From: Vulcanimicrobiota bacterium
Lineage (GTDB): Bacteria; Vulcanimicrobiota; Xenobia; Xenobiales; JADMJV01
Assembly (NCBI GenBank): GCA_050250895.1
Contig: JBFWNU010000002.1
Coordinates: 224,001-288,000 of the forward strand
Direction of reading: 5' to 3'
DNA: 64,000 nt
Shown in pieces: positions 1 through 64,000 of this stretch. A program made the position numbers and the translations under genes. The notes under the pieces were generated by a model. The model ran no database searches, was not told where the DNA came from, and saw only the letters and a list, made by a program, of their open reading frames with translations. How positions within the stretch are numbered: position 1 is the first letter of the stretch; each line of letters begins with the position of its first letter.

Positions 1-74
1 CATCGCCCACCCACCCCGCCAGCATAGGGCAAAATTTAGGGGTGTTTTCAGGCCGGGGCGGTAGGCTCGCAGGC

Positions 75-1112
75 ATGAAGGTGCAGGGCTCTGTTCGGTT
101 ACCCTCGGGAGCGAGGGTCTGGGCAGAGGATAAAGGGACGATGGTTGGCAACGATCAGGGTCAGCAACGGCTCGACCGGGTCGACTTGAAGCTCGCGGAT
201 GGGCGGTCGTTCATCGTGGGCAAACGCCAGCAGATCGAGGTCCTCGGTCGCGGGCAACTGGCCATCGGCCAGCCGGGAGCCGCGCCCGAATACCACCTTA
301 TCAATGGCCGACTGCTCACCAGGATGGGAGAGCTGGCCATCGAGTTCGCGCCCACCCAGCACCAGACATTTCGAGGTTTTGACCGCGAGGTCGCCCCGCT
401 GGTGCCGGCTCCCTATTTGCCCGTCCACGCCGGAGAAGTGAGCTATGCTTCGACCGCGTCCAATTTGACTCGGCTGGCCGGCAAGGGCCTGGGATACATC
501 GGCATGGCCCGCTTCCCCCTGGCGGCCGCGGCGGGGGCGCTGACCTGGTATCAGACCGATTTCGTGCCGGGCCTGGTGGTTGCCGCTGGCACTGTCCTGG
601 CCGCCTCGGCCCTGACGCTGGCCGGTCAGACGATGGTCGAGCGAACGCCGGGAACCACCATCGAACTCAAGCTGCACGGACTGCCGGGCACGCTGGTTCG
701 GTCCGGCCACGGTCGCTGGGAACAGTGGACCGCCGCCGCGCCCTCGGCCGGCCATACCCGCAACATCGACAATCGCCTGCTCGAACTCGAGTTGAACCTG
801 GTCAACGGCGTGCGGCTGACGGGTCATCCGAACGGTGTGACCATTTCGGACGGCCGCCGGCAGGTCGAGGTTCCCGAAGGCCGGCTGGCTTTGCAAGACG
901 GCAAGCCCGTCATCACCGAAGACCTCTGGACTATTGGTTTTGCCAACGATGGTAAGCTCGAGGTGCCCAAAGAGGCACCCGAGAACCTGAAGTTCCCTAA
1001 CTCCTACAAAGTGCTCTCTCTGAATGCCTCCCGCCCGCCTGACGGGTCGCTGGAAGGAACAGAGGAGGAGGTTCTGGTCAACGAGTTCTCGGTGGCCATC
1101 CGACCCGATTGA
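75..1112 (+). CDS. Hypothetical membrane protein
   Basis: ORF with two central hydrophobic segments. Start placed at ATG 75, 7 nt after a TAGGCT -10-like box. Overlaps the next gene. Confidence 0.6.
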   Translation: MKVQGSVRLPSGARVWAEDKGTMVGNDQGQQRLDRVDLKLADGRSFIVGKRQQIEVLGRGQLAIGQPGAAPEYHLINGRLLTRMGELAIEFAPTQHQTFRGFDREVAPLVPAPYLPVHAGEVSYASTASNLTRLAGKGLGYIGMARFPLAAAAGALTWYQTDFVPGLVVAAGTVLAASALTLAGQTMVERTPGTTIELKLHGLPGTLVRSGHGRWEQWTAAAPSAGHTRNIDNRLLELELNLVNGVRLTGHPNGVTISDGRRQVEVPEGRLALQDGKPVITEDLWTIGFANDGKLEVPKEAPENLKFPNSYKVLSLNASRPPDGSLEGTEEEVLVNEFSVAIRPD

Positions 1113-2500
1113 TGAGCATCGTCCGATTTCCCCCCCTGGCCCTGCGGGCTGCCGTGGCCGCTCGACCCACGCCGAGTTTCAACGATGACGAGGGAGACCT
1201 CACTCTCGAGCGCCTGGCCAACAGTGCGCCGCCCACCATCTCGGCCAGCGCTCCCATCGCCCGAGCCGAACTGCCGTCGATGGGTGGGCGGGTCGAGTTT
1301 GACTCCAAAGCTTCGAAGCCCGGCTGGAGGACCCTGGCTATCGCCGGGGCGCTGCTGGGGCTGGCCACCGCCGGTCAACTGAGTGGACTGACGCCGGCCC
1401 CCGAGATTAGCCGAATGCTTGGCGACGAGTTGATCCACTCCTACGACGAGTTGGCCTCGGTGGGTCAGTTCGACCTGCGCGATCCCCTCGATGCCAACCA
1501 GGCCTTTCGCAAGATTCACTGGAGCGAGAGCTACTACAGCCGCGTCGGCTACACTCCCGAAGGATTTGAGCGAGTCCTACTGAGCGGTCACGAGCAGGTG
1601 CGTCAGGCGGCCGACTATCTCTTGCGCGCAAAGACCAGTCTGACTGCCGATCAGCTCGAGGTGGTGAAGCGGGTGGCTTCGACCCAGCCCGCCTGGTCCA
1701 AAGACGGCCTGGCGGCCGTGCTCGCCCTGCAAGCGAAACAGGCTATTCGTTATCAGCTCGACCAGACTGGTAACCAATACGTAGACTTGCGCAATTTCGA
1801 GGACTTCGAACTGGCCGACGCCCTCTTCCTCAACACGCCCAACGGGCGAGTCGATCCCGCCCTGGCCAGGGCCCTGGTGACCCTCCAGCGCGGTTCGTCG
1901 AGCACCTACTATAACGGTGCCTTCTATAATCTCCAGCGGATCGAGCGCGGTGAGGGCATGTATTACTCTTACCGCGGTGGGGCCTTCAACCTCGATTACG
2001 AGTTCCGTCCGAAGACCGCCGAGGAAGTGATCGACCTGGCGCGCCGGTTCGAACAGCAGGCCGAAGCGGACCGCTATCGCCCTTCACCCGAGCGGATCCA
2101 AAAGGTCATCGAGCCGCTTTTCGAGTCGACCAACTCGGTCTATCGAGCCACCTCGCAGCAGTTGGACGCTCTCGAGGGCGTGTCCGGATTGCCGGCCGAC
2201 AAGCTGCAGCAGGCCCGCCAGACGATGGATGAGCTCGAGGCCAAGCTCACCGAACTGCGCGGCCTGTTTGACCGGCAAGAAGAGGGGACCCAGACGCGCA
2301 TGCACGAGTTGATCCTGCAGTTGACCTCGACCAAGATTCCGGGTGAGAGCGAGTGGTGGAACCCCTGGAACGAAACCCGCAGTCGCTCGGCCGCCCGCAG
2401 TCTCCAAACCCTGGACCGGCTGTCCGAGAGCCTCAAGCGTCCCGAGGCTCCGGCAGGCTGGCGGCCGGCACCCGACTTGATCGAGTTCGGAGGGCGCTAG
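1109..2500 (+). CDS. Hypothetical protein with one TM segment and a helical C-terminus
   Basis: 463-aa ORF with hydrophobic stretch LAIAGALLGLATAG; no family recognised. Confidence 0.65.
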   Translation: MMSIVRFPPLALRAAVAARPTPSFNDDEGDLTLERLANSAPPTISASAPIARAELPSMGGRVEFDSKASKPGWRTLAIAGALLGLATAGQLSGLTPAPEISRMLGDELIHSYDELASVGQFDLRDPLDANQAFRKIHWSESYYSRVGYTPEGFERVLLSGHEQVRQAADYLLRAKTSLTADQLEVVKRVASTQPAWSKDGLAAVLALQAKQAIRYQLDQTGNQYVDLRNFEDFELADALFLNTPNGRVDPALARALVTLQRGSSSTYYNGAFYNLQRIERGEGMYYSYRGGAFNLDYEFRPKTAEEVIDLARRFEQQAEADRYRPSPERIQKVIEPLFESTNSVYRATSQQLDALEGVSGLPADKLQQARQTMDELEAKLTELRGLFDRQEEGTQTRMHELILQLTSTKIPGESEWWNPWNETRSRSAARSLQTLDRLSESLKRPEAPAGWRPAPDLIEFGGR

Positions 2501-2524
2501 TCGCCGCTGGGGGAATGCCCGGCC

Positions 2525-3916
2525 ATGGTCTTCGCCAGTGACGAGTTTCTGCTGTTCTTGCCGCTGGTGTTTATCCTCCACTGGCTGCTTCGCTCGGCTC
2601 GAGGCCAGAATCTCTGTCTGCTGTTCGCCAGCTATGTCTTCTACGGTTGGTGGGACTGGCGCTTTCTCGGACTGCTGCTGCTGAGCTCGGTGGGCGACTA
2701 CCTCATTGGTCGGCGACTGGTAACAACCGCCCAGGACCAGCGCAAACCCTGGCTGCTGGCCAGCCTGGCCCTCAACCTCGGCATCCTCGGGTTCTTCAAG
2801 TATTTCAACTTCTTCATCGACTCGGCCGCACGTTTACTGGGGGCGCTCCACCTTCAACCGAACCTGCCGCTGCTTTCCGTGGTGCTGCCGGTGGGGATCA
2901 GCTTCTATACCTTTCAGACCCTGAGCTACACCATCGACCTCTACTATCGCCGTTGCGAACCGGCCGAGAACCTGCTCGAGTTCTGCACCTTCGTAGCCTT
3001 CTTTCCCCAGTTGGTGGCCGGCCCCATCGAGCGGGCGCGCCATCTGCTGGGCCAGTTCCGCCAGCCCCGCACCTTCGACTACCATCAGGCCGCCGAGGGC
3101 TTTCGGTTGATGCTATGGGGCTTCTTCAAGAAGTTGGTGGTGGCCGACAATTGCGCGGTGGTGGTGGATCAGGTCTTCGCCGATTCGACTTTGCACGGGG
3201 GGCCACTGGTATTGGGCGTGGTGCTCTTCGCCTTTCAGATCTACGCGGATTTTTCTGGCTATTCGGATCTCGCCATCGGCACGGCCAGACTCTTTTCCAT
3301 CGACATCTGCACCAATTTCCGCAGTCCCTACCTGGCTCGCGACCTGCATGAGTTCTGGCAACGATGGCATATCAGCCTGTCCACCTGGTTCCGCGACTAT
3401 GTCTACATCCCCCTGGGAGGCAACCGCCAGAGCAAGAGCCGCAATCTGGTGCTGACCTTCTTGCTCAGCGGTCTCTGGCATGGCGCCAACTGGACCTTCG
3501 TGGCCTGGGGACTGCTCCACGGCCTGGCCTATTTGGCCTGGCCTGCCCGCGACCCCCAGAGGGCAGTCCAAGGGCGCGATCTGCCGGCCATCTTGGCCAC
3601 CTTCGCCTTCGTCAACCTGGCCTGGGTTTTCTTTCGCGCCGAGAGCCTGCCCGAGGCCTTGAGCTATCTGGCTCGCATCACCCTGGCCGGCGGGCAGTTC
3701 ACCCCGCTGCTTTCCGAGACGCTCAACTGCGCGCTGATCGGAGTGGTCATCCTGTGGCTTTGCGAATGGCTTACACGGCCTCGCACCTATCCGCTGGAAG
3801 GCCTGGACCGGTGCCATTTTACCGTGCGCTGGCTGGTCTATCTGGTGCTCATCAACGTCACCTATCTGGTCGGTAACCTGGGTTCTTCCTATGACTTCAT
3901 CTACTTCCAGTTTTAA
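2525..3916 (+). CDS. MBOAT family O-acyltransferase (AlgI/DltB-like)
   Basis: Motifs LPVGISFYTFQ, FFPQLVAGPIER, FWQRWHISLSTWFRDYVYIPLGGNR, SGLWHGANW and C-terminal FIYFQF. Confidence 0.95.
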   Translation: MVFASDEFLLFLPLVFILHWLLRSARGQNLCLLFASYVFYGWWDWRFLGLLLLSSVGDYLIGRRLVTTAQDQRKPWLLASLALNLGILGFFKYFNFFIDSAARLLGALHLQPNLPLLSVVLPVGISFYTFQTLSYTIDLYYRRCEPAENLLEFCTFVAFFPQLVAGPIERARHLLGQFRQPRTFDYHQAAEGFRLMLWGFFKKLVVADNCAVVVDQVFADSTLHGGPLVLGVVLFAFQIYADFSGYSDLAIGTARLFSIDICTNFRSPYLARDLHEFWQRWHISLSTWFRDYVYIPLGGNRQSKSRNLVLTFLLSGLWHGANWTFVAWGLLHGLAYLAWPARDPQRAVQGRDLPAILATFAFVNLAWVFFRAESLPEALSYLARITLAGGQFTPLLSETLNCALIGVVILWLCEWLTRPRTYPLEGLDRCHFTVRWLVYLVLINVTYLVGNLGSSYDFIYFQF

Positions 3917-4799
3917 GCCGGTTCTCTATCGCGGTCTGGTGCTGGCCCTTCTCTTCGGACTGGCCAACGGGCTGGCCTATGGGCCCGTGCGCCGGCTCGT
4001 CATCCTGCCGGTCGAAGGCCGCCAGCAGATGATGCAGCGTTTCAAGCCGCGTCGCATCGCGCTGGGCGATTCGCACTTTGCGGCCCTCAACCTCAGCGGC
4101 GAGGGGATGCTCAATCTCGCCCAGGCAGGCGATAGTTTTGCCGAGATGCGGGCTAAACTCAACTACTGTCTCGAGCAGGGCTTTCCCCTCGAGGCTGTGC
4201 TCTTGCAGGTCGACTACCACAGCTTTTCGGGAGGGCGTTCGATCCGCAACAACCTGCAGCAGGGCGTCCTCTACACCAATCCTGATTCCTATCACAAGAT
4301 CTACGGAGGAGGTCCTTTGGAGTATCTCAAGGCCACCCGGTTTTATCCGGTGGTTCCACTGGCCAACCCCGTCAATGCCCGGTTGACCCGCCGCTACTTC
4401 ATCAATAAGCTCGACCCCGAAGTGATCCCCGTCTGGGAAAGCGCTGCTCCCGAGGTGCGGCGTGAGTTTGCCGAAGCTCGCTTTCGGGTCAACTTCAGCC
4501 GACCTTTCGATCCCGCTCAAAAAGCGCAATTCCTGGGATTGGTGGAGGATTGTCGCCGGGCCAATCTGAGGGTGGTGGGGGCAACCTGCCCTTTAAGCCC
4601 CTATTATCGCCGGTTGGTCGAGGGTAGCGACGAGCTGGTTCTAGCTCGCCAGGCCATCGCCGAGAGCGGCCTGGAGGTCATCGACCTGATGGCCCGCTAC
4701 GACGACCCGGCCGCCTTCAACGATCCGGACCACCTGCTCGGCCGAGGCGAACCGGCCCGCGAGGTTCAGCAACTCTTGCTGCAAAGGCTCTCTCCCTAG
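3891..4799 (+). CDS. SGNH-like partner of the MBOAT (AlgJ/DltD-like acyl transfer protein)
   Basis: N-terminal anchor, GDS motif (LGDSH), DxxH (FNDPDHL); overlaps the MBOAT gene. Confidence 0.75.
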   Translation: MTSSTSSFKPVLYRGLVLALLFGLANGLAYGPVRRLVILPVEGRQQMMQRFKPRRIALGDSHFAALNLSGEGMLNLAQAGDSFAEMRAKLNYCLEQGFPLEAVLLQVDYHSFSGGRSIRNNLQQGVLYTNPDSYHKIYGGGPLEYLKATRFYPVVPLANPVNARLTRRYFINKLDPEVIPVWESAAPEVRREFAEARFRVNFSRPFDPAQKAQFLGLVEDCRRANLRVVGATCPLSPYYRRLVEGSDELVLARQAIAESGLEVIDLMARYDDPAAFNDPDHLLGRGEPAREVQQLLLQRLSP

Positions 4800-5626
4800 C
4801 CTTCGAGCTGGCGCAGTCGTTCTTCCAGACGGCGCCGTTGGCGTTCAGCGTCGGCCAGAGCGGCATCCCTGTCAGCCAGAGCCTCGTCCTTCGCGGCTAG
4901 GGCCTGTTCTTTAGCGGCCACGGTCGCTCCAAGTTCGGCCAGAGCTTCGTCCTTCTCGGCCAGAGCCTGATCCTTCTCCGCCAGAGCCTGCTCCTTCTCC
5001 GCCAGAGCCTGCTCCTTCTCCGCCAGAGCCTGTTCTTTGACGGCCACGGTCGCTCCAAGTGCAGCCGCTCGCTCGGTGGGAGTCGCCAATAAACTGCCGT
5101 TAGGCCCCATCAGGCGCAACTGGTCGTCCATGATTACCAACTCCAGGCCGAGAGTCTCCAAAACGAGCTTGCCGACCACCGGCACGTAGGTCTCGCCGGC
5201 CAGGCGCAACAGACGCAGGCGCGGTTCGAGATACTCCTGGCGAGGGTCAAACAGCACATACTCCTGCACGCCCATCGAGGCGTAGAGGCGGTGCTTTTTG
5301 CCCAGGTCTTCTTTGCGCGTCGAGGCCGAGGTGACCTCGAAGACCACATCGGGTGCTTTGCCTTCGCGCCAGAGCAGGTAGTGGTTGCGCACGCGCTTGT
5401 CGATGCCTTTGACCACCAGCACGTCGGGAGCGAGGTGCTTGCGTTTGTCGCCCTGCTGATAGAACAGCAAGATGTTGCCCGACACGTAGACCTGGGGGTC
5501 GTCGCCAAAGTGGTCGGAGAGGGTCTGGATCAGCAAAACCATCTGGTCGCGATGGAGGTCAGTCTCGGCCATCGGCTTGCCGTCGCTGGTCGGGTATTGG
5601 AGATCTTCTGGATGGATGTCTAGCAT
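4796..5626 (-). CDS. Uma2 (DUF820) family endonuclease-fold protein with coiled-coil tail
   Basis: YPTSDGKPMAETDLH, APDVLVV, PDVVFEVTSAST, GVQEYVLFDP; C-terminal EKEQALA heptads. Confidence 0.9.
   Translation of the reverse strand: MLDIHPEDLQYPTSDGKPMAETDLHRDQMVLLIQTLSDHFGDDPQVYVSGNILLFYQQGDKRKHLAPDVLVVKGIDKRVRNHYLLWREGKAPDVVFEVTSASTRKEDLGKKHRLYASMGVQEYVLFDPRQEYLEPRLRLLRLAGETYVPVVGKLVLETLGLELVIMDDQLRLMGPNGSLLATPTERAAALGATVAVKEQALAEKEQALAEKEQALAEKDQALAEKDEALAELGATVAAKEQALAAKDEALADRDAALADAERQRRRLEERLRQLEG
4855..5060. repeat. 21-bp tandem repeats encoding (A)EKEQAL heptads in the Uma2 tail
   Basis: ccagagcctgctccttctccg repeated with degenerate copies; block cggccacggtcgctccaag occurs twice. 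Confidence 0.85.
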
Positions 5627-5770
5627 CGCTCTTCCTCACTCTGGTTGGTCTCATCCTACCACAGTAGGGGCCGGATGGCGAAAGAGTCTGGCCTCAAAGG
5701 CGATCGAGTTGCAAACTCATGGACGGTCGAGTTTCGAACTGCCGCACGAGGGCGTGTTGGGCCTAAACGA

Positions 5771-7471
5771 TCACTCGATGGCGCCTTTGAGAGCCTCGTA
5801 GGCAGCCTGGATGTTCTTATGGCGCGAACTCGGCTCTTTGGCAATCATCTTTAACACGGCCGCGTCGAGTTCTTCCGAGAGGTTCGGCTTCCACTCGCGC
5901 ACCGATACGGGGGGTTCGTTGAGGTGCTTCATGACCAGTCCCATCGGGTCACCGTCGCTCTCGAAGGGCAGCCGCCCCGACAGCATTTCGTAGGCCATCA
6001 CGCCCAGCGAATACTGATCGGCATAGGGGGTTACCACTCCGCCCGTGAATTGCTCGGGCGGCATGTAGGCGAGCGTCCCCAGGGCGTCGCCGGTCTGGGT
6101 CACTTTGTGGTCGGAACGGTCGCCTTTGGCCAGACCCAGGTCCATGATCTTGATGAGGCCGTTCTTGGTGACCATGATGTTGGAGGGCTTGAGGTCGCGG
6201 TGGACGATGCCCTTCTTGTGCGAGTGGTTCAGGCCCTGACAGATGCCCTCCATATAGGTGAGGAACTCTTGGGGTTCGAGGGCCTTCTGTTCGTCGAGGA
6301 TGTCGCCCAGGGTCTGACCGTCGACCAGTTCCATCACCATGTAGAGAGCTCCGCCCTCCTGCCCCCAGTCGACCAGACGCACCACGTTGCGGTGGTCGAG
6401 TTCTTGGCAGACCTGCACCTCGCGGTCAAAGCGCCGGCGAAAGTCGGGGTCTTCGGTGTATTCCTGGTTCATCAGCTTGATGGCTACCGCCGCCTTCTCG
6501 GCCGCCTCAGGCCCATTGGCCAGTTCGCTTTCGGGGATGGCTTTGTAGACCACGGCCATACCACCCGCTCCCAGGCGCCCCACCAGACGATAGGCCCCCA
6601 GCACCTTGCCCAGGTTGGGGTCCTCGCCGGTGAATTTTGACTCGTAGCCGTCAATGACGGCCAGGCGGGTTCGCTCGCGCTCGCGCTGGCGGCGAGCCGG
6701 GATGGCCCAAAGGGGAATGGCCACAAGAACGCCGAGGATGATGGCGTCGAGGGTGAACATGAGTCCAGGCTTGTACTGGTGCCAGTACAGAAATTGTTGA
6801 AGTCGAGCCGCCGGTGAACCCTGCGGCACCAAGTTCACGGCGGCCTTCTTGTAGGAGTAGCGCTCGCCAGAATTGTCCTCTGCCTCGAGTTCGCTGGTCG
6901 AGCCCGTATTCACGTTGACCTCGAGGTGGCCAGGTTGGTATCCGGAGCGCTCGAAGCGTAACTTGAGCGGAAGAAAGGTTCCGTCCGCCTGCTGTAGGTC
7001 TAAGCGATCGACCAACAAAGGGTTTTTCGAGAAACCCAGATTGGCCGTGTCCCGCGTCTTGTCTGAGGAAAATTCCTCGCGGTAGATTCGGGAATCCTCC
7101 GGGAACAGGTCGAAAGTAAGGCTGATACGACGGGGAAGAAGAGAGCATTTGAACTCTGTTTTTCCCAGGTCGTCTCGGCGCCAGCCAGTCAGGTAGGCGG
7201 GAAGCAAGAATTCGCGTTCTCCCGGACCTGGACGAACGATCAGCGTATAACGCTCCGGGACCGTCTCGCTGGGGATGACGAGTTGTTGGTCGGTGGTGCC
7301 GATGCGTTGCTCGCGAGTAGAGCCCTCGGGCAGTAGCAACACTGTAGCCGGCTCTCTCGTTCCCGAGACCTCTACGTCGACCGAGACCTCCTCTGCCCCC
7401 GCAGACGAAGCGACACAAGCCAGGCAAAGAAGAATTACGAGTAGCTCACGGCGCATTGCGAAGCTGCACAA
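5771..7471 (-). CDS. Membrane Hanks-type Ser/Thr protein kinase
   Basis: Signal peptide, extracellular domain, TM, then LGAGGMAVVY, VAIK, HRDLKPSN, DLGLA, GTLAYMPPEQ. Confidence 0.95.
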   Translation of the reverse strand: MCSFAMRRELLVILLCLACVASSAGAEEVSVDVEVSGTREPATVLLLPEGSTREQRIGTTDQQLVIPSETVPERYTLIVRPGPGEREFLLPAYLTGWRRDDLGKTEFKCSLLPRRISLTFDLFPEDSRIYREEFSSDKTRDTANLGFSKNPLLVDRLDLQQADGTFLPLKLRFERSGYQPGHLEVNVNTGSTSELEAEDNSGERYSYKKAAVNLVPQGSPAARLQQFLYWHQYKPGLMFTLDAIILGVLVAIPLWAIPARRQRERERTRLAVIDGYESKFTGEDPNLGKVLGAYRLVGRLGAGGMAVVYKAIPESELANGPEAAEKAAVAIKLMNQEYTEDPDFRRRFDREVQVCQELDHRNVVRLVDWGQEGGALYMVMELVDGQTLGDILDEQKALEPQEFLTYMEGICQGLNHSHKKGIVHRDLKPSNIMVTKNGLIKIMDLGLAKGDRSDHKVTQTGDALGTLAYMPPEQFTGGVVTPYADQYSLGVMAYEMLSGRLPFESDGDPMGLVMKHLNEPPVSVREWKPNLSEELDAAVLKMIAKEPSSRHKNIQAAYEALKGAIE

Positions 7472-8099
7472 ATCGAGTCATCTCGACCGTAGCTTTGCGT
7501 GCCGTATGGGGGATTTCCTTTTCGAGAGTCAAGTCGATGCGGAGCAGCCCTTTGATCCCCGGGTCGGGATCGGCATCCTCCACGGAGAAAGAGGTAACAT
7601 CGCGGGCCAGGGTATGCTCGCTGCCCCCGGTTTGGATGGCGATACTCTGCAGGTCGCTGGGAGTGATGATGGCGGGGCGGGCGGACGTAAACGTCACAGG
7701 AACCGAGGGTGGGGTGGGCGGATAAGTCTCCCAGTGCAGTTCTTTACGGACATCGTCGTACCAATAGACCTGCATCTCGTCGTCCCAACTGGGAAAGCCG
7801 TCACTCCCGATCTTTTCGATTCGCACGATCCCGACCGTCACCGGCGAAGTCAGGGCCAAGGTCACGCCGGTGGCATTGGTTCGTTGGAGATCGGAGACCA
7901 GACGGTTAATTGCCAGGATGGCTCTCTGTTGGAGATCCACTTTCATGTTGCCCTCAGCCGAATAGCGCATCGCTGGGATGAGGAACTGGGTGATAAGCCC
8001 CAACAATAGTAGCGTGATGGTACCAGCTACCAGCACTTCAGGCAAGGAAAAACCCTTATCGGTGGAGGGCGCTGACCAGCGTTTCTTGGGTGACTGCAT
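7446..8099 (-). CDS. Prepilin-type (PilW/GspJ-like) minor pilin
   Basis: Class III signal KG|FSLPEVLV followed by a hydrophobic helix. Confidence 0.85.
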   Translation of the reverse strand: MQSPKKRWSAPSTDKGFSLPEVLVAGTITLLLLGLITQFLIPAMRYSAEGNMKVDLQQRAILAINRLVSDLQRTNATGVTLALTSPVTVGIVRIEKIGSDGFPSWDDEMQVYWYDDVRKELHWETYPPTPPSVPVTFTSARPAIITPSDLQSIAIQTGGSEHTLARDVTSFSVEDADPDPGIKGLLRIDLTLEKEIPHTARKATVEMTRFVQLRNAP

Positions 8100-8448
8100 A
8101 CTGCTGACCCTTAACCTCCCATTGGACTTGGACGCGAAGACCCATCGTAAAGTCGCTCCCCGGCGTCGTATCGGGGTCGAAGATCGTGACCGTCGGCGTA
8201 TAGGTTGTTCCGTCGTGGGTCTCGGCTGCGAAAGCCGGTCCAGGGCCCGGGGCTAGACTGTCGTAGTTCTCGGTTCGCATCCTCTCGAGCACCGACTGGG
8301 CTAGCAGGTTGGCCTGGATTCTTCCCTCACTGCGCTTCACCGCCACCATCGCGGCCGGGTAGAGATTCATGATCGCCAACACCACCAGCGAAATAAATAA
8401 CGCCGAAAAGATGGTTTCGACGAGTGTGAAAGCTCGCTTATTCACCAA
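8056..8448 (-). CDS. Prepilin-type (PilV/GspI-like) minor pilin
   Basis: KRA|FTLVETIF prepilin motif; 130 aa. Confidence 0.85.
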   Translation of the reverse strand: MVNKRAFTLVETIFSALFISLVVLAIMNLYPAAMVAVKRSEGRIQANLLAQSVLERMRTENYDSLAPGPGPAFAAETHDGTTYTPTVTIFDPDTTPGSDFTMGLRVQVQWEVKGQQYAVTQETLVSALHR

Positions 8449-10315
8449 CCCGTTGTTCTTTCCAATAGAGCACTCTCAGCTTTTCCGACAGGTTGAGGAA
8501 GTCACTCAGGCGCACCGAGAAGAGGGTGGTGGTGGTGGGACCCCCGCCACCACCACCGCCGCCCCCGCCACCGGGGTCGACTCCGGCGTCGCCACCACCG
8601 ACTCGAAAGTCCTTGTAGTCTTTCGTCAGGCCCTGTCCTGGGGCCCAGAATAGTTGTTTGGCGGCCATGTCTAACTGAAGGGATTCTCCGGGTGACGGTG
8701 GGTGACCAAGTTCGACCTCGAGCGCGGCACGGATCTGTGCTTCGGTGGTCAGGTTGGTATGGCTGGCGATGGTGATGGGGAATTGGGCCGCGCTGACACT
8801 GTAGGTGCCGACGCCTGCGGCCTCGAGGGTGCCCGCGCCGGTCACCGGGTCGGTGAGCACGAAGCGCACATGGGGATTGCCATAGCCAAAGGACAATTCG
8901 CCGCCAGTATAGAGAAAGTTGTTGGGGTCGAGCGGGGCCACAGGTGGACCGATGCTCCAGGTTGGATTTCCAAAGGTAGCCAAACTAATGGGCGGCTTGT
9001 TAGGAATAGCGTTGGGGTCGAAATAGGAGCCTGAGCCTGAGGTGCTGGTAACGGTGAAGTCGCTGAATTCTTCTACCTGGTAGAGATCCACGTTGGTGTA
9101 GCTCGACGACGTTGTGGCCGTCGAGACGGCTGTGCCAGATAGCGTGATGTTGCTAGCATTTACCGGTCCGTGGGAGTAGACCAGCCCTTCGAAACGTGCG
9201 GCGTTTTTGTTCGTACCCACCAGATCGATGCCCGTGCCCGAGAGCAAGGCAGCTCGGTTGTCGGAAGTTGCCGAGCTATTGCCGCTAATCCCGATATGTC
9301 CGGTAGCCACCACCGCGCCCTTCCCTTTGATGCCTCCATTGACGGTCAGGTTTCCCTGGACGTAGAGCACGCCGCCGTTGAGATCGAGGTCATTGGCGAT
9401 GGTAAGGTCACCGTCGGAACGAGTGACTCCGCTGAGGGTGAGCGAGGGTTGGGTCGGAGGATTGGTCATCGTGGTCACGTCGGGATCACTCGAGTTTGGC
9501 GCATAGCTCGTCAGGTCGATGTCGGGGAGGTCGACCTGATCTGCTCCCAAACGCGTCTCGCCTTCTACAATGGAGGCCCAGTCGGCGGGCGTCGCCACGG
9601 CCCCGTTCAAGCTCGCCCCGCCTCGAGATTGCAGGTCACCCTTGATGGAGATATTGCCGACGGTTGTCTTGAAATCGATCGAGGTGGTGGCGTCGGTTGC
9701 ATTGGTGGCCACGTTCCCCGGTAGCAGCTGATCGTCGGGGATGGGGTAGCCGCCGTCGAGGACGCTGGCATCAGCGACCTCGGCCACCAATAAACCGCCT
9801 TCGCTGTTGATGGGCCCGTTGGCAGCCAGTCCGTAAGGGAAGCGGGGTACATAGATGACCGCCTCCACCTTTCGTTCCACGCCGTTGCATCGACCGGCCG
9901 CCACCAGATGGACCGCCTCAGGCGGAACCTCTCGACCATCTCCGCTGGCTGAAGTGTCAGAGTCCAGATTATTGAACGAGTAATTGATTCCCAGGCCATC
10001 GGCTTCGGTCTCGTCGAAGCTGAGCACGCCTACCGCATCGGCTGGCGCATTGGGGAGGGTTACTTGCACCAGGGTGCCGGAGCCAGAAGGGGTTCCGAAG
10101 TCCTCGTCGAGGATGATCTCTTCGATCGCCTTGGCAATGGCTGAATCCGCAAGATTCGACGCATATTGAGCGTTGGTGAGGCGGGCGCTGACGTTTAGAT
10201 GATTAAAGCCCATGGCCACGACAGTGAAGCCTAGCGCCAACATCAGGGCGGCGATCATCATGGTGGTGGGCAAGCCAGACCCACGTTTTGCTTTCGACTT
10301 CGACGTTCCCGACAT
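8438..10315 (-). CDS. PilX/GspK-like large minor pilin with beta-rich C-terminal region
   Basis: KRG|SGLPTTMM hydrophobic N-terminus without E5, A..LADSAI motif, G/N/T-rich beta-helix-like repeats, poly-Gly linker. Confidence 0.75.
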   Translation of the reverse strand: MSGTSKSKAKRGSGLPTTMMIAALMLALGFTVVAMGFNHLNVSARLTNAQYASNLADSAIAKAIEEIILDEDFGTPSGSGTLVQVTLPNAPADAVGVLSFDETEADGLGINYSFNNLDSDTSASGDGREVPPEAVHLVAAGRCNGVERKVEAVIYVPRFPYGLAANGPINSEGGLLVAEVADASVLDGGYPIPDDQLLPGNVATNATDATTSIDFKTTVGNISIKGDLQSRGGASLNGAVATPADWASIVEGETRLGADQVDLPDIDLTSYAPNSSDPDVTTMTNPPTQPSLTLSGVTRSDGDLTIANDLDLNGGVLYVQGNLTVNGGIKGKGAVVATGHIGISGNSSATSDNRAALLSGTGIDLVGTNKNAARFEGLVYSHGPVNASNITLSGTAVSTATTSSSYTNVDLYQVEEFSDFTVTSTSGSGSYFDPNAIPNKPPISLATFGNPTWSIGPPVAPLDPNNFLYTGGELSFGYGNPHVRFVLTDPVTGAGTLEAAGVGTYSVSAAQFPITIASHTNLTTEAQIRAALEVELGHPPSPGESLQLDMAAKQLFWAPGQGLTKDYKDFRVGGGDAGVDPGGGGGGGGGGGPTTTTLFSVRLSDFLNLSEKLRVLYWKEQRVGE

Positions 10316-10441
10316 GCTATAGCCTCTCTTCTCGCTTGAGCACCCCGCCGCCTACTCTTTAGCGGTAGGCTGGCGCGGCTGTTCGGGGCACGCCACTCCC
10401 ATCCAACAGTCTATCAGAAAAAATGCTATGTTGCCAGGTTG

Positions 10442-11218
10442 TTAAAGGTGGTTGGCTATGGTTTCTGTCATTTCTTTGTGCAAGTAGGTGTTGCTCGCCA
10501 ACACCTGGCCGCCGGTCAGCTCGAGGCTGCCCCCGGTAAGATTGGTGACGGTGCCCTCGGCCCCCTCGACGATCAGGGCGGCTGCGGCCATGTCCCAGCT
10601 GGCCAGCTGCCAGTCCCAGAACCCGTCGGCCCGACCGCAAGCCACAAAGCAAATATCCAGGGCAGCGCAGCCGTCTCGCCGGATACCATGGGTCGCACGT
10701 TGCATCGCACTGATCAGAGCCACCTGGCGTTCGCCTCCGGCAAAGCCGGTAATCAGCAGTGCCTCCTCCAGGCGTCGCCGGTGGCTCACTTTGATGGGCT
10801 GACCGTTGAGCCGGCTCGGTCGACCGCGCGCCCCGGTGAAGAGCTCGTCACGCAAAGGGTCGTATACCACCCCGACCTGACAGGTTCCGCCGGCCAACAG
10901 AGCCACCGTCACCGCCACCAGCGGATAGCCGTGGGTGAAGTTCGTGGTGCCGTCCAGAGGGTCCACCACCCAACAAGGCGCGGGGGACGGGGCCCCTCGG
11001 CGGCCACCCTCTTCGCCCAGAAAGCCGTAGTCGGGAAATTCCTGGGTGAGGGCGTCATACAAGAGCTTTTCGCAGGCCAGATCGGTCTCGGTGTAGAGGT
11101 CTTTCGGGCCCTTGGTGCCGGCGACGACGGCCTGGCCAAAATCGGCGCGAATCCGTTGGCCGGCCAGGCGGGCAGCGCGGCAGGCCGCGTCGAGATGCTT
11201 GTCGTCTTGGCGCCCCAT
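10442..11218 (-). CDS. suhB: Inositol monophosphatase family protein (SuhB-like)
   Basis: TETD, GEE, WVVDPLDGTTNF and WDMAA motifs. Start trimmed to ATG 11218 (MGRQDDKHL). Confidence 0.9.
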   Translation of the reverse strand: MGRQDDKHLDAACRAARLAGQRIRADFGQAVVAGTKGPKDLYTETDLACEKLLYDALTQEFPDYGFLGEEGGRRGAPSPAPCWVVDPLDGTTNFTHGYPLVAVTVALLAGGTCQVGVVYDPLRDELFTGARGRPSRLNGQPIKVSHRRRLEEALLITGFAGGERQVALISAMQRATHGIRRDGCAALDICFVACGRADGFWDWQLASWDMAAAALIVEGAEGTVTNLTGGSLELTGGQVLASNTYLHKEMTETIANHL

Positions 11219-11281
11219 AGGCGCCGGGTTCGTCGCTCGCCCGAAGAGGCCTCTCCCAGGGCGCGCCGAAGGTGCTTGGCG

Positions 11282-13309
11282 GTGGCCAGTCCTGGGACTC
11301 TGATAGAGTATGTCCAACAGAAGAGGGTGCTGTGCGCTCTCTGTTTGAAGGTTGATAACAAGGGGACGCTCTTCGTTCAGACCGAAGAGAACCGCCAGGG
11401 TAAAGTCCCTTCTTCCAAGGTGCTCTTCTCGGTGCCGGATAGCCTTTCCCCGGGCTCGGCCCCAGAAGCCATCACCGAGCATCTCAAGAAGGCCTCCGAG
11501 CAACGCGACCAGATCGCGGCCGAAGTGCCGTTGGAGGAACTCTGGGAGCTACTGGTCGACGACGAAGAGGCTGAACTCGAACTCGACGAGCTGGCCGAAC
11601 TCTACTTCGGCGAGGCTCGGGTCGAGCAGCTGTCTGGCCTGTATCGGGCCCTCTCGGACGACAGCATGTGGTTTCTACGCAAGGGCAACAGCTATCGGCC
11701 CCGCCCTCGCGCCCAGGTTGAAGAGATTCAGCAGCGGCTCGAGACCGAACAACGCAAGGAGCGCGAACTTGCGGTGGTCGGAGAGTGGCTCCAACAGCTG
11801 TGGAAGGGGCCCAACGCCGAGGCTCCCGTCGACTATCCGGCGGAGGCCCCCGAGGCCGGGGCTTATTATCTCGACCGTATCAAAGAAGTGGCGGTCCATG
11901 GGCCCGAGGCCACCAAATTCAAGGAGATCAACAAGCTCCTCAAAGACCTCGGTATCACTCGCAAAGACGCGCCCTTTGCCCTGATGCAGAAGGCCGGGCA
12001 CTTTCACCCCGACGAGAACCTGTTGCTCCATGCCTTTCGCACACCCATCGACTTTCGCGACGAAGTCGAAGAGGCTGCTCGCCAGGCGGCCAGCCGGCTC
12101 GACGAGGTTCTGGCCGAGCCGCGCCGCGACCTGACTCATCTCGAGTGTTTCACCGTGGATGACGCCTATACCACCGAGATCGACGATGCTCTTAGCCTGG
12201 AAGAGACCGCCCAGGGCTTTCGCGTGGGTATCCACATCGCCGATGCATCGGCCTTTGTCGAGCCCGGCGGTGTGCTCGACGAGGAAGCGTCGATTCGGGG
12301 CACGGCCGTCTATCTACCCTCACGCAAGATTCGCATGCTGCCAGAGGTGCTCGGTGATGAGGCTGCCAGTCTGATCGCCGGTCCTGTCCGCCCTGCGTTT
12401 TCGTTCTTGCTCGATTACGACCACGATTTCCAACCGCTCGGCGTCGAGATGACCCCCAGCCGGGTGAAGGTGAGCCAGCGGTTGACCTATGACCAGGCCG
12501 ACCAGATGCTCGCCGATGGTTGCGCCTTCTCCCAGCTCTACGACATCGCGGCCGCCCTGCGCGCTCGCCGCCAGGAACAGGGCGCCGTCACCGTGCCTTT
12601 TCCGCGCATCAACGTGCGAGTCGAAGGAGAGCGCATTCTCATCGAGCGCGAGAATGCCCATTCGCAGTCGCAGGTCATGGTCAGCGAAATGATGATCCTG
12701 GCCAATCGCACGGCTGGCGAGTATTTCGCGGCCCACGATGTAGCCGGCCTCTATCGAGGTCAGCAGCCGCCCGAAAAGCCCATCCCACCCGACACCAAAT
12801 TCACTCCCGACGTGCTCTTCCGTCTGCGACGGATGTTTCGCAAAGGCGAAAGCAGCTACAAGCCGATTCGGCATAGCGGTCTGGGGCTCGACGCTTACAC
12901 CCAGGTTTCATCCCCGATTCGGCGCTACAGTGACCTGCTGATGCAGCGTCAGCTCAAGGCTTGCCTGGCCGGGGCACCCTTCTACGACGAAGAGTCTCTG
13001 GTGGCTCGCTGCGCCCATCTGGCTCAGGCCGTCTCTCAGGCCGACCAGATGGAACGCGACCGCAAAGTCTATTGGAGCCTGCGCCACCTCGAAGAGCGCC
13101 GGTTCTCGGAAACGCCAGCCGTGGTGTTGGCCAATCTGCCTGATCGGCATCTGGTGCAGTTGACCGAGGTCCTATGGGAGACCGAGTGTCCCCACATTCC
13201 TGGCAAGCCCCTTCCCCCAGGCTCGCAACTTTCGGTTAGAATAGAGTTGGTATTTCCCAGGGAAAGATTGGTTCGTGTCACACCAGTATCCGAAGACGAC
13301 GAAGGGTAA
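11282..13309 (+). CDS. RNase II/R family exoribonuclease (RNB domain)
   Basis: TVDDAYTTEIDDALS, IHIAD, SEMMILAN, HSGLGLDAYTQVSSPIRRYSDL. Start approximate; the 10439 ORF start is an antisense extension. Confidence 0.9.
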   Translation: MASPGTLIEYVQQKRVLCALCLKVDNKGTLFVQTEENRQGKVPSSKVLFSVPDSLSPGSAPEAITEHLKKASEQRDQIAAEVPLEELWELLVDDEEAELELDELAELYFGEARVEQLSGLYRALSDDSMWFLRKGNSYRPRPRAQVEEIQQRLETEQRKERELAVVGEWLQQLWKGPNAEAPVDYPAEAPEAGAYYLDRIKEVAVHGPEATKFKEINKLLKDLGITRKDAPFALMQKAGHFHPDENLLLHAFRTPIDFRDEVEEAARQAASRLDEVLAEPRRDLTHLECFTVDDAYTTEIDDALSLEETAQGFRVGIHIADASAFVEPGGVLDEEASIRGTAVYLPSRKIRMLPEVLGDEAASLIAGPVRPAFSFLLDYDHDFQPLGVEMTPSRVKVSQRLTYDQADQMLADGCAFSQLYDIAAALRARRQEQGAVTVPFPRINVRVEGERILIERENAHSQSQVMVSEMMILANRTAGEYFAAHDVAGLYRGQQPPEKPIPPDTKFTPDVLFRLRRMFRKGESSYKPIRHSGLGLDAYTQVSSPIRRYSDLLMQRQLKACLAGAPFYDEESLVARCAHLAQAVSQADQMERDRKVYWSLRHLEERRFSETPAVVLANLPDRHLVQLTEVLWETECPHIPGKPLPPGSQLSVRIELVFPRERLVRVTPVSEDDEG

Positions 13310-13318
13310 TGTGAGACC

Positions 13319-14938
13319 ATGGATTTTCGAAATGGACTAGGAGTCTGGCTGCTCGAGCACAAGGTGGCCAAGAGGCGTGTCCTGGAGGATGCGGCTCGCG
13401 AGGCCAAGCGCAGCGGACTTTGGCTCGAGCAGGTTCTGGTCGAGCAGGGGAATGTGGACCGAACCATCCTTCTCCAGGCCCTGGCCGAGTTGAGCGGCGT
13501 GCCGTCGGTCGATCTTGAGAGCTATCCCATCGATCCGGCGGTGGGGCAACTCATCCCCCGCGAGATGGTCGACCGCTTTCGGCTACTACCACTAAAAGAA
13601 AAGCCCGGCGCTCTCGAAGTGGCCATGGTGGACCCCACCGACACCTTCGCCCGCGAATTCATCAAGATGCGGACCGGTCTCGAGGCCGAGCCGCGTACCA
13701 CCATGATTACCGACCTTAAGGCCGCCGTCGAGCGGGCCTTTGCCACCGAGGTCACGCGAGCCCCGGTTCGCCCTAGCGACCGCTATCGCCAGTTGAGTCT
13801 GCCCATGCACAATATGATTCCGGGCAGCCAGGTCACGCGCAAGTCGCGCGAGATTCAGGCCATTACCCTCGAGAAGCCGGTGCCGGTGGCGGTCTCGTCC
13901 GAGCATCCTCAGGACCAGGTGTTGCGCGCTTTGCTCGAGGTTGCTCGCGACCTTGCCTCGACGCTCGAGCCTCAAGTGGTCATTCGCAAGATTCTCAGCA
14001 ACGCCATGGCTATCGCCGACTCGGAGGGAGCCTCGCTCATTCTGATTGGCGAGAGCGGCCACGATCTCTACTTTCGCGAGTCGGTCGGACCGCGCAGTCA
14101 AGAGGTCAAGAACCTGCGTCTGCCGCTCGATGACAAATCAGTGGTGGGTCTGGTCATCAAGAATCAAGCCTCCCAGACCATCAACGACACGGTCGCCGAC
14201 CCCCGCCACAGCAAAAAAGTGGACGAGGCGGTCAGTTTTCAGACCCGCTCGCTCGTCTGTTGCCCGGTCAGTTGGCGTGGCACCCCGGTGGGTGCCCTCA
14301 CGGCCGTCAACAAACGCCATGGAAGTTTCACCGCCGAAGATCAGAGCTATCTCGAACTGCTGGCCGCTCAGGCGGCGGTGGCCCTCTCGAATAGTTCGGT
14401 GCTCGACCAGTTGCGTGGCTTTCACCACGAGATCGTCGGAATTCTGGTCGATGTGCTCGAGGTTTTCGACAACATCTCGCGAGACCACATGGTCGACGTG
14501 GCCCGGGTGGCCACCAAGCTGGCCAGGAAGCTACAGTTGAGTGAGCCCGAAATCGAGTTGCTCTGCTACGCGAGCTTGTTGCACGACATCGGCAAGGTGA
14601 AATGCCCGGATCCCCACGACCCTCGCCATGCGGAGATCGGCGCCACCATGCTGGCCCGGGTCAAGCTGCTGGAAGGGGTCAGCCCGATCATTCGCCACCA
14701 TCACGAGTGCTACGACGGCAGCGGGTTTCCTGATGGTCTGATGGGCGAAGAGATCCCCCCGCTGGCTCGCATCCTGGCTCTCTCTGAGGCCTGGGTCGAA
14801 GAGGTGGCCCTGGCCAAGCCCGAGGCCCAGCCAGAGGCCCTGGCCACTTTGATGCGCGAGTTCGGAGGGCGCTTTGACCCGGCTCTGCGAGAGGCGTTCG
14901 AGTCGGCGGTGGCGGCCACCACCTCCACTCCAGCTTGA
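13319..14938 (+). CDS. GspE-N/MshEN-like + GAF + HD-GYP-like signalling protein
   Basis: N-terminal T2SSE_N-like region (IPREMVDRFRLLP..VAMVDP), GAF (FQTRSLVCCP..NKRHGSFTAED), LLHDIGK, HHECYDGSGFPDGL. Confidence 0.85.
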   Translation: MDFRNGLGVWLLEHKVAKRRVLEDAAREAKRSGLWLEQVLVEQGNVDRTILLQALAELSGVPSVDLESYPIDPAVGQLIPREMVDRFRLLPLKEKPGALEVAMVDPTDTFAREFIKMRTGLEAEPRTTMITDLKAAVERAFATEVTRAPVRPSDRYRQLSLPMHNMIPGSQVTRKSREIQAITLEKPVPVAVSSEHPQDQVLRALLEVARDLASTLEPQVVIRKILSNAMAIADSEGASLILIGESGHDLYFRESVGPRSQEVKNLRLPLDDKSVVGLVIKNQASQTINDTVADPRHSKKVDEAVSFQTRSLVCCPVSWRGTPVGALTAVNKRHGSFTAEDQSYLELLAAQAAVALSNSSVLDQLRGFHHEIVGILVDVLEVFDNISRDHMVDVARVATKLARKLQLSEPEIELLCYASLLHDIGKVKCPDPHDPRHAEIGATMLARVKLLEGVSPIIRHHHECYDGSGFPDGLMGEEIPPLARILALSEAWVEEVALAKPEAQPEALATLMREFGGRFDPALREAFESAVAATTSTPA

Positions 14939-14943
14939 CAAAC

Positions 14944-14974
14944 GAAAAAGGGCCCGGTCAGCCGGGCCCTTTTC
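14944..14974. terminator. Bidirectional intrinsic terminator
   Basis: aaaaagggcccgg-tcag-ccgggccctttt between convergent genes. Confidence 0.9.
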
Positions 14975-14989
14975 TCTATGGTTTCGCGA

Positions 14990-16117
14990 CTAGCGCGAAG
15001 CCTGGTATTTCTGCAGGTTGAACTTATTGAGTTCTGAGGCGCTCGGCCACCAGTCATACATTTTGAAGGCGTCGCCGTTGCGCACGAAGCGGCCCACGAA
15101 CTTCTGGTGGTTGACGGCCAGACTGGTGATGCCCAGGTCTTGCACCGAGGTGACCTCGCCCTGGTCGGGATAGGCGTTGCCGTTCTTGTCCTGCCAGACC
15201 ATCAGGCCGGCCAGTTCATCGCCAGAAATTTGACCATCATTGCTGTTGTCGAGCATCGAGAGGGCTTCGTAACCATCCTCGTAGCCGGTCGAGGTGCCAA
15301 AGAGGCAGGTGCCGTCGATGCGGCCGTCAGCTTTGGGGCGGCAGAGCAAGCCGTCATTGGGGCCGACCCATTCGGTCAACATCGGAAAACCGTTGCCACG
15401 CAGGTCGAAGAAGGCCAGTCGCTTCTTGTAGACGGTGGTGTGGGGCATCCAATCCCCGTTGGAGGCTTCGATTTTGCCGTCGCCATCGAGGTCGAGCACG
15501 ATGGGGCTGACGCACTTGTTGACGACCAATTGGTAGTTCGAGGTCACGCTTAGATTGTTGGTGGTGATGTCGGTATAAAACTGGGTGGTAGTCTCGGTGT
15601 CGGTCGTGATGACATTGATCTGACCAGACTCCACGATAATGCTCGAGATATTGTCGAGGTCTCCGATGAACACGGTTCCAGGTTGCACGATCACCTCGGT
15701 GTTGGTCTCGGTGACCACGGTCTGTCCGTCGTCACGCCGTTCGAAATCCTGGGATAAGACCACCGTGCTGTCCCCCAGATAACTCGTGTTGGAGTAAAAT
15801 TGACCGTTTCGGGCTACGCCGTTGATGTCGGCCCGGAGTTGTGCGTCGAGGGCCGCTATTGCGCTTGCATATTCGGGGTAGGCCACCGTCGCTTCGCGGT
15901 TGAAATGGGTCACGCCGTTGACCTGGCCGATCCCCATGATGTGGGCGAGGTGTTCTTGAATCACGTTGCGGGTCACTGTCGTGATGTCTTCTTGATAGAC
16001 CTGTTCAAAATTGAACTCGAAAATGAGCCCACCATCCCCCTCGCCAGCCACGCCAGCAAGGGCCGGAGACCAGAGAAATAGCGCAAACAAACTCGCGACC
16101 AGTAGACGTTTCACCAT
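14990..16117 (-). CDS. Secreted protein with C-terminal 'PxxLDLDGDG' Ca-binding (FrpC SPM-like) domain
   Basis: Signal peptide ending ALA; SPIVLDLDGDG, WVGPNDGLL, LFG, LDNSNDGQI, WQDKNGN, LGITSL. Confidence 0.75.
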   Translation of the reverse strand: MVKRLLVASLFALFLWSPALAGVAGEGDGGLIFEFNFEQVYQEDITTVTRNVIQEHLAHIMGIGQVNGVTHFNREATVAYPEYASAIAALDAQLRADINGVARNGQFYSNTSYLGDSTVVLSQDFERRDDGQTVVTETNTEVIVQPGTVFIGDLDNISSIIVESGQINVITTDTETTTQFYTDITTNNLSVTSNYQLVVNKCVSPIVLDLDGDGKIEASNGDWMPHTTVYKKRLAFFDLRGNGFPMLTEWVGPNDGLLCRPKADGRIDGTCLFGTSTGYEDGYEALSMLDNSNDGQISGDELAGLMVWQDKNGNAYPDQGEVTSVQDLGITSLAVNHQKFVGRFVRNGDAFKMYDWWPSASELNKFNLQKYQASR

Positions 16118-16218
16118 GACAACTCCTTATAAATCTTTGGCTATCATAGCACGGACATCGATGTCTGGGGAGCTTTGCGAAGAAATCCTAAAGGTTGGGC
16201 TCGCTCGAATCTGGCGGT

Positions 16219-16236
16219 TTGTTAACAAAAGTTAAC
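16219..16236. promoter_or_regulatory. Putative TF site between divergent genes
   Basis: GTTAAC-aaaa-GTTAAC (10-bp period) in an AT-rich intergenic region. Confidence 0.4.
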
Positions 16237-16304
16237 CTAAATTTGCGTTTGCCAGGGAATAGTGTCTGCACGACAATCGCTCAAAGCGATTTCAAGGAGA
16301 TAGT

Positions 16305-16667
16305 ATGTCAATAGCTCTTCTTACCCGCCCCGTTCCGGCTGTGACCGGCGGCTATCGCTATACCTCGCGCGGCCTGGTCGACGCCAGTATGCTCGACAAC
16401 CTGCGCCAGCGCGGCATCGATGATCCCATCTGCTCGATTAAAGACCCCCGTCTCGACTACCCCGAGTTGCTCTTGCTTGACGGCTTCCGCTGGGAGTCCA
16501 CCGACAACGGCTCGCGCTACATCCGCGAGGTCGAAGACAACCCCAGCTGCCAGCAGGTGGTCGAGTTCTGCGCCAACGATGTGCGCAAGGTCACGACCCG
16601 CTGCGGCTATCGCTTCCAAGAGCTGACCCTTCATCCCGACGGGACCTGTATCGAAGTCCACCGCTGA
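16305..16667 (+). CDS. Hypothetical protein
   Basis: 120-aa ORF with AAGGAG SD. Confidence 0.65.
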   Translation: MSIALLTRPVPAVTGGYRYTSRGLVDASMLDNLRQRGIDDPICSIKDPRLDYPELLLLDGFRWESTDNGSRYIREVEDNPSCQQVVEFCANDVRKVTTRCGYRFQELTLHPDGTCIEVHR

Positions 16668-16685
16668 GTTGGCCAGAATCGCCCC

Positions 16686-17111
16686 TCAGTCGAGGACCGT
16701 GTGGGCGAGACCACCCACCCTGCGGAAGTCAGTGTCAAAGGTGACCAGATGAGCCCCCGCCTGAGCGGCTGCCGCGGCGATCCAGATGTCGTTGGTAGGG
16801 ATGGGAGTTCCGTTCTTGCGAAGCTCGGCGAAGAGCTTACCGTAGAGACCGCTCACCGGCTGGGTAATCGGCTGTGAAAAGACGAACGGCTCGGCCAGAA
16901 AATCTTGCAGAGTGGCCATGTTCTCGCTATAGCGAGCCCCGAGCCGAAAGCCAGCTTCGAGTTCCCCGATCACGACCGTGCACACGTCCACTCGCTCGGC
17001 GGCGGCAAGCCAACGTAGCACGGTGTTGTGTCCGCGCCTCAGTTGCGAATAGGCTGACGTGTCGAAAGCGAGATAGCCCGCCGGTGGGTTATTGCCAGAG
17101 GGCATCGTCAA
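16686..17111 (-). CDS. vapC: VapC-family PIN domain toxin
   Basis: AFDTSAY, VIGEL, PIPTNDIWIAA, LVTFDTDF. Confidence 0.92.
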   Translation of the reverse strand: MTMPSGNNPPAGYLAFDTSAYSQLRRGHNTVLRWLAAAERVDVCTVVIGELEAGFRLGARYSENMATLQDFLAEPFVFSQPITQPVSGLYGKLFAELRKNGTPIPTNDIWIAAAAAQAGAHLVTFDTDFRRVGGLAHTVLD

Positions 17112-17343
17112 CCGTTCTTTGGGCGGCCAAGGACTGCTGAAACTCTTCGAAGTCGTCCTGCGTCCAGGTTGCGTATCGTTGCTTTAGATGTTCGTAGCGC
17201 TGATCGTGGTCCATCGCCTCCTCTAGAAGGTTCAGGATTAGCGAGTTCAGGCTGGTCCCTGCCAGCAGGGCGCGATTCTTGAGCTTACGTGCCAATTCCG
17301 GCGAGACGTTGCGCAAAGTGATTCTTTGGGATCGTGACTCCAT
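17089..17343 (-). CDS. FitA/Arc-like ribbon-helix-helix antitoxin
   Basis: ITLRNVSPELARKLKNRA..SLNSLILNLL; directly upstream of and overlapping vapC. Confidence 0.85.
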   Translation of the reverse strand: MESRSQRITLRNVSPELARKLKNRALLAGTSLNSLILNLLEEAMDHDQRYEHLKQRYATWTQDDFEEFQQSLAAQRTVDDALWQ

Positions 17344-17374
17344 GATGTCACCATCTTAGCGTCGTGATGTCACC
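17343..17374 (-). promoter_or_regulatory. Probable antitoxin autorepression operator pair around the -10 box
   Basis: tgatgtcacc at 17343-17352 and 17365-17374, flanking a minus-strand TAAGAT. Confidence 0.6.
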
Positions 17375-17382
17375 CTGTCGAG

Positions 17383-17835
17383 TTATTCGAGAAATCGACG
17401 CAACTGTTCCACATCGGCCAGATCTTGGAGCCGACCCACAGCCTCTTTGTTGGTGATCAGGTCGCGGGCGGACAGAAAACCCACCTCGAGTCCGTCGAGT
17501 TCGACCACCAGCCGGCGCGGATAGCAAGAAGTGAAGTCGAGACCTTTTAGACTGGTCAGTAGCCCGACGCGATTGGGTTCATAACCGAGTTGGATGATGC
17601 GGTCCTCGGCTGTGAAGTCAGGCTCCTCCAAGCCGAGCCCGCCGAAGCCGAAGTCGGTTAGGGCGGCCAGTGTCCGGTGGGCGTTCTCAGGAGTGGCCTC
17701 CAACCAGATGTCGAGGTCTTTCGTGTAACGGGGAACCGAGTGCACCGAAGTCGCATATCCCCCGGCCACCAGGTAGCGAACGCCGTGATTGTTCAGCAGT
17801 TCGAGCAGGTCTCGAAAATCGGCTCCCAGCTTCAC
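17383..17835 (-). CDS. Nucleotidyltransferase (DUF6036-like)
   Basis: YLVAGGYA..H..PRYTKDLDIW..NKEAVGRLQDLADVE. GTG start overlaps the upstream stop (GTGA). Confidence 0.85.
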   Translation of the reverse strand: MKLGADFRDLLELLNNHGVRYLVAGGYATSVHSVPRYTKDLDIWLEATPENAHRTLAALTDFGFGGLGLEEPDFTAEDRIIQLGYEPNRVGLLTSLKGLDFTSCYPRRLVVELDGLEVGFLSARDLITNKEAVGRLQDLADVEQLRRFLE

Positions 17836-18014
17836 TTGACAGTTCGCCGAGTCACGACCCTGGCCATCGGTTGATCCGGATCGCCGAATCGGGCGATGAA
17901 CATCCTGCGCAGTTCCTCCAATTGAGCGATCGCCTGCTGGGGCGTCCGGCGGTGGAGGGGCTCCTGGTCGCCCTGGGTCCGCCGATGTACGACTCTCTTG
18001 ATGGCTCTCTCCAT
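17832..18014 (-). CDS. Small partner protein of the nucleotidyltransferase
   Basis: 60 aa, translationally coupled to the downstream NTase. Confidence 0.65.
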   Translation of the reverse strand: MERAIKRVVHRRTQGDQEPLHRRTPQQAIAQLEELRRMFIARFGDPDQPMARVVTRRTVK

Positions 18015-18143
18015 AGAGTGTGTTTCGAGCTAGACTTCGGCGTCCCTCGAAATCGACGAGGCCAGGGCTGCTGGCTGTATTGACATCGGCCCCGAATGCC
18101 AATTGCTCTGACTATAGTCATGACCAGGGTCGAACCGCGCAAA

Positions 18144-18365
18144 ATGTCCAAAAGCAAGCTGAAGGCTCACATGCTCGCCGTGTTTCGCGAACTCGAAGAG
18201 AGCGGGGAAGAGTTGGTGGTCACCGACAACAATCGCCCCGTCCTGCGTATCGTCCCGTACATCGCGGCCACCTCTGTCGAGCAGGCCTTCCAGGCAGTGC
18301 GCGGGCGGCTGGTGTTGCACGAGGACCCCGACGTTCCGACCGTCGACGAATGGGACGAAGTCTAG
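18144..18365 (+). CDS. Phd/YefM-type antitoxin
   Basis: SKSKLKAHMLAVFRELEESGEELVVTDNNRPVLRIVP; start could be 18120. Confidence 0.85.
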   Translation: MSKSKLKAHMLAVFRELEESGEELVVTDNNRPVLRIVPYIAATSVEQAFQAVRGRLVLHEDPDVPTVDEWDEV

Positions 18366-18368
18366 CCA

Positions 18369-18533
18369 GTGGTGGTCCTGGACCCCTCGGCCCTGCTCTA
18401 TTGGACCTTATCGACCGACCGGCTCTTCGAGCCCGCCCGGCTCACCATGGAGGCCACGGCCAGCCTGAGAGGCTGTTCGCTGGTGACCTCGGATCGGGCG
18501 ATCGCCGACTTCTACTCCAAGACCGTCTGGTAG
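18369..18533 (+). pseudogene. Internally deleted PIN (VapC) toxin
   Basis: My translation, MVVLDPSALLYWTLSTDRLFEPARLTMEATASLRGCSLVTSDRAIADFYSKTVW*, joins PIN N- and C-termini with the middle missing. Confidence 0.75.
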
Positions 18534-20026
18534 CCCAATCTCTGAAAGAGGCGGGTGCCGAGGCGGGCGAACACCAGCGTGACCACCAGATAGAACACGC
18601 AGCAAAGCCAGAAGAGGTGGCTGTGGTTGGTTTCCCACAGCAGAGTGGCAAGAGCCATGACCGGGCTGGTCAGGCTGAACATCAGGAAGTCGCGGCTTGT
18701 GCCCAGCACCGTGAAGACCAGGTCCAGCACAGTGCTACCCAGGAAAGCCGCCACGCCAGCCGCCATCACCCATTGGCCGGCCTTGCTGGTGGACATCGTA
18801 CGCGTCGAGGCCCACAGGCCAAAGGCCGAGATACCACCGATCACCAGCGCCGTGAGTCCGACTAATAGCAATCCGTTCCAGAGCGAGCCGTCCCGGACCT
18901 GAGCCACGGCCAACAGAAACAGGGGCGAGAAAACCGCCAGTTCCATCAGCAGGGGCATGGTGACGACCCCCAGTTTGCCGAGATAGATCTCGCCGGGAGT
19001 CATTCTGGTCGAGAGCAGACTCTCGAGGGTGCGTCGCTCGCCTTCTGCGGCCATGGCGCGAGCAGACTGATTGCCCGCCCGGGTGGCGAAGTAGATCAGA
19101 TGCAAGAACAACGAGAGGGTGGCGGCCTCTTCTAATCGCCAGTCCAGCGCCAGCGGCGCCCCGACCAGCGTAGTCAGCATGATCGCCGGATAGAGCCAGG
19201 GCTTCGAAAAGCTCAATTCGCGATAGAGTAGGGGATGGCGGTCGAGGCCGGGAAGACGGGGGCGAAACGGCTTGCTGCGCTTCCACTGGCGGGCCCCTTC
19301 GAGCGTGCATGACTGATAGGCGACCAGGGCAACCAGCAAGTGGGCTACGAGGAAGCTGCCGATGGAGTTGCTTCGGCAGGCGAAGCCGAATTGGGCCGCC
19401 GCAGCCACTACGGGGTTGACCACCTGCGACCAGGCCAGTCCGCTGCTGTTGCCGATGGCATCGAACAGGAAGCTACCGAGGAAGGTCGTTCCCAGCAAAG
19501 CATAACCCCACTGAGAAGCCTGGAAGTGCCCGGGGCAGCGGCTCGAGACGAAGAGTCCCAGGCAGGTGTAGCAGATCACCACCACCAGGGTGATCAGCAC
19601 GCACTTGAGCCAGAACCAGGGCGGCGCTTCGACCTGGTTATAGAAGAGCGGCACCAGGGGCAAAAAGACGAACTCGCGCAAGCGCTGCCACAGACAGATG
19701 CCCAGGTGGCCCCGCAAGACCTCGGTGGCGCTCGTCGGGGTCGAGGCTAGCACGTCGAGGGTCTGCGCATCGCGCTCTTTGGCGAAGGCGCCTAGCGCCC
19801 CGAACAGCGAGCGGGCGGCAAAATAGAGAAAGTGGGCCATCGCTGTCAGGGTCAGGGCCAGGCTGGGGCCGTCGTAGTGGTCGCCGGCCCAGGCCGTGAC
19901 CAGCAGGCCCGGTGTCAGCACTACCAGGGGGTAGGTCAGCCACTGGACCAGGCTTTGGGGGTTATTGCGGGCCGCCCGTTGGGCGCGATAACAGATGGCG
20001 TTCTCGTGAAACATGATGGCCTCCAC
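18512..20026 (-). CDS. ABC-2-type permease-like protein with two repeats
   Basis: Repeated motif KERDAQTLDVLASTP / EGERRTLESLLSTRM; many TM segments. Confidence 0.8.
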   Translation of the reverse strand: MEAIMFHENAICYRAQRAARNNPQSLVQWLTYPLVVLTPGLLVTAWAGDHYDGPSLALTLTAMAHFLYFAARSLFGALGAFAKERDAQTLDVLASTPTSATEVLRGHLGICLWQRLREFVFLPLVPLFYNQVEAPPWFWLKCVLITLVVVICYTCLGLFVSSRCPGHFQASQWGYALLGTTFLGSFLFDAIGNSSGLAWSQVVNPVVAAAAQFGFACRSNSIGSFLVAHLLVALVAYQSCTLEGARQWKRSKPFRPRLPGLDRHPLLYRELSFSKPWLYPAIMLTTLVGAPLALDWRLEEAATLSLFLHLIYFATRAGNQSARAMAAEGERRTLESLLSTRMTPGEIYLGKLGVVTMPLLMELAVFSPLFLLAVAQVRDGSLWNGLLLVGLTALVIGGISAFGLWASTRTMSTSKAGQWVMAAGVAAFLGSTVLDLVFTVLGTSRDFLMFSLTSPVMALATLLWETNHSHLFWLCCVFYLVVTLVFARLGTRLFQRLGYQTVLE

Positions 20027-20110
20027 CGGCTCTGGTCGTCTTTACCCCATGTTTTCTTCCTCGGCCGGGATTGACCTGGGGGGGGAAGGTGCTTATAATG
20101 GGGACCGCAT

Positions 20111-20186
20111 AGGGGTGTAGCTCAGTTGGTAGAGCGCCGGTCTCCAAAACCGTAGGTCGCGGGTTCGAGTCCTGTCACCCCTGCCA
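20111..20186 (+). tRNA. tRNA-Trp (CCA)
   Basis: 76 nt; acceptor aggggtg/cacccct, D-arm agctcagttggtagagc, anticodon loop ctCCAaa, GGTTCGAGTCC, encoded CCA end; TATAAT upstream. Confidence 0.97.
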
Positions 20187-20211
20187 AAGCCCGTTCGTTC
20201 GGGCTTTTTTT
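20186..20211 (+). terminator. Intrinsic terminator after tRNA-Trp
   Basis: aaagcccg-ttcgtt-cgggcttttttt. Confidence 0.85.
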
Positions 20212-20339
20212 GTTGGGTGAGTTGGACGGTAACCGGACACTAAACCGGACACGAGGGTCGGAAGACCTTTGGCGACAACACGTTCGGAAGGAGCCTTCCA
20301 GCGTGAATCCAATTCAAAGCAGGTGAAGGACCACCCCGG

Positions 20340-20639
20340 GTGAGCGACGATGACAAGTTGCACCTCTTCCTCGATGAAACCGGCCAGCACAGCCAGGGCG
20401 AGTATTTCATCTTGGCCGTCGTGGTCATTGGGAAGGGTAGGCTGCAAGCCGCCCGTCAGGAGATAGAGGCCCTCGAGCAAAAGACCAATCGTCGGGGCGC
20501 GAAATGGTCCAAGACCAACGGCAACGAAGCGCTCCTGCGCCTCGCGGACGCCCACGCAGGCTACCAGGGGGACAAGCATCGCATGAAGCGCTACGCCCAC
20601 GGTTGGACCGACTTGGACTGTCATCTTGTCGAGATATGA
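20340..20639 (+). pseudogene. Truncated DUF3800-like (RNase H-fold) protein
   Basis: N-terminal LFLDETGQ..YFILAVVV and C-terminal LLRLADA in only 99 aa, suggesting an internal deletion. Confidence 0.65.
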
Positions 20640-20779
20640 AAAAGTCAGGCTGTCGTTGGCCTGACTACCCAGCGATTTCGCTGGCTGCCCCTAGACTCGA
20701 CGGGAATGTCGAGACACCGCCCATACGGCGCGTATTCGGGGGCCCGATTCCGGGCACGAGACGGGTTTCGATCCGGCTC
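20639..20779 (-). ncRNA. Candidate DUF3800-associated structured RNA
   Basis: Minus-strand TGGTAGGAT extended -10 (20786-20794), several stems, and a terminal hairpin agtcaggc/gcctgact plus T-tract abutting the DUF3800 stop. Confidence 0.6.
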
Positions 20780-20978
20780 CATTGTATCCTACCACAACCT
20801 GAGGAAGACGAGAATGGTTTCGCCATCTTGACCGCAACCGGACTCGAGGGACGGAAGACGGCGCGGCAATTGCACATCAGATGAAGAGACGACCCCGAAG
20901 CCATGAAAGAGGCGTTGGCGGAGACGCTATTGCGTCTCGCCGCCGAGCGCCTTTACCTGGCCAGGTGGACCCAGCAAA

Positions 20979-22202
20979 TCAGGGCGTTCTACCACGACGC
21001 CCGATGAGCCGATCGAAGGTGATAGCGAGGATTGTACCGCCGCGGTCGTCCTGCGCGTTTCTGGCTATCACGAATGCCGGCTCCACATAGTTGAACGCTA
21101 GGCCATTGCGCCAGAGGACGGCGTCGGCAACCAGTCGCGCTAATCTTGCGTTTCCATCCGCGAAGGGGTGGAAGAAGCAGCAGTCGAGATACGCCATCGC
21201 TGCTCTCCAGATTGGGTGAAGCGCGGTGTCATTCGCTTCTGCCAGCTTTTGGTCAAACAGCGAAAGATTCGCTACGCCATAACGTTCCCGGCCATTCTTT
21301 GCAAAGGCGTCGGTTTCTCGCAAGTGGACTCCGTTCTTGTTTAAGACGAGCTTTTGCCACGCTGTGAGGACTTCAAACGTGAGGGGCTGGGTGGAATCAG
21401 CCCATTTGCGGCATGCCGTCAAAGCGGCCAGCATGTGTTCGTCCTTCTCAGTGCGTTTAATGTACATGACATGTCCATCTGAGCGAAGTGGATTGTGTTG
21501 TCGCCAAAAGTGGCTCCATTGCTCATTCGGAGGCTCGCGCACGTTGAGCCAAACTTCCAGGCTGTCCTCTTGGGTGATCATGGTGGCGCCCACCACCTCG
21601 CCCACCCGCCTGGAAGCTTCTTCTATTTGTGCTTTGGTTGGCTCGGTCCAGCTATGGAAGTGGCCCGAAAAGATTTTCTCGACCAGCGCTCTGGTGTGTC
21701 GGTCGCTGTGAGCGCTCGCCTCCAGGTACCAGTTGAGCGTCAGGGCGCAAGTCCTGTACCAGGCATCCGAGGTCTCGGTCCTCCGAATAATCATGGGCAC
21801 TAAGCGGGCGGCAACTGTCTCGATCTGGGCGGCCGCGTTTGACCCGGTCTTCATTGGTACTTCTGCTAGAATTCCGTCGAACTCCTCCAGAAATTCTCGC
21901 CACTGCTGTACAGCCGCGAGCACCGTTGTGACAATGTTTTCGCCTGGACCTTCCGGGTCAATTTCACTGACCACGGGGCCGCCGTCCTCGCTTGAGCGCC
22001 AACCGGCTATCCAGATTCCGAACTCTTGGATCAACAGCTGATCAAGACAGCCCTCGAGATAGTAGTCGTCGTTGTCTTGGTTGGAGTGCCAATCGTGAGT
22101 TGACAAGAAACCTTCGACTATAGCGCGGGCTCGGTCTCGATCAAAGTGTCGGCTCTCGGGTAACACGTCGTTCCACCGTAACCTATACGAACAGATGTCC
22201 AT
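20979..22202 (-). CDS. Fic family protein
   Basis: HPFADGNARLAR near the C-terminus; GC visibly lower than the flanks; start trimmed to MDICSY. Confidence 0.88.
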   Translation of the reverse strand: MDICSYRLRWNDVLPESRHFDRDRARAIVEGFLSTHDWHSNQDNDDYYLEGCLDQLLIQEFGIWIAGWRSSEDGGPVVSEIDPEGPGENIVTTVLAAVQQWREFLEEFDGILAEVPMKTGSNAAAQIETVAARLVPMIIRRTETSDAWYRTCALTLNWYLEASAHSDRHTRALVEKIFSGHFHSWTEPTKAQIEEASRRVGEVVGATMITQEDSLEVWLNVREPPNEQWSHFWRQHNPLRSDGHVMYIKRTEKDEHMLAALTACRKWADSTQPLTFEVLTAWQKLVLNKNGVHLRETDAFAKNGRERYGVANLSLFDQKLAEANDTALHPIWRAAMAYLDCCFFHPFADGNARLARLVADAVLWRNGLAFNYVEPAFVIARNAQDDRGGTILAITFDRLIGRRGRTP

Positions 22203-22323
22203 TGTGGTGCGCTTTCTCACCAGCAGAGAGTTAAGCCTTCGTGAACTCACGTTCCACCAGTTCACCAGTACCCCGATCCGGGCCTGAGACAGGACTGTGC
22301 CCGATGGATACCAATCCAACCAG

Positions 22324-22361
22324 GCTTGTTCAGACGGCGGAATTCCGCCGTCTGAACAAGC
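22324..22361. repeat. Perfect 38-bp palindrome
   Basis: gcttgttcagacggcggaa|ttccgccgtctgaacaagc. Confidence 0.9.
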
Positions 22362-22506
22362 TCTCTTCTGGGGGTCTTCGGCCGGAGGCCGCAGCCGGGG
22401 CGCGCAGACGACCTTAAGGGCCTTGAAAGAGGCGTTGGCGGGGCGCCCCATTCACGTGATCAGAGGGGTTAGTGGGGGTGAAAGAGGTCGATGGCCGCGA
22501 TCTCCG

Positions 22507-23139
22507 TCAAAAAGGTCCACTGTATTCGGACTCAACTCGAGGAAGAGGGTAGGGTGGCGTGGTCTCTCGCACCTCTTCGATGAGTTCCCCGTCGGGGGGC
22601 GGAAAAACGTCCTCCAGCCTCAGACACAGGTCAGGGAAGGCCGGGCTTCGGAGGGTCTCCGCCTCGGTGTAGGTGCCGGCGATGCGATAGCTGTCACCAT
22701 CCAAAGACAGCACCTCGGCCAGGGCCGGATAGGGCCGCAGGATCCAGTATTCTTTCACGCCCGCCGTGGCGTAGAGCCTGAGCTTCCGGACCCGGTCGTG
22801 GCGCTCGGTGCTAGGCGAGAGGATCTCGACGGCCAGGGTGGGCGCCCCTTCGATATGGGTCGGCGTGATCTGAGCCCTGTCGCAAACCACAATCAGGTCA
22901 GGCTGGACCGCGTCATACTCCGAGAGACGAACGTCGATTGGGGACACGAAGACCCGGCAGGGACGGCCTTTGAAATGCGCGTGAAGCAGTGCGAGTAGCT
23001 CTGTGAGAACGGCCTGATGGGCGACTCGCGGCGCCGTCATCGCATAGGGCCGGCCGTCGATGATCTCCCAGCGAGACTCGTCGTCCCAGGTGCGGTACTC
23101 GGCCCAACTGACCTTGCGTCCGCTTCGCGATGACTCCAT
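22507..23139 (-). CDS. Uma2 family endonuclease-fold protein
   Basis: RWEIIDG, VQPDLIVVC, GAPTLAVEILSPST, GVKEYWI; TATAAT 6 nt before the ATG. Confidence 0.92.
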   Translation of the reverse strand: MESSRSGRKVSWAEYRTWDDESRWEIIDGRPYAMTAPRVAHQAVLTELLALLHAHFKGRPCRVFVSPIDVRLSEYDAVQPDLIVVCDRAQITPTHIEGAPTLAVEILSPSTERHDRVRKLRLYATAGVKEYWILRPYPALAEVLSLDGDSYRIAGTYTEAETLRSPAFPDLCLRLEDVFPPPDGELIEEVRETTPPYPLPRVESEYSGPF

Positions 23140-23237
23140 CGTTGGATTATAGCCGATTTTCTCTGAGCGGTGTATCGGGCGGTGGCGGGGCAAACGGCTC
23201 CAAAGGACACCGGCCCGAGCGAACGAAACCCTCCACT

Positions 23238-23570
23238 ATGCCTGATCACCGCGACTGGGAGTTGGCCAAAGAGTTTCGGCGCCGCCTCGAGCCCCTGCTC
23301 GGAGAGCGCCTGCTCGAGGTCAGGATGTTTGGCTCGCGAGTGCGGGGCGACCACCGGCCCGACTCTGACCTCGACTTGTTCGTCAAGGTCGATACCGCCC
23401 CGGTCAAGACGCGATGGGCCATCTACGACGTGGCTACGGACATCAACGCAGAAACCGGCTTTGCCATTCCGCTGGCGCCGTTGGTGATGGCCGAGGCCGA
23501 GTTCGAGCATCTTCGCAATCGGGAACGGCGACTGGCTCGCGACATCCTCGAGGAGGGCGTGGTCGTTTGA
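23238..23570 (+). CDS. Minimal nucleotidyltransferase (MNT) antitoxin
   Basis: FGSRVRGDHRPDSDLDL motif. Confidence 0.9.
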   Translation: MPDHRDWELAKEFRRRLEPLLGERLLEVRMFGSRVRGDHRPDSDLDLFVKVDTAPVKTRWAIYDVATDINAETGFAIPLAPLVMAEAEFEHLRNRERRLARDILEEGVVV

Positions 23571-23977
23571 CCGACGAGAACCGGCGCCGCAACGCGCGCG
23601 ATGAGTGGGCCCTGGCCGAGTCCTCCTGGGCCGCCGCCGAGTTGTTGGGTCAGAATGGCTTCCATCGGGACGCCGTGGCCCGCTACTACTATGCCGCCTT
23701 GCATGCTGCTCGGGCAGCTTTGTTGACTCACGGAGAGGAGCCCCGCACCCACCTGGGCGTGTCCTCGCGATTCAACGAGCTCTTCGTTCGGGGCGACCTG
23801 ATGCCAACCAGCAGTTCGCGGGTGCTGGGCCGGTTGCAGCGCGAGCGGGAACAGGCCGACTACCATCGCGATGTCATCTTTCGCGAGGCGGACGTCGAGG
23901 AGGCGCGGCAGAGCGTCGAAGCGTTCCTGGAGGCTTTGCGGGGCCTGTTGACCCAGGGCGGGTGGCTCGAGTCGTAG
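23567..23977 (+). CDS. HEPN domain protein (MNT-HEPN pair)
   Basis: RYYYAALHAARAALL, THLGV, REQADY; TTG start overlaps the MNT stop. Confidence 0.88.
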   Translation: MTDENRRRNARDEWALAESSWAAAELLGQNGFHRDAVARYYYAALHAARAALLTHGEEPRTHLGVSSRFNELFVRGDLMPTSSSRVLGRLQREREQADYHRDVIFREADVEEARQSVEAFLEALRGLLTQGGWLES

Positions 23978-24122
23978 CCAAAGAGAAAGCCACCTTCACG
24001 AGCGGGGGGGTGACTTGTCGTGAAGGTGGCTATCAGCCATTCGGCTGATTCGCTCTATATCCCTGTCAGAAGCCATTATTAAGTTTCTAGGTTTTCTTTG
24101 GTGTGGTTTACATTGCTCAATG

Positions 24123-24151
24123 TTGCATATATGGAATAAATGTCCTATAAT
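24123..24151 (+). promoter_or_regulatory. Sigma70-type promoter
   Basis: TTGCAT-N17-TATAAT in an AT-rich stretch. Confidence 0.7.
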
Positions 24152-24263
24152 GGGACCCGTTGGGTTGTCAAGTATCGGGAAAGTCCCGAAGCTGTGACCC
24201 GGTACAGTGTTCTTCAGACTCCAGGGCCGTCGTAAGCTAGTGCAGCCCGCGGAAGGAGTCATC

Positions 24264-24647
24264 ATGAAGAAGGTCTTCTCACCCGTTTGGCTGGTCCTGA
24301 GCCTGGTGGTCTTTGTCGCAATTCAACTGGTCTTTGGCGCGCTCGCCGGCAAGTTCTTGTTGGGCGGGCACACCGCCCAGCACACCCGCTTTCTGATTGA
24401 AGGTCTGGTGGTGCTGATCAGTTACTTCGTGGGAGCCTTTCTGATCGGGGTCGTCTCGCCTGATGTGCGCCTGGTCGAGCCGGTCGCGGCGGCCTTTCTG
24501 GCCACTCTGGCCGTGATGTCGGTGGCCCTGATGGTGCCGAGCTGGTTCTTGGTGGCCAGCCTCGGACGCCTCATCGCCTGCAGCCTCATCGCTTGCGGGA
24601 CCGCCCTGGTGGGCGTGCTCACCGGCGAATTGGTCAGCAATCGCTAG
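24264..24647 (+). CDS. Small four-TM membrane protein
   Basis: AAGGAG SD before ATG 24264; four hydrophobic segments. Confidence 0.75.
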   Translation: MKKVFSPVWLVLSLVVFVAIQLVFGALAGKFLLGGHTAQHTRFLIEGLVVLISYFVGAFLIGVVSPDVRLVEPVAAAFLATLAVMSVALMVPSWFLVASLGRLIACSLIACGTALVGVLTGELVSNR

Positions 24648-26290
24648 CGTAGCAGCGAGAGCAAGGTGGTGGCCACCACGATCTTGGTGATCATCGCCAC
24701 CGAGAACACCGAGGAATAACCGATGTTGACGCCGTCACTCTTGACGAGAGAGTTGGCGTAGGCCAGGCAGGCCGGCTGGGTGTGAGCTCCCGAGATCACA
24801 CCCAGCAGCGTCACCAGATTGACTCCCAGGTGGCGCCCGCCCAGGCCCAGAATCAGAGCCGAGGTCAAGGTGATGATGGCCCCACAACCCATCAGCAGCA
24901 GACCATTGGTCTGCATGGCGCCGACGAATTGCCCACCCGCCTTGATTCCCACCGAGGCCAGAAAGAACAACAGGCCAATCTGGCGCAGAGCCAGATTGGC
25001 CTCCAGGGACAAGGTCCACACGATATTGCCGGTGCGGCGCAGCTTGCCCAGGATGAGCGCCACCACCAGACAACCACCGGCCACCCCCAGGGTGGGGTAG
25101 GGCTGGCTGCCAACCGGAATGGGTATGCTCCCGATGAGGACTCCCAGCACCATTCCGAGCGATACCGAGAGATAGTCGGTGTGGGCAATCTGCTCTAGCG
25201 AGTCGCCTAAAAACTTGCCGGCGCGCTCGAGGTCAGGGGCTCTTCCCACCACCCGCACTACATCGCCCTCTTCCAGCAGCCAGTGGGAGGAAGCGGGCAC
25301 CTCGACATCGCCGCGGCGGATGCGGGTCGCCGTCACCCGATAGGCGGCCTCGAGGTGCAACTCCTCGAGCCGCTTGCCCACCAGGTCCTGGTTGGACACG
25401 AAGAAGCGTCCGTAGGTTACCTGGCCGTGCTGTTGCTCGAGGTGCTCGTCGGTGGGTTCGCCCAAGATTTCGAGCGCCTGGGCGTGCATCTCTTCGTTGC
25501 CCACCGCCAGCACGATGTCGCCCACGGCCAGGACCGTCTCGGGCTCGACCGTGTCCAATCGGCCTTCGTGCAGTCGCCGGGCCACGATCAGCCCGCAATG
25601 TTCGGCCACCCAGCCCACCTCCAGCTGGTTGGTGTTCGGCTTGAGCCTGGTTACGCGATAGTTGCGGGCGGTCACGGGGCCTCTTCCCCCGCCACTCTCC
25701 TGGTCATACGAGGCGACCTCTTGCTCCGGGTTGGTCGAACGCAGCAGCAGCGCCATCACCGCAAACACGCCCAGCACCCCGAAGGGATAGGCTACCGAAT
25801 AACCCACCGCCGGTCCTTCCAGGTCGACCGAGTCGCTACTCACTTTGGCCAGTCGTTGTTGCATCTCGAGCTGGGCCGCCAGGGCCGGGGTGTTGGTGGT
25901 GGCCCCGCAAAAGAGCCCGGCTGCCTGGGCTCCCGGCAAATGGGCCAGGCTCGTCAACCCGAGCGTGGCCCCCGCCGCCGCCAGCACGGCCACGGCCGTG
26001 AGCAGGCTCAGGCGCAAACCCTGGGAAGTCTGCAAGGCTTGAAAGACCCCCGGACCTGAGGCCAGTCCGATGGTGTAGACGAACAAGGCCAGGCCGATCC
26101 CCGAGACGACGGGTGGGATGTCGAAAGCCTGGGGGTCCCAGGCGCCCAGGCCAAGCCCTACGAACAGCACCGCCGCCACGCCCAGCGAAAAGCCTCGGAT
26201 GCGCCAGGCTCCGACGACGTACCCCAGTCCGATGACGGCGAACAGGCGCAGGGTGACGCTGTCGGCCAGAAAGTCGTGTAATGTCTGCAC
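24644..26290 (-). CDS. AspT/YidE/YbjL (aspartate:alanine exchanger family) transporter with TrkA-C domains
   Basis: LGVAAVLFVGL, GATTNTPALAA, GYSVAYPFGV, GAHTQPACL; two central RCK_C-like domains. Confidence 0.92.
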   Translation of the reverse strand: MQTLHDFLADSVTLRLFAVIGLGYVVGAWRIRGFSLGVAAVLFVGLGLGAWDPQAFDIPPVVSGIGLALFVYTIGLASGPGVFQALQTSQGLRLSLLTAVAVLAAAGATLGLTSLAHLPGAQAAGLFCGATTNTPALAAQLEMQQRLAKVSSDSVDLEGPAVGYSVAYPFGVLGVFAVMALLLRSTNPEQEVASYDQESGGGRGPVTARNYRVTRLKPNTNQLEVGWVAEHCGLIVARRLHEGRLDTVEPETVLAVGDIVLAVGNEEMHAQALEILGEPTDEHLEQQHGQVTYGRFFVSNQDLVGKRLEELHLEAAYRVTATRIRRGDVEVPASSHWLLEEGDVVRVVGRAPDLERAGKFLGDSLEQIAHTDYLSVSLGMVLGVLIGSIPIPVGSQPYPTLGVAGGCLVVALILGKLRRTGNIVWTLSLEANLALRQIGLLFFLASVGIKAGGQFVGAMQTNGLLLMGCGAIITLTSALILGLGGRHLGVNLVTLLGVISGAHTQPACLAYANSLVKSDGVNIGYSSVFSVAMITKIVVATTLLSLLR

Positions 26291-26368
26291 CGCCCGATGG
26301 CTTACTGCCTTGCTGGGGAGCTTCCCTGCCGGGTTGGCCCGCCGGTCAGATTATGGTAGGCTGGTGCG

Positions 26369-26725
26369 ATGAAGTATCTCGCTACCTTCTTGCTGACCCT
26401 CAGCCTGACCATGCCCCTCTGGGCCGATGGCAAAGCCCCTGCTGACGACGCCTCGCTGGCCGTCGGGGCCAAACTGTTCAAGCGCACTTGCGCTCCCTGT
26501 CATGGCAAGGAAGGAAAAGGCGACGGCCCCGCCGCCGCTGGGATCAAGCCACCGCCTCGCGATCTCACCACCGCCCCGCTGCTCCAGGGCGACAGCGACC
26601 AGGACATCTTCAACACCATCAGCAACGGCGTGCCGAAATCGGGCATGGCCGGATTTGCCAAGCAGCTCAAAGAGGAAGACCGCTGGAAAATCGTCTCTTT
26701 CGTCAAGAGTCTACGCAAGAAATAG
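26369..26725 (+). CDS. Periplasmic class I cytochrome c
   Basis: Signal peptide, CAPCH heme motif, distal Met in SGMAGF. Confidence 0.92.
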   Translation: MKYLATFLLTLSLTMPLWADGKAPADDASLAVGAKLFKRTCAPCHGKEGKGDGPAAAGIKPPPRDLTTAPLLQGDSDQDIFNTISNGVPKSGMAGFAKQLKEEDRWKIVSFVKSLRKK

Positions 26726-26746
26726 CCGAGAAGGTGCCGGTGCACC

Positions 26747-28273
26747 GTGCACGAACCACCTCCGATGGTGCGATGGCTATTGGTGGGTCTAGTTTCGGCA
26801 CTGCTGCTCTCCGGCGCTGCCCAGGCCCAGAGCAGACTTCCCGAGGGCTCGCCGGTGCGCACACTGTGCATCGCCTGCCACACTCCCGACGAGACCGGTC
26901 GCATTCCGACCATCGAGTCGATCCGAACTACCCCTGAGGGGTGGCGACGCATTGTCGACCGGATGAACCGCAACTACAAACTCGACCTCGACGAAGAGTA
27001 CGCGGCCGAGATCGTGGCCGACCTGGCCAACTCGCTCGCCCTGTCGCCGGCCGAGATGGCCGACCTGGAGGGCTATCTGCGCACCCGCGCCCTGCCCACC
27101 GACGACCCGGCCCTGCCCGAGACCTTCGCCCGCAGTTGCGCGTCTTGTCACGGCTACGAGGTCATCGCCAGCCAGCGCCGGACAGAGGCCGCCTGGATGC
27201 GGCTCGAGGGCTTTCACCGAGGCTATTTTCCGATCATTCCGATGATCTACCGCGACCTGGATTGGCCCACCGCGGCTCAGGCTGCTCTCACCGCCCTGAC
27301 GGCGCGCTTTCCCTTCGAGACCGACTGGACGCCGGGCGAGCCGGTGACGGGCGAGTTCCTGGTGGCCGGGCATCAAGCCGGTAAGGGCCAGTATACCGGC
27401 CGCCGCACGGTGGCCGAAGACGGCTCGACCTACACCGAGACGCTCACCTTTGAAGACGGAACCACCGTCGAAGGCAGCGGCCAGGGTCAGGTCACGGCCG
27501 GCTATCACTGGCGCTTCGAGGGGGCGACCCGCAGCCTGGTCGGCTCGGCCACCCCCGAGGGCTGGTTCGACTTTCGTTGGCAGGGCCCCCTGGGGGCCAC
27601 CGGCAGCGAGCGGGCCGTGGCCGCCAATCAACCGGGGCTTTTGGCGGTGAGCCCCGAGGCTATCGTCACCGAGGGCGGCGAAGTCACCGTCACGCTTTAT
27701 CGCAGCGGGTCGGGCAAAGAGGTCAAGTCGAGCTTGCCGGTGGCCGGGGTAGAAGAGTCCGGCCCGGCGCTGAAGGTAAAGCTGAAGGTGCCGCGTCTGA
27801 CCCGACCACAAGAGGTCAAGCTGAGCCTCGCCGACACGCCGGGCGAGGTTACCCTCAAGCTAGCTCCGCGCGTCGACGGCATTCGTATTAGCCCCGAGGA
27901 CCCGGCCGCCCGCATCGGCGGGGGCAAGATTCCCCTGGTGCCCTTGCAGTTCGAGGCCCGCGCGCTGAGCTTCGGAGCCGACGGCAAACCCAACACCGAC
28001 GACGACATCAGCCTCGGCCTGGTCCAGCCAACCTGGTCGCTGGAGGATTATGCCGGCACCGACATGGCTGACGACCCCTCCTACATCGGCACACTCGACG
28101 CCAGCGGCCTGTTTGCTCCCGCCACCCTGGCCCCCAACCCCGAGCGAGTGCGCCGCAACAACACGGGCGATGCCTGGGTGGTAGCTCGCTATCGCCCCAC
28201 CGGTGCGCTCAAGACCTATCGGGCTCGAGTGCTGCTCAAGGTGGTCGTGCCCGAATATCGAGGTAACGTCTGA
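26747..28273 (+). CDS. qhpA: Quinohemoprotein amine dehydrogenase alpha subunit
   Basis: Signal peptide, two CxxCH (CIACH, CASCH), RTTPEGW..RM, QRRTEAAW, ARIGG, GLFAPA..PNPER..NNTGD. Start may be 26765. Confidence 0.92.
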   Translation: MHEPPPMVRWLLVGLVSALLLSGAAQAQSRLPEGSPVRTLCIACHTPDETGRIPTIESIRTTPEGWRRIVDRMNRNYKLDLDEEYAAEIVADLANSLALSPAEMADLEGYLRTRALPTDDPALPETFARSCASCHGYEVIASQRRTEAAWMRLEGFHRGYFPIIPMIYRDLDWPTAAQAALTALTARFPFETDWTPGEPVTGEFLVAGHQAGKGQYTGRRTVAEDGSTYTETLTFEDGTTVEGSGQGQVTAGYHWRFEGATRSLVGSATPEGWFDFRWQGPLGATGSERAVAANQPGLLAVSPEAIVTEGGEVTVTLYRSGSGKEVKSSLPVAGVEESGPALKVKLKVPRLTRPQEVKLSLADTPGEVTLKLAPRVDGIRISPEDPAARIGGGKIPLVPLQFEARALSFGADGKPNTDDDISLGLVQPTWSLEDYAGTDMADDPSYIGTLDASGLFAPATLAPNPERVRRNNTGDAWVVARYRPTGALKTYRARVLLKVVVPEYRGNV

Positions 28274-29631
28274 TGCAAGCGATCCCGGTCCACTTTATCG
28301 ATCCCTCCCACATCTTCCATCCCGAGCACGGGGGCGTGTTCGAACTCTCCCCCGAGGCTCTCGAGCTTTACCAGAAGGCCATCGACGGCGAGGTGGCCGA
28401 GGGGCCGGCGATGCAAGAACTGCTGGCGGCCGACCTGCTCAGGGCGGGCGAGGCTCCGGCTTTTCCGCCCCCACCCAAAGACCTGACTCTACGTTCGCTG
28501 GTGGTCAACCTGACCCAGAACTGCAACCTGGCCTGCGTCTATTGTTATGCCGACGTGTTGCCCACGGCCAAGAAAAAGCGCCAGATGGAGCCCGAGACGG
28601 CTCGGGCGGCTATCGACTTTCTCCTTCGCCAGTCGGGCTCGGTGCGCACTCTCAACCTGACCTTCTTCGGCGGCGAGCCGCTGCTGAACTTTCCTCTGCT
28701 CAAGCAGTCGGTGCTCTACGCCGAGGACGAGGCTCGCAAGGCGGGCAAGAAGCTCCGCTACTCCCTGACCACCAACGCCACCCTGGTTACCGAGGAGATG
28801 GCCAGGTTTCTCGATGAGTACCGCATCGGCGTCTCCATCAGCCTCGACGGGCCGCCCGAGGTACAAGACGGCCAGAGGCCCTTCGTCAACGGTCGGGGCT
28901 CGTCCAATCGGGTGCTCAAAGGGGTCGAGACCTTGCTCACCCACGTGCGCTCGCGGCCGGTGGGGGCCAGGGTGACCCTGACGCGTCAGAGTGGCTCGGT
29001 GGTGCCGATCTTCGATTATCTGCACGAGCTGGGCTTTTTCGAGGTGGGGCTGGCGCCGGTCACCGACCCGCGGGCCGAACTGCACCTGGGCGACGAAGAG
29101 ATGGAGCGCCTGCTCGACGACTTTCGCATTTTGAGCGAGCGCACCGTGCAAGAAGCCCGGGCCGGACGCTACCTCGGCTTTTCGAATCTCACCAATATGC
29201 TCAGCAGCATTCACGCCGGCCGCAAACGCGTCTATCCGTGCGGGGCCGGCCTGGGTCTGTTCGGGGTCGATTACACCGGCAAAATTTCCCTGTGTCATCG
29301 TTTTCAAGGGAACGAGGACTTCGTGTTGGGCGATGTCTGGCAGGGCCTGGATGCCGAGGCGGTTCACCGCCTGCGCCGGGAAGTGCACCCGGTCAACAAG
29401 CTGGGCTGTCACACTTGCTGGATTCGCACCCTGTGCCGAGGCGGCTGTTATCACGAGGCGCTCGAGCGCCACGGCGACCATCGCAAGCCCAACCTGCATA
29501 CCTGCGATTGGCTGCGTGCCTGGGTGAAGCTGGTGCTGGAAGTTTATCTGACCCTGGCCCGCGAGGCCCCCGGTTTTCTCGACCGGCTCTCGGGCTCTCG
29601 AGCCAGAATGACGGAGGGTGTAGTGGTATGA
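28273..29631 (+). CDS. qhpD: Radical SAM/SPASM thioether-forming maturase
   Basis: CNLACVYC, FFGGEPLLN, SPASM PCGAG..LCHRF..CHTCWIRTLCRGGCYH; lies between qhpA and qhpC. Confidence 0.93.
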   Translation: MQAIPVHFIDPSHIFHPEHGGVFELSPEALELYQKAIDGEVAEGPAMQELLAADLLRAGEAPAFPPPPKDLTLRSLVVNLTQNCNLACVYCYADVLPTAKKKRQMEPETARAAIDFLLRQSGSVRTLNLTFFGGEPLLNFPLLKQSVLYAEDEARKAGKKLRYSLTTNATLVTEEMARFLDEYRIGVSISLDGPPEVQDGQRPFVNGRGSSNRVLKGVETLLTHVRSRPVGARVTLTRQSGSVVPIFDYLHELGFFEVGLAPVTDPRAELHLGDEEMERLLDDFRILSERTVQEARAGRYLGFSNLTNMLSSIHAGRKRVYPCGAGLGLFGVDYTGKISLCHRFQGNEDFVLGDVWQGLDAEAVHRLRREVHPVNKLGCHTCWIRTLCRGGCYHEALERHGDHRKPNLHTCDWLRAWVKLVLEVYLTLAREAPGFLDRLSGSRARMTEGVVV

Positions 29632-29906
29632 GCGAGCATGTGCGACGACTCAACGGAGGCGGCGAGGTGGAGGGGCAAACCCTCGAAGAGCTGGGCTGCA
29701 CCACGGTCTTCGAGCCCGGCTGGGAGACCGACGGCGACGGGGGGCAGCAGAGTCTGTGCCGACCGATGTATCGCGACCTCTACGGCTGCGCCGGCGACTG
29801 CTGGTGGCCGGCCCAGGTGCCCGACGAGATGTCGCAATACCCTTCCTGGGTCGAAGACTGTCAGGCCATCGAGCAGGACTGGAAGGACATCGACTTCATC
29901 AAATGA
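29628..29906 (+). CDS. qhpC: Quinohemoprotein amine dehydrogenase gamma subunit precursor (CTQ peptide)
   Basis: 92 aa: GCTTVFEPGWE..LCRPMYRDLYGCAGDCWWPAQVPD keeps the three Cys-Asp/Glu crosslink pairs and the CTQ Cys/Trp spacing; ATGA overlaps on both sides. Confidence 0.95.
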   Translation: MSEHVRRLNGGGEVEGQTLEELGCTTVFEPGWETDGDGGQQSLCRPMYRDLYGCAGDCWWPAQVPDEMSQYPSWVEDCQAIEQDWKDIDFIK

Positions 29907-30940
29907 GATGGCTACTGGTTTTGCTGGTCTTGCTGGCGCCGGCGTTTGGCGACGAGAGTCTGGTGGTGGTGGGCCGGGGAGGGGCGGCCATCGTCAACCC
30001 CGCCACCCTGGCCACCGAACTGGCCATTCCCACCCGCGGTGGGGCTCCGGCCTTTCTCTATTCCAACCTCGATCGCTCTCGCCTCTACTTGATCACCGGC
30101 GCCCGCGAACTCGTCGAGATCCTGGATGTCAAAAGCGGCAAGCTGACGCGCACCCTCACCCTCTCCCAGCCCAAAGAACTGCCTTATTTAAGGGCCTTTA
30201 TCTATGGGCTGTGCACCGACCCGCAAGAGAAGTTCCTCTATCTCTACATCCTGCCCAGCGTCCGAGAGCGCGAGTCGATTCGCGCCGAGGATTGCTACGT
30301 AGCCGTGGTCGATCTCGAAAGCGGCAAGAAGGTGGCCACCATTCCCGCCCCCGCCGGCATCAGCATGCTGGCCTTCAAGAACGACGGCAGCGAGATGTAT
30401 TTGCTGGGCCGCGACGTTTATGTGATGGACGCCAGGACGCGCAAGATCACGCTCAAAGAGTCGATACGCCATCCCGAGTATCAGGGCGAGGGCGAGACCG
30501 ACATCATCGCCGAGTGGGTCCACTATCGCGAATGCGACTCGGTGGCCTCACTGCCGATCTTCACCGAGGACCCTTCTACCAAGCGTTGGTTCATCGGCTT
30601 GTTGACCCTCGACCTCAAGACCGGCGAGCTCGATCGTTATGAAGCGGGTCCGCCCCCAGAATCGCTGGTCCCCTTTTCGGCCGTGATCACCCCCGACCGC
30701 CAGAAGGGTTACATCATCTTCAACCACCTGGTCGAGATGAGCCTGGCCGAGCGCAAGGTGACGCGCATGGTTCGCTTGCCCAAGTCGTATAGTATCTTGA
30801 CCGTCTCCGGCGACAGTTCGCGCCTGTTCTTCTGCGGCTCGGGTCGCAGCGTGGCTCGCTACGACATCGCCACCGGCGAGGTGGTCCAGCAGGTCGAGAT
30901 GCCCTGGGATACCACCGACATGATGGTGGTTCCACGCTAG
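29903..30940 (+). CDS. qhpB: Quinohemoprotein amine dehydrogenase beta subunit (beta-propeller)
   Basis: Signal peptide MRWLLVLLVLLAPAFG, propeller-like repeats, GLLTLDLKTGE; follows qhpC. Confidence 0.85.
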   Translation: MRWLLVLLVLLAPAFGDESLVVVGRGGAAIVNPATLATELAIPTRGGAPAFLYSNLDRSRLYLITGARELVEILDVKSGKLTRTLTLSQPKELPYLRAFIYGLCTDPQEKFLYLYILPSVRERESIRAEDCYVAVVDLESGKKVATIPAPAGISMLAFKNDGSEMYLLGRDVYVMDARTRKITLKESIRHPEYQGEGETDIIAEWVHYRECDSVASLPIFTEDPSTKRWFIGLLTLDLKTGELDRYEAGPPPESLVPFSAVITPDRQKGYIIFNHLVEMSLAERKVTRMVRLPKSYSILTVSGDSSRLFFCGSGRSVARYDIATGEVVQQVEMPWDTTDMMVVPR

Positions 30941-31776
30941 TGGAGCGGGCGATGGTGGCCAACCATCCGCGCCAACTCGAGTGGGACCGCTGGTGCCCGC
31001 CCGAGCTCGAAGGCCTGTTGCGCGAGGTGGTCGAGCCTCTGGCCGCCGGCCTGGAAGAACGCCTCGGTTCGCCCGCCTACAGTCGGGTTTATTTCGGCAA
31101 CGAGTCGTGCGAGATTCGTCTGCCCGAGCCGGCCGCTTTGTCTCGCATGCTAGAAGCGGCCCAGCAGCGAGGTCTCGCCCTCACCCTGTTGACGCCGCAA
31201 GTCAACGATGCCTGCCTGGAGAAGGTCGAGCAGTTGCTGGATCTTCTGCCCAGCGGGACTGAAGTGGTGTGCAATGATTGGGGCGTGCTTGGGCGGGTGC
31301 GCCAACGCCAGCTCAGGCCCGTGCTGGGCCGGTTGCTTTCGCGTTGCCTGCGCGACCCGCGCTCGCCCGAGCATCCGGCCTGGGAGGCCTCGCCTCTGGC
31401 CCACCCTCACTTTCGCGAAGCCCTGGCCGGCTGGGGAGTCGAGCGAGTGGAGGTGGACGTGCCCCTGGGACCGGCCGCCCCCCCCGCTCCGGAGTGGGGG
31501 CTCGAGGCCAGCCTGCGAGCGCCGTTCGTGCATGTGGCTTCGGGCCGCGTCTGTGCGGTGGGGTCGCTGTCGGCCCCGCCCGAAGAGAAGTTTCAGACGG
31601 CCGGAGCCTGCCAGCGCGAGTGCCTGACCTATCTGACGCGGCTGGATTCACCCACCCTCGAGTCGCAGCTTTTTCACCGCGGCAACGCCGCCTTTGCGGT
31701 GGCTGAGGCGACCACCCTGGTGGGTGCCCTTCACGGCTTCTCGCGCCTGGTCTTTGACCCGGAGCTGCTGTTTTGA
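30940..31776 (+). CDS. U32 family, UbiV-like Fe-S protein
   Basis: RVYFGNESC, LTLLTP, EVVCNDWG, SGRVC-x18-C-x3-C, RGN. Confidence 0.75.
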   Translation: MERAMVANHPRQLEWDRWCPPELEGLLREVVEPLAAGLEERLGSPAYSRVYFGNESCEIRLPEPAALSRMLEAAQQRGLALTLLTPQVNDACLEKVEQLLDLLPSGTEVVCNDWGVLGRVRQRQLRPVLGRLLSRCLRDPRSPEHPAWEASPLAHPHFREALAGWGVERVEVDVPLGPAAPPAPEWGLEASLRAPFVHVASGRVCAVGSLSAPPEEKFQTAGACQRECLTYLTRLDSPTLESQLFHRGNAAFAVAEATTLVGALHGFSRLVFDPELLF

Positions 31777-32774
31777 AGATTCTGGCGCCGGCCCGTTCGG
31801 CCATGGAAGTGGAGATGCTGGTCCATCACGGGGCCGAAGAGCTCTATTGCGGGCTGACCCCGCCCGAGTGGCACGAGCGCTTCGGTGGCCTCACCTGGCT
31901 CAATCGACGCTCGCCCCTGGGCGGCAACTTGCAGAGCTACGAAGAGCTGGGAGAGATGGTGCGACGAGCCAGGATTCCGGTCTTTCTCACCTTGAACGGT
32001 CAGGGCTTCACTCCCGAGCAGCTCGACTTTCAAATCGAGATAGCCCGTCGAGCCCAGCAGTTGGGAGTGGCCGCCTTCATCGTGGCCGACCTGGCACTGC
32101 TGCTGCGTCTGCGCCAGCAGCTGCCGGACATGCCGCTCCACCTGAGCAGTCTTGCCTCGTGCTTTAACCGGGCTTCCATCGACTTTTTCACCCATCTGGG
32201 AGTGGAGCGCGTGGTGCTGCCCCGCCAGGTCACCCTCGACGAGATCGAGGCCTTGCGCAAGGCGTGCCCGAAGGTCGAGATCGAGGTCTTCATCCTCAAC
32301 GACGGCTGCTTTTACGACGAGGGTGTGTGTGCCACCACCCATTCGCTCAAACCGTTCTGCATGACTCCCTGGCAAGAGACCTGGGAGCGCCGCGGGCAGC
32401 CCCTCGACGCTGCCGATGCGGCGCGCGTGGCCACCCATCAAAAGGAACTGCAGAAAGTGCTCTGGGCCAACAACAACTGCGGTTGCTCGCCTTCGCCCAA
32501 GGGTCTGCCCCAGGGGCCCTGCGGCCTGTGCGCCCTGCCGCGCCTGGCCGCCATGGGAGTCGACTCGCTCAAGATCGTCGGCCGCGAGGCGTCGGGCTTG
32601 CGCAAACTGGCCAGCCTGCAGCTGGTGCGGGCGGTGGTCGAGCGAGTGCGGGCCGGACAGTCGGAAGACGAGGTCCAGCAGTTCGCCGTCCAGGTGCGCG
32701 AGACGCCCGACCTGTGCGCCTCGGGCCGCATGTGCTACTACCGGGAAGTGCGATGGCGGCCCTCGCTCGTATAG
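31773..32774 (+). CDS. U32 family, UbiU-like Fe-S protein
   Basis: MKILAP, GAEELYCG, IVAD, LHLSS, RVVLPR, EVFILNDGCFYDEGVC (C-x6-C), SLKIVGR. Confidence 0.9.
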   Translation: MKILAPARSAMEVEMLVHHGAEELYCGLTPPEWHERFGGLTWLNRRSPLGGNLQSYEELGEMVRRARIPVFLTLNGQGFTPEQLDFQIEIARRAQQLGVAAFIVADLALLLRLRQQLPDMPLHLSSLASCFNRASIDFFTHLGVERVVLPRQVTLDEIEALRKACPKVEIEVFILNDGCFYDEGVCATTHSLKPFCMTPWQETWERRGQPLDAADAARVATHQKELQKVLWANNNCGCSPSPKGLPQGPCGLCALPRLAAMGVDSLKIVGREASGLRKLASLQLVRAVVERVRAGQSEDEVQQFAVQVRETPDLCASGRMCYYREVRWRPSLV

Positions 32775-34378
32775 TTCCTTTTCTCAGGGGCTTTCGCCTC
32801 AAGCTCGTTTTGATGTTCGGTCTGGCTCTGCTGGGAGTGGGCCTGAGCACCCTTTATCCCCTGGTGGGACGCTACCTGGTCGATCAGGTGCTGGTGCCAC
32901 GCAACGAAGCCGGCCTGGTGCCGGCCCTGGGCGCCCTGGTCGGTCTGGCCCTGATAGGCTGGCTCATCCGCGGCCTGGGGCGCACCCTCAACGCGTTGAC
33001 CACGGCCGAGATTCTGATCGCGATGCGGACCCACCTTTTCTCGCACCTGTTGCGCCTGCCTCAGAGCTTCTTTGTACGCGCCCGGACCGGGGACCTGGTG
33101 GCCCGCCTGCACCAGGACCTGACCGAGGCCCAGCGGGTCGCCACCGACGTGGTCCCCGGCCTGCTGGCCGCGGCCCTGTCGGCCCTGGCTTCGCTGGGCA
33201 TGCTGCTCTATCTCGATTGGCGGCTGACGCTGGCCACCCTCAGCGTGGCTCCTTTCATGTTGTTGACCGTGAGCGCCCTGCGCGCCCCGCTCCGTCGGGG
33301 AGCCATGAGCATCCGTGACGCCGCCGCCCAGACCCTGGCCTTCGCCGTCGAGAGCGTGGGGCGGGTGCGCATGACGGCGGCTTACGACTGCCAGGACGAA
33401 GAGGTCGAGCGCTATCGCCAGCACAATCTCGGCATTCTCGGGGCTCTGCGTTCCTACCAGTGGCTTTCGGTGGGGGCCGGCAGCCTGCCGCCCATCCTGG
33501 TCGGAGTGGCCGGAATGGTGGTGTTTTACTGGGGTGGCCGCCAGGTGCTCGCGGGCCAGATGACGGTCGGAGATCTGCTGGCCTACGCCGCCTATCAGGT
33601 GCGCTTCTTCGCTCCCGTGCAAGATTTGGCCCGAGGAGGCTTTCGTCTGGCCACCGGCCGGGCTGCCCTCGACCGCGTTTTCGAGGTGCTGGATCTGCCC
33701 CCGGCCGACCCTCCCGAACTCGAACCGCAGACGGTCTCGGGCCCTATCGAGTGGGATCAGGTCAGCTTTGCCTATCCCGGCCGCGGACCGCTACTCGAGC
33801 GCGTCAGCCTGCGTCTTGACCCCGGCGAGATCGTGGCCCTCACCGGCCCCAACGGGGTGGGCAAGACCACCCTGATCTGGCTGTTGCTCGGTTTCGAGAA
33901 GCCTGCCTCGGGAGCCATCCGCATCGGCGGCATCGCGCTCGACGAGATCCACCCCAGGGCGGTGCGCCGGGCCGTGACCCTGGTCCCCCAGGAAGCTTAT
34001 CTGCTCAATGCTAGCCTGGAAGACAATCTACGTTTCGCTGACCCCCAGGCCAGCCAGGCCGAACTCGACGAGGCGGCTGCCCTGGCCGGCATCGAGCTCC
34101 CCCTTTCCACCCTGGTAGGCGAGCGAGGCCTGGCCCTGTCTGACGGCCAGCGCCAGCGGGTGGCCCTGGCTCGCGGTTTGCTACGCAAGACTCCCGTGCT
34201 GATCCTCGACGAGGCCACTTCGGCCGTCGACGGCCCCTCTGAGGCCCGCCTCTTCCCCGCCCTGCGCGAACGCGGCCTGACCGTGCTGGTGCTGGCCCAC
34301 CGCGACTCCACCGTCGAGCAGGCCGACCGGGTGGTGCGCCTCGAGGCCGGTCGGGTGGTCGAAGCCGCCCCGTGCTAG
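32753..34378 (+). CDS. qhpF: ABC exporter, fused TMD + ATPase (QhpF-like)
   Basis: Six-TM region, Walker A GPNGVGKT, LSDGQRQR, LILDEATS; start trimmed to MAALARI. Confidence 0.85.
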   Translation: MAALARIVPFLRGFRLKLVLMFGLALLGVGLSTLYPLVGRYLVDQVLVPRNEAGLVPALGALVGLALIGWLIRGLGRTLNALTTAEILIAMRTHLFSHLLRLPQSFFVRARTGDLVARLHQDLTEAQRVATDVVPGLLAAALSALASLGMLLYLDWRLTLATLSVAPFMLLTVSALRAPLRRGAMSIRDAAAQTLAFAVESVGRVRMTAAYDCQDEEVERYRQHNLGILGALRSYQWLSVGAGSLPPILVGVAGMVVFYWGGRQVLAGQMTVGDLLAYAAYQVRFFAPVQDLARGGFRLATGRAALDRVFEVLDLPPADPPELEPQTVSGPIEWDQVSFAYPGRGPLLERVSLRLDPGEIVALTGPNGVGKTTLIWLLLGFEKPASGAIRIGGIALDEIHPRAVRRAVTLVPQEAYLLNASLEDNLRFADPQASQAELDEAAALAGIELPLSTLVGERGLALSDGQRQRVALARGLLRKTPVLILDEATSAVDGPSEARLFPALRERGLTVLVLAHRDSTVEQADRVVRLEAGRVVEAAPC

Positions 34379-35001
34379 CCGGATTCACCGGACGCGGGGT
34401 CCGCATCGCCCTGATCGATAGCGGAGTCAATCCTCACCACTCGCACCTCACCCGGGTGGCTCCGGGCCACTCCCTGGTTTCCGACGATACTCTCGACCAC
34501 ATCGGGCACGGCACGGCCATCGCGGGCGTGGTCCACTGGTGGGCCAGCCAGGCCGAGATCGTGCCGGTCAAGATCTTCGATCACCAGCTGCGCTGCCCCA
34601 CCGAGTTGGCCCAACAGGCCGTGGCCTGGGCCGTCGAGCAGGCTATTCCCCTGATCGGCCTGTCGCTGGCCGGGCGCGAAGAAGAGGGCTGGTCTAACTG
34701 CATACCCTCCAGTTCGCTGCTGGTCGCCTCGGCCGCCAATCGCTTTGCCGGAGGCTTTCCGGCTGTGTTGCCCGGCGTGCTGGGCGTGCAGGGCGTGCCG
34801 GCCCACACCTTCCGCAGCCTGGACGGACCCATCGACCTCGAGGCGCCCGGCCTGCCCCGCAGCCTGCCCGAGGATCGGCCCAACTTTCGCGGCAACAGCA
34901 TGGCCGTGGGCCATGCCCTGGGCCTCCTGGCCCGTCGCCTCGAGCAGCAGCCCGAGTCGACCCCAGCCCAATTGCTGGCCTGGCTGCGCCAGAGCGGTTA
35001 G
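34372..35001 (+). CDS. qhpE: Small S8 subtilisin-like leader peptidase (QhpE-like)
   Basis: Triad IALIDSGV / HGTAIAG / GNSMA; 209 aa, no signal peptide; last gene of the qhp operon. Confidence 0.85.
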   Translation: MLAGFTGRGVRIALIDSGVNPHHSHLTRVAPGHSLVSDDTLDHIGHGTAIAGVVHWWASQAEIVPVKIFDHQLRCPTELAQQAVAWAVEQAIPLIGLSLAGREEEGWSNCIPSSSLLVASAANRFAGGFPAVLPGVLGVQGVPAHTFRSLDGPIDLEAPGLPRSLPEDRPNFRGNSMAVGHALGLLARRLEQQPESTPAQLLAWLRQSG

Positions 35002-35906
35002 GAGCAGGGGCCCTCGCAGCAGTAGTAGTTGCCACTGCCGCCCATGATCGCGGCCTGACGAGCGTCGTCACAGCGGCGCTGGCAGATGTTGAAGCCGCCA
35101 AAGTTGCAGATGAAATTGGTGCCGTTCTCGACGCAGACCGGAAAGCCGTCGGGGTTGTCGTCGGTGCACGAATCAGCGGCCGAGCAAGGCGTGCCCGAGA
35201 TGCCCGGGCAACTGCGCTGGGTCATGCAAAAACAGGTGCAGCTTCCTCCGGTGCAAAGGTCCTGGCAAAAGCAGGCGGTGCTGTCGCAACAGGACACGCA
35301 GCCGTTGGGGGGAGTGGTGGCTGAGGGTACCCCCATGGCGTCGCACTGGGTGCATCCCTGGTCGTCGATACAGGCCGAAGCCGCCGCCACCGGCCCAGGG
35401 GCTGCCGCCAGGGAGATTACAGGCAACACGGCGGCCGCCCTGGCAAAACTCGCCAGGAATGTCCGGCGACTGGCCGAGCAGGCGAGCGGTGTGTCGACCG
35501 GAATGATCCGCTGCCGGCGAAACTCGCCCAGGGCCTGCCACAACAGCCCGAGGCCACCCATTTCGTCAGCCGCTTCGTGCACCAGGGTCTGGCCGTCGCA
35601 CAGTTCGTAGAGGCGCCGAGCCGGACCGTTGAGCAGCAGTAGCCCCGTGCGTAGGCGATGATAGAGCATCATCTCGTCTTGCACCGGTTGGCCCAGATAG
35701 TCGTGCGCTTGGGGCATCTCGGCAGGAGCGGTCAAGCCCTCGCGGTCGAACCGTTCGAGCGCCGCCTTGAGGGCCTCGTCGCTCATTCCCAGGCGTGAGG
35801 CTGCCACCGTGCGCGGTGTCCGGCCGTCGCAAAATTCGAGCAGAGGCAGATCTTCCGGTGGTAGATTAGTGTCGGCAATCTTGAATGGCATTATGACAGA
35901 GTTCAT
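34998..35906 (-). CDS. PqqD/RRE-like domain(s) fused to an RR-leader and a Cys-rich tail
   Basis: DEMMLYH..LLNGPARRLYELCDGQ (plus an earlier LEFCDGRT), SRRTFL..AVLPVISLAAAPGPVAAAS, then 22 Cys. Confidence 0.8.
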   Translation of the reverse strand: MNSVIMPFKIADTNLPPEDLPLLEFCDGRTPRTVAASRLGMSDEALKAALERFDREGLTAPAEMPQAHDYLGQPVQDEMMLYHRLRTGLLLLNGPARRLYELCDGQTLVHEAADEMGGLGLLWQALGEFRRQRIIPVDTPLACSASRRTFLASFARAAAVLPVISLAAAPGPVAAASACIDDQGCTQCDAMGVPSATTPPNGCVSCCDSTACFCQDLCTGGSCTCFCMTQRSCPGISGTPCSAADSCTDDNPDGFPVCVENGTNFICNFGGFNICQRRCDDARQAAIMGGSGNYYCCEGPCS

Positions 35907-36034
35907 AGTCCAGCCTTCGCAGGCCGTCGCAGGGCTCCTGCGGTGACAGGCGACACCGACTCTCGGCGTCGGTTGTCACTGATTTCTTAGCCGCCAGGCC
36001 TCACCATGGACTCATCCCAACCAAGGAGGTCCCC

Positions 36035-36832
36035 ATGGACAGCATCTCAGCCACCAACAAACAAAACCCCGTGTCCCCCGTCGACCGGCCCAAGGCCCCT
36101 CTTCGAGCCCGGCCAAAGGGGCCCGAAGACGTGCTTGCGACCGGAAGCCGCACTAGCCCCGAGCAGCAGCAACTCGCCGAGTTGCGGCGCCAGGCCGTGG
36201 CCCAAGGCTACGAGCTGAAACGCCGTAAAGACGGGAGCCGAGTACTCTTGCCGCCCGAACGCCAACCTGGCTTGATGGAGCGGATGGCCGATCAGTTCGG
36301 AAGTCAGCAGCACGTCAAGGACTCGCTTGTGTTTCTCGGTGGAGAACTCGAGGCAGCCGTCCCCATGAACGGGACGGGCGTTGAATTTTGTACGATGGGT
36401 GTACGTTCGCTGATGGACACGTATGACGACTTCAAAGACCCCCGACAGACCCTTCGGCGTCCCCTGGAAACCATGGAGCGAGTGGCCCAGAAGGGAATGC
36501 AATACGTCGATCACCCGCAAGCACTCGTGAACGACGTGAGACGAGGGGCAGAGCGCGTGCGGAGCGATTTCACCAAGCCGTTTCGTGACGGGGATATGCG
36601 GGAGGCCGGAAAGATCACCTACGCAGCCATCGATGTGACCGTTCACGGGGTGGCAGCCGCCCGGGCTCGGATGCCAGGCAAGGCGCCGGACGTGCCGACT
36701 AGCATCGGGCCCCAGGGTCCCGGCGGAGGACCGTTGCCCCGCAAGCCTGTCGAGAAGCCCAGCGACCTGCAACTTCTGGGCGATGTCTTCTCCCGCGTGA
36801 ACTCGGCCGCTCAGGTTAAAAGGGAGCCTTAG
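36035..36832 (+). CDS. Hypothetical protein
   Basis: 265-aa ORF with AAGGAGG SD. Confidence 0.7.
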   Translation: MDSISATNKQNPVSPVDRPKAPLRARPKGPEDVLATGSRTSPEQQQLAELRRQAVAQGYELKRRKDGSRVLLPPERQPGLMERMADQFGSQQHVKDSLVFLGGELEAAVPMNGTGVEFCTMGVRSLMDTYDDFKDPRQTLRRPLETMERVAQKGMQYVDHPQALVNDVRRGAERVRSDFTKPFRDGDMREAGKITYAAIDVTVHGVAAARARMPGKAPDVPTSIGPQGPGGGPLPRKPVEKPSDLQLLGDVFSRVNSAAQVKREP

Positions 36833-37064
36833 TCCTGGGTCCGGCGGCGAGGCTCGACCGTGAACGGCGCCGAGCTCAGTCGCCGGGCCACCCCGTCCTG
36901 CCACACGATGACCTGGATGCGGTAGGGCGGGGGCTTACCTATCTCTTCCCGAAGAGCGGCAGAGATTCGCTCCTTTTCCCGTCGACGAAGTCGGCGCTCC
37001 CTCTCCCGGCCTCTGGCCGCTCCTTTCTCCTCGACGAAGTCGAGGCTCCCTTGCCCGAAGGGCG

Positions 37065-37814
37065 CTACTGCGCGTAGCCGTGGACACGATTGCGCCAGCC
37101 TTGCAGCCAGCGCGACTCGCCGCGTTCTGGCGGGGAGTTCTGGACGCGGCGAGTGAGCACCCGGTCGGCTGCCTTCGAGAAATCGGCCAGCGGATTGGCC
37201 TCGTCGCGCATCTCCTGCAGCACCTGCAACAATCCCCAGCCCTGGCCGTGGTAGCGCTCCTTGGGGCTGGTGCCTTCGCCCTTGAAGTTGACGTAGTCGA
37301 GCAGCGGATAGATGCCCTTGCCCCGCACTCGCTCGAAACGCTGGCGAATCACTTCTTGCTCGGCCGGCTCGAGTTCGGCCATGATCTTGGGCAGGGTCTC
37401 GGACAACCGCTGGGCCGCAAAGCGCGCTTGCAGGGCCGTGGTCTCGGAGAGCAGCCGGCGCAGGCTCTTCAAGCGGGGGCCGTTGAAGTCGGCCATGAAG
37501 GCGTCGCGGCTGTTCCAGGGGCAGTCCCTGGTGGTCTCGAGCCAGGCCGGCAGCTTGGCCCCGTTGGCCTTGAGATACTCGACCAGTTTGGGAAAACTCT
37601 CTTGGAACGGACCCTCTTGCCCGGCCGGATACCAGATGAAGTGCCCAATGCCCAAAGAGGCAAAGCTCTCGCCGTGGTTCCACGAGGTCAGCCCGTCGAT
37701 GCGGCCGCCACACTCGTTTTGCCACAGCCGTTTGCCGGCCGCCTGAACGTCGGCATCGCCGGGTTGGGCCAGGGCCGGCGCCACCAGCAGTAGAAAAATA
37801 ATCAAGATCCGCAT
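37065..37814 (-). CDS. Conserved secreted hypothetical protein, possibly lysozyme-like fold
   Basis: Signal peptide MRILIIFLLLVAPALA; WQNEC..SWNHGESFASLGIGHFIWYP..DYVNFKGEG..GWGLLQVL. Confidence 0.75.
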   Translation of the reverse strand: MRILIIFLLLVAPALAQPGDADVQAAGKRLWQNECGGRIDGLTSWNHGESFASLGIGHFIWYPAGQEGPFQESFPKLVEYLKANGAKLPAWLETTRDCPWNSRDAFMADFNGPRLKSLRRLLSETTALQARFAAQRLSETLPKIMAELEPAEQEVIRQRFERVRGKGIYPLLDYVNFKGEGTSPKERYHGQGWGLLQVLQEMRDEANPLADFSKAADRVLTRRVQNSPPERGESRWLQGWRNRVHGYAQ

Positions 37815-37816
37815 GC

Positions 37817-38884
37817 TCACGATTTCGCCGCCCCAACCTCGCCTTCCCCTCTCCTTCCTGACAACCGCCGCCAGGCCAGGGCCGTCGCATCGTCGGTCTG
37901 GGGGTTTTTGGCGAAACTCTCCAGCCGCGAGAACAACTGGGGAAGCAACCTGTCGCAGGGCTCCGATTTCAGTTCCACCAGGGCGTCCCGTAGCCGGTCC
38001 TCGCCGAACTGTTCCCCTGCTTGATTGCGCCACTCCACCAGACCGTCGGTCCCCAGCAGCCAGAGTTCGTTGGTCTCGACTGGATAGGGGCCGGCCAGCT
38101 GCCACTCGAAATCGAGGTCGACACCCAGCGGTGGGCCGGTCGCCGGCAACCACTCGAGCTGGCTGCCGAGCTTCAAGAGGGGACCGTGCCCGGCGCTGAC
38201 ATAGAATAGCTCGTGAGACTCGAGGTCGAGGACCACCAGGCAGGCGGTGACGAATCGGTCGTGGAGATCGCGACCTAGCAGGCGATTCACCCCGGTGACG
38301 ACCTGCAAGGGGTCGGACCACTCTGAAAGCAGGGCCCGAAAATAGGCCCTGCATTGGCTCACCAGGATGGTCGAGTCGACCCCATGGCCGGTGGCATCCG
38401 CCACCAGCAGCGCTCGCAGGCCATCGCCAAACTCGACCACGTCATAGAGGTCGCCTCCGGTCAGGTGGGCCGGTCTGAGCAAGCCCGCCAGCTCGTAGCC
38501 GGGCAGGCGCATCGAGGCCGGCAAGAGCGACTGAATCAGCTCGCCGGCTCTGGCCATGTCGCGTTCTAATCGACTTTTAGCCCTGGCCTCGTCGAGAAGC
38601 ATCTGGCGCTTGATGGCGATCGAGGCCAGGCCGGCCAGAAGCTCGGCGTTGGGGACGTCAAGGGGGGCGCCGGTCCAGATTTCGAGCAGCCCATAGGCAT
38701 CGTCAGTGTCCTGGAGAGGAAAGACCACCAGCTCTGACTCAGCCTCTGAGACCTCTTCACCGGCCAGTCGCACCCGCGCCCGGCGGCAGTCGAGCAGGCG
38801 CACACAGGCCTGCTCGACCACCGTCTTGAGCGTCTCGAGGTCGAAGGTTTCGGCCAGGGATTTGACCACCTCGAGTAGCTGCAT
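37817..38884 (-). CDS. SpoIIE/RsbU-like PP2C phosphatase with short GAF-like N-terminus
   Basis: GGDLYD, VADATGHG, SAGH, TDGLVE, DDATAL. Confidence 0.92.
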   Translation of the reverse strand: MQLLEVVKSLAETFDLETLKTVVEQACVRLLDCRRARVRLAGEEVSEAESELVVFPLQDTDDAYGLLEIWTGAPLDVPNAELLAGLASIAIKRQMLLDEARAKSRLERDMARAGELIQSLLPASMRLPGYELAGLLRPAHLTGGDLYDVVEFGDGLRALLVADATGHGVDSTILVSQCRAYFRALLSEWSDPLQVVTGVNRLLGRDLHDRFVTACLVVLDLESHELFYVSAGHGPLLKLGSQLEWLPATGPPLGVDLDFEWQLAGPYPVETNELWLLGTDGLVEWRNQAGEQFGEDRLRDALVELKSEPCDRLLPQLFSRLESFAKNPQTDDATALAWRRLSGRRGEGEVGAAKS

Positions 38885-38888
38885 GGAC

Positions 38889-39737
38889 CTACTTCTGCTG
38901 GGTCAACCTGGTATGGTCCACCGTGAGCTGGTCGTAGGCAGCTTTGGGCAGGCCGAAGACCAGGTCGTAGTCGTTGCGCAGGATGTAGGTCTGGTCGCCT
39001 GACTCGAAGAGCTGATAGACGTGCTGGCCATCGGCGGCGGTCACCTTGAGCACCTTGGTGTCGGCCGGGGTGACCTGTTCGGGAGCGGTCACCCGCAGGT
39101 GGGCCAGCGCGGCCGTCAACTGGCCGACCTTGTTCGAGTCGACCTCGCCCTGGGCCAGCTTCCAGCCGCCCGAGTTCTCGAGGCGATAGTCGCCACCTTC
39201 GATGACGGTCGGGTTCTTGGCTGCCAAAAGGCCAGGGTCAAACCAGGCCTCGCCGCTGGTGGGCAGGTCGTAGGAGTTGAGCGAGACCGAGTAGGTTTTC
39301 TGGTCGCCGTCGACCCGAACGTGGGCCTGGCGAAACGAGGGCGAGCTGCCGACATAGAGGCGACCCAGCAACTTCTCGCCCTGGTAGAACTCGACACGGC
39401 GCTGGAACTTGTCCTGCTCCACCTCGAAGCGTGGGAAGGCGCTGGCCGTGGTGGCCACCGGCCAGCCCGTCTTGAGGTTGGAGAGATCGCTCAAGAGCGT
39501 CTTCACCCGGGCCGAGTTGGCTGGCAGCTTGTGAAAGTCGGGCAGGATCCAGTCCTGGCCCTGCAGCTTCAAGACCACCGTCTCTTCCGGGTCGGCGATG
39601 ACCAGGCGGTTGGCCTGAGCCAGCTCGAAGCTCAACAGCGGAGAGGGCTCGGGCTGGGTGCGGTGGTTGGCCAGGGCCAGACCACCGGCCACCACCAGTT
39701 GCACCACCAACAGAACGAGTAGCTTTTTCCTAAGCAT
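38889..39737 (-). CDS. DUF4340-like periplasmic accessory protein
   Basis: N-terminal anchor; typical last gene of gldA/F/G-like ABC operons. Confidence 0.8.
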   Translation of the reverse strand: MLRKKLLVLLVVQLVVAGGLALANHRTQPEPSPLLSFELAQANRLVIADPEETVVLKLQGQDWILPDFHKLPANSARVKTLLSDLSNLKTGWPVATTASAFPRFEVEQDKFQRRVEFYQGEKLLGRLYVGSSPSFRQAHVRVDGDQKTYSVSLNSYDLPTSGEAWFDPGLLAAKNPTVIEGGDYRLENSGGWKLAQGEVDSNKVGQLTAALAHLRVTAPEQVTPADTKVLKVTAADGQHVYQLFESGDQTYILRNDYDLVFGLPKAAYDQLTVDHTRLTQQK

Positions 39738-42492
39738 TCTCCACCTCCCACAGTTTGAGATAGGCCCGCTCGCGGTGGTGCTGCCAGAGGCGGCGGGCCA
39801 GGGCGACGGCCATCAGAGCCAGCAGGGCCAGGCCGTAGTTGAGGTATTCCCAGATGAGTTGATGCTCGCGGGTTATCGGAGGTAGCGTGCGGTTGAAGTG
39901 ACCGCGGCCGCGGATGCTCAGCAAGCCCTGGTCTTCGAGCGACCAGTCGACGGCGTTGGCCATCATGTTGGTCGTGTTGCGGTATTCGCCGGAGCCGGTG
40001 GCCATCAGCCCCAACACCTCGTCGCGCAAGAAGTCGTTCGAGGCGATCAGGATCAGGCGGGCCGAGTCGGGCGAGTGAGCCAGCAGGTTGGCTCGCTCGA
40101 CGGGAGCCTTCTTGGTGGCGAAGTAAGAGTCGAAACGACCGCTCACCACCACTCCCAACAGCCGTTTGGCCTGGCTGCCGGTGGGGGTGAAGCCGCTGTT
40201 GCCGGCCGCGTCCAGGCTCGGCATCACCTCGGTCGAGGCGTTCAGCCAGCTGTCGGACGAGCTGTGCAAGAGTTCGGTCACCTGGCGGGATTTCTGCTCT
40301 TGGACCGTGATGGGCGAGGCCCAGGCCAGGGTGGCCTGAGGAACCTCGGCCAGGATGGGGTGCTCCTGCTCTTCACGCACATCCACGAAGTAGGGGTAGG
40401 GGAGCATCCGCACTTCGCGCAGCGGCACTCCGCCCACATAGCGGGTGACCGGGATGGGTAGGGCCGCACAGTGGGGGTCGAGCACCATCTGCTGGTCGAG
40501 CTTGAGGCCATAACTGCCCAGCCAATCTTCGAGGCCGCTCTGGCGCTCTTGCATGGCCAGTTGGCCGCGCGAGAAGTTGATGTCGAAAGGCGAGCTGGCC
40601 ACAATCACCGTGCCACCCTGCATCAAGAACTGGTCGACGGCAAAGACCTGTTTGTCATCGAGCTGGTCGGGAGCCACCACCATCAACAGGTCGGTCCCCG
40701 AAGGCACCCGGCCGTCCTTGAGGTCGGTCTTGACCACCTGGAGGTCTTCCTCCAGGCGGCGTTTGAGCTGGTCGAAGCCCGAGGGGGGAGCCACCAGGGC
40801 CACCGTCTTGGTGAAGCCCCGGGCGAACCGCTTGAGGCCGTCTTCGATGGTTTTCTTGAAGGCCGCCTCGGTGATCTCGCCCAGCGAGAGCTGGACTACC
40901 TTGTCGCCCTGGCTCAAGGTCAGATAGAAATAGAAATGGTCGCCGCCGAGCAGGCTGGTGGTCATCGGTCGAAAGCCATAGTCGGCCGCAATCTGTTTGG
41001 CCACCTGGCCGCCGTCGGCCTCAGGTTCGATGACTTCGAACTGGAGTTTATCGCCACCGTCCTTTTTGAAGCCCTCCACTACTTTCTCGAGGTTGGTGCG
41101 GGCCTCGGTCAAGCTCTCGGGCAGGCGGCTCGAGACATAGGCGGTGAGCTTGACGGGCTCGTCGAGGGCAGTGAACAGGCTGCCCTTGGCCTGGTAGGCC
41201 TGCATGGTCTTCTTGATGGCTCGGGTCAGGTCATACTCGGGGTTGCGCAGGGCCACTTCCAGGTTGGTCTCGCCACCCGACTTGAGCTCGATGAGATCGC
41301 GAAAGCCCAGCACTTGCTGCTGGTCGCCATACTTGACCAGCACGTTGAAATAGGCGCTGACCACCGAAGCCTGGTGGCGGTCGGCGATCTGCATGGGCAC
41401 GGGGTGAATGCCGAACTCCTGATTGGCCTCCTGTTCGACCTCGGGGTCGTCGGCCGGGTCCACGAATTCGACTCGCACCTTATCGCCCCCGGCCTGGGCA
41501 TACTCGCGCATCAGGTCCTGCAGCTGCGGCACCAGCGGCGCTAGCAGCGGGTGGGTCTTGGCGCTAAAATAGCCTCGCAGCAAGAGCGGTTGCTCGAGCT
41601 GACCGAGGTACTCCCGGGTGGCCGGCGACAAAGAATAGAGCTTGCCTTCGGTGGTGTCGACCCGCAACATCCCCAGCTGGCCCAGCCAGAGATTGGCGGC
41701 CAGGGCGTTGGCCACCAGCAGTCCGGCCAGCATCCACCCTTGCTGATGGCGGCCTGACGTAGCCTGGCTAGACCAGCGCTCGCGCTCGAGCACGAAGGTG
41801 TTGAGGGCCAGAAAGACCACCACCATGCAAACATAGAAGTAGAGGTCGCGCAGGTCGATGATACCCCGTGTGATCGACTCGAAGCGCGAGCCGGTTCCGA
41901 ACAGGCGCATCCAGTCGGCGGCCTGATGCGAGACCAGCTGGGTGACGGTGGGGCTGCCCACCAGATAGAAGAGGCCTCCCAGGGCCAGCGAGCTCAGCAG
42001 GCTGACGATCTGGTTGTCGCAGCGGGCCGAGACGAACAGCCCCAGACTAATGTAGGCCGCACCCAGGCAGAAGGCGGCCACATAGCCAGCCAGCACCGGA
42101 CCCCAATCCAGGTGACCCAGCCAGGCCACCGTGAAGGTCAGCGGAAGGGTCAAGGCCAGGGCCAGGGCCAACAACAGGCAGCAAGCCAGAAATTTTCCCA
42201 GCACGAAGTTGAGCAAGGGCACGGGTGAGGTCATCACGTGCTCGAGGGTGCCCGTGCGGCGCTCTTCGCTCCACAACCGCATGGTCAGAGTGCTGGTCAA
42301 GAAGATCAAGAGCAGCGGCATCCACTCGAAAAGAGGGCGAAGGTCGGCGATGTTGCGCGCGAAAAACGCCTCGACCCAGAAAAAGACGAACAGGGTCACT
42401 CCGAGAAAGGCCGCTAGAAACAGATAGGCAATGGGGGAGGAGAAGAAGAGGGTGACTTCTTTGGCGATCACCCGGCGCAGTTCAGGCCGCAC
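39730..42492 (-). CDS. GldF-GldG-like fusion (ABC-2 permease + ABC auxiliary domain)
   Basis: FSSPIAY, MRLWSEERRTGTLE, DTTEGKLYSLS, EFVDP, DQFLMQGG, NAVDW..LLSIR. Confidence 0.9.
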   Translation of the reverse strand: MRPELRRVIAKEVTLFFSSPIAYLFLAAFLGVTLFVFFWVEAFFARNIADLRPLFEWMPLLLIFLTSTLTMRLWSEERRTGTLEHVMTSPVPLLNFVLGKFLACCLLLALALALTLPLTFTVAWLGHLDWGPVLAGYVAAFCLGAAYISLGLFVSARCDNQIVSLLSSLALGGLFYLVGSPTVTQLVSHQAADWMRLFGTGSRFESITRGIIDLRDLYFYVCMVVVFLALNTFVLERERWSSQATSGRHQQGWMLAGLLVANALAANLWLGQLGMLRVDTTEGKLYSLSPATREYLGQLEQPLLLRGYFSAKTHPLLAPLVPQLQDLMREYAQAGGDKVRVEFVDPADDPEVEQEANQEFGIHPVPMQIADRHQASVVSAYFNVLVKYGDQQQVLGFRDLIELKSGGETNLEVALRNPEYDLTRAIKKTMQAYQAKGSLFTALDEPVKLTAYVSSRLPESLTEARTNLEKVVEGFKKDGGDKLQFEVIEPEADGGQVAKQIAADYGFRPMTTSLLGGDHFYFYLTLSQGDKVVQLSLGEITEAAFKKTIEDGLKRFARGFTKTVALVAPPSGFDQLKRRLEEDLQVVKTDLKDGRVPSGTDLLMVVAPDQLDDKQVFAVDQFLMQGGTVIVASSPFDINFSRGQLAMQERQSGLEDWLGSYGLKLDQQMVLDPHCAALPIPVTRYVGGVPLREVRMLPYPYFVDVREEQEHPILAEVPQATLAWASPITVQEQKSRQVTELLHSSSDSWLNASTEVMPSLDAAGNSGFTPTGSQAKRLLGVVVSGRFDSYFATKKAPVERANLLAHSPDSARLILIASNDFLRDEVLGLMATGSGEYRNTTNMMANAVDWSLEDQGLLSIRGRGHFNRTLPPITREHQLIWEYLNYGLALLALMAVALARRLWQHHRERAYLKLWEVENA

Positions 42493-43405
42493 GTTCCACC
42501 CCCTGATTCACCTGTCGGAACAGGGTCTCCAGATCGCGCTGCTCGACCTGCAGCTGATAAAGTTCGGCTTTGGCCCCGGCCACCACTCGGGCCAGGGCCG
42601 CTCCCACCCGGCGCGGGTCGGCATCGTCGGCCAGTTTGACTCGATAGCGCTCGGGCTCGACCCGCTCCCACTCGCACACGCCGTCCACTTCGGCCAGGGC
42701 ATCGGCCTCGAGCACCAGGCTGGTGTCTAGCAAGAGTTGCTTGCTCTGGCGCAGGTCGGCAAGCTTGGCGTCCACCACCAGGTCGCCCCGGCGCAGGATG
42801 AGCACCCGGTCGCACACTGCCTCGACCTCTTGCATGATGTGAGTGGACAGGATGACGGTGGCGTCCAGCGAGATCTTGCGAATGAGCTGGCGCATCTGGT
42901 CGGTCTGGGCCGGGTCCAGGCCGTTGGTCGGCTCGTCGAGAATCAACAGGCGGGGTTGTCCCAGAATGGCCTGAGCGACTCCCACCCGCTGGCGATAGCC
43001 CCGCGAGAGAGTAGAAATCGGGGCCAGGAGTTTGTCTTTTAAGTCGGTTTCGCGCACCACTCGGCGCAACTCGTTGGCCTTGGCCTCGCCCTCCAGGCCC
43101 TTGAGTTCGGCTGCGTAGTCGAGATAGTCGACCACCGAAAGCTCCGGGTAAAGTGGCAGGCTCTCGGGCAGATAGCCCAGCCCTCGCTGGATGGTGGCCG
43201 GATCGGCCGAAAGGTCGACCCCGTCGACCACGATGCTCCCGATATCTGGCTCTAGATAGCCGCTGAGCATCTTCATGATGGTGGTCTTGCCGGCGCCGTT
43301 GTGGCCCAGCAGCCCCACCACCTCTCCTCGGGCGATAGTAAAACTCGCCTGATTGACCGCTTTGAAGTCGCCGTAGCTGCGACTGAGACTGGTGACGACC
43401 AGCAT
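42482..43405 (-). CDS. ABC transporter ATP-binding protein (GldA-like)
   Basis: GHNGAGKTT, LSRGYRQR, LILDEPTNGLDP, STHIMQEV. Confidence 0.95.
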   Translation of the reverse strand: MLVVTSLSRSYGDFKAVNQASFTIARGEVVGLLGHNGAGKTTIMKMLSGYLEPDIGSIVVDGVDLSADPATIQRGLGYLPESLPLYPELSVVDYLDYAAELKGLEGEAKANELRRVVRETDLKDKLLAPISTLSRGYRQRVGVAQAILGQPRLLILDEPTNGLDPAQTDQMRQLIRKISLDATVILSTHIMQEVEAVCDRVLILRRGDLVVDAKLADLRQSKQLLLDTSLVLEADALAEVDGVCEWERVEPERYRVKLADDADPRRVGAALARVVAGAKAELYQLQVEQRDLETLFRQVNQGVERAA

Positions 43406-43606
43406 ACACTCCTCCCTCGGGTTGCCGGTGGGAGGTCCGCATCGCCGACTCCCTGGATCCGGCTAAATGCATGGCTTAAGACAAACTAAGCTTGGCTCAG
43501 GTTTCGTTAGAGAGAAATTTGCTTTTCGTTAGCTCCGTGTTAGCCCCACGCGATCCGCCCAAGACCGCCGAGATGAAAGAGCCGGGACGATGGCGAATAC
43601 TCCCGG

Positions 43607-44332
43607 GTGGAGTTGTTGTGCGAGTTGCGCCGGGCCATGGACCGGGGCGAGATGGGGGCCCTTGAGGTCTTGGCCGACCTGGCCAGGACCTCGCCCGAGG
43701 CAGCCGAGTGTCTGGTCGAGGCCATCCCGGCTGGGGGACAGCCAGTGCTCGACGCGCTGGGCGAACTGCGTCGCGAATACCCGCGTCATCAGGGCGTGAC
43801 CCTGCGTTTGCTGGCGGCGCTTCAGGCCACCCGTCAGCCAGAGACGAGACTGGCTTTGCTCGAGGCCCTCGAGCGACTGGGTGACGAGACGGCTGTGCCG
43901 GCTCTGCTGGATCTGTTAGACGGCCCCGAAGCCATACCGGCGGCCCTGGCCCTGGGACGCATCGGCACCTCGCGTGCTGGCGAAGGATTGGCGGTGGTGC
44001 TCGAGGCTGAACTCAACAAGCCTCAAAGCCCGCAAATCGAGCCGCTGGTCGAGGCGGTGGCCCGGCTCGAGTCGGTCGACGGCGCCGTGAGCCTGGCTCG
44101 GGCCACTCTGGCGGGGCACGAGCAGGCGTATGACCACCTCTGGCGCCAGCGCAAGTTGCTGGTCGAAGCCCTGGCCCGGCCCGAGCACCGGCGCCTCGTG
44201 CTCGAGACCTACATCGAATATCCTAAGCTCACCGATCCCCGGGCCGTGACCCGATTGCTCGACAGTCCCGACGGCGAGATCAGTCGTCTGGCGGCGCGGG
44301 CGATGGCTTCGGCCGACTGGGCCTGGCATTGA
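43607..44332 (+). CDS. HEAT/PBS-lyase repeat protein
   Basis: ALERLGDETAVPALLDLL..AALALGRIG repeats. Confidence 0.75.
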   Translation: MELLCELRRAMDRGEMGALEVLADLARTSPEAAECLVEAIPAGGQPVLDALGELRREYPRHQGVTLRLLAALQATRQPETRLALLEALERLGDETAVPALLDLLDGPEAIPAALALGRIGTSRAGEGLAVVLEAELNKPQSPQIEPLVEAVARLESVDGAVSLARATLAGHEQAYDHLWRQRKLLVEALARPEHRRLVLETYIEYPKLTDPRAVTRLLDSPDGEISRLAARAMASADWAWH

Positions 44333-45572
44333 CCCACACCACGAAGATAAGCCAGAGCGCAGCGAAGTAGATGGGTAGGCCCCACAAAGACCGTGCAAAC
44401 AGGTCTTCTCCGCCGCCCAGGGCCCGCAACATGCCGGTATAGACCAGGTTGATGCCGCCAAAGGCCAGGTTAGAACCAAGGCCTTTAAAGCTGAGCAGGG
44501 TGGCGCGTCGCTGCGAGTCGACCGCCTGGTTGAGATAGTAGCTGGCGAAGAAGTTGGCCGCCTGGATCGAGATTGCCAACACTCCCATGAAGAGGGCGCC
44601 CCATAACGGGATGGTCAGCGCCAGGCCCACCAGGCCGGTCAGGGTAAAGGTGCTCAAGATCATAAAGACGGTGGTGCGGCTGGCCCGTTCGGCCAGCCAG
44701 CGCGAGGGTTTGCCGGCGGCCGCACTGACTCCGGCCAGAGCGGCGCCCAGCACCCCGAGCCACGCCTCGTCGTAGCCGATGCTGCGGTAGTATTCGGCCG
44801 AAAGGGTCATCGGCAGCCGCACCACGTGGTCGAGCAGGATTACCGCGGCGATCACGGTCAGCACCGAGCGCTTCGAGAACAGCCAGCGGGCCACGCTGCC
44901 GACCTGGGCAAAGGCTTCGCGATAGGGGTGCTCGGGGCACTCCGGGCGATTCTTTTCCCGGGGCAGCGAGAGGGCGGCCGCCAGGGCCAGCAGGCTGCTG
45001 CCCAGGGTCAGCCAGACCGGCAACCGCAGGGTCTGAGCTTTGCTCAACTGCCAACCGAAGAGCTGGTTGAGAAAGTCGGGGTCATAGGCCGCCGCGCCCA
45101 CCAACATGGCCGTGAAGAAGGCTCCGCTCTGCACCACGGTGAGGCGCTCGAGCACCCGGGGCCATTGGTCCTCGAGCCCGTCGGCGGCCAGGGCATCGTA
45201 GGTGAGTGCCTCATCGGCCCCGCTGGCCATGGCCTCGGCCGCGCCCGAGAGGATGCGGTTGAGGGCAAACAGCGCCAGAACCACGGCCGGAGCGTCGTCG
45301 GGAGCCAGCAGAATCACGCCCATCTCTACCACCATCATGGTCGCGGCCAGGATCACCAGACTACGTCTGCCGATGATATCGGCCAGGGCTCCCGAGGGGA
45401 CCTCAAGTAGCACGATGGCGGCCGACCACAGCAGGTTGAGCAGAGCGAACTGTTCGAGGGTCAGGCCAAAATCGAGAAAGAGTAAGGCAAAAATCGGATA
45501 GTAGAAGCGGGTGTTGAAGCCCACCCGGAAGCCGAGAAAACCCCGCACTGCCGGGTGTGCCAAAGCCTCCAC
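44280..45572 (-). CDS. MFS transporter
   Basis: LEVPSGALADIIGRR, SGADEALTYD, RATLLS; about 12 TM segments. Confidence 0.92.
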   Translation of the reverse strand: MEALAHPAVRGFLGFRVGFNTRFYYPIFALLFLDFGLTLEQFALLNLLWSAAIVLLEVPSGALADIIGRRSLVILAATMMVVEMGVILLAPDDAPAVVLALFALNRILSGAAEAMASGADEALTYDALAADGLEDQWPRVLERLTVVQSGAFFTAMLVGAAAYDPDFLNQLFGWQLSKAQTLRLPVWLTLGSSLLALAAALSLPREKNRPECPEHPYREAFAQVGSVARWLFSKRSVLTVIAAVILLDHVVRLPMTLSAEYYRSIGYDEAWLGVLGAALAGVSAAAGKPSRWLAERASRTTVFMILSTFTLTGLVGLALTIPLWGALFMGVLAISIQAANFFASYYLNQAVDSQRRATLLSFKGLGSNLAFGGINLVYTGMLRALGGGEDLFARSLWGLPIYFAALWLIFVVWVNARPSRPKPSPAPPDD

Positions 45573-46039
45573 TAGCTAGGCTGCAAGGCGTAGTTGAGGC
45601 CGCCGCCGGCACCCATGACCAGGGCCGAGAAGGCTGCCCCTTCCAGGCCGCCGCCAGCGGCTGCCAACCCCAGCCGCAGAGCCACCCGCCCCAGAGCTTC
45701 GCCGCGCACGGGGTTGCTCTCGTCGAGCGAGGCTCCCACCCGGCCAGCCAGGTTGCTGGCATAGCGGGCCAGGTCGTGACCGGCGATGGCGCCGGCCACG
45801 CCCACCACTCCGGTCATACCCATCACCACCGCGGGGTGATTGGAAAGAGCCACACCCAGGGCGGCCCCCAGGCCAAGACCGAGGGCTCCGCCGGTGAGGG
45901 CGAAGTCGATCCGGCCCATCCAGTCGCCGGTCGCGCCGGCGCCCCGATAGAAGGCGTCGACCTTGGGGTTGCTCGGCTGGGGAGCCGAGGGCGGTGAGTT
46001 CGTGAGACGTGAGACAGGCTGGTAAGCTTGAATGCGCAT
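45572..46039 (-). CDS. Gly/Ala-rich hypothetical membrane protein
   Basis: 155 aa with glycine-zipper-like helices; GGAGG SD; coupled to the MFS gene. Confidence 0.65.
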   Translation of the reverse strand: MRIQAYQPVSRLTNSPPSAPQPSNPKVDAFYRGAGATGDWMGRIDFALTGGALGLGLGAALGVALSNHPAVVMGMTGVVGVAGAIAGHDLARYASNLAGRVGASLDESNPVRGEALGRVALRLGLAAAGGGLEGAAFSALVMGAGGGLNYALQPS

Positions 46040-46149
46040 AATAGCCTCCGGCCACTTTCTACACCATAACTGGTCTGCGAGGAATAGAGATTTCGTTAAT
46101 TGTGTGTTTACACCGTTGCAACGAAAAAGTCGGATCTAGCTCTGCCTGC

Positions 46150-46329
46150 CAACTTCCCTCCGTCCTGGGCCCGGTATTCTTTAAGCACATACCGGGCCCG
46201 ACTTAAGCCGACCCTCCTGCACATCGGCGTCGGGCCCTGTCGATAGAAGGAAATTGGCGTGGACTTCTATCGGCTCTCATAGATGACCATACGGACCTCA
46301 GGGCTCGCGAGCAATCGCGAGCCTTTTTC
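46150..46329 (+). ncRNA. Candidate structured small RNA ending in an intrinsic terminator
   Basis: Several 9-11-bp stems and terminator ggctcgcga-gcaa-tcgcgagcc-ttttt, with no ORF to explain them. Confidence 0.5.
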
Positions 46330-46342
46330 TTGGTTTCAGAAA

Positions 46343-46376
46343 CTTTAAGACGTCTTTAAGAGCGCTGAGTTAGTCT
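46343..46376 (+). promoter_or_regulatory. OmpR/PhoB-type direct repeat and -10 box
   Basis: ctttaaga-cgt-ctttaaga (11-bp period) followed by TAGTCT. Confidence 0.5.
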
Positions 46377-46407
46377 AGGCCGGTAACCCGACAGTAGGAG
46401 AGATTTT

Positions 46408-46878
46408 ATGAGCACCATTCAGCACGTTCCGACCTGGGCCCGTCCCGACGTCGACAATTTCAAAGCCACCGGCCGCCTTCAGGGCCAGGACGTCAAGCAC
46501 GTCCCCATTCCCCCCGAGCAGGTTGATGCCGTCGAACTCAAACTGACCCAGCAGATCGGACAGCTGATTCAGGCCGACGAGACTCCCTTCGACCAGGCCA
46601 AAGGCGAGCCCGGCAAAGTCAAAGTCGAGCAGATGGGCCTGAGCGCCACTGCTCACTTCGAAGGCGACACCAAAGTCGGCAGCGTAGCCATGGAAGCCTC
46701 CGGCCCGATCAACACTGCCGCCTATGGTGAATTCAGTGCCGCCTCGGCCAACCTGGTGCAGATCGTCCAGCTCGACGAGGGCAACTTCGCCACCGTTGGC
46801 GCCCACATCGACCGCCAGAACCCGGCCGAGAGCTACGTCGAACTCAAGAACGTTCCCGACGGCATGGTCGGCTTCTAG
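46408..46878 (+). CDS. Hypothetical protein
   Basis: AGGAG SD, strongly C-ending codons; 156 aa. Confidence 0.75.
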   Translation: MSTIQHVPTWARPDVDNFKATGRLQGQDVKHVPIPPEQVDAVELKLTQQIGQLIQADETPFDQAKGEPGKVKVEQMGLSATAHFEGDTKVGSVAMEASGPINTAAYGEFSAASANLVQIVQLDEGNFATVGAHIDRQNPAESYVELKNVPDGMVGF

Positions 46879-46893
46879 CTCCATCCAAATAGT

Positions 46894-47298
46894 TCACAGC
46901 AAGCGATCAGGCCGGGCATCTAGCTCGGCCTGGTTTTTCGTTATGGTGTCGAGCAGCGACCAGGCCCACGAGTTCTTGGGTGGAGCCCCGTCGATGTAGC
47001 CGCCCCCGAGCAGCCGACCCGTTCCCTTGGGACGGCTCCAGGCTACCCGTAGTTCGACCACGCCGCAGGGCAGCTCGGGGGTCAACTCGGGCAGCAAGAC
47101 GCTGCAGGTTCTAGGGGCGTGATTGAGTTCCGCCACCATTAGCTTGAGACCGCTCCAGCTAAGATCCAGCAACTGGGCGCGCAGCCGTTGGCCGTCGGCC
47201 CAAAGTTCGAGTTCGAGAGACTGGTCGTGCCGGGGTTCGCGGCGTCGTTCTACCGGCTTGCGACCTAGCCAGCGTCCCCAGATTCCTGTTTGGCTCAC
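46894..47298 (-). CDS. PilZ domain protein
   Basis: ERRREPR (RxxxR) and DLSWSG (DxSxxG). Confidence 0.85.
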   Translation of the reverse strand: MSQTGIWGRWLGRKPVERRREPRHDQSLELELWADGQRLRAQLLDLSWSGLKLMVAELNHAPRTCSVLLPELTPELPCGVVELRVAWSRPKGTGRLLGGGYIDGAPPKNSWAWSLLDTITKNQAELDARPDRLL

Positions 47299-47338
47299 CT
47301 CACCAGTCTATCACAGCACTGTCAAGATTCGGACAAGA

Positions 47339-47773
47339 TTACTTATGTTGATAATCAGGACGATGGGCCTCGAGTTGCTCGGCCAGTCGAGGGGCGGTGC
47401 TGCGAGCTTTCTTGAGCACCAGGCCGTAGGTTTGGTCGACGGTGGGTAGCATCGGAAAATCGAAAGATTTCAGGATATAGTCGAGCACGGCCAGTCCCAG
47501 CGCCCATAGCGGTCCGAAGCGTAGACCCAGATAAACCATCAAGGCAAAGGCGACCACGATGGTTGACCATCCGAGAGGGTTGACCCATCCGGGGGTCAAC
47601 GACCCGCGAGCCTGTCCGCGCGAGGCCGAACTCACGCCGCTGCCGGCTTTCTCGACCAGATACTCTATCAGGTTGTGGACCACCGATCTGACGCGGGTGG
47701 CCGCCATGCCCAGATAGCAGACAATCCCTACCAGACCGGCCAGGGCCGCCGGGGGGACGCTCCAGATGTTCAT
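47339..47773 (-). CDS. Hypothetical membrane protein
   Basis: 144 aa with about three TM segments. Confidence 0.6.
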   Translation of the reverse strand: MNIWSVPPAALAGLVGIVCYLGMAATRVRSVVHNLIEYLVEKAGSGVSSASRGQARGSLTPGWVNPLGWSTIVVAFALMVYLGLRFGPLWALGLAVLDYILKSFDFPMLPTVDQTYGLVLKKARSTAPRLAEQLEAHRPDYQHK

Positions 47774-47849
47774 CTAGTGGTATTGGAGCAGGCTGTGATC
47801 AGGTCCTGTTCTGACGGGGGATGAAAGGGCCGATCTTGAAGGCCTGAGC

Positions 47850-49181
47850 ATGAACGAGAATCTGCGCAAGTTTATCGAGCAGCAAAAGCTTCGCGGAGCG
47901 CTCGACTCGAGCGGGCATTTTTCGGTCAACCCTTTCAAGGCCCGGGCCAAGATGGCCCAATTCCAGACGGGCGATCCAGCTTTCTACCTGCTGCGCCTGG
48001 TCCAGGCCGGCGTCCTGGCCGGGGCTAGACGGCTAGAATTTCAGTTGATGTGGACCGGGATCGAGTGTGTCATGGTCGAGCCCGATTTCGAACAGCTGCC
48101 CAGCCGCGAAGTGTTGGCCGGCTTTGGCACGCCCCTGGCCAAAGGCTCGCGCACGGCCATCAGCTTTCTGGTTCACGGACTTAACGTCTTGTTGGGCAAT
48201 CCGCCCGAATCCATCGAACTCAGCTGGAATCAAGCCGACGGCAGCAGTCACAAAATCAGCGTCAGCGAAGCCGGAATCCTGCAGACCGAAAGTCGCCACG
48301 GCCGTGACTATCACTGGTTCGGGTTGACGGTGCGGCGCCAGTCCTCGCGCGAGCAGGTGGCTGCCGAGACCCAGGCGCTCTATAGCCGAGCCGGCTGCGC
48401 GCCCATCGTAGTGTTGTGCGATGGAACTCCGGTCAATTCCGGCACCAACGCTCACAGCTCGCTTTATAGCGGCAACTACCCATGCGACTGGAACGGCTAT
48501 TTGCCTTCCCACTATGTGTTGGCCGAGCGTTACCTCAGCGGCAACGACAGTTCGGGCATCTGTCTGCGGGCCCCGTCCCTGCGTCTGGCCCAGTTCTGGG
48601 AGGCCCAGGGCAAGATCAAGGAAGGCTCGTCCAAGCGGGACATCTTCCTTCACCAGTCAGCGCCCGACTTACCCGACGACCGCCTGACGGTGGCCGATGG
48701 AGTGATCACCATTCCTATCAGCCTGGTGCAAGGCTCGACCATCACCTACGTGCAGGCCGGGGTCACCATCGAGACCGAGAAGTTGGCCGCCCCGGGGGTT
48801 CACGCCATCTACTGCGTCGACGGCTACGAGACCGACCTGAGCGGTTGCCAGTTGGTGCGCGACGAGCATTACGAGCAGCTCAAGAAGTTTCTGGTGGGCG
48901 AGATGCACAGCCTGGCCCACGACGTGCGCTCGCGACTGCGCTACATCAAGGCTCGCTTTGATTGGACCACCGAGCGCAGACAGACGGCGGTAGTCATGAC
49001 CGGTGTCCTGGCTTGCTTTGTCTTCTCGGGTTGGTCGCTGTGGACCATTCCGGTGCTGGGCAAGCTCTGGGCCGGTGCCCTGGCCACCGTCGGCAGCGGC
49101 GGCACGGGTCTGGCCATGCAGACCAAAGCCGACCTCGACGAAGAGTTTCGCGCGCACCTGCGGGAAAGGCTACCCTACTAG
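47850..49181 (+). CDS. Hypothetical protein, degenerate GHKL-like N-terminus and C-terminal TMs
   Basis: DSSGHFSVNP.KA..KM..FQ..YLLRLVQA; TDLSG; two C-terminal TMs. Confidence 0.7.
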   Translation: MNENLRKFIEQQKLRGALDSSGHFSVNPFKARAKMAQFQTGDPAFYLLRLVQAGVLAGARRLEFQLMWTGIECVMVEPDFEQLPSREVLAGFGTPLAKGSRTAISFLVHGLNVLLGNPPESIELSWNQADGSSHKISVSEAGILQTESRHGRDYHWFGLTVRRQSSREQVAAETQALYSRAGCAPIVVLCDGTPVNSGTNAHSSLYSGNYPCDWNGYLPSHYVLAERYLSGNDSSGICLRAPSLRLAQFWEAQGKIKEGSSKRDIFLHQSAPDLPDDRLTVADGVITIPISLVQGSTITYVQAGVTIETEKLAAPGVHAIYCVDGYETDLSGCQLVRDEHYEQLKKFLVGEMHSLAHDVRSRLRYIKARFDWTTERRQTAVVMTGVLACFVFSGWSLWTIPVLGKLWAGALATVGSGGTGLAMQTKADLDEEFRAHLRERLPY

Positions 49182-49414
49182 GCGTTCGATAGAGAGGACC
49201 AGCTCGCTATACTCGACCGGGTCGAGGTCGAACGTTACCCCGTCGGCAAGTCGCAACCTGAGGCCACCGCTTCGGCGGCCAGAGTATCGACCCGGGGTTG
49301 GGGCAGGTCCTTGAGAAGTTGGCCGTCGCTCGTGGTCGAATCCGACCATGAACCGGCGCGGTTGCGCCCACATGCTCGCGCAATTAGAGGAGCCATCCGG
49401 GTCTGGGGGAAGCC

Positions 49415-50335
49415 ATGGTGATGGAGGCCAGGATCGAGCGAGCACTTGCCGAGGCCCGAGGACAAAGTGATCTCTTCGGGGTTTGCCGAGATTTTCTGCA
49501 AGAGATCCTGTCCAGTTTCCGCACCCTGGCGGTATTTAGCTACAGCGGCGAGTGGGTGCTGGTCAAACTAAGAGGGGCCGAGCCGCAGGATCTGACCCTG
49601 ATCGACTGGGTAGGTCGAAAGCGCCACAGCCACCTGGTGCTGGATACAGGTCGCGACCCGATTTTCGGCCAGCCTCCCGGCTACGCCTCGGCTCTGGCGG
49701 TGCCCATCATCGGCCGTTCCGGACAGCTGTTGGGCTTGCTCTACGCTGACCACCGCCAGGCGGCAGCCTTCAATCAAGCTCAGCTCAAGGCTGCCGAGGG
49801 TCTGGCCGAGAAGGCGGCTGACCAGCTTGAACGGCTGGCACCTGAGGTCACGCAGGCCTCCACCGAGGGCGAACCTGGCCAACCCTGGCCCGTAATATTG
49901 CTAGCGGTGGCCGCAGGTTTGGTGATGATGGCCTTTCTGCTCAGTCTGCCGCGCCTGCCCAGCCAGCCTGCCTCGGCGGGGCCGGTAGTGGGCATCTCCA
50001 GTTCGCACCGGGTGGCCCAGGCTTATCTCGAGCACCTGCGAGCCCAGCGCTGGTCCGAGGCTTATGCTTTGCTGGCGCGCTCGGTTCAGGCCGAGCTCTC
50101 GGCCGCCGAATATCGTGAGCGCCTGACCCACTGGACTGCCCAGCCCCGCAATCGGAGCCAGCTCAGCGCCAGGCAAACCACGCCCGGAGCCGAAGACGAG
50201 CACTACGCCACCGTCACCCTGGCGCCGCCTCCGCCTGGCGAGGGCCAGACCTGGCAGTGGCACCTCACCTGGCAAGAGGACAGTTGGCGAATCTATTCTT
50301 GTCAGGGTGGGCCGAGCCTGAATCCGAACCAATAG
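49415..50335 (+). CDS. GAF domain + TM + NTF2-like extracellular domain protein
   Basis: SALAVPI..LLGLLYAD..AF; TM; AQAYLEHL..W.EAYALL. Confidence 0.75.
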   Translation: MVMEARIERALAEARGQSDLFGVCRDFLQEILSSFRTLAVFSYSGEWVLVKLRGAEPQDLTLIDWVGRKRHSHLVLDTGRDPIFGQPPGYASALAVPIIGRSGQLLGLLYADHRQAAAFNQAQLKAAEGLAEKAADQLERLAPEVTQASTEGEPGQPWPVILLAVAAGLVMMAFLLSLPRLPSQPASAGPVVGISSSHRVAQAYLEHLRAQRWSEAYALLARSVQAELSAAEYRERLTHWTAQPRNRSQLSARQTTPGAEDEHYATVTLAPPPPGEGQTWQWHLTWQEDSWRIYSCQGGPSLNPNQ

Positions 50336-50337
50336 TC

Positions 50338-51750
50338 ATGACCCAAGACGGCGAGACCATACCGGTCCGACGCGACCACAGCGACGAGGTGGTCCAGACC
50401 TCGCTCGAGCTACGCATTCGGTTTTCCGACCGACCCCGCCAGGTGTTGCCCATCAATCGAGCCAGCTTCGATTTCGCCTTCGAGGGGGGTCCCGAGCTGC
50501 GCTTCACCTTTCAGGCCGGTCAGCTTCGCTTTCAGTGTCAGGGCTCGGCCGGCCGGGTCTATAAAGACGGCCAACTGGTGCGTTCGGGCAAACTCGAAGT
50601 GGGCGGATTTCTCGAGGTCGACAGCCACCGCCTTTTGCTCTGGGATACGGGAGCCCCGGCGGCCTATCTGAGGGGCTACTCGGCTCCTTATTCTAACGAG
50701 ATCTGGCCGCTGGGCCCCGGAGAGCACCCCATCGGGCGACCCGGACGGCGCGACAACACGGTCAGCCTCGACCATCCCACCGTCTCGAGGGCTCACGCCA
50801 CCATCTCGGCCGACCCTGACGGCGGCTATCGGTTACTGGCCGAATCCGCCACCAATCCCGTTTGCTGGCGCGGCCAGGAAGTCGAGCCGGGAGCTACTCG
50901 CGAGTTGCACCACGGCGACTTGCTCGAGATCGGCGAGCTGGTGTTGCGCTTTCATCAACCGGCCGGCGGGCTGGCGGCCCAGCACGAAGGGGCTGCTCTG
51001 AGGGTGCGCTCGCTGGGCGGCCTGACCGTCGAACTGGGGGGCACCCAGATTCTCGACAAGACCTGGAAGACCCAATACATCAAGTGGATGTTCGCGCTGC
51101 TGGCTCACCACTGGGATCAACCCATCGGCATCGAGGTGTTGACCGAGGCTTTGTGGCCCGACTCTGACCCCAGAAAAGCCCGTAACAACCTCAAGTTCAG
51201 CCTGTCGTCCCTGCGGGCCACCCTGCGCGCCCATCTGCCCGAAGATCTCAAGAGCACCGAGGTGGTAGCCCGCAGCAGTTCGTCCTTGCAACTCAACCCC
51301 GATCTGCTCGAGCATCACGATGCGGTCGAGTTGCGCCGGTTGGCCCAGGCGACAGGTTCCGAGCACGACCCCAGCTGGGACCAGGCGGCTACCCGCGTGG
51401 TGCTGGGCTATGCCGGGCCGTTCTTGCCGGCCTGCTATATGGAGTGGGCCGTGACCGCTCGCCAAACGATCGAGGGCCAGGTCTTGAGCATCGCTCGAAC
51501 GCTGCTGGGGCGACTGGAGCAATCTCAGCAGTGGGAGGCGGTGGTGCCTCTGGGCAACCAGGTCTTGACGATCGACCCGCACGCCCAATGGGCCTGTCTG
51601 TTGGCGATGCAGGCTCTGCGCCACACCCATCGAGCCAGCCAGGCCATCAAGCTCTTCGAACGCTGTCGCAAGACCTGGATGAAAGAGTTGGGAGCCGAGC
51701 CCGAACTCGACCTGTTGCGGGAGCATCAACTGGCGCTAGGATTAGTCTGA
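50338..51750 (+). CDS. FHA + SARP/BTAD-like regulator
   Basis: FHA IGR..VSRAHA..N; VRSLGGL..LWPD..RNNLK..LSSLR; YAGPFL and TPR-like BTAD. Confidence 0.85.
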   Translation: MTQDGETIPVRRDHSDEVVQTSLELRIRFSDRPRQVLPINRASFDFAFEGGPELRFTFQAGQLRFQCQGSAGRVYKDGQLVRSGKLEVGGFLEVDSHRLLLWDTGAPAAYLRGYSAPYSNEIWPLGPGEHPIGRPGRRDNTVSLDHPTVSRAHATISADPDGGYRLLAESATNPVCWRGQEVEPGATRELHHGDLLEIGELVLRFHQPAGGLAAQHEGAALRVRSLGGLTVELGGTQILDKTWKTQYIKWMFALLAHHWDQPIGIEVLTEALWPDSDPRKARNNLKFSLSSLRATLRAHLPEDLKSTEVVARSSSSLQLNPDLLEHHDAVELRRLAQATGSEHDPSWDQAATRVVLGYAGPFLPACYMEWAVTARQTIEGQVLSIARTLLGRLEQSQQWEAVVPLGNQVLTIDPHAQWACLLAMQALRHTHRASQAIKLFERCRKTWMKELGAEPELDLLREHQLALGLV

Positions 51751-53091
51751 GGGGCGCTGGACTTCCATGGTCGCCTGATGGGAACCGGCACCCTCGATTT
51801 CGTCGAGCGCTTCGATGACCCGGCGGGCGCTCGAGTAGCGGTTGGCCGGGTTCTTGGCCAGCAACACCTTGATGACCCCCTCCAGGCCTTCGGGCAGCCC
51901 TTGGACGACCAGTGGCGGCGGGGGCTCGTTGAGCTGCATCTTCAGGAGGGTGCGAGTGTCCTCGCTAAAAAACGGCGGCTTGCCGGCCAGCAACTCATAG
52001 AGAATGACTCCCACGCTATAGAGGTCGGTGCGCCGATCCACTTCGCTGCCGCTGGCGTGAATCTGCTCGGGGGCGATGTATTGCGGGGTTCCGAAGGCCT
52101 GACCGGTCTTGGTGACGGCCGTGATATCGCTATGGCGGGCCAGACCGAAGTCGAGAATCTTGACCTGATTGCCCTCGACCATGATGTTCTCGGGCTTGAG
52201 GTCGCGATGGACGATACCCTTTTCGTGAGCAAAGTCGAGCCCCTCGAGCAATTGGCGGATGAAGGGATAAACCGACGACCAGGCCTGACCCTCGGGGCGC
52301 ACGTATTTGCGCAGGGTGCTGCCCCTCACGAACTCCATGATGCAATAGGCCAGACCGGGCTGTTCTTGATAGTCGAAACTGCGCGGAAAGGTGGGGTGTT
52401 TGAGTTGGCTCAGCAGCTTGAACTCGCGCCGGAATCGATCCAGCGACACCCCGCTTTCTTCATCCAGGTAGATGACCTTGGCCGCAAAGTCGCCCACGTC
52501 ATTTTTGACGCGATAGACCGCTCCCATGCCGCCCTGTCCCAGGCGGGCCTCGACCCGATAGCGTCCCAGATTCTTGCCCACCATGGGATCGCCGCTGGTG
52601 TCGAGCATGGTCGACAACACCTCGAGCTGGGCGGCGCCGCGGTGGGCCTGTTTGCGCCAGCGCAAGGTAGCTATCAGGCCCGCGAGCAGCACCAGCAGCC
52701 CGCCCAGAAATAGTCCGGGATGGGCTGTGAGCAGATCGACGGCCGCAACCATCGGCGAATCGGCCGGCAGACGATAGCTGCCCTGGGGCGGCAGGCGACC
52801 CCGGGCCCAATCCTGAGCGGCCACGGTTACCCGCAGCTCGGCGTGGTTCGGAGCTTTGAGCACCAGCTCGCCGGCGGCATACTGGGTAGGCTTGCCATCG
52901 GGGCCCCGCAACACCGGGGGAGAGCAGCGGATGGGTTCGCCCGAACGACCCAGAAAGCTCAGTCCGGTTGGCGTGTCGAGATAGACTTCGCAGGCTGGAA
53001 AAGCCGCGACCGAGAGTTCGATCTCGTCAGGTACGGCCCGAGCCGGATAGGCCAAAGCCAACCACAACACCAGCAGGGCCAGAGGTCTCAT
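51742..53091 (-). CDS. Membrane Hanks-type Ser/Thr protein kinase
   Basis: Signal peptide MRPLALL, TM, LGQGGMGAVY, HRDLKPEN, DFGLAR, GTPQYIAPEQ; ATGA overlap with the upstream gene. Confidence 0.95.
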   Translation of the reverse strand: MRPLALLVLWLALAYPARAVPDEIELSVAAFPACEVYLDTPTGLSFLGRSGEPIRCSPPVLRGPDGKPTQYAAGELVLKAPNHAELRVTVAAQDWARGRLPPQGSYRLPADSPMVAAVDLLTAHPGLFLGGLLVLLAGLIATLRWRKQAHRGAAQLEVLSTMLDTSGDPMVGKNLGRYRVEARLGQGGMGAVYRVKNDVGDFAAKVIYLDEESGVSLDRFRREFKLLSQLKHPTFPRSFDYQEQPGLAYCIMEFVRGSTLRKYVRPEGQAWSSVYPFIRQLLEGLDFAHEKGIVHRDLKPENIMVEGNQVKILDFGLARHSDITAVTKTGQAFGTPQYIAPEQIHASGSEVDRRTDLYSVGVILYELLAGKPPFFSEDTRTLLKMQLNEPPPPLVVQGLPEGLEGVIKVLLAKNPANRYSSARRVIEALDEIEGAGSHQATMEVQRPSD

Positions 53092-53720
53092 TGGTGGTTG
53101 CGCGGATGGATCAACTTCACGGCTCGTAGGTGCTCCCTGGAGGGGCCATTTTGATGTTCGTTGGCGGGCACCTCCAACTCGACCTCGATGCGAAAGAGGG
53201 GGCCGGGCTCGAGGCTGACCCGAAAATCGGTCACCTGCTCGGCCAGCAGATGTCCGTTGACCAGGTTGGGGCCGGGAAGCACCGCCTGCAGCACCTGGTC
53301 GCATTCGGCCACCGTCATGGCCTGAACATCGTCCTGGGTAGGAGCAGCCGCCGCGGCGGACGGGCTCGAGGTAGTGTAGAGTCGTCCGCTGCCCGCGTCC
53401 CAGACGACACACTCCCAGTGGTCCAGCCAGCGCGGAGCACCAGGGAAAGCACCGGCCTCGAAGGGATGAACAGCCAGAATCCCACCATCGGGACTGGTGC
53501 CGCGATAAAACGTCATGCCCGCAGCCGAGGAGTTGAATAACATTTCTTCGACCTGATGCATCGCCGCTTGCAGTCGGGCCGCGGCCAGACTCTCCTGGGT
53601 CTGCTTCTGGGTCAGCTTGGAAGTCGACACAAGCACCTGGCTGACCACCACCATGACGATGGCGGCCAGGCCCAGTCCTACCACTGCTTCGATAATGGTC
53701 CAGCCGCCTCGGCGACTCAC
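53088..53720 (-). CDS. Prepilin-type (PilW-like) minor pilin
   Basis: RRGG|WTIIEAVV plus hydrophobic helix. Confidence 0.8.
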   Translation of the reverse strand: MSRRGGWTIIEAVVGLGLAAIVMVVVSQVLVSTSKLTQKQTQESLAAARLQAAMHQVEEMLFNSSAAGMTFYRGTSPDGGILAVHPFEAGAFPGAPRWLDHWECVVWDAGSGRLYTTSSPSAAAAAPTQDDVQAMTVAECDQVLQAVLPGPNLVNGHLLAEQVTDFRVSLEPGPLFRIEVELEVPANEHQNGPSREHLRAVKLIHPRNHQ

Positions 53721-54133
53721 CGCGGAATCCTCGTCAAGAGTCCCTCGGCCAGCGCCTGGTGCGAGCCGCTGTTGTCGCCCCAGCTGAGTCGAACCCGCAT
53801 CCCGCGAATGTCGTCGTCACCGAGCCCGGTAGCGATGCCGTTACCGCCCAGGCTATAGGTCTCGAGTTCGATCAAATAGGGCGTTCCATCGCTGAGTTGG
53901 CCCGAGATGTCGGGCAGGGGACCCAGCGGCAACAGCGATGGCGACACGGCTTGATAGTGTTCGAGGGTGCTCTGAGCCACGCAGTTGGCGTCATAGCGGG
54001 CCCGACCCGTCCGGCCGCCGCGGCCGGTTTGAGCCGTCATGGCAGCGACTAGCAACAGCACCAGCCCAAGCAGGCCAATGGACACGACCTGTTCGAGCAA
54101 GATGGCCCCCAGTCGTCTTAGAGATCTCGCCAC
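53717..54133 (-). CDS. Prepilin-type (PilV-like) minor pilin
   Basis: RLG|AILLEQVV plus hydrophobic helix; similar to 8056-8448. Confidence 0.75.
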   Translation of the reverse strand: MARSLRRLGAILLEQVVSIGLLGLVLLLVAAMTAQTGRGGRTGRARYDANCVAQSTLEHYQAVSPSLLPLGPLPDISGQLSDGTPYLIELETYSLGGNGIATGLGDDDIRGMRVRLSWGDNSGSHQALAEGLLTRIPR

Positions 54134-56046
54134 GACAGGATCCTGATACGGTCGGCCAGATTATAGAACTGGCTCAGATCGAGTTGCCACATGATGACCA
54201 TCGGCACCAGCGGGCCGGTCCCGGTCCCGCTGACTACTGCCTCGCCCAGGGCCCGGCTGTTGGCGTTCCAGGTGGTGACGAACTCGGGCGCGGTGTCCAC
54301 TACGTGCTGGGCAGCCGCGTCCAAGAAGGCGTCGGTGGCTGCGTCAGCATTGGGCGATCCCCAGTCGTTGGCCACCGACACCAGGGCCGCACGGGCGCTG
54401 GCCCGGTCGGTGAAATCGCCCAGGAAGGCGTCCTGCCAGCCCTCGCCGTTGGCGTCGACAGTATCGGCGGGTCCGGCTGGATTGGGATTGTTGATGCGAA
54501 TGCTTCCCAGCGTGATGGGGTCGGCCGGCATCGGGCTGGGCACGCCGATCTCGTACCACGGTTCGGCCGCCGTGGGAGGATGAGTGACCGGATAGCCGTT
54601 TGGGGGCGTGGAGTAATCCTCGCGCGGCCCGTTCATGTTGGCGGTGAAGAGGACTGGAGCGGTGCTACCGGTGCTGCCGACGTCCTGGGTAATTGGAGCC
54701 ACTCCAAATCCGTAAGGGTCCCCCATCGTCATCAGGTTGGCATGGAGAGTGGGGGGCAAGGGCGTCAGCCCGCCGGTCGGACCCGGCACCATGGTCGTCA
54801 CGGGTACGCTGATCGAGCCGATGTCGGCGCTTTCCACCAGCGTCGACTCTTCCAGCTTCACGCTGCCGTTGGGGTTGGGATTGTTGACCACCACCGACCC
54901 GGCCACGTTGGTGAAGCGGGCCAGCAGGTTTCCTTCGGTGTAGAGCAGTCCGCGAAAGTCGGCTTCCTGAACGTCAGAGGTGCCCTCCAGATTGATGTTA
55001 CCCCCGGCCACCACGGCCGTGCCCGACGACCCGGTCAAAGCGCCCCCGCCGCGCACCGTCACCGGACCGGTGGCGATGACCGCGCCGCTGCCACTTAAGC
55101 CGCCATCGACGGTGACACCGCCGTCGACATAGACGATACCTCCGTCAAGGGCCAGGCCTCCGCTGATGGTAAGATCGCCCGAGCGGCGGTGAAAGCCGGA
55201 AAGGGTGGTCGCCCCCAGCGACCCGCTCGAAATGACGCTGACCCCGGGCCGGCTGGCCGTGTCCAGAGTGGCGATGTCGATCTGAGGCAAGGGCACCAAA
55301 TCGGCCATCGACCGTTGCTCGCCGCGAACCTCGACGCCGGGAGCAACGTCCACGGTCCCTCGCGACTGGGCGTCTCCCTCGATGATGGTGGACGTTCCCC
55401 CGATCAGCTTAAGCGACGGTTCGGTCTGGTCCGGAGCATTGGTAACGATATGGCCGGGCTCTCGCTGGTTGGGAGGCACGGCAAAGCCGCCGTTGAGGGC
55501 GGTCGGGTCCGACACCCCAAAGACGTGCAGTTTGTCGCCCGTGATCGAGACGCTCGAAGAGACGACGTAGGGAAACCTGGGAACATGCAAGATGACCTCG
55601 AGCTTGTGCTCACGGCCACGGTAGCGTCCGACTCCCACCAGGTTGGCCGTCTGGGCTCGGACCACCGTGCTGCCCCAGCCCGGCCGGTCGCCTCCGCCGT
55701 TGAGGTTGTTGACGCTCAGGGGTACTCCCAGGCGTCCGGCCTCGCCAGAATCCAGCGCCACCGCCCCGATGGCGCCGGGATAACTGGGTAGACTGACCTC
55801 GACGCTGGGAAGGCTGCTGCCATCCAGGAGGGGGTCCTGCAAGAGCCGCGCGACGGTCGCCTGAACGGCGCTCTCGGCCAGTCGGCGGGCCCCGTCGCGG
55901 GCGTTATCCTGATGAGTGAGGCCAAGTTGGAACAAAGTGGCAGCGCTGGCCACCGCCAGCACTCCCACCACCAACACCAGGATCACCAGCACGTTGGATA
56001 GCGTTCCCCGTGTTCCCCAACCTGTCAGGCGCGTTCCCCCAAGCAT
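54118..56046 (-). CDS. PilX-like large minor pilin, paralog of 8438-10315
   Basis: Shared motifs LAESA, NNL, VPRFPY, LDGGIVYVDG, GLLY, LSQFYNLADRIRILSW; TATAAT 7 nt before the ATG. Confidence 0.75.
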   Translation of the reverse strand: MLGGTRLTGWGTRGTLSNVLVILVLVVGVLAVASAATLFQLGLTHQDNARDGARRLAESAVQATVARLLQDPLLDGSSLPSVEVSLPSYPGAIGAVALDSGEAGRLGVPLSVNNLNGGGDRPGWGSTVVRAQTANLVGVGRYRGREHKLEVILHVPRFPYVVSSSVSITGDKLHVFGVSDPTALNGGFAVPPNQREPGHIVTNAPDQTEPSLKLIGGTSTIIEGDAQSRGTVDVAPGVEVRGEQRSMADLVPLPQIDIATLDTASRPGVSVISSGSLGATTLSGFHRRSGDLTISGGLALDGGIVYVDGGVTVDGGLSGSGAVIATGPVTVRGGGALTGSSGTAVVAGGNINLEGTSDVQEADFRGLLYTEGNLLARFTNVAGSVVVNNPNPNGSVKLEESTLVESADIGSISVPVTTMVPGPTGGLTPLPPTLHANLMTMGDPYGFGVAPITQDVGSTGSTAPVLFTANMNGPREDYSTPPNGYPVTHPPTAAEPWYEIGVPSPMPADPITLGSIRINNPNPAGPADTVDANGEGWQDAFLGDFTDRASARAALVSVANDWGSPNADAATDAFLDAAAQHVVDTAPEFVTTWNANSRALGEAVVSGTGTGPLVPMVIMWQLDLSQFYNLADRIRILSWRDL

Positions 56047-56072
56047 GGATCGAATTATAGCATGGCTTTGGG

Positions 56073-56969
56073 TCAGTTTTCCGGCATCCATCCCCACTTA
56101 GGGTCATTGCCGCCAGCCCCGACCACCACGTCGACCACGGCTCCGTTGGGAAACTTCAGCTTGTCGAGACGCTGCGGGTGCTCGAGCAGTTGCACTCCGG
56201 GAAAGCGCTCCTGCAGTTCGGGCATCGCCTGGCGGACACCCTCGTTGGTCGGCGGATACTTGCTCAAGATAGCTATCACCGCGGCTCGGTCGATAGAGTT
56301 GCCCAGCGGGGTAGCCTTCGGGCCCTGGGCCGTGCTCGGGGCGAAGCTGGCCGCACCGGACGAGGCGTTGCCGTTGGAGTTGCCCCCGGTCTGGCCGGTG
56401 GCCGCCGCCCATTGCTTGGAGTTGGCCGTGGGTTGGGCCGTGCCTTTACCCTCGGAGCCCCACCACCAGCCGGGGTTGTCGCTGCCAGCGCCGCGGACCA
56501 CATCGACCCATTCATAGCCGACCTCGGTCTTGACCTGAATCCGGTCGCCCTCGACCCCGACCACCTCCAGACCGGCCGCCCGCAACTCGGGCAGCATGGC
56601 CGTCAGCAGTTGTTCGGCTTTGGCCTTGTCGCCCTGCACGCTGTCGAGCTTGTAGTGCTGGGCCACCCGCCCGAAGATGTACTTGGGCGTCTTATGGTCA
56701 GGATTGTTCAGCTTGTTGGAGTCGTAGCCCTCGAGCGGCACCGTTTCGTCGGTGCGAAAGGCGTTGCCAGAAGCGGGCTGGCCCAGCGCCTCCGAGAGCA
56801 CCTCGCGTACACCGGTGTTGGTGGTAAAAGACACGGCGCGACTGGAGAAGGCTCCTTCGTTGAGGGCCTCGGTGCTGGCGTTGCTGTTCTGATTGAACTG
56901 GGGAGCGCTGTCCACGCGAGTGAAGGTGCGGGGCTGGCTCTCTCTGAGGGTGGCTGATGAGACGTTCAT
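56073..56969 (-). CDS. Hypothetical protein with a duplicated Trp-containing domain
   Basis: GGAGG SD; VDVVRGAGSDNPGWWW and VDVVVGAGGNDPKWGW. Confidence 0.75.
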   Translation of the reverse strand: MNVSSATLRESQPRTFTRVDSAPQFNQNSNASTEALNEGAFSSRAVSFTTNTGVREVLSEALGQPASGNAFRTDETVPLEGYDSNKLNNPDHKTPKYIFGRVAQHYKLDSVQGDKAKAEQLLTAMLPELRAAGLEVVGVEGDRIQVKTEVGYEWVDVVRGAGSDNPGWWWGSEGKGTAQPTANSKQWAAATGQTGGNSNGNASSGAASFAPSTAQGPKATPLGNSIDRAAVIAILSKYPPTNEGVRQAMPELQERFPGVQLLEHPQRLDKLKFPNGAVVDVVVGAGGNDPKWGWMPEN

Positions 56970-57160
56970 TCCTGGATTCCTCCTGCTTTACCACCACTCT
57001 AGCCGGGGCGGGATAGACCAGGGTTAGAAACGCGCCTTCGGTGTAAATTGCTCTGGTCAGGGACGCTTTGGCTTTTCAAACCCCCGCCGAGAGGTGTAGG
57101 GAGTGTGTGATAGACAGGCCGGGCCGGAGGTGGCATACTATCACATCATCCGGAGATGGG

Positions 57161-57190
57161 GACCACGTCGAACCTGACATAGCTGCGCGC
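57161..57190. repeat. Direct repeat copy 1, dif/att-like
   Basis: gaccacgtcgaacctgacatagctgcgcgc matches 59884-59913. Confidence 0.7.
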
Positions 57191-57267
57191 GAGAGGAGCG
57201 CCCCAGGGGCGAGGCTCAGCGACCCCATCGACGGGAAAGAGACCGGGTCACTTTCCGCCGCCGCAAC

Positions 57268-58326
57268 TTAGCCGGCTCGAGCCCATTCCAGCAGCCATTC
57301 CAATAGCCCGCTCTCTCGCTGGCGTTCGAGATCACGTCCGCGACGGTCGCGCCAGACCAGCCCCTGGGGAGCAACCCCGCTCACTTGCAGGATCCCTTTG
57401 TGGATGTTCTTGTGGCAGCGCGAGCACACTACCACCAGATTCTCGGGCACCGTCGGTCCGCCCCGACAGTAAAAGACTACGTGATGCACGTCGAGCCAGA
57501 GTCGATTGGGGCAACCCGGACAAGAGCAGCGATAGCCATCCCGCCGCAGCACTGCCCGGCGCTGGGCGGCAGTCGCCTGACGCTTGCTGGGATTGAACCT
57601 CAACCGTCCGGCCAACTGCAACTTCGACTCGCCCGGACACACGTGTGTCTGCATTGCCAGCGCCTCGACCGGAGCGGCCAGGTCCTGGGTTGCCTCAACC
57701 TTGAACTGCTCCACCTGCCCGCCCAGAAAGTCCGCCAGGATCAGCTCGAACGCCTCGGCCGGGTTGACCGTGCCGCCATTGTCTCTCGAGATCACGGCCA
57801 CGGCTCGCGACCACAGCTCGGACACTTCAGGAGCGACTCGAAAACGAAGCTCCACCTCTTCAACCATGTTCAGGGCCGCCTCGGCCGGAGTGTCACCGCG
57901 GTTGGCCCCGGCCACCAGACGAGCCAGCCGGTGGGGTTTGAGGCGCACTGCCAGGTCAAGCCAGGCCTCTTCGGTCTCGGGCGTCACGATGCGGGTGACC
58001 ACACGCAGATTGGACCAGCAGATTCTGTTCTCTTCGCAGGCTTGGGAAAACAGCGGCAGCTCTTCGAGATGGCCGGCGATCCGCATCGAATCTAGTGCCT
58101 CGCGCTTCTCGACTTTGATGAGCCGGGCGAAGTGGATAGCCGAATGGCAGCCGGTCTCGGCGCAAAAATCGGTGCGCTCGATAGCCAACAGACATCGCCC
58201 CAGCAGGATGCGAGTCAGGGCCAGGGTGTTGGCCAGGCGACGGATCACCCTTTCCAGCCGCTCGTGAGGGAGCTTGCTCAAGTTTTCGACGGTCCAAAAT
58301 TCGCGTTGCTTATCATCGGTAATCAT
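57268..58326 (-). CDS. DUF222-like HNH endonuclease
   Basis: RRDGYRCSCPGC..LDVHHV..GGPTVPENLVVVCSRCHKNIH; start at MITDD. Confidence 0.88.
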   Translation of the reverse strand: MITDDKQREFWTVENLSKLPHERLERVIRRLANTLALTRILLGRCLLAIERTDFCAETGCHSAIHFARLIKVEKREALDSMRIAGHLEELPLFSQACEENRICWSNLRVVTRIVTPETEEAWLDLAVRLKPHRLARLVAGANRGDTPAEAALNMVEEVELRFRVAPEVSELWSRAVAVISRDNGGTVNPAEAFELILADFLGGQVEQFKVEATQDLAAPVEALAMQTHVCPGESKLQLAGRLRFNPSKRQATAAQRRAVLRRDGYRCSCPGCPNRLWLDVHHVVFYCRGGPTVPENLVVVCSRCHKNIHKGILQVSGVAPQGLVWRDRRGRDLERQRESGLLEWLLEWARAG

Positions 58327-58661
58327 GAATCCATGATAGTCTTTGCCCCCCTTGTTCGTCAAAGATTCGATGCGGCTATAACCCTTATTTCATAGGCGAT
58401 TGCGCATTTTCTGAGCGATGATTATTCGAGCTTTTCGAGGCCAAAATGAAGATTTCTTCAAGCTCGGCTGTTCAAGTGCCTGAGGGGGTCCTGGAGAGGC
58501 TGTCACGAGCAGTCTAGGGGCCAGGCTCCTCCGAGGCGGTTGGGCGGCCGCATCTGAAAAATTTTTGACACACGTGTGCGCGGAGGGGGTTAGGGTCCTC
58601 GACCCGAGCCGGACGCGAGCGACGACCGTCCGGGCCTCGAACGGGGCGACTTCCAAGGCCG

Positions 58662-59466
58662 AAGACCTACGTGGGTGGCCTGGGCGTCCACGATGACACC
58701 GCCGACACCGGCTTGCTGTAGATGCGACAGCGGCACTACGACCCGACCTTGGCCAGGTTCTTGAGCCGGGACCGGGTGGCGAATCTGAATCGTTATGTCT
58801 ATGCCTTGGACAATCCGATTGGTCGAGTTGACCCAGGAGGGCTCGACCCAGTTACCACTGCCGCCGGCGTTGGACGGGCTCTCGCCCAGGGTTTAGCACC
58901 ATTGAGACCTGCATTGAAAGCAGGCAAGGACACTTTCGTGGCCACCCCTGGGCCTCCACAAGTTAGGCTTGGAGCAGCAATCTTCGCGTCCCTAATTGTT
59001 CTTAGCTTGGAAACAATGGCGTCGGCTCCCCCACCTAGCGGGAGCGTCTCTCCTGACCCAATGACCGCCACGGTGACATGTTCTCAGAGTCCTTAAGAAA
59101 ACAGGGGCGGCTTTCGTCGGAAGAGAGGGACTGTCCCAGACCATTTGCACTAGGACGTTTCCAGTTCCTTGAAGATTTCGCTCGGCGAACGAATTCGGAT
59201 TGGCTCGGATGGAGCCCCGGTGCCGCATGGAAGGCGAAAGTCTTCAGCAAGCTGAACGACCCCGGCAGAAGATATACTTCAACATGGAGGAAGCGACTGA
59301 GCAGGACTTAGTCAGGGCACTTGAGACGAAGCCCAGCAAACGAAGCGGTCTCCAAACTGAGCTATACTGGATCAACCAGCACTACGATGATTGGGCCGAT
59401 CGTCTCTATTGGTATAACGGTGACAACTTGTTCGAGGACGGATACAACGAAATGGGGGAAATATGA
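58662..59466 (+). pseudogene. Orphan RHS core + C-terminal toxin remnant
   Basis: TYVGGLGVHDDTADTGLL*MRQRHYDPTLARFLSRD..NRYVYALDNPIGRVDPGG (premature TAG); the toxin region appears to continue across two frameshifts. Confidence 0.75.
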
Positions 59467-59849
59467 GTCTAAAGAGAATCGGTCACGCCGCCAACGAAAC
59501 CTTGGAGGACTTCTATGTCAAGTGCGGCTTCAGCCAGATGGTTGAATTTGTCAAATCCTTAGACAGGAAGCTTGGTAGCAGGAAAGTCTTCTGTCTCACA
59601 TCAGTTAACGACCTCGTCCTTCTAAGTGAACCCGACCACCTTTCCCCCTGGCGGGTTTTTATCTCCCCGCAAGATCCAGTCCCCGGGATACAGGTATCAT
59701 ATTGGATGCCCGCTAGTTTGGCTCCGTGGCAGGGAGCCCGGGTGACTGGCTTGGCCGATAATGTAGAGGATGCGGTTGAGATGACAATTCTGTCAATGGC
59801 CCATTCCGGGGGCTGGGCTGAGCAAGGACTACAAGGGAGAAGGGCGTGA
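59463..59849 (+). CDS. Putative immunity protein
   Basis: 128 aa, ATGA-coupled to the RHS C-terminus; lower GC. Confidence 0.6.
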   Translation: MSLKRIGHAANETLEDFYVKCGFSQMVEFVKSLDRKLGSRKVFCLTSVNDLVLLSEPDHLSPWRVFISPQDPVPGIQVSYWMPASLAPWQGARVTGLADNVEDAVEMTILSMAHSGGWAEQGLQGRRA

Positions 59850-59883
59850 CCGTGGCTGAAAGGGGCGCAATTCTCAATTCTCA

Positions 59884-59913
59884 GACCAAATCGAACCTGA
59901 CATAACTGCGCAC
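59884..59913. repeat. Direct repeat copy 2, dif/att-like
   Basis: gaccaaatcgaacctgacataactgcgcac; reverse strand contains TTATGTCAGGT. Confidence 0.7.
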
Positions 59914-60357
59914 GGGGGGCCACTTCGCCGTCGCCGCACCTTCATTCGGCAGCCTGGTATGCCGAATTCCGCAGTGGGGCTGCCGAATCGCCGACCCGCC
60001 CCCCGGCAGAGGCTGTTTGGGCTGGCCGAGGCCCGCGGCTCAATGGGCTGGCCTGGTGGCCAAAAGCGAAGGCGCAGCCCCATCGCCGCCAGCGGAAATT
60101 TCGCGAGCACTCATGTGGTGGCCGCGGCCGAGCTGCCAGGGACGCCCCCGTCCTCCGGGGGATTTCTGAAAAAAAGTTGCGAGCCGCGAGAAAATACTCA
60201 TCTCGCGACATCGCCGACAAACTTCCCGTCAGAGCCGCGCGAGAGCTCCGGAGCCGGCTTTTTTCAGGATTTCTGACGATCGTTTCATCGAGCCGCTTTC
60301 AAAGCCCGCACATCATCATCTGGGCACCCAAGAAATCCTATAACCACGCCGTTTTTA

Positions 60358-60400
60358 GCTGTTCGTAATTTTGCTCGAACAGCCCTCGCCTCGGTAGAAT
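60358..60400 (+). promoter_or_regulatory. Inverted-repeat operator over the promoter of a leaderless HNH gene
   Basis: GCTGTTCG-N10-CGAACAGC; TTGCTC-N18-TAGAAT-N6-ATG. Confidence 0.55.
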
Positions 60401-60406
60401 AGGCGT

Positions 60407-61525
60407 ATGAAACCTCTTCAAGAATACACCCGCGAAGCCCTCACGCATCTCGAGCCCGAAGCTCTCCATCACATGGCCTGCCGCGCTTCCCTCGGCCTGG
60501 TCATCCACCGCATCCTCCTGGGCCGCTGCCTGCTGGCCCTTCAATCCACCGGTCGCTACCAAGACTTCGGTTGCAGCGGCCCCATCCACTACGCCATCCG
60601 CCTGCTCGGAGTGACCAAGAAGGAGGCCAACGCCTGTCGCCGCGTGGCCCGCCAACTCGAAGAACTGCCGCAGCTCACGGCCGCCGCCGAGGCGGGAAAG
60701 ATCGGCTGGGCGAAGCTGCGCGAGATCGCCAGCAAGGCTACGCCTGAAACCGAGAAGCTCTGGCTCGAGCTGGCCTCACAATACTCCACCTCGGTCATTC
60801 GCCGCCTCGTGGCAGCCACTCTCAAAGGAGGTCTGCCGGGCGAGCTGCCGCCGACCAAGGTCGAGAGCGAGGAGATCACCCTGCACCTCGACCCCGAGAC
60901 GACCGAGTTGCTGAAGCTGGTCTTGCATTCCCTCTCCCTCGGACGGGGCCGCAAGGTCGAGCTAAAGGAAGCCCTGGCCATCCTGCTGGCCCAGCATTTG
61001 CAGACCTCACCGGTCACCGAGAAGGACATCGAGGCGATACGCGCTCGAGCAGCCGCGGTGGCGGCCTCGCAGCAACGCAAACTGGCCGGGCCCATTCAGA
61101 GGGCGCACGAGTTGGCCCAGGAGCTGGGACTTCGTTCCCCGGGGGACGAGTGTTTCATGGCTACCACCGCCGTTGACGGGGACGAATGCCCCGGCAACCC
61201 CGAGGTCGAGCTCGCCCGTCGAGCCAAACCCCACTGGCGGCTCAGCTTCAACCCCAATGCTCGCGGGCTCACACCCGCCCAAACCGAGGTCCTCAAGGTT
61301 CGCGACTGCTACTGCTGCCAAACCCCCGATTGCCCCAATCACATCTGGTTACAATCCCACCACATCCGCTTCTTCGCCCTGGGCGGCCTGACCGTGCCGG
61401 CCAACTTGATCTTCCTGTGCACAGCCTGCCATCGCAACGTCCACGACGGCTTTCTTTTCATCGAGGGAACAGCCCCCGACGGCCTGACCTTCCGCGACCG
61501 CGAGGGCCGTCAATTCGAGCGATAA
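60407..61525 (+). CDS. DUF222-like HNH endonuclease, paralog of 57268-58326
   Basis: ILLGRCLLA, LEELP, TPETE, RDCYCCQTPDC..HHI..GGLTVPANLIFLCTACHRNVH. Confidence 0.88.
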   Translation: MKPLQEYTREALTHLEPEALHHMACRASLGLVIHRILLGRCLLALQSTGRYQDFGCSGPIHYAIRLLGVTKKEANACRRVARQLEELPQLTAAAEAGKIGWAKLREIASKATPETEKLWLELASQYSTSVIRRLVAATLKGGLPGELPPTKVESEEITLHLDPETTELLKLVLHSLSLGRGRKVELKEALAILLAQHLQTSPVTEKDIEAIRARAAAVAASQQRKLAGPIQRAHELAQELGLRSPGDECFMATTAVDGDECPGNPEVELARRAKPHWRLSFNPNARGLTPAQTEVLKVRDCYCCQTPDCPNHIWLQSHHIRFFALGGLTVPANLIFLCTACHRNVHDGFLFIEGTAPDGLTFRDREGRQFER

Positions 61526-61892
61526 CGCGGATCGTTTTGCCAGGGCCGAACGTGGGATACTACGAGCGTGACGAGCTCGTTAGCCTCAGGTCCGCTGGTG
61601 AGACCGAAACCATGGGATACCCCTTCGATGCTCAAAGCATCTCTCGGGAAGAAGTCACCTGGGCGATCCGGTTCGCAGAATGCCTCGGAGCTCTCGTGCA
61701 GCTGAGGTCGATTCAGGGGGAGTCCTGGAGTCCATCTCCTCTATGACATCTTAAGAGACGGAGAGCCTGTGAGTCTCCGCTGGCTAGAAAACGGGGCTCG
61801 CTAATCCCGGGACTGAAACGGCCAAGTACAAAACAAGCGCCAACCTCCCGCGTCCCCCGCGGAACTCCGCGGTTGCCCCAAATGCCAGGCCC

Positions 61893-62306
61893 CTAGCCGA
61901 AGATCCCATCCTCGATCAGGGGACCCTGATACCTGTTCAGTTCTTCGAGATTATCGTCGGTAACTTGCAAGAGGTCGACCAGCATGGCCGAGCCCTCTTC
62001 GATCAACTCGAGGCCGGCCGCCGCGACTTGACCTCCCTCAGCCAAATCCCGCAACTGGCCCAACCCTTCGTAGATGGCCTGCAGCGCAGCGGCGGCGTCT
62101 TGCACGAGTTCGACCTCGTCCACATGCTCGTCGCCGGGAACGAGCTGTTCCAGGCGAGCGTGCCAGGCCTCGAGGCGGGCCTCCATCTGCTCGAGCCGCT
62201 CTAGAAAAACCGCTGGCGTGATGGCGCCAGCCTGAAGGTCCGCTACCAGGCGCCCGGCCTGCTCGTGCGGACTGTCGGGAAAACGCATGCGATACCTTTC
62301 GAGCAA
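61893..62306 (-). CDS. Acidic helical hypothetical protein
   Basis: 137-aa ORF; start uncertain. Confidence 0.55.
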   Translation of the reverse strand: MLERYRMRFPDSPHEQAGRLVADLQAGAITPAVFLERLEQMEARLEAWHARLEQLVPGDEHVDEVELVQDAAAALQAIYEGLGQLRDLAEGGQVAAAGLELIEEGSAMLVDLLQVTDDNLEELNRYQGPLIEDGIFG

Positions 62307-62383
62307 ATTTGATCACAGTCATGTTCGCCACCCGACTTGAAGATTACTCTGACATCCTCAGGTTGTCTGAGGAGGTAACCCCC

Positions 62384-63007
62384 ATGAGAAAAATACGACT
62401 GATGGTGATGAGCCTGATCGTGGCTCTCACCCTGCCGCTCTACGCGGCTCCACTGTTTCCCGACGTTCCCGACGCCCATTGGGGCAGGGACGCGGTGGCG
62501 GCTTTGGCCGCCAAGGGTCTGGTTGAAGGCTACCCCGACGGTACCTTCAAGGGGGACCGGGCCGCGAGCCGCTGGGAAGTGGCCATGATCGTGGCCCGTC
62601 TGCTGGCAAAATGGAGCAGGCCCACGCTACTTTCGCAACCAAAGCCGAGCGGGTTATGACGTGACCGACGACTTCGCGGTGCGGGCGGGTTACACCCAAC
62701 TCGATGTCTTCGGCCATATCGACCCGCTGGGCGTATACAACAACTACGCCGCCACCATCGGTCAAACCCGATTCAACAACTGGGATATCACCCAGGGCAT
62801 CCCTGAACTCGGCTTCGACTGGAACATCTCGGACAAGACCACCTGGAGCCCGACCTTCAAGTACTATGACGAGACCGACCACCTTGCTAGCAGGGTGACT
62901 CCGTCCCCGACGGTACCGGCTCTCAACGTAGCCCTGGGCCCGCAGTCGCGCACCCGTTCAGCTATGAAGGCGTCCAGGTGATGTCGACCTTCTCGCTCAA
63001 GTTCTAG
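62384..63007 (+). pseudogene. SLH-domain outer-membrane beta-barrel (OmpM-like) remnant
   Basis: Signal peptide + FPDVPDAHW..GLVEGYPDGTFKG..RWEVA; frameshift near 62610; jump to a beta-strand C-terminus ending VMSTFSLKF*. Confidence 0.75.
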
Positions 63008-63018
63008 AGGGTGGACCC

Positions 63019-63051
63019 AGGTCCGGCCGGGCAACCGGTCGGGCCTCTTTT
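63019..63051 (+). terminator. Intrinsic terminator
   Basis: aggtccggccgg-gcaa-ccggtcgggcct-ctttt. Confidence 0.75.
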
Positions 63052-64000
63052 ATTTGCGCGCGTCGGCGGGCAGGTGGGTCTTGAGCTGGCGATAGAGATC
63101 GTCGGCTCCCTCGAGGCTGGCCGGGTCGAGGTTCATACCGGGTGTGAAAGCGAGAAACGGCCGGTCCTGACCCAGCCCGATACCCCCGTGCAGGCCGCGG
63201 AAGTCGCCGGTCGAGAAGTCGATCTGACCGTCACGGTAGTTTTCGCCGTAGACGATGATGTCGCCGCCGTTGGGCCGGTGGGCCTGACGGTGCAACTGGC
63301 GGGCCAAAAGCTCGGTGGGCCCAAAACGGGCCAGGGGATCCTCGCCCTGGATCTTGACCCCCTCTGCGTCGACCTTGACCGAGCCCTCCTTGCCCTCGAT
63401 CAGGGTGGCCTGACCGGCTCGCGTGACCACCAGGGCGACGCCCTGATGTTGCTTGAGGCTTGCCACGACGCCGGCCGGCAATTGGTCGCGCTCGAGCAGG
63501 CCCGGTAGAGCCGTGAAATAGAGATTGGCTCCCGAGCCGAAATCGAGCGAGAGGACCGTCTGGCCGCTCAGCTTCTCGGTCAGCTCCTGGATGGATTGAC
63601 CGTAGAGGTCGTCGAAGTGATAGGCGAAGACCTGGCCGTGGTCAGCCAGCAGGGCCATCTGATAGGGACGCTCGGCCCGGTCCATGCCTTCGAAGAGCAC
63701 CTTCAGGTCGCGGTCGACATACTTGAGCGAATCGAAAGCGATCGGTCCCGGCCCATGAGGATGGGACAAGCCATCGAAGTGGGCCAGGTCGACATACATC
63801 ACCGGCTCGCCCCGCTTCATTTCGGCGGCCATCGCGTGGACGGCCGCGTCGGAGGCAAAGGCCTCCTTGACGGCGTCTTTGACGATGGTGCCCAGAGGCC
63901 GGTGGGTCTGGTCGCGCAGTCGCCACTCGCTCCAGATTCGCCGGCTGATATGGACGGCTGTCTGGGCGGCGTGGGCGGGATGGGCCAACAGGAATTTGCC
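63050..64000 (-). CDS. Alkaline phosphatase superfamily protein (partial, 5' end outside window)
   Basis: YVDL..FDGLSH..GP, LLADHGQ, GLHGG..QDRPF metal motifs. Confidence 0.8.
   Translation of the reverse strand, partial: GKFLLAHPAHAAQTAVHISRRIWSEWRLRDQTHRPLGTIVKDAVKEAFASDAAVHAMAAEMKRGEPVMYVDLAHFDGLSHPHGPGPIAFDSLKYVDRDLKVLFEGMDRAERPYQMALLADHGQVFAYHFDDLYGQSIQELTEKLSGQTVLSLDFGSGANLYFTALPGLLERDQLPAGVVASLKQHQGVALVVTRAGQATLIEGKEGSVKVDAEGVKIQGEDPLARFGPTELLARQLHRQAHRPNGGDIIVYGENYRDGQIDFSTGDFRGLHGGIGLGQDRPFLAFTPGMNLDPASLEGADDLYRQLKTHLPADARK

What the first reader, a model, noticed from the sequence alone, without database searches (positions are those of the whole stretch)
26369..35001. QHNDH operon with a UbiU/UbiV-like U32 pair in place of QhpG: candidate O2-independent CTQ cofactor biosynthesis
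Seen: cytochrome c, then qhpA, qhpD, qhpC, qhpB, U32-1, U32-2, ABC exporter and S8 protease. From qhpA onward every gene overlaps the next (TGATG, ATGA, ATGA, TAGTG, TTGA, 22 nt, 7 nt), so the U32 genes are embedded in the operon. No flavin monooxygenase gene is in the window. U32-1 has YFGNESC and C-x18-C-x3-C (UbiV-like ligand layout); U32-2 has the U32 signature with C-x6-C. Established: in Paracoccus, QhpD makes three thioethers, QhpE cuts the leader, QhpF exports, and the FAD monooxygenase QhpG hydroxylates the Trp using O2. U32 proteins UbiU/UbiV, RlhA and TrhP do O2-independent, Fe-S- and prephenate-linked hydroxylation. Inference: this pair hydroxylates the peptidyl-Trp of QhpC without O2, giving an anaerobic route to a protein-derived quinone cofactor and a peptide substrate for U32 enzymes. 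I cannot confirm from here that this is unpublished.
Basis: partly seen in the sequence, partly recalled or inferred. Interest (0 to 1): 0.93.

Follow-up and report, generated by a model that had tools for sequence, protein, structure and literature searches.

The report
U32 iron-sulfur pair inside amine-dehydrogenase operon
A quinohemoprotein amine dehydrogenase operon carries two U32-type iron-sulfur protein genes where the oxygen-using tryptophan hydroxylase QhpG normally acts, which probably marks an oxygen-independent way to build the enzyme's quinone cofactor.

Summary
The window holds cytochrome c, then qhpA-D-C-B, two extra genes, qhpF and qhpE. The second extra gene is a clear Peptidase_U32 member and is UbiU-like. 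The first matches no Pfam or NCBIfam model. It has UbiV's 1+3 cysteine layout and a TIM-barrel model whose top structural hit is a U32 protein. It is predicted to form a heterodimer with the second gene's product (ipSAE 0.92, best control 0.00).

The 99.6%-complete genome has no QhpG ortholog. The same pair sits inside or beside qhp operons in several phyla.

- In 111 Rhodocyclaceae genomes, 14 have QhpD. Five have the pair only, four have QhpG only, five have both, and none has neither. None of the 97 QhpD-negative genomes has either.
- In 401 Acidobacteriota genomes, all 6 with the pair are among the 39 with QhpD.

Best reading (about 0.6): the pair is an O2-independent peptidyl-Trp hydroxylase for the CTQ cofactor.

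Caveats:
- No biochemistry exists.
- Co-occurrence with QhpG is common.
- Two qhp genomes have neither enzyme.
- Relatives of the pair occur without qhp.
- The host is capable of aerobic respiration.

I found no paper linking U32 proteins to QHNDH.

The parts
26369..26725 (+). Monoheme cytochrome c (CAPCH), 21 nt upstream of qhpA; a possible electron acceptor of the dehydrogenase
   Evidence: PF00034 2e-13 and PF13442 2.3e-13. It was not found beside the other qhp loci by tblastn.
26747..28273 (+). qhpA, the alpha (diheme) subunit of QHNDH
   Evidence: TIGR03908 277 bits, over its cut-off of 274.35. Pfam Dehyd-heme_bind and Qn_am_d_aIV also match.
28273..29631 (+). qhpD, the radical SAM/SPASM thioether-forming maturase
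   Evidence: TIGR03906 439.5 bits (cut-off 453). It is the best of 71 families matched. Its start overlaps the qhpA stop (TGATG).
29628..29906 (+). qhpC, the gamma subunit precursor that carries the CTQ Trp and the crosslink Cys residues
   Evidence: NF037958 114 bits (cut-off 50). The conserved GC, PGWE and C-x3-C-W-W-P-A-Q-V-x-D blocks are kept. The leader is shorter than in Paracoccus and Pseudomonas.
29903..30940 (+). qhpB, the beta (propeller) subunit
   Evidence: TIGR03907 135 bits, E 3e-39, below its cut-off of 223. Its position matches that in other qhp operons.
30940..31776 (+). U32-1: a 278-aa, four-Cys, TIM-barrel-like protein; the UbiV-like partner
   Evidence: No Pfam or NCBIfam match. 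C57, C205, C224 and C228 are invariant. The AF2 model has pLDDT 87.9, and its top VIA-align hit is U32 protein 5d88 at Z 12.5. A profile search finds 2252 representatives. A heterodimer with U32-2 is predicted.
31773..32774 (+). U32-2: a 333-aa Peptidase_U32 family protein, UbiU-like
   Evidence: PF01136 1.7e-36. The UbiU model NF047963 scores 97.7 bits, far under its cut-off of 440. It is 25% identical to E. coli UbiU over its full length, E 5e-21. Seven Cys are invariant.
32753..34378 (+). qhpF, an ABC exporter (fused permease and ATPase)
   Evidence: ABC_membrane and ABC_tran match. It overlaps U32-2 by 22 nt. It is conserved after the pair in other loci.
34372..35001 (+). qhpE, the subtilisin-like leader protease
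   Evidence: NF049966 101.5 bits (cut-off 165) and PF00082. It overlaps qhpF by 7 nt.

Best explanation
The two genes between qhpB and qhpF encode a heterodimeric iron-sulfur enzyme of the U32 kind. It consists of a UbiU-like catalytic subunit and a divergent UbiV-like four-Cys partner, and it is a dedicated maturation factor of quinohemoprotein amine dehydrogenase. I infer that it takes over the step QhpG performs with O2 in Paracoccus and Pseudomonas. That step adds two hydroxyl groups to the cofactor-precursor Trp of thioether-crosslinked QhpC in the cytoplasm, before QhpE removes the leader and QhpF exports the subunit. By analogy with UbiUV, the oxygen atoms would come from prephenate rather than O2, and the [4Fe-4S] clusters would carry away the electrons.

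Shown here: the operon anatomy, the absence of a QhpG ortholog, the genome-level link between the pair and qhp, and the predicted heterodimer.

Inferred: the substrate, the reaction and the oxygen donor.
For: 1. Anatomy. The pair is translationally coupled inside the operon, with start and stop codons overlapping on both sides.

2. Recurrence. Of the 80 best U32-1 loci (from 433 in 185,579 species genomes), 20 carry QhpC and QhpD hits within 10 kb. The usual order is A-D-C-B-U1-U2-F-E. The hosts are Blastocatellia and other Acidobacteriota, Bacillota, a Planctomycetia MAG and Proteobacteria. Two U32-only Rhodocyclaceae loci (L135, L136) read A-D-C-B-F-E-U1-U2 on one strand, with no QhpG hit in the locus.

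3. No QhpG in this genome.
- The best tblastn hit scores 51 bits.
- The best HMM hits score 80 and 123.5 bits. Both fall on a 781-aa halogenase-like fusion protein on contig C3.
- That protein matches halogenases better than QhpG structure 7ctq (77 against 37 bits).
- It has homologs covering its flavoprotein domain in 8 relatives, whereas 0 of 40 relatives have QhpD.

4. No QhpG in other genomes with a qhp-linked pair.
- The 12 genomes G001-G012 have no hit above 81 bits with the QhpG model A2. Controls score 511-706 bits.
- The same 12 plus 3 variant-operon genomes have no hit above 179 bits with the combined flavoprotein model A3. Two qhp-linked flavoproteins that were not in the model score 580-617 bits.

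5. Rhodocyclaceae sample (111 genomes).
- QhpD is in 14 genomes. U32-1 is in 10 and QhpG in 9, and all of these lie within the 14.
- Five genomes have the pair only, four have QhpG only, five have both, and none has neither.
- None of the 97 QhpD-negative genomes has either.

6. Acidobacteriota sample (401 genomes). U32-1 is in 6 genomes, all among the 39 with QhpD. In 5 of the 6 it lies within 4 kb of QhpD.

7. Adjacency where both exist. In Sedimenticola locus L027 qhpG is followed directly by U1-U2. In L056 and L073 the pair abuts qhpG.

8. Enzyme class.
- U32-2 is a PF01136 member.
- Its C179, C186 and C196 align with UbiU C169, C176 and C193.
- The U32-1 layout (C57, then C205-x18-C224-x3-C228) parallels the conserved UbiV Cys at 39, 180, 193 and 197.
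- hhalign places YFGnEFC on UbiV's YLGEtVC (E 0.011).

9. Heterodimer. ipSAE was 0.92, 0.92 and 0.93 in three runs. The best of 3 controls was 0.00. Partner pLDDT was 90-91, and the runs agreed in at least 95% of contacts. The tool's calibration for this mark is 58 of 80 solved complexes and 2 of 110 mismatched pairs, and it holds only roughly here because my own alignments were used. The interface includes the Cys-bearing segments of both chains. No solved sequence relative of either chain was found, so a pass from memory of a solved complex is less likely.

10. The pair is not UbiUV itself. Sedimenticola genome G014 has a separate UbiV scoring 408 bits.

11. Literature.
- UbiUV, RlhA and TrhP are linked to O2-independent hydroxylation of aromatic rings, with prephenate as the O donor for UbiUV. 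Most of the twelve U32 subfamilies are uncharacterised (PMC10990095, passages read).
- QhpG uses O2 to dihydroxylate the Trp of crosslinked QhpC (PMC7876137, passages read).
- A 2019 J Bacteriol title says that QHNDHs initiate anaerobic amine degradation in Aromatoleum aromaticum. I saw it only as a reference entry.
Against: - No biochemical or genetic data exist for this pair. Direct hydroxylase activity had not been shown in vitro for the U32 proteins RlhA and TrhP, and in vitro activity assays were still awaited (PMC10990095).
- The pair and the flavoprotein often co-occur. This is the case in 5 of 14 QhpD-positive Rhodocyclaceae. It is also the case in 4 Acidobacteriota genomes (G212, G456, G457, G458), where the pair is unlinked to a flavoprotein-type qhp operon. 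The pair could therefore add a different step rather than replace QhpG.
- Two Acidobacteriota genomes, G414 and G333, have qhpADCBFE with neither a U32-1 nor a flavoprotein hit. G333's qhp lies on an 8.76 Mb contig. A third route, or no dedicated enzyme, is therefore possible.
- Clade-mates of the qhp-linked U32-1 occur in genomes without QhpD at E <= 1e-40: Myxococcaceae G459 and Paremcibacter G463. In four Bacillota genomes the only QhpD-like hit scores 233-274 bits.
- U32-1 fails every family model. Its structural match to U32 (Z 12.5) is tied with other TIM barrels (Z 11.9).
- The complementary pattern rests on few evolutionary events. Only 2-3 independent pairs exist on the QhpD tree.
- The host has four COX1 genes, so O2 is not obviously limiting for it.
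- The conserved halogenase-like flavoprotein on C3 cannot be excluded as a stand-in.
Confidence: 0.6

Rival explanations
1. The pair is a dedicated QHNDH maturation factor but carries out a different step. Candidates are forming or oxidising the Cys-Trp link, the final oxidation to the quinone, or passing electrons to or from QhpD. The Trp hydroxylation would then be done by something else.
For: The pair co-occurs with QhpG or the acidobacterial flavoprotein in many genomes. Two qhp genomes have neither enzyme, so hydroxylation may not always need a cis-encoded enzyme. U32-2 has four extra invariant Cys (C250, C253, C315, C321) whose role is unknown.
Against: In the Rhodocyclaceae sample, 5 genomes have the pair only and 4 have QhpG only, and both sets have full qhp operons. 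An extra step would not be dispensable exactly where QhpG is present, and QhpG would not be dispensable exactly where the pair is present. The chemistry linked to characterised U32 proteins is ring hydroxylation.
Confidence: 0.17
2. A flavoprotein encoded elsewhere hydroxylates the Trp with O2, and the U32 pair is accessory or unrelated to that step. The candidate is the 781-aa halogenase-like protein at G000:C3:10922-13267.
For: That protein scores 123.5 bits against the acidobacterial qhp-linked flavoprotein HMM. Genuine proteobacterial QhpGs score 78-166 bits against the same HMM. It carries FAD_binding_3 and Trp_halogenase domains.
Against: It lies among unrelated genes (Tex, PrmA, a phosphatase). 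Homologs covering its flavoprotein domain occur in 8 relatives, while none of 40 relatives has QhpD. It matches halogenases better than QhpG. Comparable 155-170-bit paralogs also sit in genomes that already have a qhp-linked flavoprotein.
Confidence: 0.08
3. The pair acts as a peptidase, the historical name of the U32 family. It would process or proofread QhpC or other subunits.
For: The Pfam family name. The operon handles a leader-bearing precursor.
Against: QhpE, the known leader protease, is present. The conserved features are Fe-S-type Cys sets, not protease residues. Characterised U32 members are tied to hydroxylation.
Confidence: 0.04
4. The pair serves another pathway, such as quinone or RNA hydroxylation, and only travels with qhp as a passenger.
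For: Relatives stand alone in many anaerobes and archaea with unrelated neighbours. In a Desulfosporosinus locus the pair is flanked by UbiE/COQ5-type methyltransferases.
Against: In two family- or phylum-wide samples the pair is found only in QhpD-positive genomes. That is 16 of 53 QhpD-positive genomes against 0 of 459 QhpD-negative ones. It is translationally coupled within the operon in distant phyla. A genuine UbiV coexists with it in G014.
Confidence: 0.05

Closest known systems
UbiU-UbiV (O2-independent ubiquinone ring hydroxylation, E. coli)
   Same: Two adjacent genes for U32-type proteins. A four-Cys set is present in each. The partner has the 1+3 Cys layout. A heterodimer is predicted. 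Both coexist with an O2-dependent flavin hydroxylase in facultative anaerobes.
   Different: Scores lie far below the UbiU cut-off (97.7 against 440), and U32-1 gives no UbiV hit at all. The gene order is V-like then U-like. The pair sits in a protein-cofactor operon, so the presumed substrate is a peptidyl Trp rather than a prenylphenol. It also occurs in Bacillota and Acidobacteriota. U32-2 has four further invariant Cys.
QhpG (FAD peptidyl-tryptophan dihydroxylase, PDB 7CTQ)
   Same: It has the same operon context, and sometimes the same position after qhpE. It has the same genome-level restriction to QhpD-positive genomes. The presumed reaction is the same.
   Different: The fold and cofactor are unrelated: a flavin enzyme using O2, against Fe-S TIM-barrel proteins. 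There is no sequence similarity.
TrhP and RlhA (U32 proteins needed for tRNA ho5U and rRNA ho5C)
   Same: All contain a PF01136 domain and are linked to prephenate-dependent, O2-independent hydroxylation. The TrhP model scores 85 bits on U32-2.
   Different: They are single longer chains that act on RNA, and their scores here lie far below their cut-offs.
Halogenase-like flavoprotein linked to qhp in Acidobacteriota
   Same: It occupies the QhpG-like slot, upstream of qhpA, in 15 of 20 fetched loci. In the 20 fetched loci it is never found together with a U32 pair.
   Different: It is a flavoprotein whose best solved match is CmlS, not 7ctq (122 against 62 bits). Its role is also only inferred.

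Membership tests
QHNDH (qhp) operon | Structural genes qhpA, qhpB and qhpC | tested here: met
   QhpA and QhpC score over their NCBIfam cut-offs. QhpB is the best hit (3e-39) but falls under its cut-off.
QHNDH (qhp) operon | Maturation genes qhpD (radical SAM), qhpE (S8 protease) and qhpF (ABC exporter) | tested here: met
   TIGR03906 439.5 bits (cut-off 453). NF049966 101.5 bits (cut-off 165). ABC domains match. All three are the best hits and lie in canonical positions.
QHNDH (qhp) operon | qhpG flavoprotein monooxygenase | tested here: not met
   No ortholog in the 99.64%-complete genome. The best hits score 51 bits by tblastn and 80 and 123.5 bits by HMM, on a halogenase-like protein that is conserved in relatives lacking qhp.
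Peptidase_U32 (PF01136) | Match to the family model: U32-2 | tested here: met
   126.1 bits against a cut-off of 22.4.
Peptidase_U32 (PF01136) | Match to the family model: U32-1 | tested here: not met
   None of 21 family members reaches significance. One member scores E 0.21.
Peptidase_U32 (PF01136) | U32 fold: U32-1 | tested here: inconclusive
   5d88 is rank 1 by VIA-align (Z 12.5, rmsd 3.7, 188 residues aligned). It is rank 2 by Foldseek (E 9.4e-5, TM 0.45/0.49). Other TIM barrels follow within 1 Z unit.
UbiU (NF047963) and UbiV (NF047965) | Score over the equivalog cut-off | tested here: not met
   U32-2 scores 97.7 bits against 440. U32-1 has no hit.
UbiU/UbiV-like working mode | Four conserved Cys in each subunit, in the UbiU or UbiV layout | tested here: met
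   For U32-1: C57, C205, C224 and C228 against UbiV C39, C180, C193 and C197. For U32-2: C179, C186 and C196 align with UbiU C169, C176 and C193. The fourth ligand is ambiguous (C250 or C253).
UbiU/UbiV-like working mode | Heterodimer of the two subunits | tested here: met
   This is a prediction only. ipSAE is 0.92 and the best control is 0.00.
UbiU/UbiV-like working mode | Bound [4Fe-4S] clusters, prephenate dependence and hydroxylase activity | not testable with these tools
   This needs protein chemistry and isotope labelling.
UbiU/UbiV-like working mode | UbiT-type (SCP2) accessory protein | not tested
   The nine-gene operon has no further ORF assigned. I ran no search for SCP2.

The most novel reading that the evidence does not exclude
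U32 iron-sulfur heterodimers can hydroxylate a protein-bound tryptophan using an organic oxygen donor. This would be the first O2-independent route to a protein-derived quinone cofactor (CTQ). It would explain how denitrifiers make active QHNDH without oxygen. The wider partner family, with about 2250 representative clusters and many members in strict anaerobes and archaea, would mark further O2-independent aromatic hydroxylases with unknown substrates.
Probability: 0.5. Interest if true: 0.9.

Novelty: new variant of a known kind. Interest (0 to 1): 0.8.

Why it matters
In the papers I read, CTQ biogenesis is described only with the O2-dependent flavoenzyme QhpG (PMC7876137; the 2025 review PMC11951088; passages read).

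A U32 pair that does this step would:
- extend prephenate-type hydroxylation from lipids and RNA to a protein substrate;
- assign a function to an uncharacterised U32 subfamily and to a partner family with no Pfam model;
- give a directly testable answer to how QHNDH can be matured under anoxia.

The sampled Rhodocyclaceae include genomes with the pair, with QhpG, or with both. If cultured strains match these states, they would offer ready genetic test beds.

Tried and rejected
- PDB sequence searches with the U32-1 profile and with U32-2 found nothing useful.
- Pfam and NCBIfam scans of all 21 U32-1 relatives at E <= 1 found nothing significant.
- The ESM Atlas gave only leads: no common Pfam family, and one cluster auto-named Peptidase U32.
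- The plasmid collection was unusable for profiling. U32-1 had no match, and QhpG matched only 3 records at 1e-30.
- My first QhpG model (A2) at E <= 1e-40 made most acidobacterial qhp operons look QhpG-free. Fetching the loci showed a divergent halogenase-like flavoprotein next to qhpA. I rebuilt the model (A3) and repeated the genome searches.
- An order-level sample around Thauera was uninformative. Only the centre genome, 1 of 121, had QhpD.
- The independent-pairs test on the QhpD tree found only 2-3 pairs, so no statistic is possible.
- The neighbours of non-qhp pairs show no recurring substrate gene.
- No RNA holder was listed for the stretch, and read laying was not run.
- Schmitt et al. 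2019 (PMC6657600) is not held. That paper, Nakai et al. 2014 (recalled, not seen) and the papers' supplements might already list these genes.
- Four searches for papers linking U32 or UbiU with QHNDH or CTQ found nothing. Searches returned 0 papers. None of the 12 listed of the 14 papers found deals with QHNDH, judging by title and the start of the abstract.

Full report
**Observation.** The + strand from 26369 to 35001 carries nine genes. Family scans identify them as follows:
- a monoheme cytochrome c;
- QhpA (TIGR03908, 277 bits, over its cut-off);
- QhpD (TIGR03906, 439.5 bits, just under its cut-off of 453);
- QhpC (NF037958, 114 bits, over its cut-off);
- QhpB (TIGR03907, 135 bits, under its cut-off);
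- an unassigned 278-aa protein (U32-1);
- a Peptidase_U32 protein (U32-2; PF01136, 126 bits);
- an ABC exporter (QhpF);
- QhpE (NF049966, 101.5 bits, under its cut-off).

QhpC keeps the conserved Cys and the C-x3-C-W-W-P-A-Q-V-x-D block shared with Paracoccus and Pseudomonas QhpC, and it has a shorter leader.

**What the two extra proteins are.**

U32-2 is 25% identical to E. coli UbiU over its whole length (E 5e-21). It scores far below the UbiU and TrhP equivalog cut-offs (97.7 against 440, and 85 against 534). In 39 relatives, C179, C186, C196, C250, C253, C315 and C321 are invariant. The first three align with UbiU C169, C176 and C193.

U32-1 matches no Pfam or NCBIfam model, and neither do its 20 relatives.
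- The family is real and sizeable. A word-indexed search found 20 proteins. A full profile search found 2252 representative clusters at E <= 1e-3, 851 of them at E <= 1e-30.
- Four Cys (57, 205, 224, 228) are invariant. Their 1+3 layout parallels the Cys conserved in 17 UbiV sequences (39, 180, 193, 197).
- Profile-profile alignment to UbiV is weak (E 0.011, probability 3.8%). It does put YFGnEFC on YLGEtVC and the E-V-V-x-N-D block on V-E-A-N-D.
- The AlphaFold model is confident (pLDDT 87.9, pTM 0.88). Its best structural match is the U32 protein Mk0906 (5d88). That match is rank 1 by VIA-align (Z 12.5, rmsd 3.7, 188 residues) but tied with other TIM barrels at Z 11.9. It is rank 2 by Foldseek.

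The two proteins are predicted to form a heterodimer. ipSAE was 0.92, 0.92 and 0.93, and the best of three controls was 0.00. Partner pLDDT was 90-91, and the runs agreed in at least 95% of contacts. The tool's calibration for this mark is 58 of 80 solved complexes and 2 of 110 mismatched pairs, and it holds only roughly with my own alignments. The interface covers the Cys-bearing segments of both chains. No solved sequence relative of either chain exists in the PDB copy.

**Is QhpG really missing?** I took QhpG from annotated Paracoccus pantotrophus and Pseudomonas nitroreducens plasmid operons. I confirmed both against the solved QhpG structure 7ctq (2.1e-43 and 1.8e-153).

In the window's genome (9.5 Mb, 17 contigs, 99.64% complete), tblastn gives at best 51 bits. 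A five-sequence QhpG HMM gives at best 80 bits.

While sampling Acidobacteriota I found that their qhp operons carry a different flavoprotein just upstream of qhpA. It is halogenase-like, and its best solved match is CmlS at 122 bits, against 62 bits for 7ctq. I therefore repeated the search with an HMM of that type. The best own-genome hit is 123.5 bits, on the same ORF as before, C3:10922-13267.

That ORF is unlikely to be a qhp factor, for four reasons:
- It is a 781-aa fusion of a halogenase-like flavoprotein with a CxxCxxCC domain, and it sits among Tex, PrmA and a phosphatase.
- It matches halogenases better than 7ctq (77 against 37 bits).
- It has homologs covering the flavoprotein domain in 8 relatives.
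- None of 40 relatives has QhpD.

I conclude that it is lineage-conserved and not qhp-dedicated, although it cannot be strictly excluded as a stand-in.

The whole operon is therefore an island in this lineage. Its upstream flank holds Fic, Uma2 and HEPN genes.

**Distribution of the pair.** A scan of 185,579 species genomes with the U32-1 alignment found 433 stretches that encode a relative, and the best 80 were kept.
- 64 of the 80 have a U32-2-like gene in the locus.
- 20 of the 80 have QhpC and QhpD hits within 10 kb. The usual order is A-D-C-B-U1-U2-F-E.
- Three loci (Sedimenticola L027, Litorilituus L056, Colwellia L073) also carry qhpG, directly adjoining the pair. In Thauera (L079) qhpG lies a few kb further out.
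- A tree of 84 U32-1 domains has two well-supported halves. One half (34 rows: archaea, Dehalococcoidia, Thermodesulfobacteriota) has no qhp linkage. The other (50 rows) holds the 20 loci with QhpC and QhpD hits, the window, and three partial loci (a short Blastocatellia contig and two loci with only qhpF and qhpE). It also holds 26 'standalone' pairs.
- Three acidobacterial standalone pairs turned out to sit in genomes that have a flavoprotein-type qhp operon elsewhere. One Rhodocyclaceae pair lies 12 kb from qhp.
- A Myxococcaceae genome and a Paremcibacter genome have no QhpD at E <= 1e-40. Four Bacillota genomes have only a sub-threshold QhpD-like hit of 233-274 bits.

**QhpG in genomes with a qhp-linked pair.** The QhpG model A2 found nothing above 81 bits in the 12 genomes G001-G012. 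Controls scored 511-706 bits. The combined flavoprotein model A3 found nothing above 179 bits in those 12 genomes plus three variant-operon genomes.

Two qhp-linked flavoproteins that were not in the model scored 580 and 617 bits. Paralogs at 155-170 bits also occur in genomes that already have the linked flavoprotein. The 158-179-bit hits are therefore background.

**Two unbiased samples.**

Acidobacteriota (401 genomes):
- QhpD-like hits occur in 39 genomes, 29 of them over the cut-off.
- U32-1 occurs in 6 genomes, all among the 39. In 5 of the 6 it lies within 4 kb of QhpD.
- Of 20 fetched qhp loci, 15 have the linked flavoprotein and no pair, and 2 have the pair and no flavoprotein. Two have neither, and one ends at a contig edge.
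- The two with neither are G414 and G333, and no hit was found elsewhere in those genomes either.

Rhodocyclaceae (111 genomes):
- QhpD occurs in 14 genomes. U32-1 occurs in 10 and QhpG in 9, and all of these lie within the 14.
- Five genomes have both, five have the pair only, four have QhpG only, and none has neither.
- None of the 97 QhpD-negative genomes has either.
- Two pair-only loci (L135, L136) read A-D-C-B-F-E-U1-U2 with no QhpG hit. A locus with both reads A-D-C-B-F-E-G, with the pair 13 kb away.

Relatedness limits the statistics. On a QhpD tree the four states need 7 changes, and only 2-3 independent contrasts exist.

**Reading.** The pair is tied to QHNDH at the level of operons and genomes. 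Within one bacterial family it shows an 'at least one of the two' relationship with QhpG. This is the pattern expected for two enzymes that do the same step by different chemistry, as with UbiUV beside the O2-dependent Ubi hydroxylases.

Characterised U32 proteins are linked to O2-independent hydroxylation of aromatic rings, with prephenate as the oxygen donor for UbiUV. Most of the twelve U32 subfamilies are unassigned (PMC10990095, passages read). QhpG's reaction is an O2-dependent dihydroxylation of the Trp in crosslinked QhpC (PMC7876137, passages read).

The pair is not UbiUV itself. A genome with the qhp-linked pair also has a separate UbiV scoring 408 bits.

[quoted passage not shown] If QHNDH is active in anoxic cultures, an O2-independent CTQ route must exist. 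Aromatoleum belongs, by my recollection, to the same family as the sampled genomes.

**Limits.**
- The substrate, reaction and oxygen donor are inferred.
- Co-occurrence with the flavoprotein is common.
- Two genomes have neither enzyme.
- Clade-mates of the pair exist without qhp.
- The U32 membership of U32-1 is not met at the sequence level.
- The host has four COX1 genes, so the chemistry, not the lifestyle, is what may be O2-independent.

**Novelty.** Four searches for papers linking U32 or UbiU to QHNDH or CTQ found nothing. Three returned no paper: 'quinohemoprotein amine dehydrogenase' with U32, tryptophylquinone with UbiU, and QhpD with U32. The fourth, U32 with prephenate and hydroxylation, returned 14 papers. 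None of the 12 listed concerns QHNDH, judging by title and abstract start. A 2025 review names only QhpG for CTQ in QHNDH (passages read). Subscription papers and supplements could not be checked.

Noticed in passing
window 34998-35906 (- strand): A 302-aa ORF converges on qhpE and shares 4 nt with its end. Its C-terminal half is very Cys-rich. It has no Pfam or NCBIfam match.
   Followed up: partly
L095-L098, L100-L102, L104, L106-L109, L112-L115 (Acidobacteriota qhp loci): The flavoprotein linked to qhp in Acidobacteriota is a halogenase-like lineage. Its best solved match is CmlS at 122 bits, against 62 bits for QhpG 7ctq. It usually lies just upstream of qhpA.
   Followed up: partly
L093 (G414) and L094 (G333): These loci hold complete qhpADCBFE operons, yet their genomes have neither a U32 pair nor a flavoprotein hit. 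In L093 a 338-aa ORF with no Pfam match overlaps the end of qhpE, followed by an aldehyde dehydrogenase. Different large genes precede qhpA: an OMP beta-barrel protein in one and an ankyrin/LRR protein in the other.
   Followed up: partly
L018, L021, L088, L034 (also L110, L111): Variant operons hold QhpD, only a weak QhpC-like hit (41-46 bits) and QhpB-like propeller ORFs, then U1-U2-F-E. They have no QhpA hit and no flavoprotein. They may encode a divergent QHNDH-like enzyme.
   Followed up: partly
L028, L033, L051, L059, L061, L072, L077, L090: In archaea, Dehalococcoidia and some deltaproteobacterial MAGs, the order is U2 then U1. The pair sits beside FAD_binding_4, CCG/Fer4_8 and ETF genes.
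   Followed up: partly
L011, L022, L037, L047, L062 and similar Thermodesulfobacteriota loci: U32-1-like genes occur without an adjacent U32-2 hit. They lie downstream of a DAHP synthase gene and a TPR lipoprotein gene, and upstream of HlyD/AcrB and Ham1 genes.
   Followed up: no
L071 (Desulfosporosinus): A standalone pair is flanked by two UbiE/COQ5-type methyltransferase genes. This hints at a small-molecule hydroxylation and methylation route.
   Followed up: no
G000:C3:10922-13267 (- strand; L091:4920-7265): A 781-aa fusion of a flavin halogenase-like domain with a CxxCxxCC domain. The C-terminal part has many paralogs in this genome and in its relatives.
   Followed up: partly
window 20979-24000 and relatives: Fic, Uma2 and HEPN genes lie upstream of the operon. 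None of 40 relatives has QhpD. The qhp cluster therefore looks horizontally acquired.
   Followed up: partly
G000:C6:291036-293243: This is the only other PF01136 locus in the genome, a 916-aa ORF with two U32 matches.
   Followed up: no

Follow-up and report, generated by a model that had tools for sequence, protein, structure and literature searches.

HNH-1 and HNH-2, two genes in a 64,000-nucleotide stretch of Vulcanimicrobiota DNA (the window), are probably copies of a DUF222-HNH gene unit that is self-contained, measures about 1.35-1.4 kb and is similar to REP13E12, and for which a regulation and a mode of spread are proposed below. The family comprised 46 of the 13,717 open frames of at least 200 aa in the 9.5-Mb genome and fell into five subfamilies, in agreement with a sequence-only reading of the window that had suggested a multi-copy, apparently selfish HNH family. 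The unit spans from a palindrome about 255 nt upstream of the gene to the stop codon. A subfamily-specific palindrome with an A/T tract is followed by some 250 non-coding nucleotides in which boxes are conserved, by a sigma-70-type promoter and by the ORF. The encoded protein has a helical DNA-binding-like domain, then a disordered linker, in whose DNA the same palindrome is present a second time, and a Zn-HNH nuclease domain. Unit edges were sharp and identical in copies with different flanks. The features of the two loci are as follows.

57161-57267, minus strand: truncated copy of the R-unit, a repeat about 250 nt long, beginning directly after the HNH-1 stop codon
57268-58326, minus strand: HNH-1 coding sequence, 352 aa, with a predicted N-terminal helical DNA-binding-like domain, a linker and a Zn-HNH nuclease domain
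57636-57649: internal copy of the HNH-1 palindrome, GACACACGTGTGTC, in linker-coding DNA at +677
58327-58610, minus strand: conserved non-coding 5' region of HNH-1, with the left end of the unit near GTCGAGGACCCTAAC
58333-58362, minus strand: HNH-1 promoter-like site TTGACG-N18-TATCAT, 6 nt 5' of the ATG, leaderless geometry
58567-58580: left-end copy of the HNH-1 palindrome, GACACACGTGTGCG on the plus strand, then an A/T tract
58656-59096, plus strand: orphan Rhs core-end fragment (in-frame stop) with a C-terminal toxin-like tail
59200-59849, plus strand: two small overlapping ORFs of 88 and 128 aa in the immunity-gene position, without a family match
59819-59947, minus strand: internally deleted R-unit closing the Rhs cassette
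60150-60163: left-end, degenerate copy of the HNH-2 palindrome, GTCCTCCGGGGGAT, then a T/A tract
60164-60406, plus strand: non-coding 5' region of HNH-2, with conserved islands ACATCATC at 60310-60317 and a box at 60342-60353
60358-60383: operator-like palindrome GCTGTTCG-N10-CGAACAGC, overlapping the HNH-2 -35
60371-60400, plus strand: HNH-2 promoter-like site TTGCTC-N18-TAGAAT, 6 nt 5' of the ATG
60407-61525, plus strand: HNH-2 coding sequence, 372 aa, whose stop codon marks the end of DNA homology to other copies
61134-61147: internal copy of the HNH-2 palindrome, GTTCCCCGGGGGAC, with one mismatch, at +727, where the encoded linker is modelled with low confidence

The two proteins were 37% identical over 366 columns (E 1e-71). 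Both passed the Pfam HNH cut-off of 21.4 bits (PF01844; 29.3 bits for HNH-1 and 21.7 bits for HNH-2). DUF222 (PF02720) was matched by HNH-2 only, with 18 bits and thus under the cut-off of 24.4, and HNH-1 was without a match. The relatives P0024 and P0027 carry both PF02720 and PF01844 and have conserved N-terminal columns in common with the family, e.g. ATPETE. The His, Asn and Cys of the HNH motif, together with four cysteines, were invariant or nearly so in 21 sequences. The dN/dS ratios were 0.10 for HNH-1 and 0.11 for HNH-2, and the family proteins are under purifying selection. Divergence of the upstream DNA was also lower than dS, 0.10 against 0.22 for HNH-1 and 0.51 against 0.69 for HNH-2.

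The predicted model of HNH-2 had a pLDDT of 81. Residues 14-146 were aligned with ParB (Z 9.7, rmsd 6.3, 133 aligned), Spo0J (Z 8.9, rmsd 3.1, 107 aligned) and KorB (Z 7.3, rmsd 4.1, 110 aligned); all are helical-domain matches, for which scores of this size may arise by chance. According to the fold comparison tool's own note, the safe Z for such helical folds lies above the observed values. Foldseek gave probabilities of 0.89-0.99 for the N-terminal domain, but with E-values of 0.28-0.47, and all E-values were above 0.07. The N-terminal domain is tentatively predicted to have a ParB/KorB-like DNA-binding fold, newly described for the family. A sequence search of the PDB matched the HNH domain only and gave no match for the N-terminal domain, and the PADLOC defence-system models gave weak HNH-domain matches only.

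HNH-1 is encoded on the minus strand, from the ATG at 58326 to the stop at 57268, and nine copies of 94.5-100% protein identity were found, one of them without the 5' region. Direct reading confirmed both promoter strings. For HNH-1, TTGACG (58362-58357) and TATCAT (58338-58333) are separated by an 18-nt spacer and followed by 6 nt and the ATG; for HNH-2, TTGCTC (60371-60376) and TAGAAT (60395-60400) have the same spacing. A consensus scan of the region gave four promoter-like sites, compared to 0.9 +/- 0.9 in shuffled sequences, and the HNH-1 promoter was the top site with 10/12. The HNH-2 promoter was missing from the list because its poor -35 matches only three of six consensus bases. Both were kept more than chance would explain: the HNH-1 layout was identical in all eight copies with a 5' region, and the HNH-2 geometry was present in all ten aligned copies, two of which are at about 62% protein identity. 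Collection of the copies and alignment of their 5' regions showed that the paralogs have a homologous promoter region. The -10/N5-6/ATG geometry was kept in three subfamilies (3/3 copies in the third) and in six loci of other genomes (L036, L075, L079, L081, L082 and L083). These are leaderless-type promoters, with the -10 at 5-6 nt from the start codon (5-8 nt is expected for the type) and without a Shine-Dalgarno sequence, and they are kept among homologues. From this geometry, the mRNA would be leaderless. Subfamilies 4 and 5 have a leader with GGAGG.

The upstream stretches without a conserved ORF, also pointed out from the sequence alone, are real. In HNH-1 about 285-300 nt were 90-93% conserved, with indels that break the frames, and homology reached 58626 in some copies; in HNH-2 about 257 nt were conserved. 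DNA homology between HNH-1 copies ran from about -300 to the stop codon and included the R-unit. The flanks thus contain the unit ends, as had been proposed. An associated RNA, the other suggestion for these flanks, was not found. Rfam gave no matches at E up to 1 in window positions 56900-62000, omega RNA (HEARO) included, and only sub-threshold microRNA-like and frameshift-element noise in eight R-unit loci. RNAalifold of the HNH-2 5' region yielded a fold of -9.98 kcal/mol to which covariation contributed about 0, and per-copy folds of an apparent hairpin there gave z-scores of -2.0 to +1.1 and no support.

CGAACA overlaps the -35 in both genes, and in HNH-2 it lies in the operator-like palindrome at 60358-60383; both observations of the sequence-only reading were confirmed. 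TGTTC-N12-GAACA had 22 genomic sites. Eleven belonged to promoters or promoter remnants of HNH-2 or HNH-3, and the other 11 were within the background of other spacings (3-13 sites). Co-regulation, proposed from the shared motif, held in part: the palindrome recurs at HNH-2 and HNH-3 promoters, but the HNH-1 promoter has a single TGTTC/GAACA half-site and subfamilies 4 and 5 lack a palindrome of this type. A 12-nt box, AACCA[AC]GCC[AG]TT, is newly described here; all 20 of its genomic sites are in DNA upstream of genes of this family. The palindrome overlapping the -35 and the upstream box may be the private control sites of the family.

A further newly described feature is a subfamily-specific palindrome that is found at the left end of the unit and again in the linker-coding DNA. 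Such pairs were found in subfamilies 1, 2 and 4. The left-end palindrome was located at -254/-255 in seven of eight HNH-1 copies and at -252 to -258 in eight HNH-2 copies, and the internal HNH-1 palindrome was perfect in all nine copies and in two fragments. Pairs were present in five of 42 loci of other genomes; over 200 permutations the mean was 1.72 and the highest count 4. The palindrome of subfamily 4, CTTCCAGCTGGAAG, also occurs as a dispersed repeat, at 122 sites, and 54 of these are no more than 3 kb from a gene copy. Subfamilies 1 and 2 had no dispersed palindrome family outside the units.

Derivation of the DNA left of the 5' palindrome from decayed coding DNA was rejected for the window copies, as alignment scores of 51 and 49 were within those of shuffles (47 +/- 6 and 41 +/- 5). 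The copy at C2:473571 does show such a derivation, with the coding DNA to the left of its internal palindrome as the source. No support was obtained for a module between the palindromes that moves separately: identities on the two sides of the internal palindrome are strongly correlated (r 0.97 in subfamily 2 and 0.81 in subfamily 4).

A more speculative explanation, with the odds against it, is that the ParB/KorB-like domain of each subfamily recognises its cognate palindrome pair, shuts its own promoter by looping or as a roadblock, and directs HNH cuts that lead to gene conversion and to spread to sites with the palindrome or flanking repeats. KorB and ParB are palindrome-binding proteins, and KorB represses a promoter whether its site is at that promoter or distant from it. 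In the main, probable reading, the unit's own domain would be the simplest binder of the control sites and would hold a dangerous nuclease at a low level. Nuclease-stimulated recombination, either as intron-less homing or as gene conversion, would spread and homogenise the units within the genome, with repeated DNA on both sides as homology arms. HNH-1 copies were mosaic, with identity uncorrelated between the gene halves (r -0.04). If true, recognition of cognate palindromes would give an HNH family a partnership of the REP/RAYT kind and would offer a first mechanistic handle on REP13E12-type elements.

Both window copies are situated at junctions of orphan Rhs toxin cassettes, a newly described placement, and copies of subfamilies 1 and 2 in general sit at junctions of such repeated cassettes. 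The fragment at 58656-59096 matched TIGR03696 (Rhs_assc_core) with 42 bits, above the cut-off of 32.5. Of 23 Rhs core-end matches, 13 had a copy of the HNH-1 or HNH-2 family no farther than 6 kb away, and none was near subfamilies 3-5. A 36-nt direct repeat (57161-57196 and 59884-59919) is part of the two R-units. R-units with and without HNH-1 (six loci aligned of each) have the right junction at the stop codon, but the left flanks of filled and empty loci differ, which makes a precise insertion event no more than a possibility. Insertion polymorphism, proposed as a check, was not seen: no syntenic empty site was found when the flanks 53000-57150 and 61800-64000 were searched in eight relatives, where the right flank (61800-64000) matched mainly a multi-copy conserved segment. 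A tyrosine-recombinase-like ORF between cassettes (C2:7811-8599) was rejected as a general partner, being remnant-like and present in only two copies.

HNH-1 copies may have multiplied passively along with duplications of the Rhs cassettes. The wider form of this explanation, in which the genes cannot move by themselves and owe their multiplication to segmental duplication and gene conversion in the surrounding repeat-rich regions, is considered unlikely. The flanks common to HNH-1 copies (R-unit and Rhs core-end) are repeats themselves, terminal inverted repeats and target-site duplications were not found at the units, and the co-divergence of gene halves in subfamilies 2 and 4 is in line with passive multiplication. 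However, the unit edges are the same despite differing flanks: the Rhs fragment of the C1:3570517 copy is cut at a different point, and the 3' flanks of HNH-2 copies diverge immediately past the stop codon. Intact nuclease motifs and low dN/dS in all copies also argue against passive repeats, as does one HNH-2 unit that is joined at its palindrome to a fragment of another HNH-2 gene.

Somewhat less probable still is a domesticated Rhs helper, in which nucleases of subfamilies 1 and 2 would cut cassette junctions, so that recombination swaps orphan toxin/immunity cassettes into an expressed rhs gene. HNH-1 and HNH-2 copies do have the R-unit of one cassette on one side and the Rhs core-end of the next on the other, each in a fixed orientation, orphan Rhs fragments adjoining HNH-1 start at the same point in nine loci, and purifying selection on the genes is strong in all copies. 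Against this, the approximately 25 copies of subfamilies 3-5 have no Rhs nearby, many cassette junctions are without an HNH gene, the family is widespread outside Rhs contexts in other phyla, and repeat arrays simply tolerate insertions too. The placement raises the question whether such nucleases influence the turnover of toxin cassettes.

SOS-controlled selfish nucleases, with LexA on the GTTCG/CGAACA palindrome and damage turning the genes on, are highly improbable: GAAC/GTTC half-sites are typical of several LexA boxes, but the 350 nt upstream of recA and of each of the four lexA candidates had no such palindrome, HNH promoters account for half of its genomic sites with the rest at background, HNH-1 has the half-site only, and the palindrome is missing from subfamilies 4 and 5 and from the relatives. 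One lexA candidate had GAAC-N15-GTTC upstream, which is of another orientation and spacing. The suggested damage-inducible control was not supported, and nothing links the HNH genes to the DNA-damage response.

Family matches were found in 26 of 41 related genomes, including all 15 others of the same taxonomic family, often at contig ends, and the closest named relatives were Vulcanimicrobiota/Eremiobacterota MAGs. DUF222-HNH (REP13E12-type) repeats are common in several phyla and are left out of many genome analyses. The portions of PMC10589994 and PMC13061034 that deal with REP13E12 leave its function and mode of spread without definition and describe the loci as gene-conversion hot spots; those of M. 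tuberculosis are among the most often converted (PMC13061034, a 2026 preprint in whose account the repeats are still without a defined function). As far as these accounts go, REP13E12 of M. tuberculosis and the present units are both dispersed multi-copy units (about 1.4 kb in REP13E12) with one ORF, an N-terminal part of DUF222 type (putative in the present units) and a C-terminal HNH. The sequence kinship is distant, however, as PF02720-bearing relatives are 24-26% identical and DUF222 falls under the Pfam cut-off here; furthermore, the units are from a different phylum and without a known prophage attachment role. The 46 copies in five subfamilies, with their graded divergence, form a rich natural series that reveals the unit limits, promoter, box, operator and paired palindromes, and the private sites are candidates for protein binding or cutting.

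Free-standing HNH homing endonuclease genes, which perform intron-less homing in T-even phages, are also single nuclease genes with their own promoter, between other genes and with filled/empty flank homology, here on the right side. In contrast, targets here would be repeats within the genome, and the cognate palindrome stays inside the unit, so that insertion would not destroy it. Likeness to the DNA-binding domains of KorB and ParB (operators OB and parS) is limited to the predicted fold of residues 14-146 (Z 7.0-9.7, below the safe level); the N-terminal CTPase domain and a sequence-level match are lacking, and the domain is fused to a nuclease. Similar to REP/RAYT systems (REPINs), a gene family has its own palindrome per subfamily, dispersed for subfamily 4, but the enzyme is an HNH nuclease and not a Y1 transposase. 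IscB differs from both proteins in its RuvC domain, and scores against it were 41 and 26 bits compared to a cut-off of 175, yet its HNH domain was the nearest to that of the family in NCBIfam and PDB sequence searches.

The two HNH genes of the window are best explained as REP13E12-like, self-contained nuclease gene units with family-private control sites, a unit being an HNH gene together with its own non-coding 5' region and a left-end palindrome. The following genes were read in the sequence:

HNH-1: ATG at 58326, stop at 57268, minus strand
HNH-2: 60407-61525, plus strand

The two proteins were 37% identical. Both passed the Pfam HNH cut-off, and DUF222 (Pfam) was seen in HNH-2 only, with a score below the cut-off. 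The promoter strings described in the sequence-only reading, TTGACG-N18-TATCAT-N6-ATG for HNH-1 and TTGCTC-N18-TAGAAT-N6-ATG for HNH-2, were present in the sequence, as were the CGAACA overlapping the -35 hexamer in both genes and the HNH-2 palindrome GCTGTTCG-N10-CGAACAGC at 60358-60383. In a consensus scan the HNH-1 promoter site ranked highest in the region (10/12; 4 sites found, 0.9 expected). The HNH-2 site was missing from the list, and its -35 has only 3 of 6 consensus bases.

The multi-copy HNH family that had also been claimed was borne out by a profile search, in which 46 of 13,717 open frames of 200 aa or more proved to be members. The genome searched, that of an uncultured organism, contains the window and comprises 9.5 Mb in 17 contigs. 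Five subfamilies were distinguished by upstream regions and identity:

HNH-1: 9 copies with 94.5-100% protein identity (one without 5' region) and a partial; leaderless geometry
HNH-2: 5 full copies with 84-100% identity, one with 62% and several broken; leaderless geometry
HNH-3: 3 copies; leaderless geometry
HNH-4: about 17 copies, each about 420 aa; GGAGG-containing leader
HNH-5: 4 copies; GGAGG-containing leader

Of 41 related genomes searched, 26 carry the HNH family, among them 15/15 others from the same taxonomic family, and many of the copies in related genomes lie at contig ends. In a set of 517 related loci, the closest named relatives belong to MAGs labelled Vulcanimicrobiota (Eremiobacterota) and UBP9/Xenobia, and more distantly related multi-copy genes were seen in Myxococcota, Actinomycetota and other MAGs. 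Among 5.8 billion proteins searched separately, just 30 relatives came up, all of them unnamed.

HNH-1 copies share 90-93% DNA identity from about 300 nt 5' of the ATG to about 107 nt past the stop codon. This 3' tail of about 107 nt lies outside the unit and is the start of the R-unit, a separate repeat of about 250 nt (20 copies aligned). The R-unit is also found without HNH-1, and its homology begins at the stop codon, as seen by aligning six filled and six empty loci. Among HNH-2 copies, DNA identity is 78-85% over a stretch that begins near -257 and closes with the stop codon; the flanks beyond it differ. These limits place the left end of both units about 255-300 nt upstream of the gene and the right end at the stop codon. 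Two deletion derivatives of HNH-1 were observed in the window's own genome (G000), on contigs C1 and C2 (G000:C1:3626541-3627200 and G000:C2:478864). In one, the left-end palindrome region is fused to the coding sequence some 40 nt short of the internal palindrome; in the other, the fusion point is +21.

Each of the subfamilies HNH-1, HNH-2 and HNH-4 carries two copies of its own palindrome:

HNH-1: internal GACACACGTGTGTC at +677 in 9/9 copies; left-end CGCACACGTGTGTC at -254/-255 in 7/8
HNH-2, internal: GTCCCCCGGGGGAC at +727, perfect in 7 copies; the window copy and one further copy each have a single mismatch
HNH-2, left-end: found in 8 copies between -252 and -258, differing from GTCCCCCGGGGGAC at no more than 2 positions
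HNH-4: CTTCCAGCTGGAAG both internally (about +858) and at the left end (about -300); most of the 17 copies have the pair

The internal copies sit in DNA coding for the linker, which is of low confidence in the protein model. In 5 of 42 loci of other genomes, the upstream region and the gene had in common a perfect palindrome 10 nt or longer; permuted pairs averaged 1.72 such loci and never exceeded 4 in 200 permutations. In three of the five the gene copy lies at +693 to +754. In one HNH-2 unit (C2:473571) the left-end palindrome is fused to a fragment, some 190 nt long, of a different HNH-2 gene, and this fragment terminates at that second gene's internal palindrome. No sign of independent movement of the segment between the palindromes was found. 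An R-unit hairpin lies just upstream of the fusion (G000:C2:473561-474120). The HNH-4 palindrome doubles as a dispersed repeat: of its 122 genomic copies, 54 lie no more than 3 kb from an HNH-4 gene. At G000:C3:228100-230850, immediately upstream of the HNH-4 copy at C3:231233, over 15 units some 125 nt long, each opening with CTTCCAGCTGGAAG, form a tandem array. The internal HNH-2 palindrome of the window (61131-61150) also scores as a terminator-like hairpin within the gene, and may attenuate transcription to give a DNA-binding-only product.

The -35/N18/-10/N6/ATG layout was present in 8/8 HNH-1 copies with a 5' region, 10/10 aligned HNH-2 copies and 3/3 HNH-3 copies. With dS at 0.69, the HNH-2 copies differ enough for the unchanged hexamers to be conspicuous against variable spacers. 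A -10/N5-6/ATG layout was also seen in loci of other genomes (L036, L075, L079, L081, L082 and L083), whereas a GGAG-containing leader takes its place in subfamilies 4 and 5 and at three further loci (L077, L078 and L080). Since the layout is kept across subfamilies and other genomes, the predicted leaderless transcription of HNH-1, HNH-2 and HNH-3 is well supported by comparison.

The palindrome TGTTC-N12-GAACA occurs at 22 genomic sites, of which 11 are at HNH-2 or HNH-3 promoters or remnants thereof; at other spacings the background is 3-13 sites. The HNH-3 promoter joins the full palindrome to an HNH-1-type TTGACG, and HNH-1 retains one half-site; these promoter regions are therefore homologous. 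The sequence-only reading had proposed LexA control. The TGTTC/GAACA motif was missing from the 350 nt preceding recA and each of four lexA candidates, which argues against LexA. Immediately before the start of lexA-like candidate 4 (G000:C7, upstream of 361651) two palindrome copies, CAGACATTTGTCTG and CAGACAAATGTCTA, were observed; they are likely to be the candidate's own operator, with no relation to the HNH motif. A second private site, the 12-nt box AACCA[AC]GCC[AG]TT, occurs at 20 genomic sites, all 20 upstream of family starts or an HNH-2 remnant. Its distance to the start is fixed, at 61-65 nt in HNH-2 and 89-90 nt in HNH-4, and it was seen again in three other genomes (loci L036, L043 and L082). 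Subfamilies 1-3 also have an ATCATC island, some 22 nt farther upstream.

The genes are under purifying selection, with dN/dS of 0.10 for HNH-1 (21 pairs) and 0.11 for HNH-2 (10 pairs). In the AlphaFold model (mean pLDDT 81), a helical N-terminal domain is followed by a long helix, and a disordered linker leads to the HNH domain. In model comparison the N-terminal domain matched the DNA-binding domains of ParB, Spo0J and KorB (Z 9.7, 8.9 and 7.3-7.0). Foldseek gave probabilities of 0.89-0.99, but E values above 0.07, and a ParB/Spo0J/KorB-like fold is thus suggested by the model. By sequence and structure matches, the HNH part resembles McrA-type enzymes and IscB. The protein would bind its own unit and promote homing, and units would spread and homogenise via nuclease-stimulated recombination between repeated flanks. 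The HNH-1 copies in the genome are mosaic, which fits conversion. REP13E12 repeats are grouped with HNH/DUF222 in one account of repetitive elements (PMC10589994), and are described elsewhere as undergoing frequent gene conversion without defined function (PMC13061034). Among the titles and abstracts listed for DUF222 with HNH and for REP13E12, none addressed the mechanism of these elements.

Both genes lie among Rhs cassettes, represented in the window by the following feature:

58656-59096: orphan Rhs core-end and tail, TIGR03696 match above cut-off

It is followed by two small ORFs and an antisense R-unit, and the order core-end, tail, small ORFs, R-unit recurs genome-wide; at another place the genome also has a full rhs gene of 2,200 aa with RHS repeats. 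HNH-1 sits antisense between an R-unit and the following core-end, and HNH-2 in sense orientation upstream of a core-end. Of 23 Rhs core-end matches, 13 were no further than 6 kb from a copy of the HNH-1 or HNH-2 family and none was near subfamilies 3-5. In the orphan cassettes (window 58656-59950 and genome map) the core-end forms a conserved 5' arm, and the Rhs fragments adjoining HNH-1 have an identical start point in 9 loci. The conserved 3' arm is 160-250 nt of antisense R-unit, ending in a covarying hairpin and the motif GCGTTTCAG. Together the two arms look like a built-in supply of homology for exchanging cassettes. At 59943-59993 lies a REP-like hairpin, TTCGGCAGCC...GGCTGCCGAA, from a dispersed family with some members in tandem arrays (e.g. 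C3:334587-335271). An ORF between two Rhs cassettes on C2 (L163:7811-8599), present twice in the genome, has kept nothing of a tyrosine recombinase but its C-terminal box (Pfam score 26.7 bits, cut-off 27.1). Finally, a segment of an S-layer homology (SLH) domain at 62445-62650 (ORF 62309-62659) is repeated in the genome, and was found with 75-83% DNA identity in 8/8 relatives searched.
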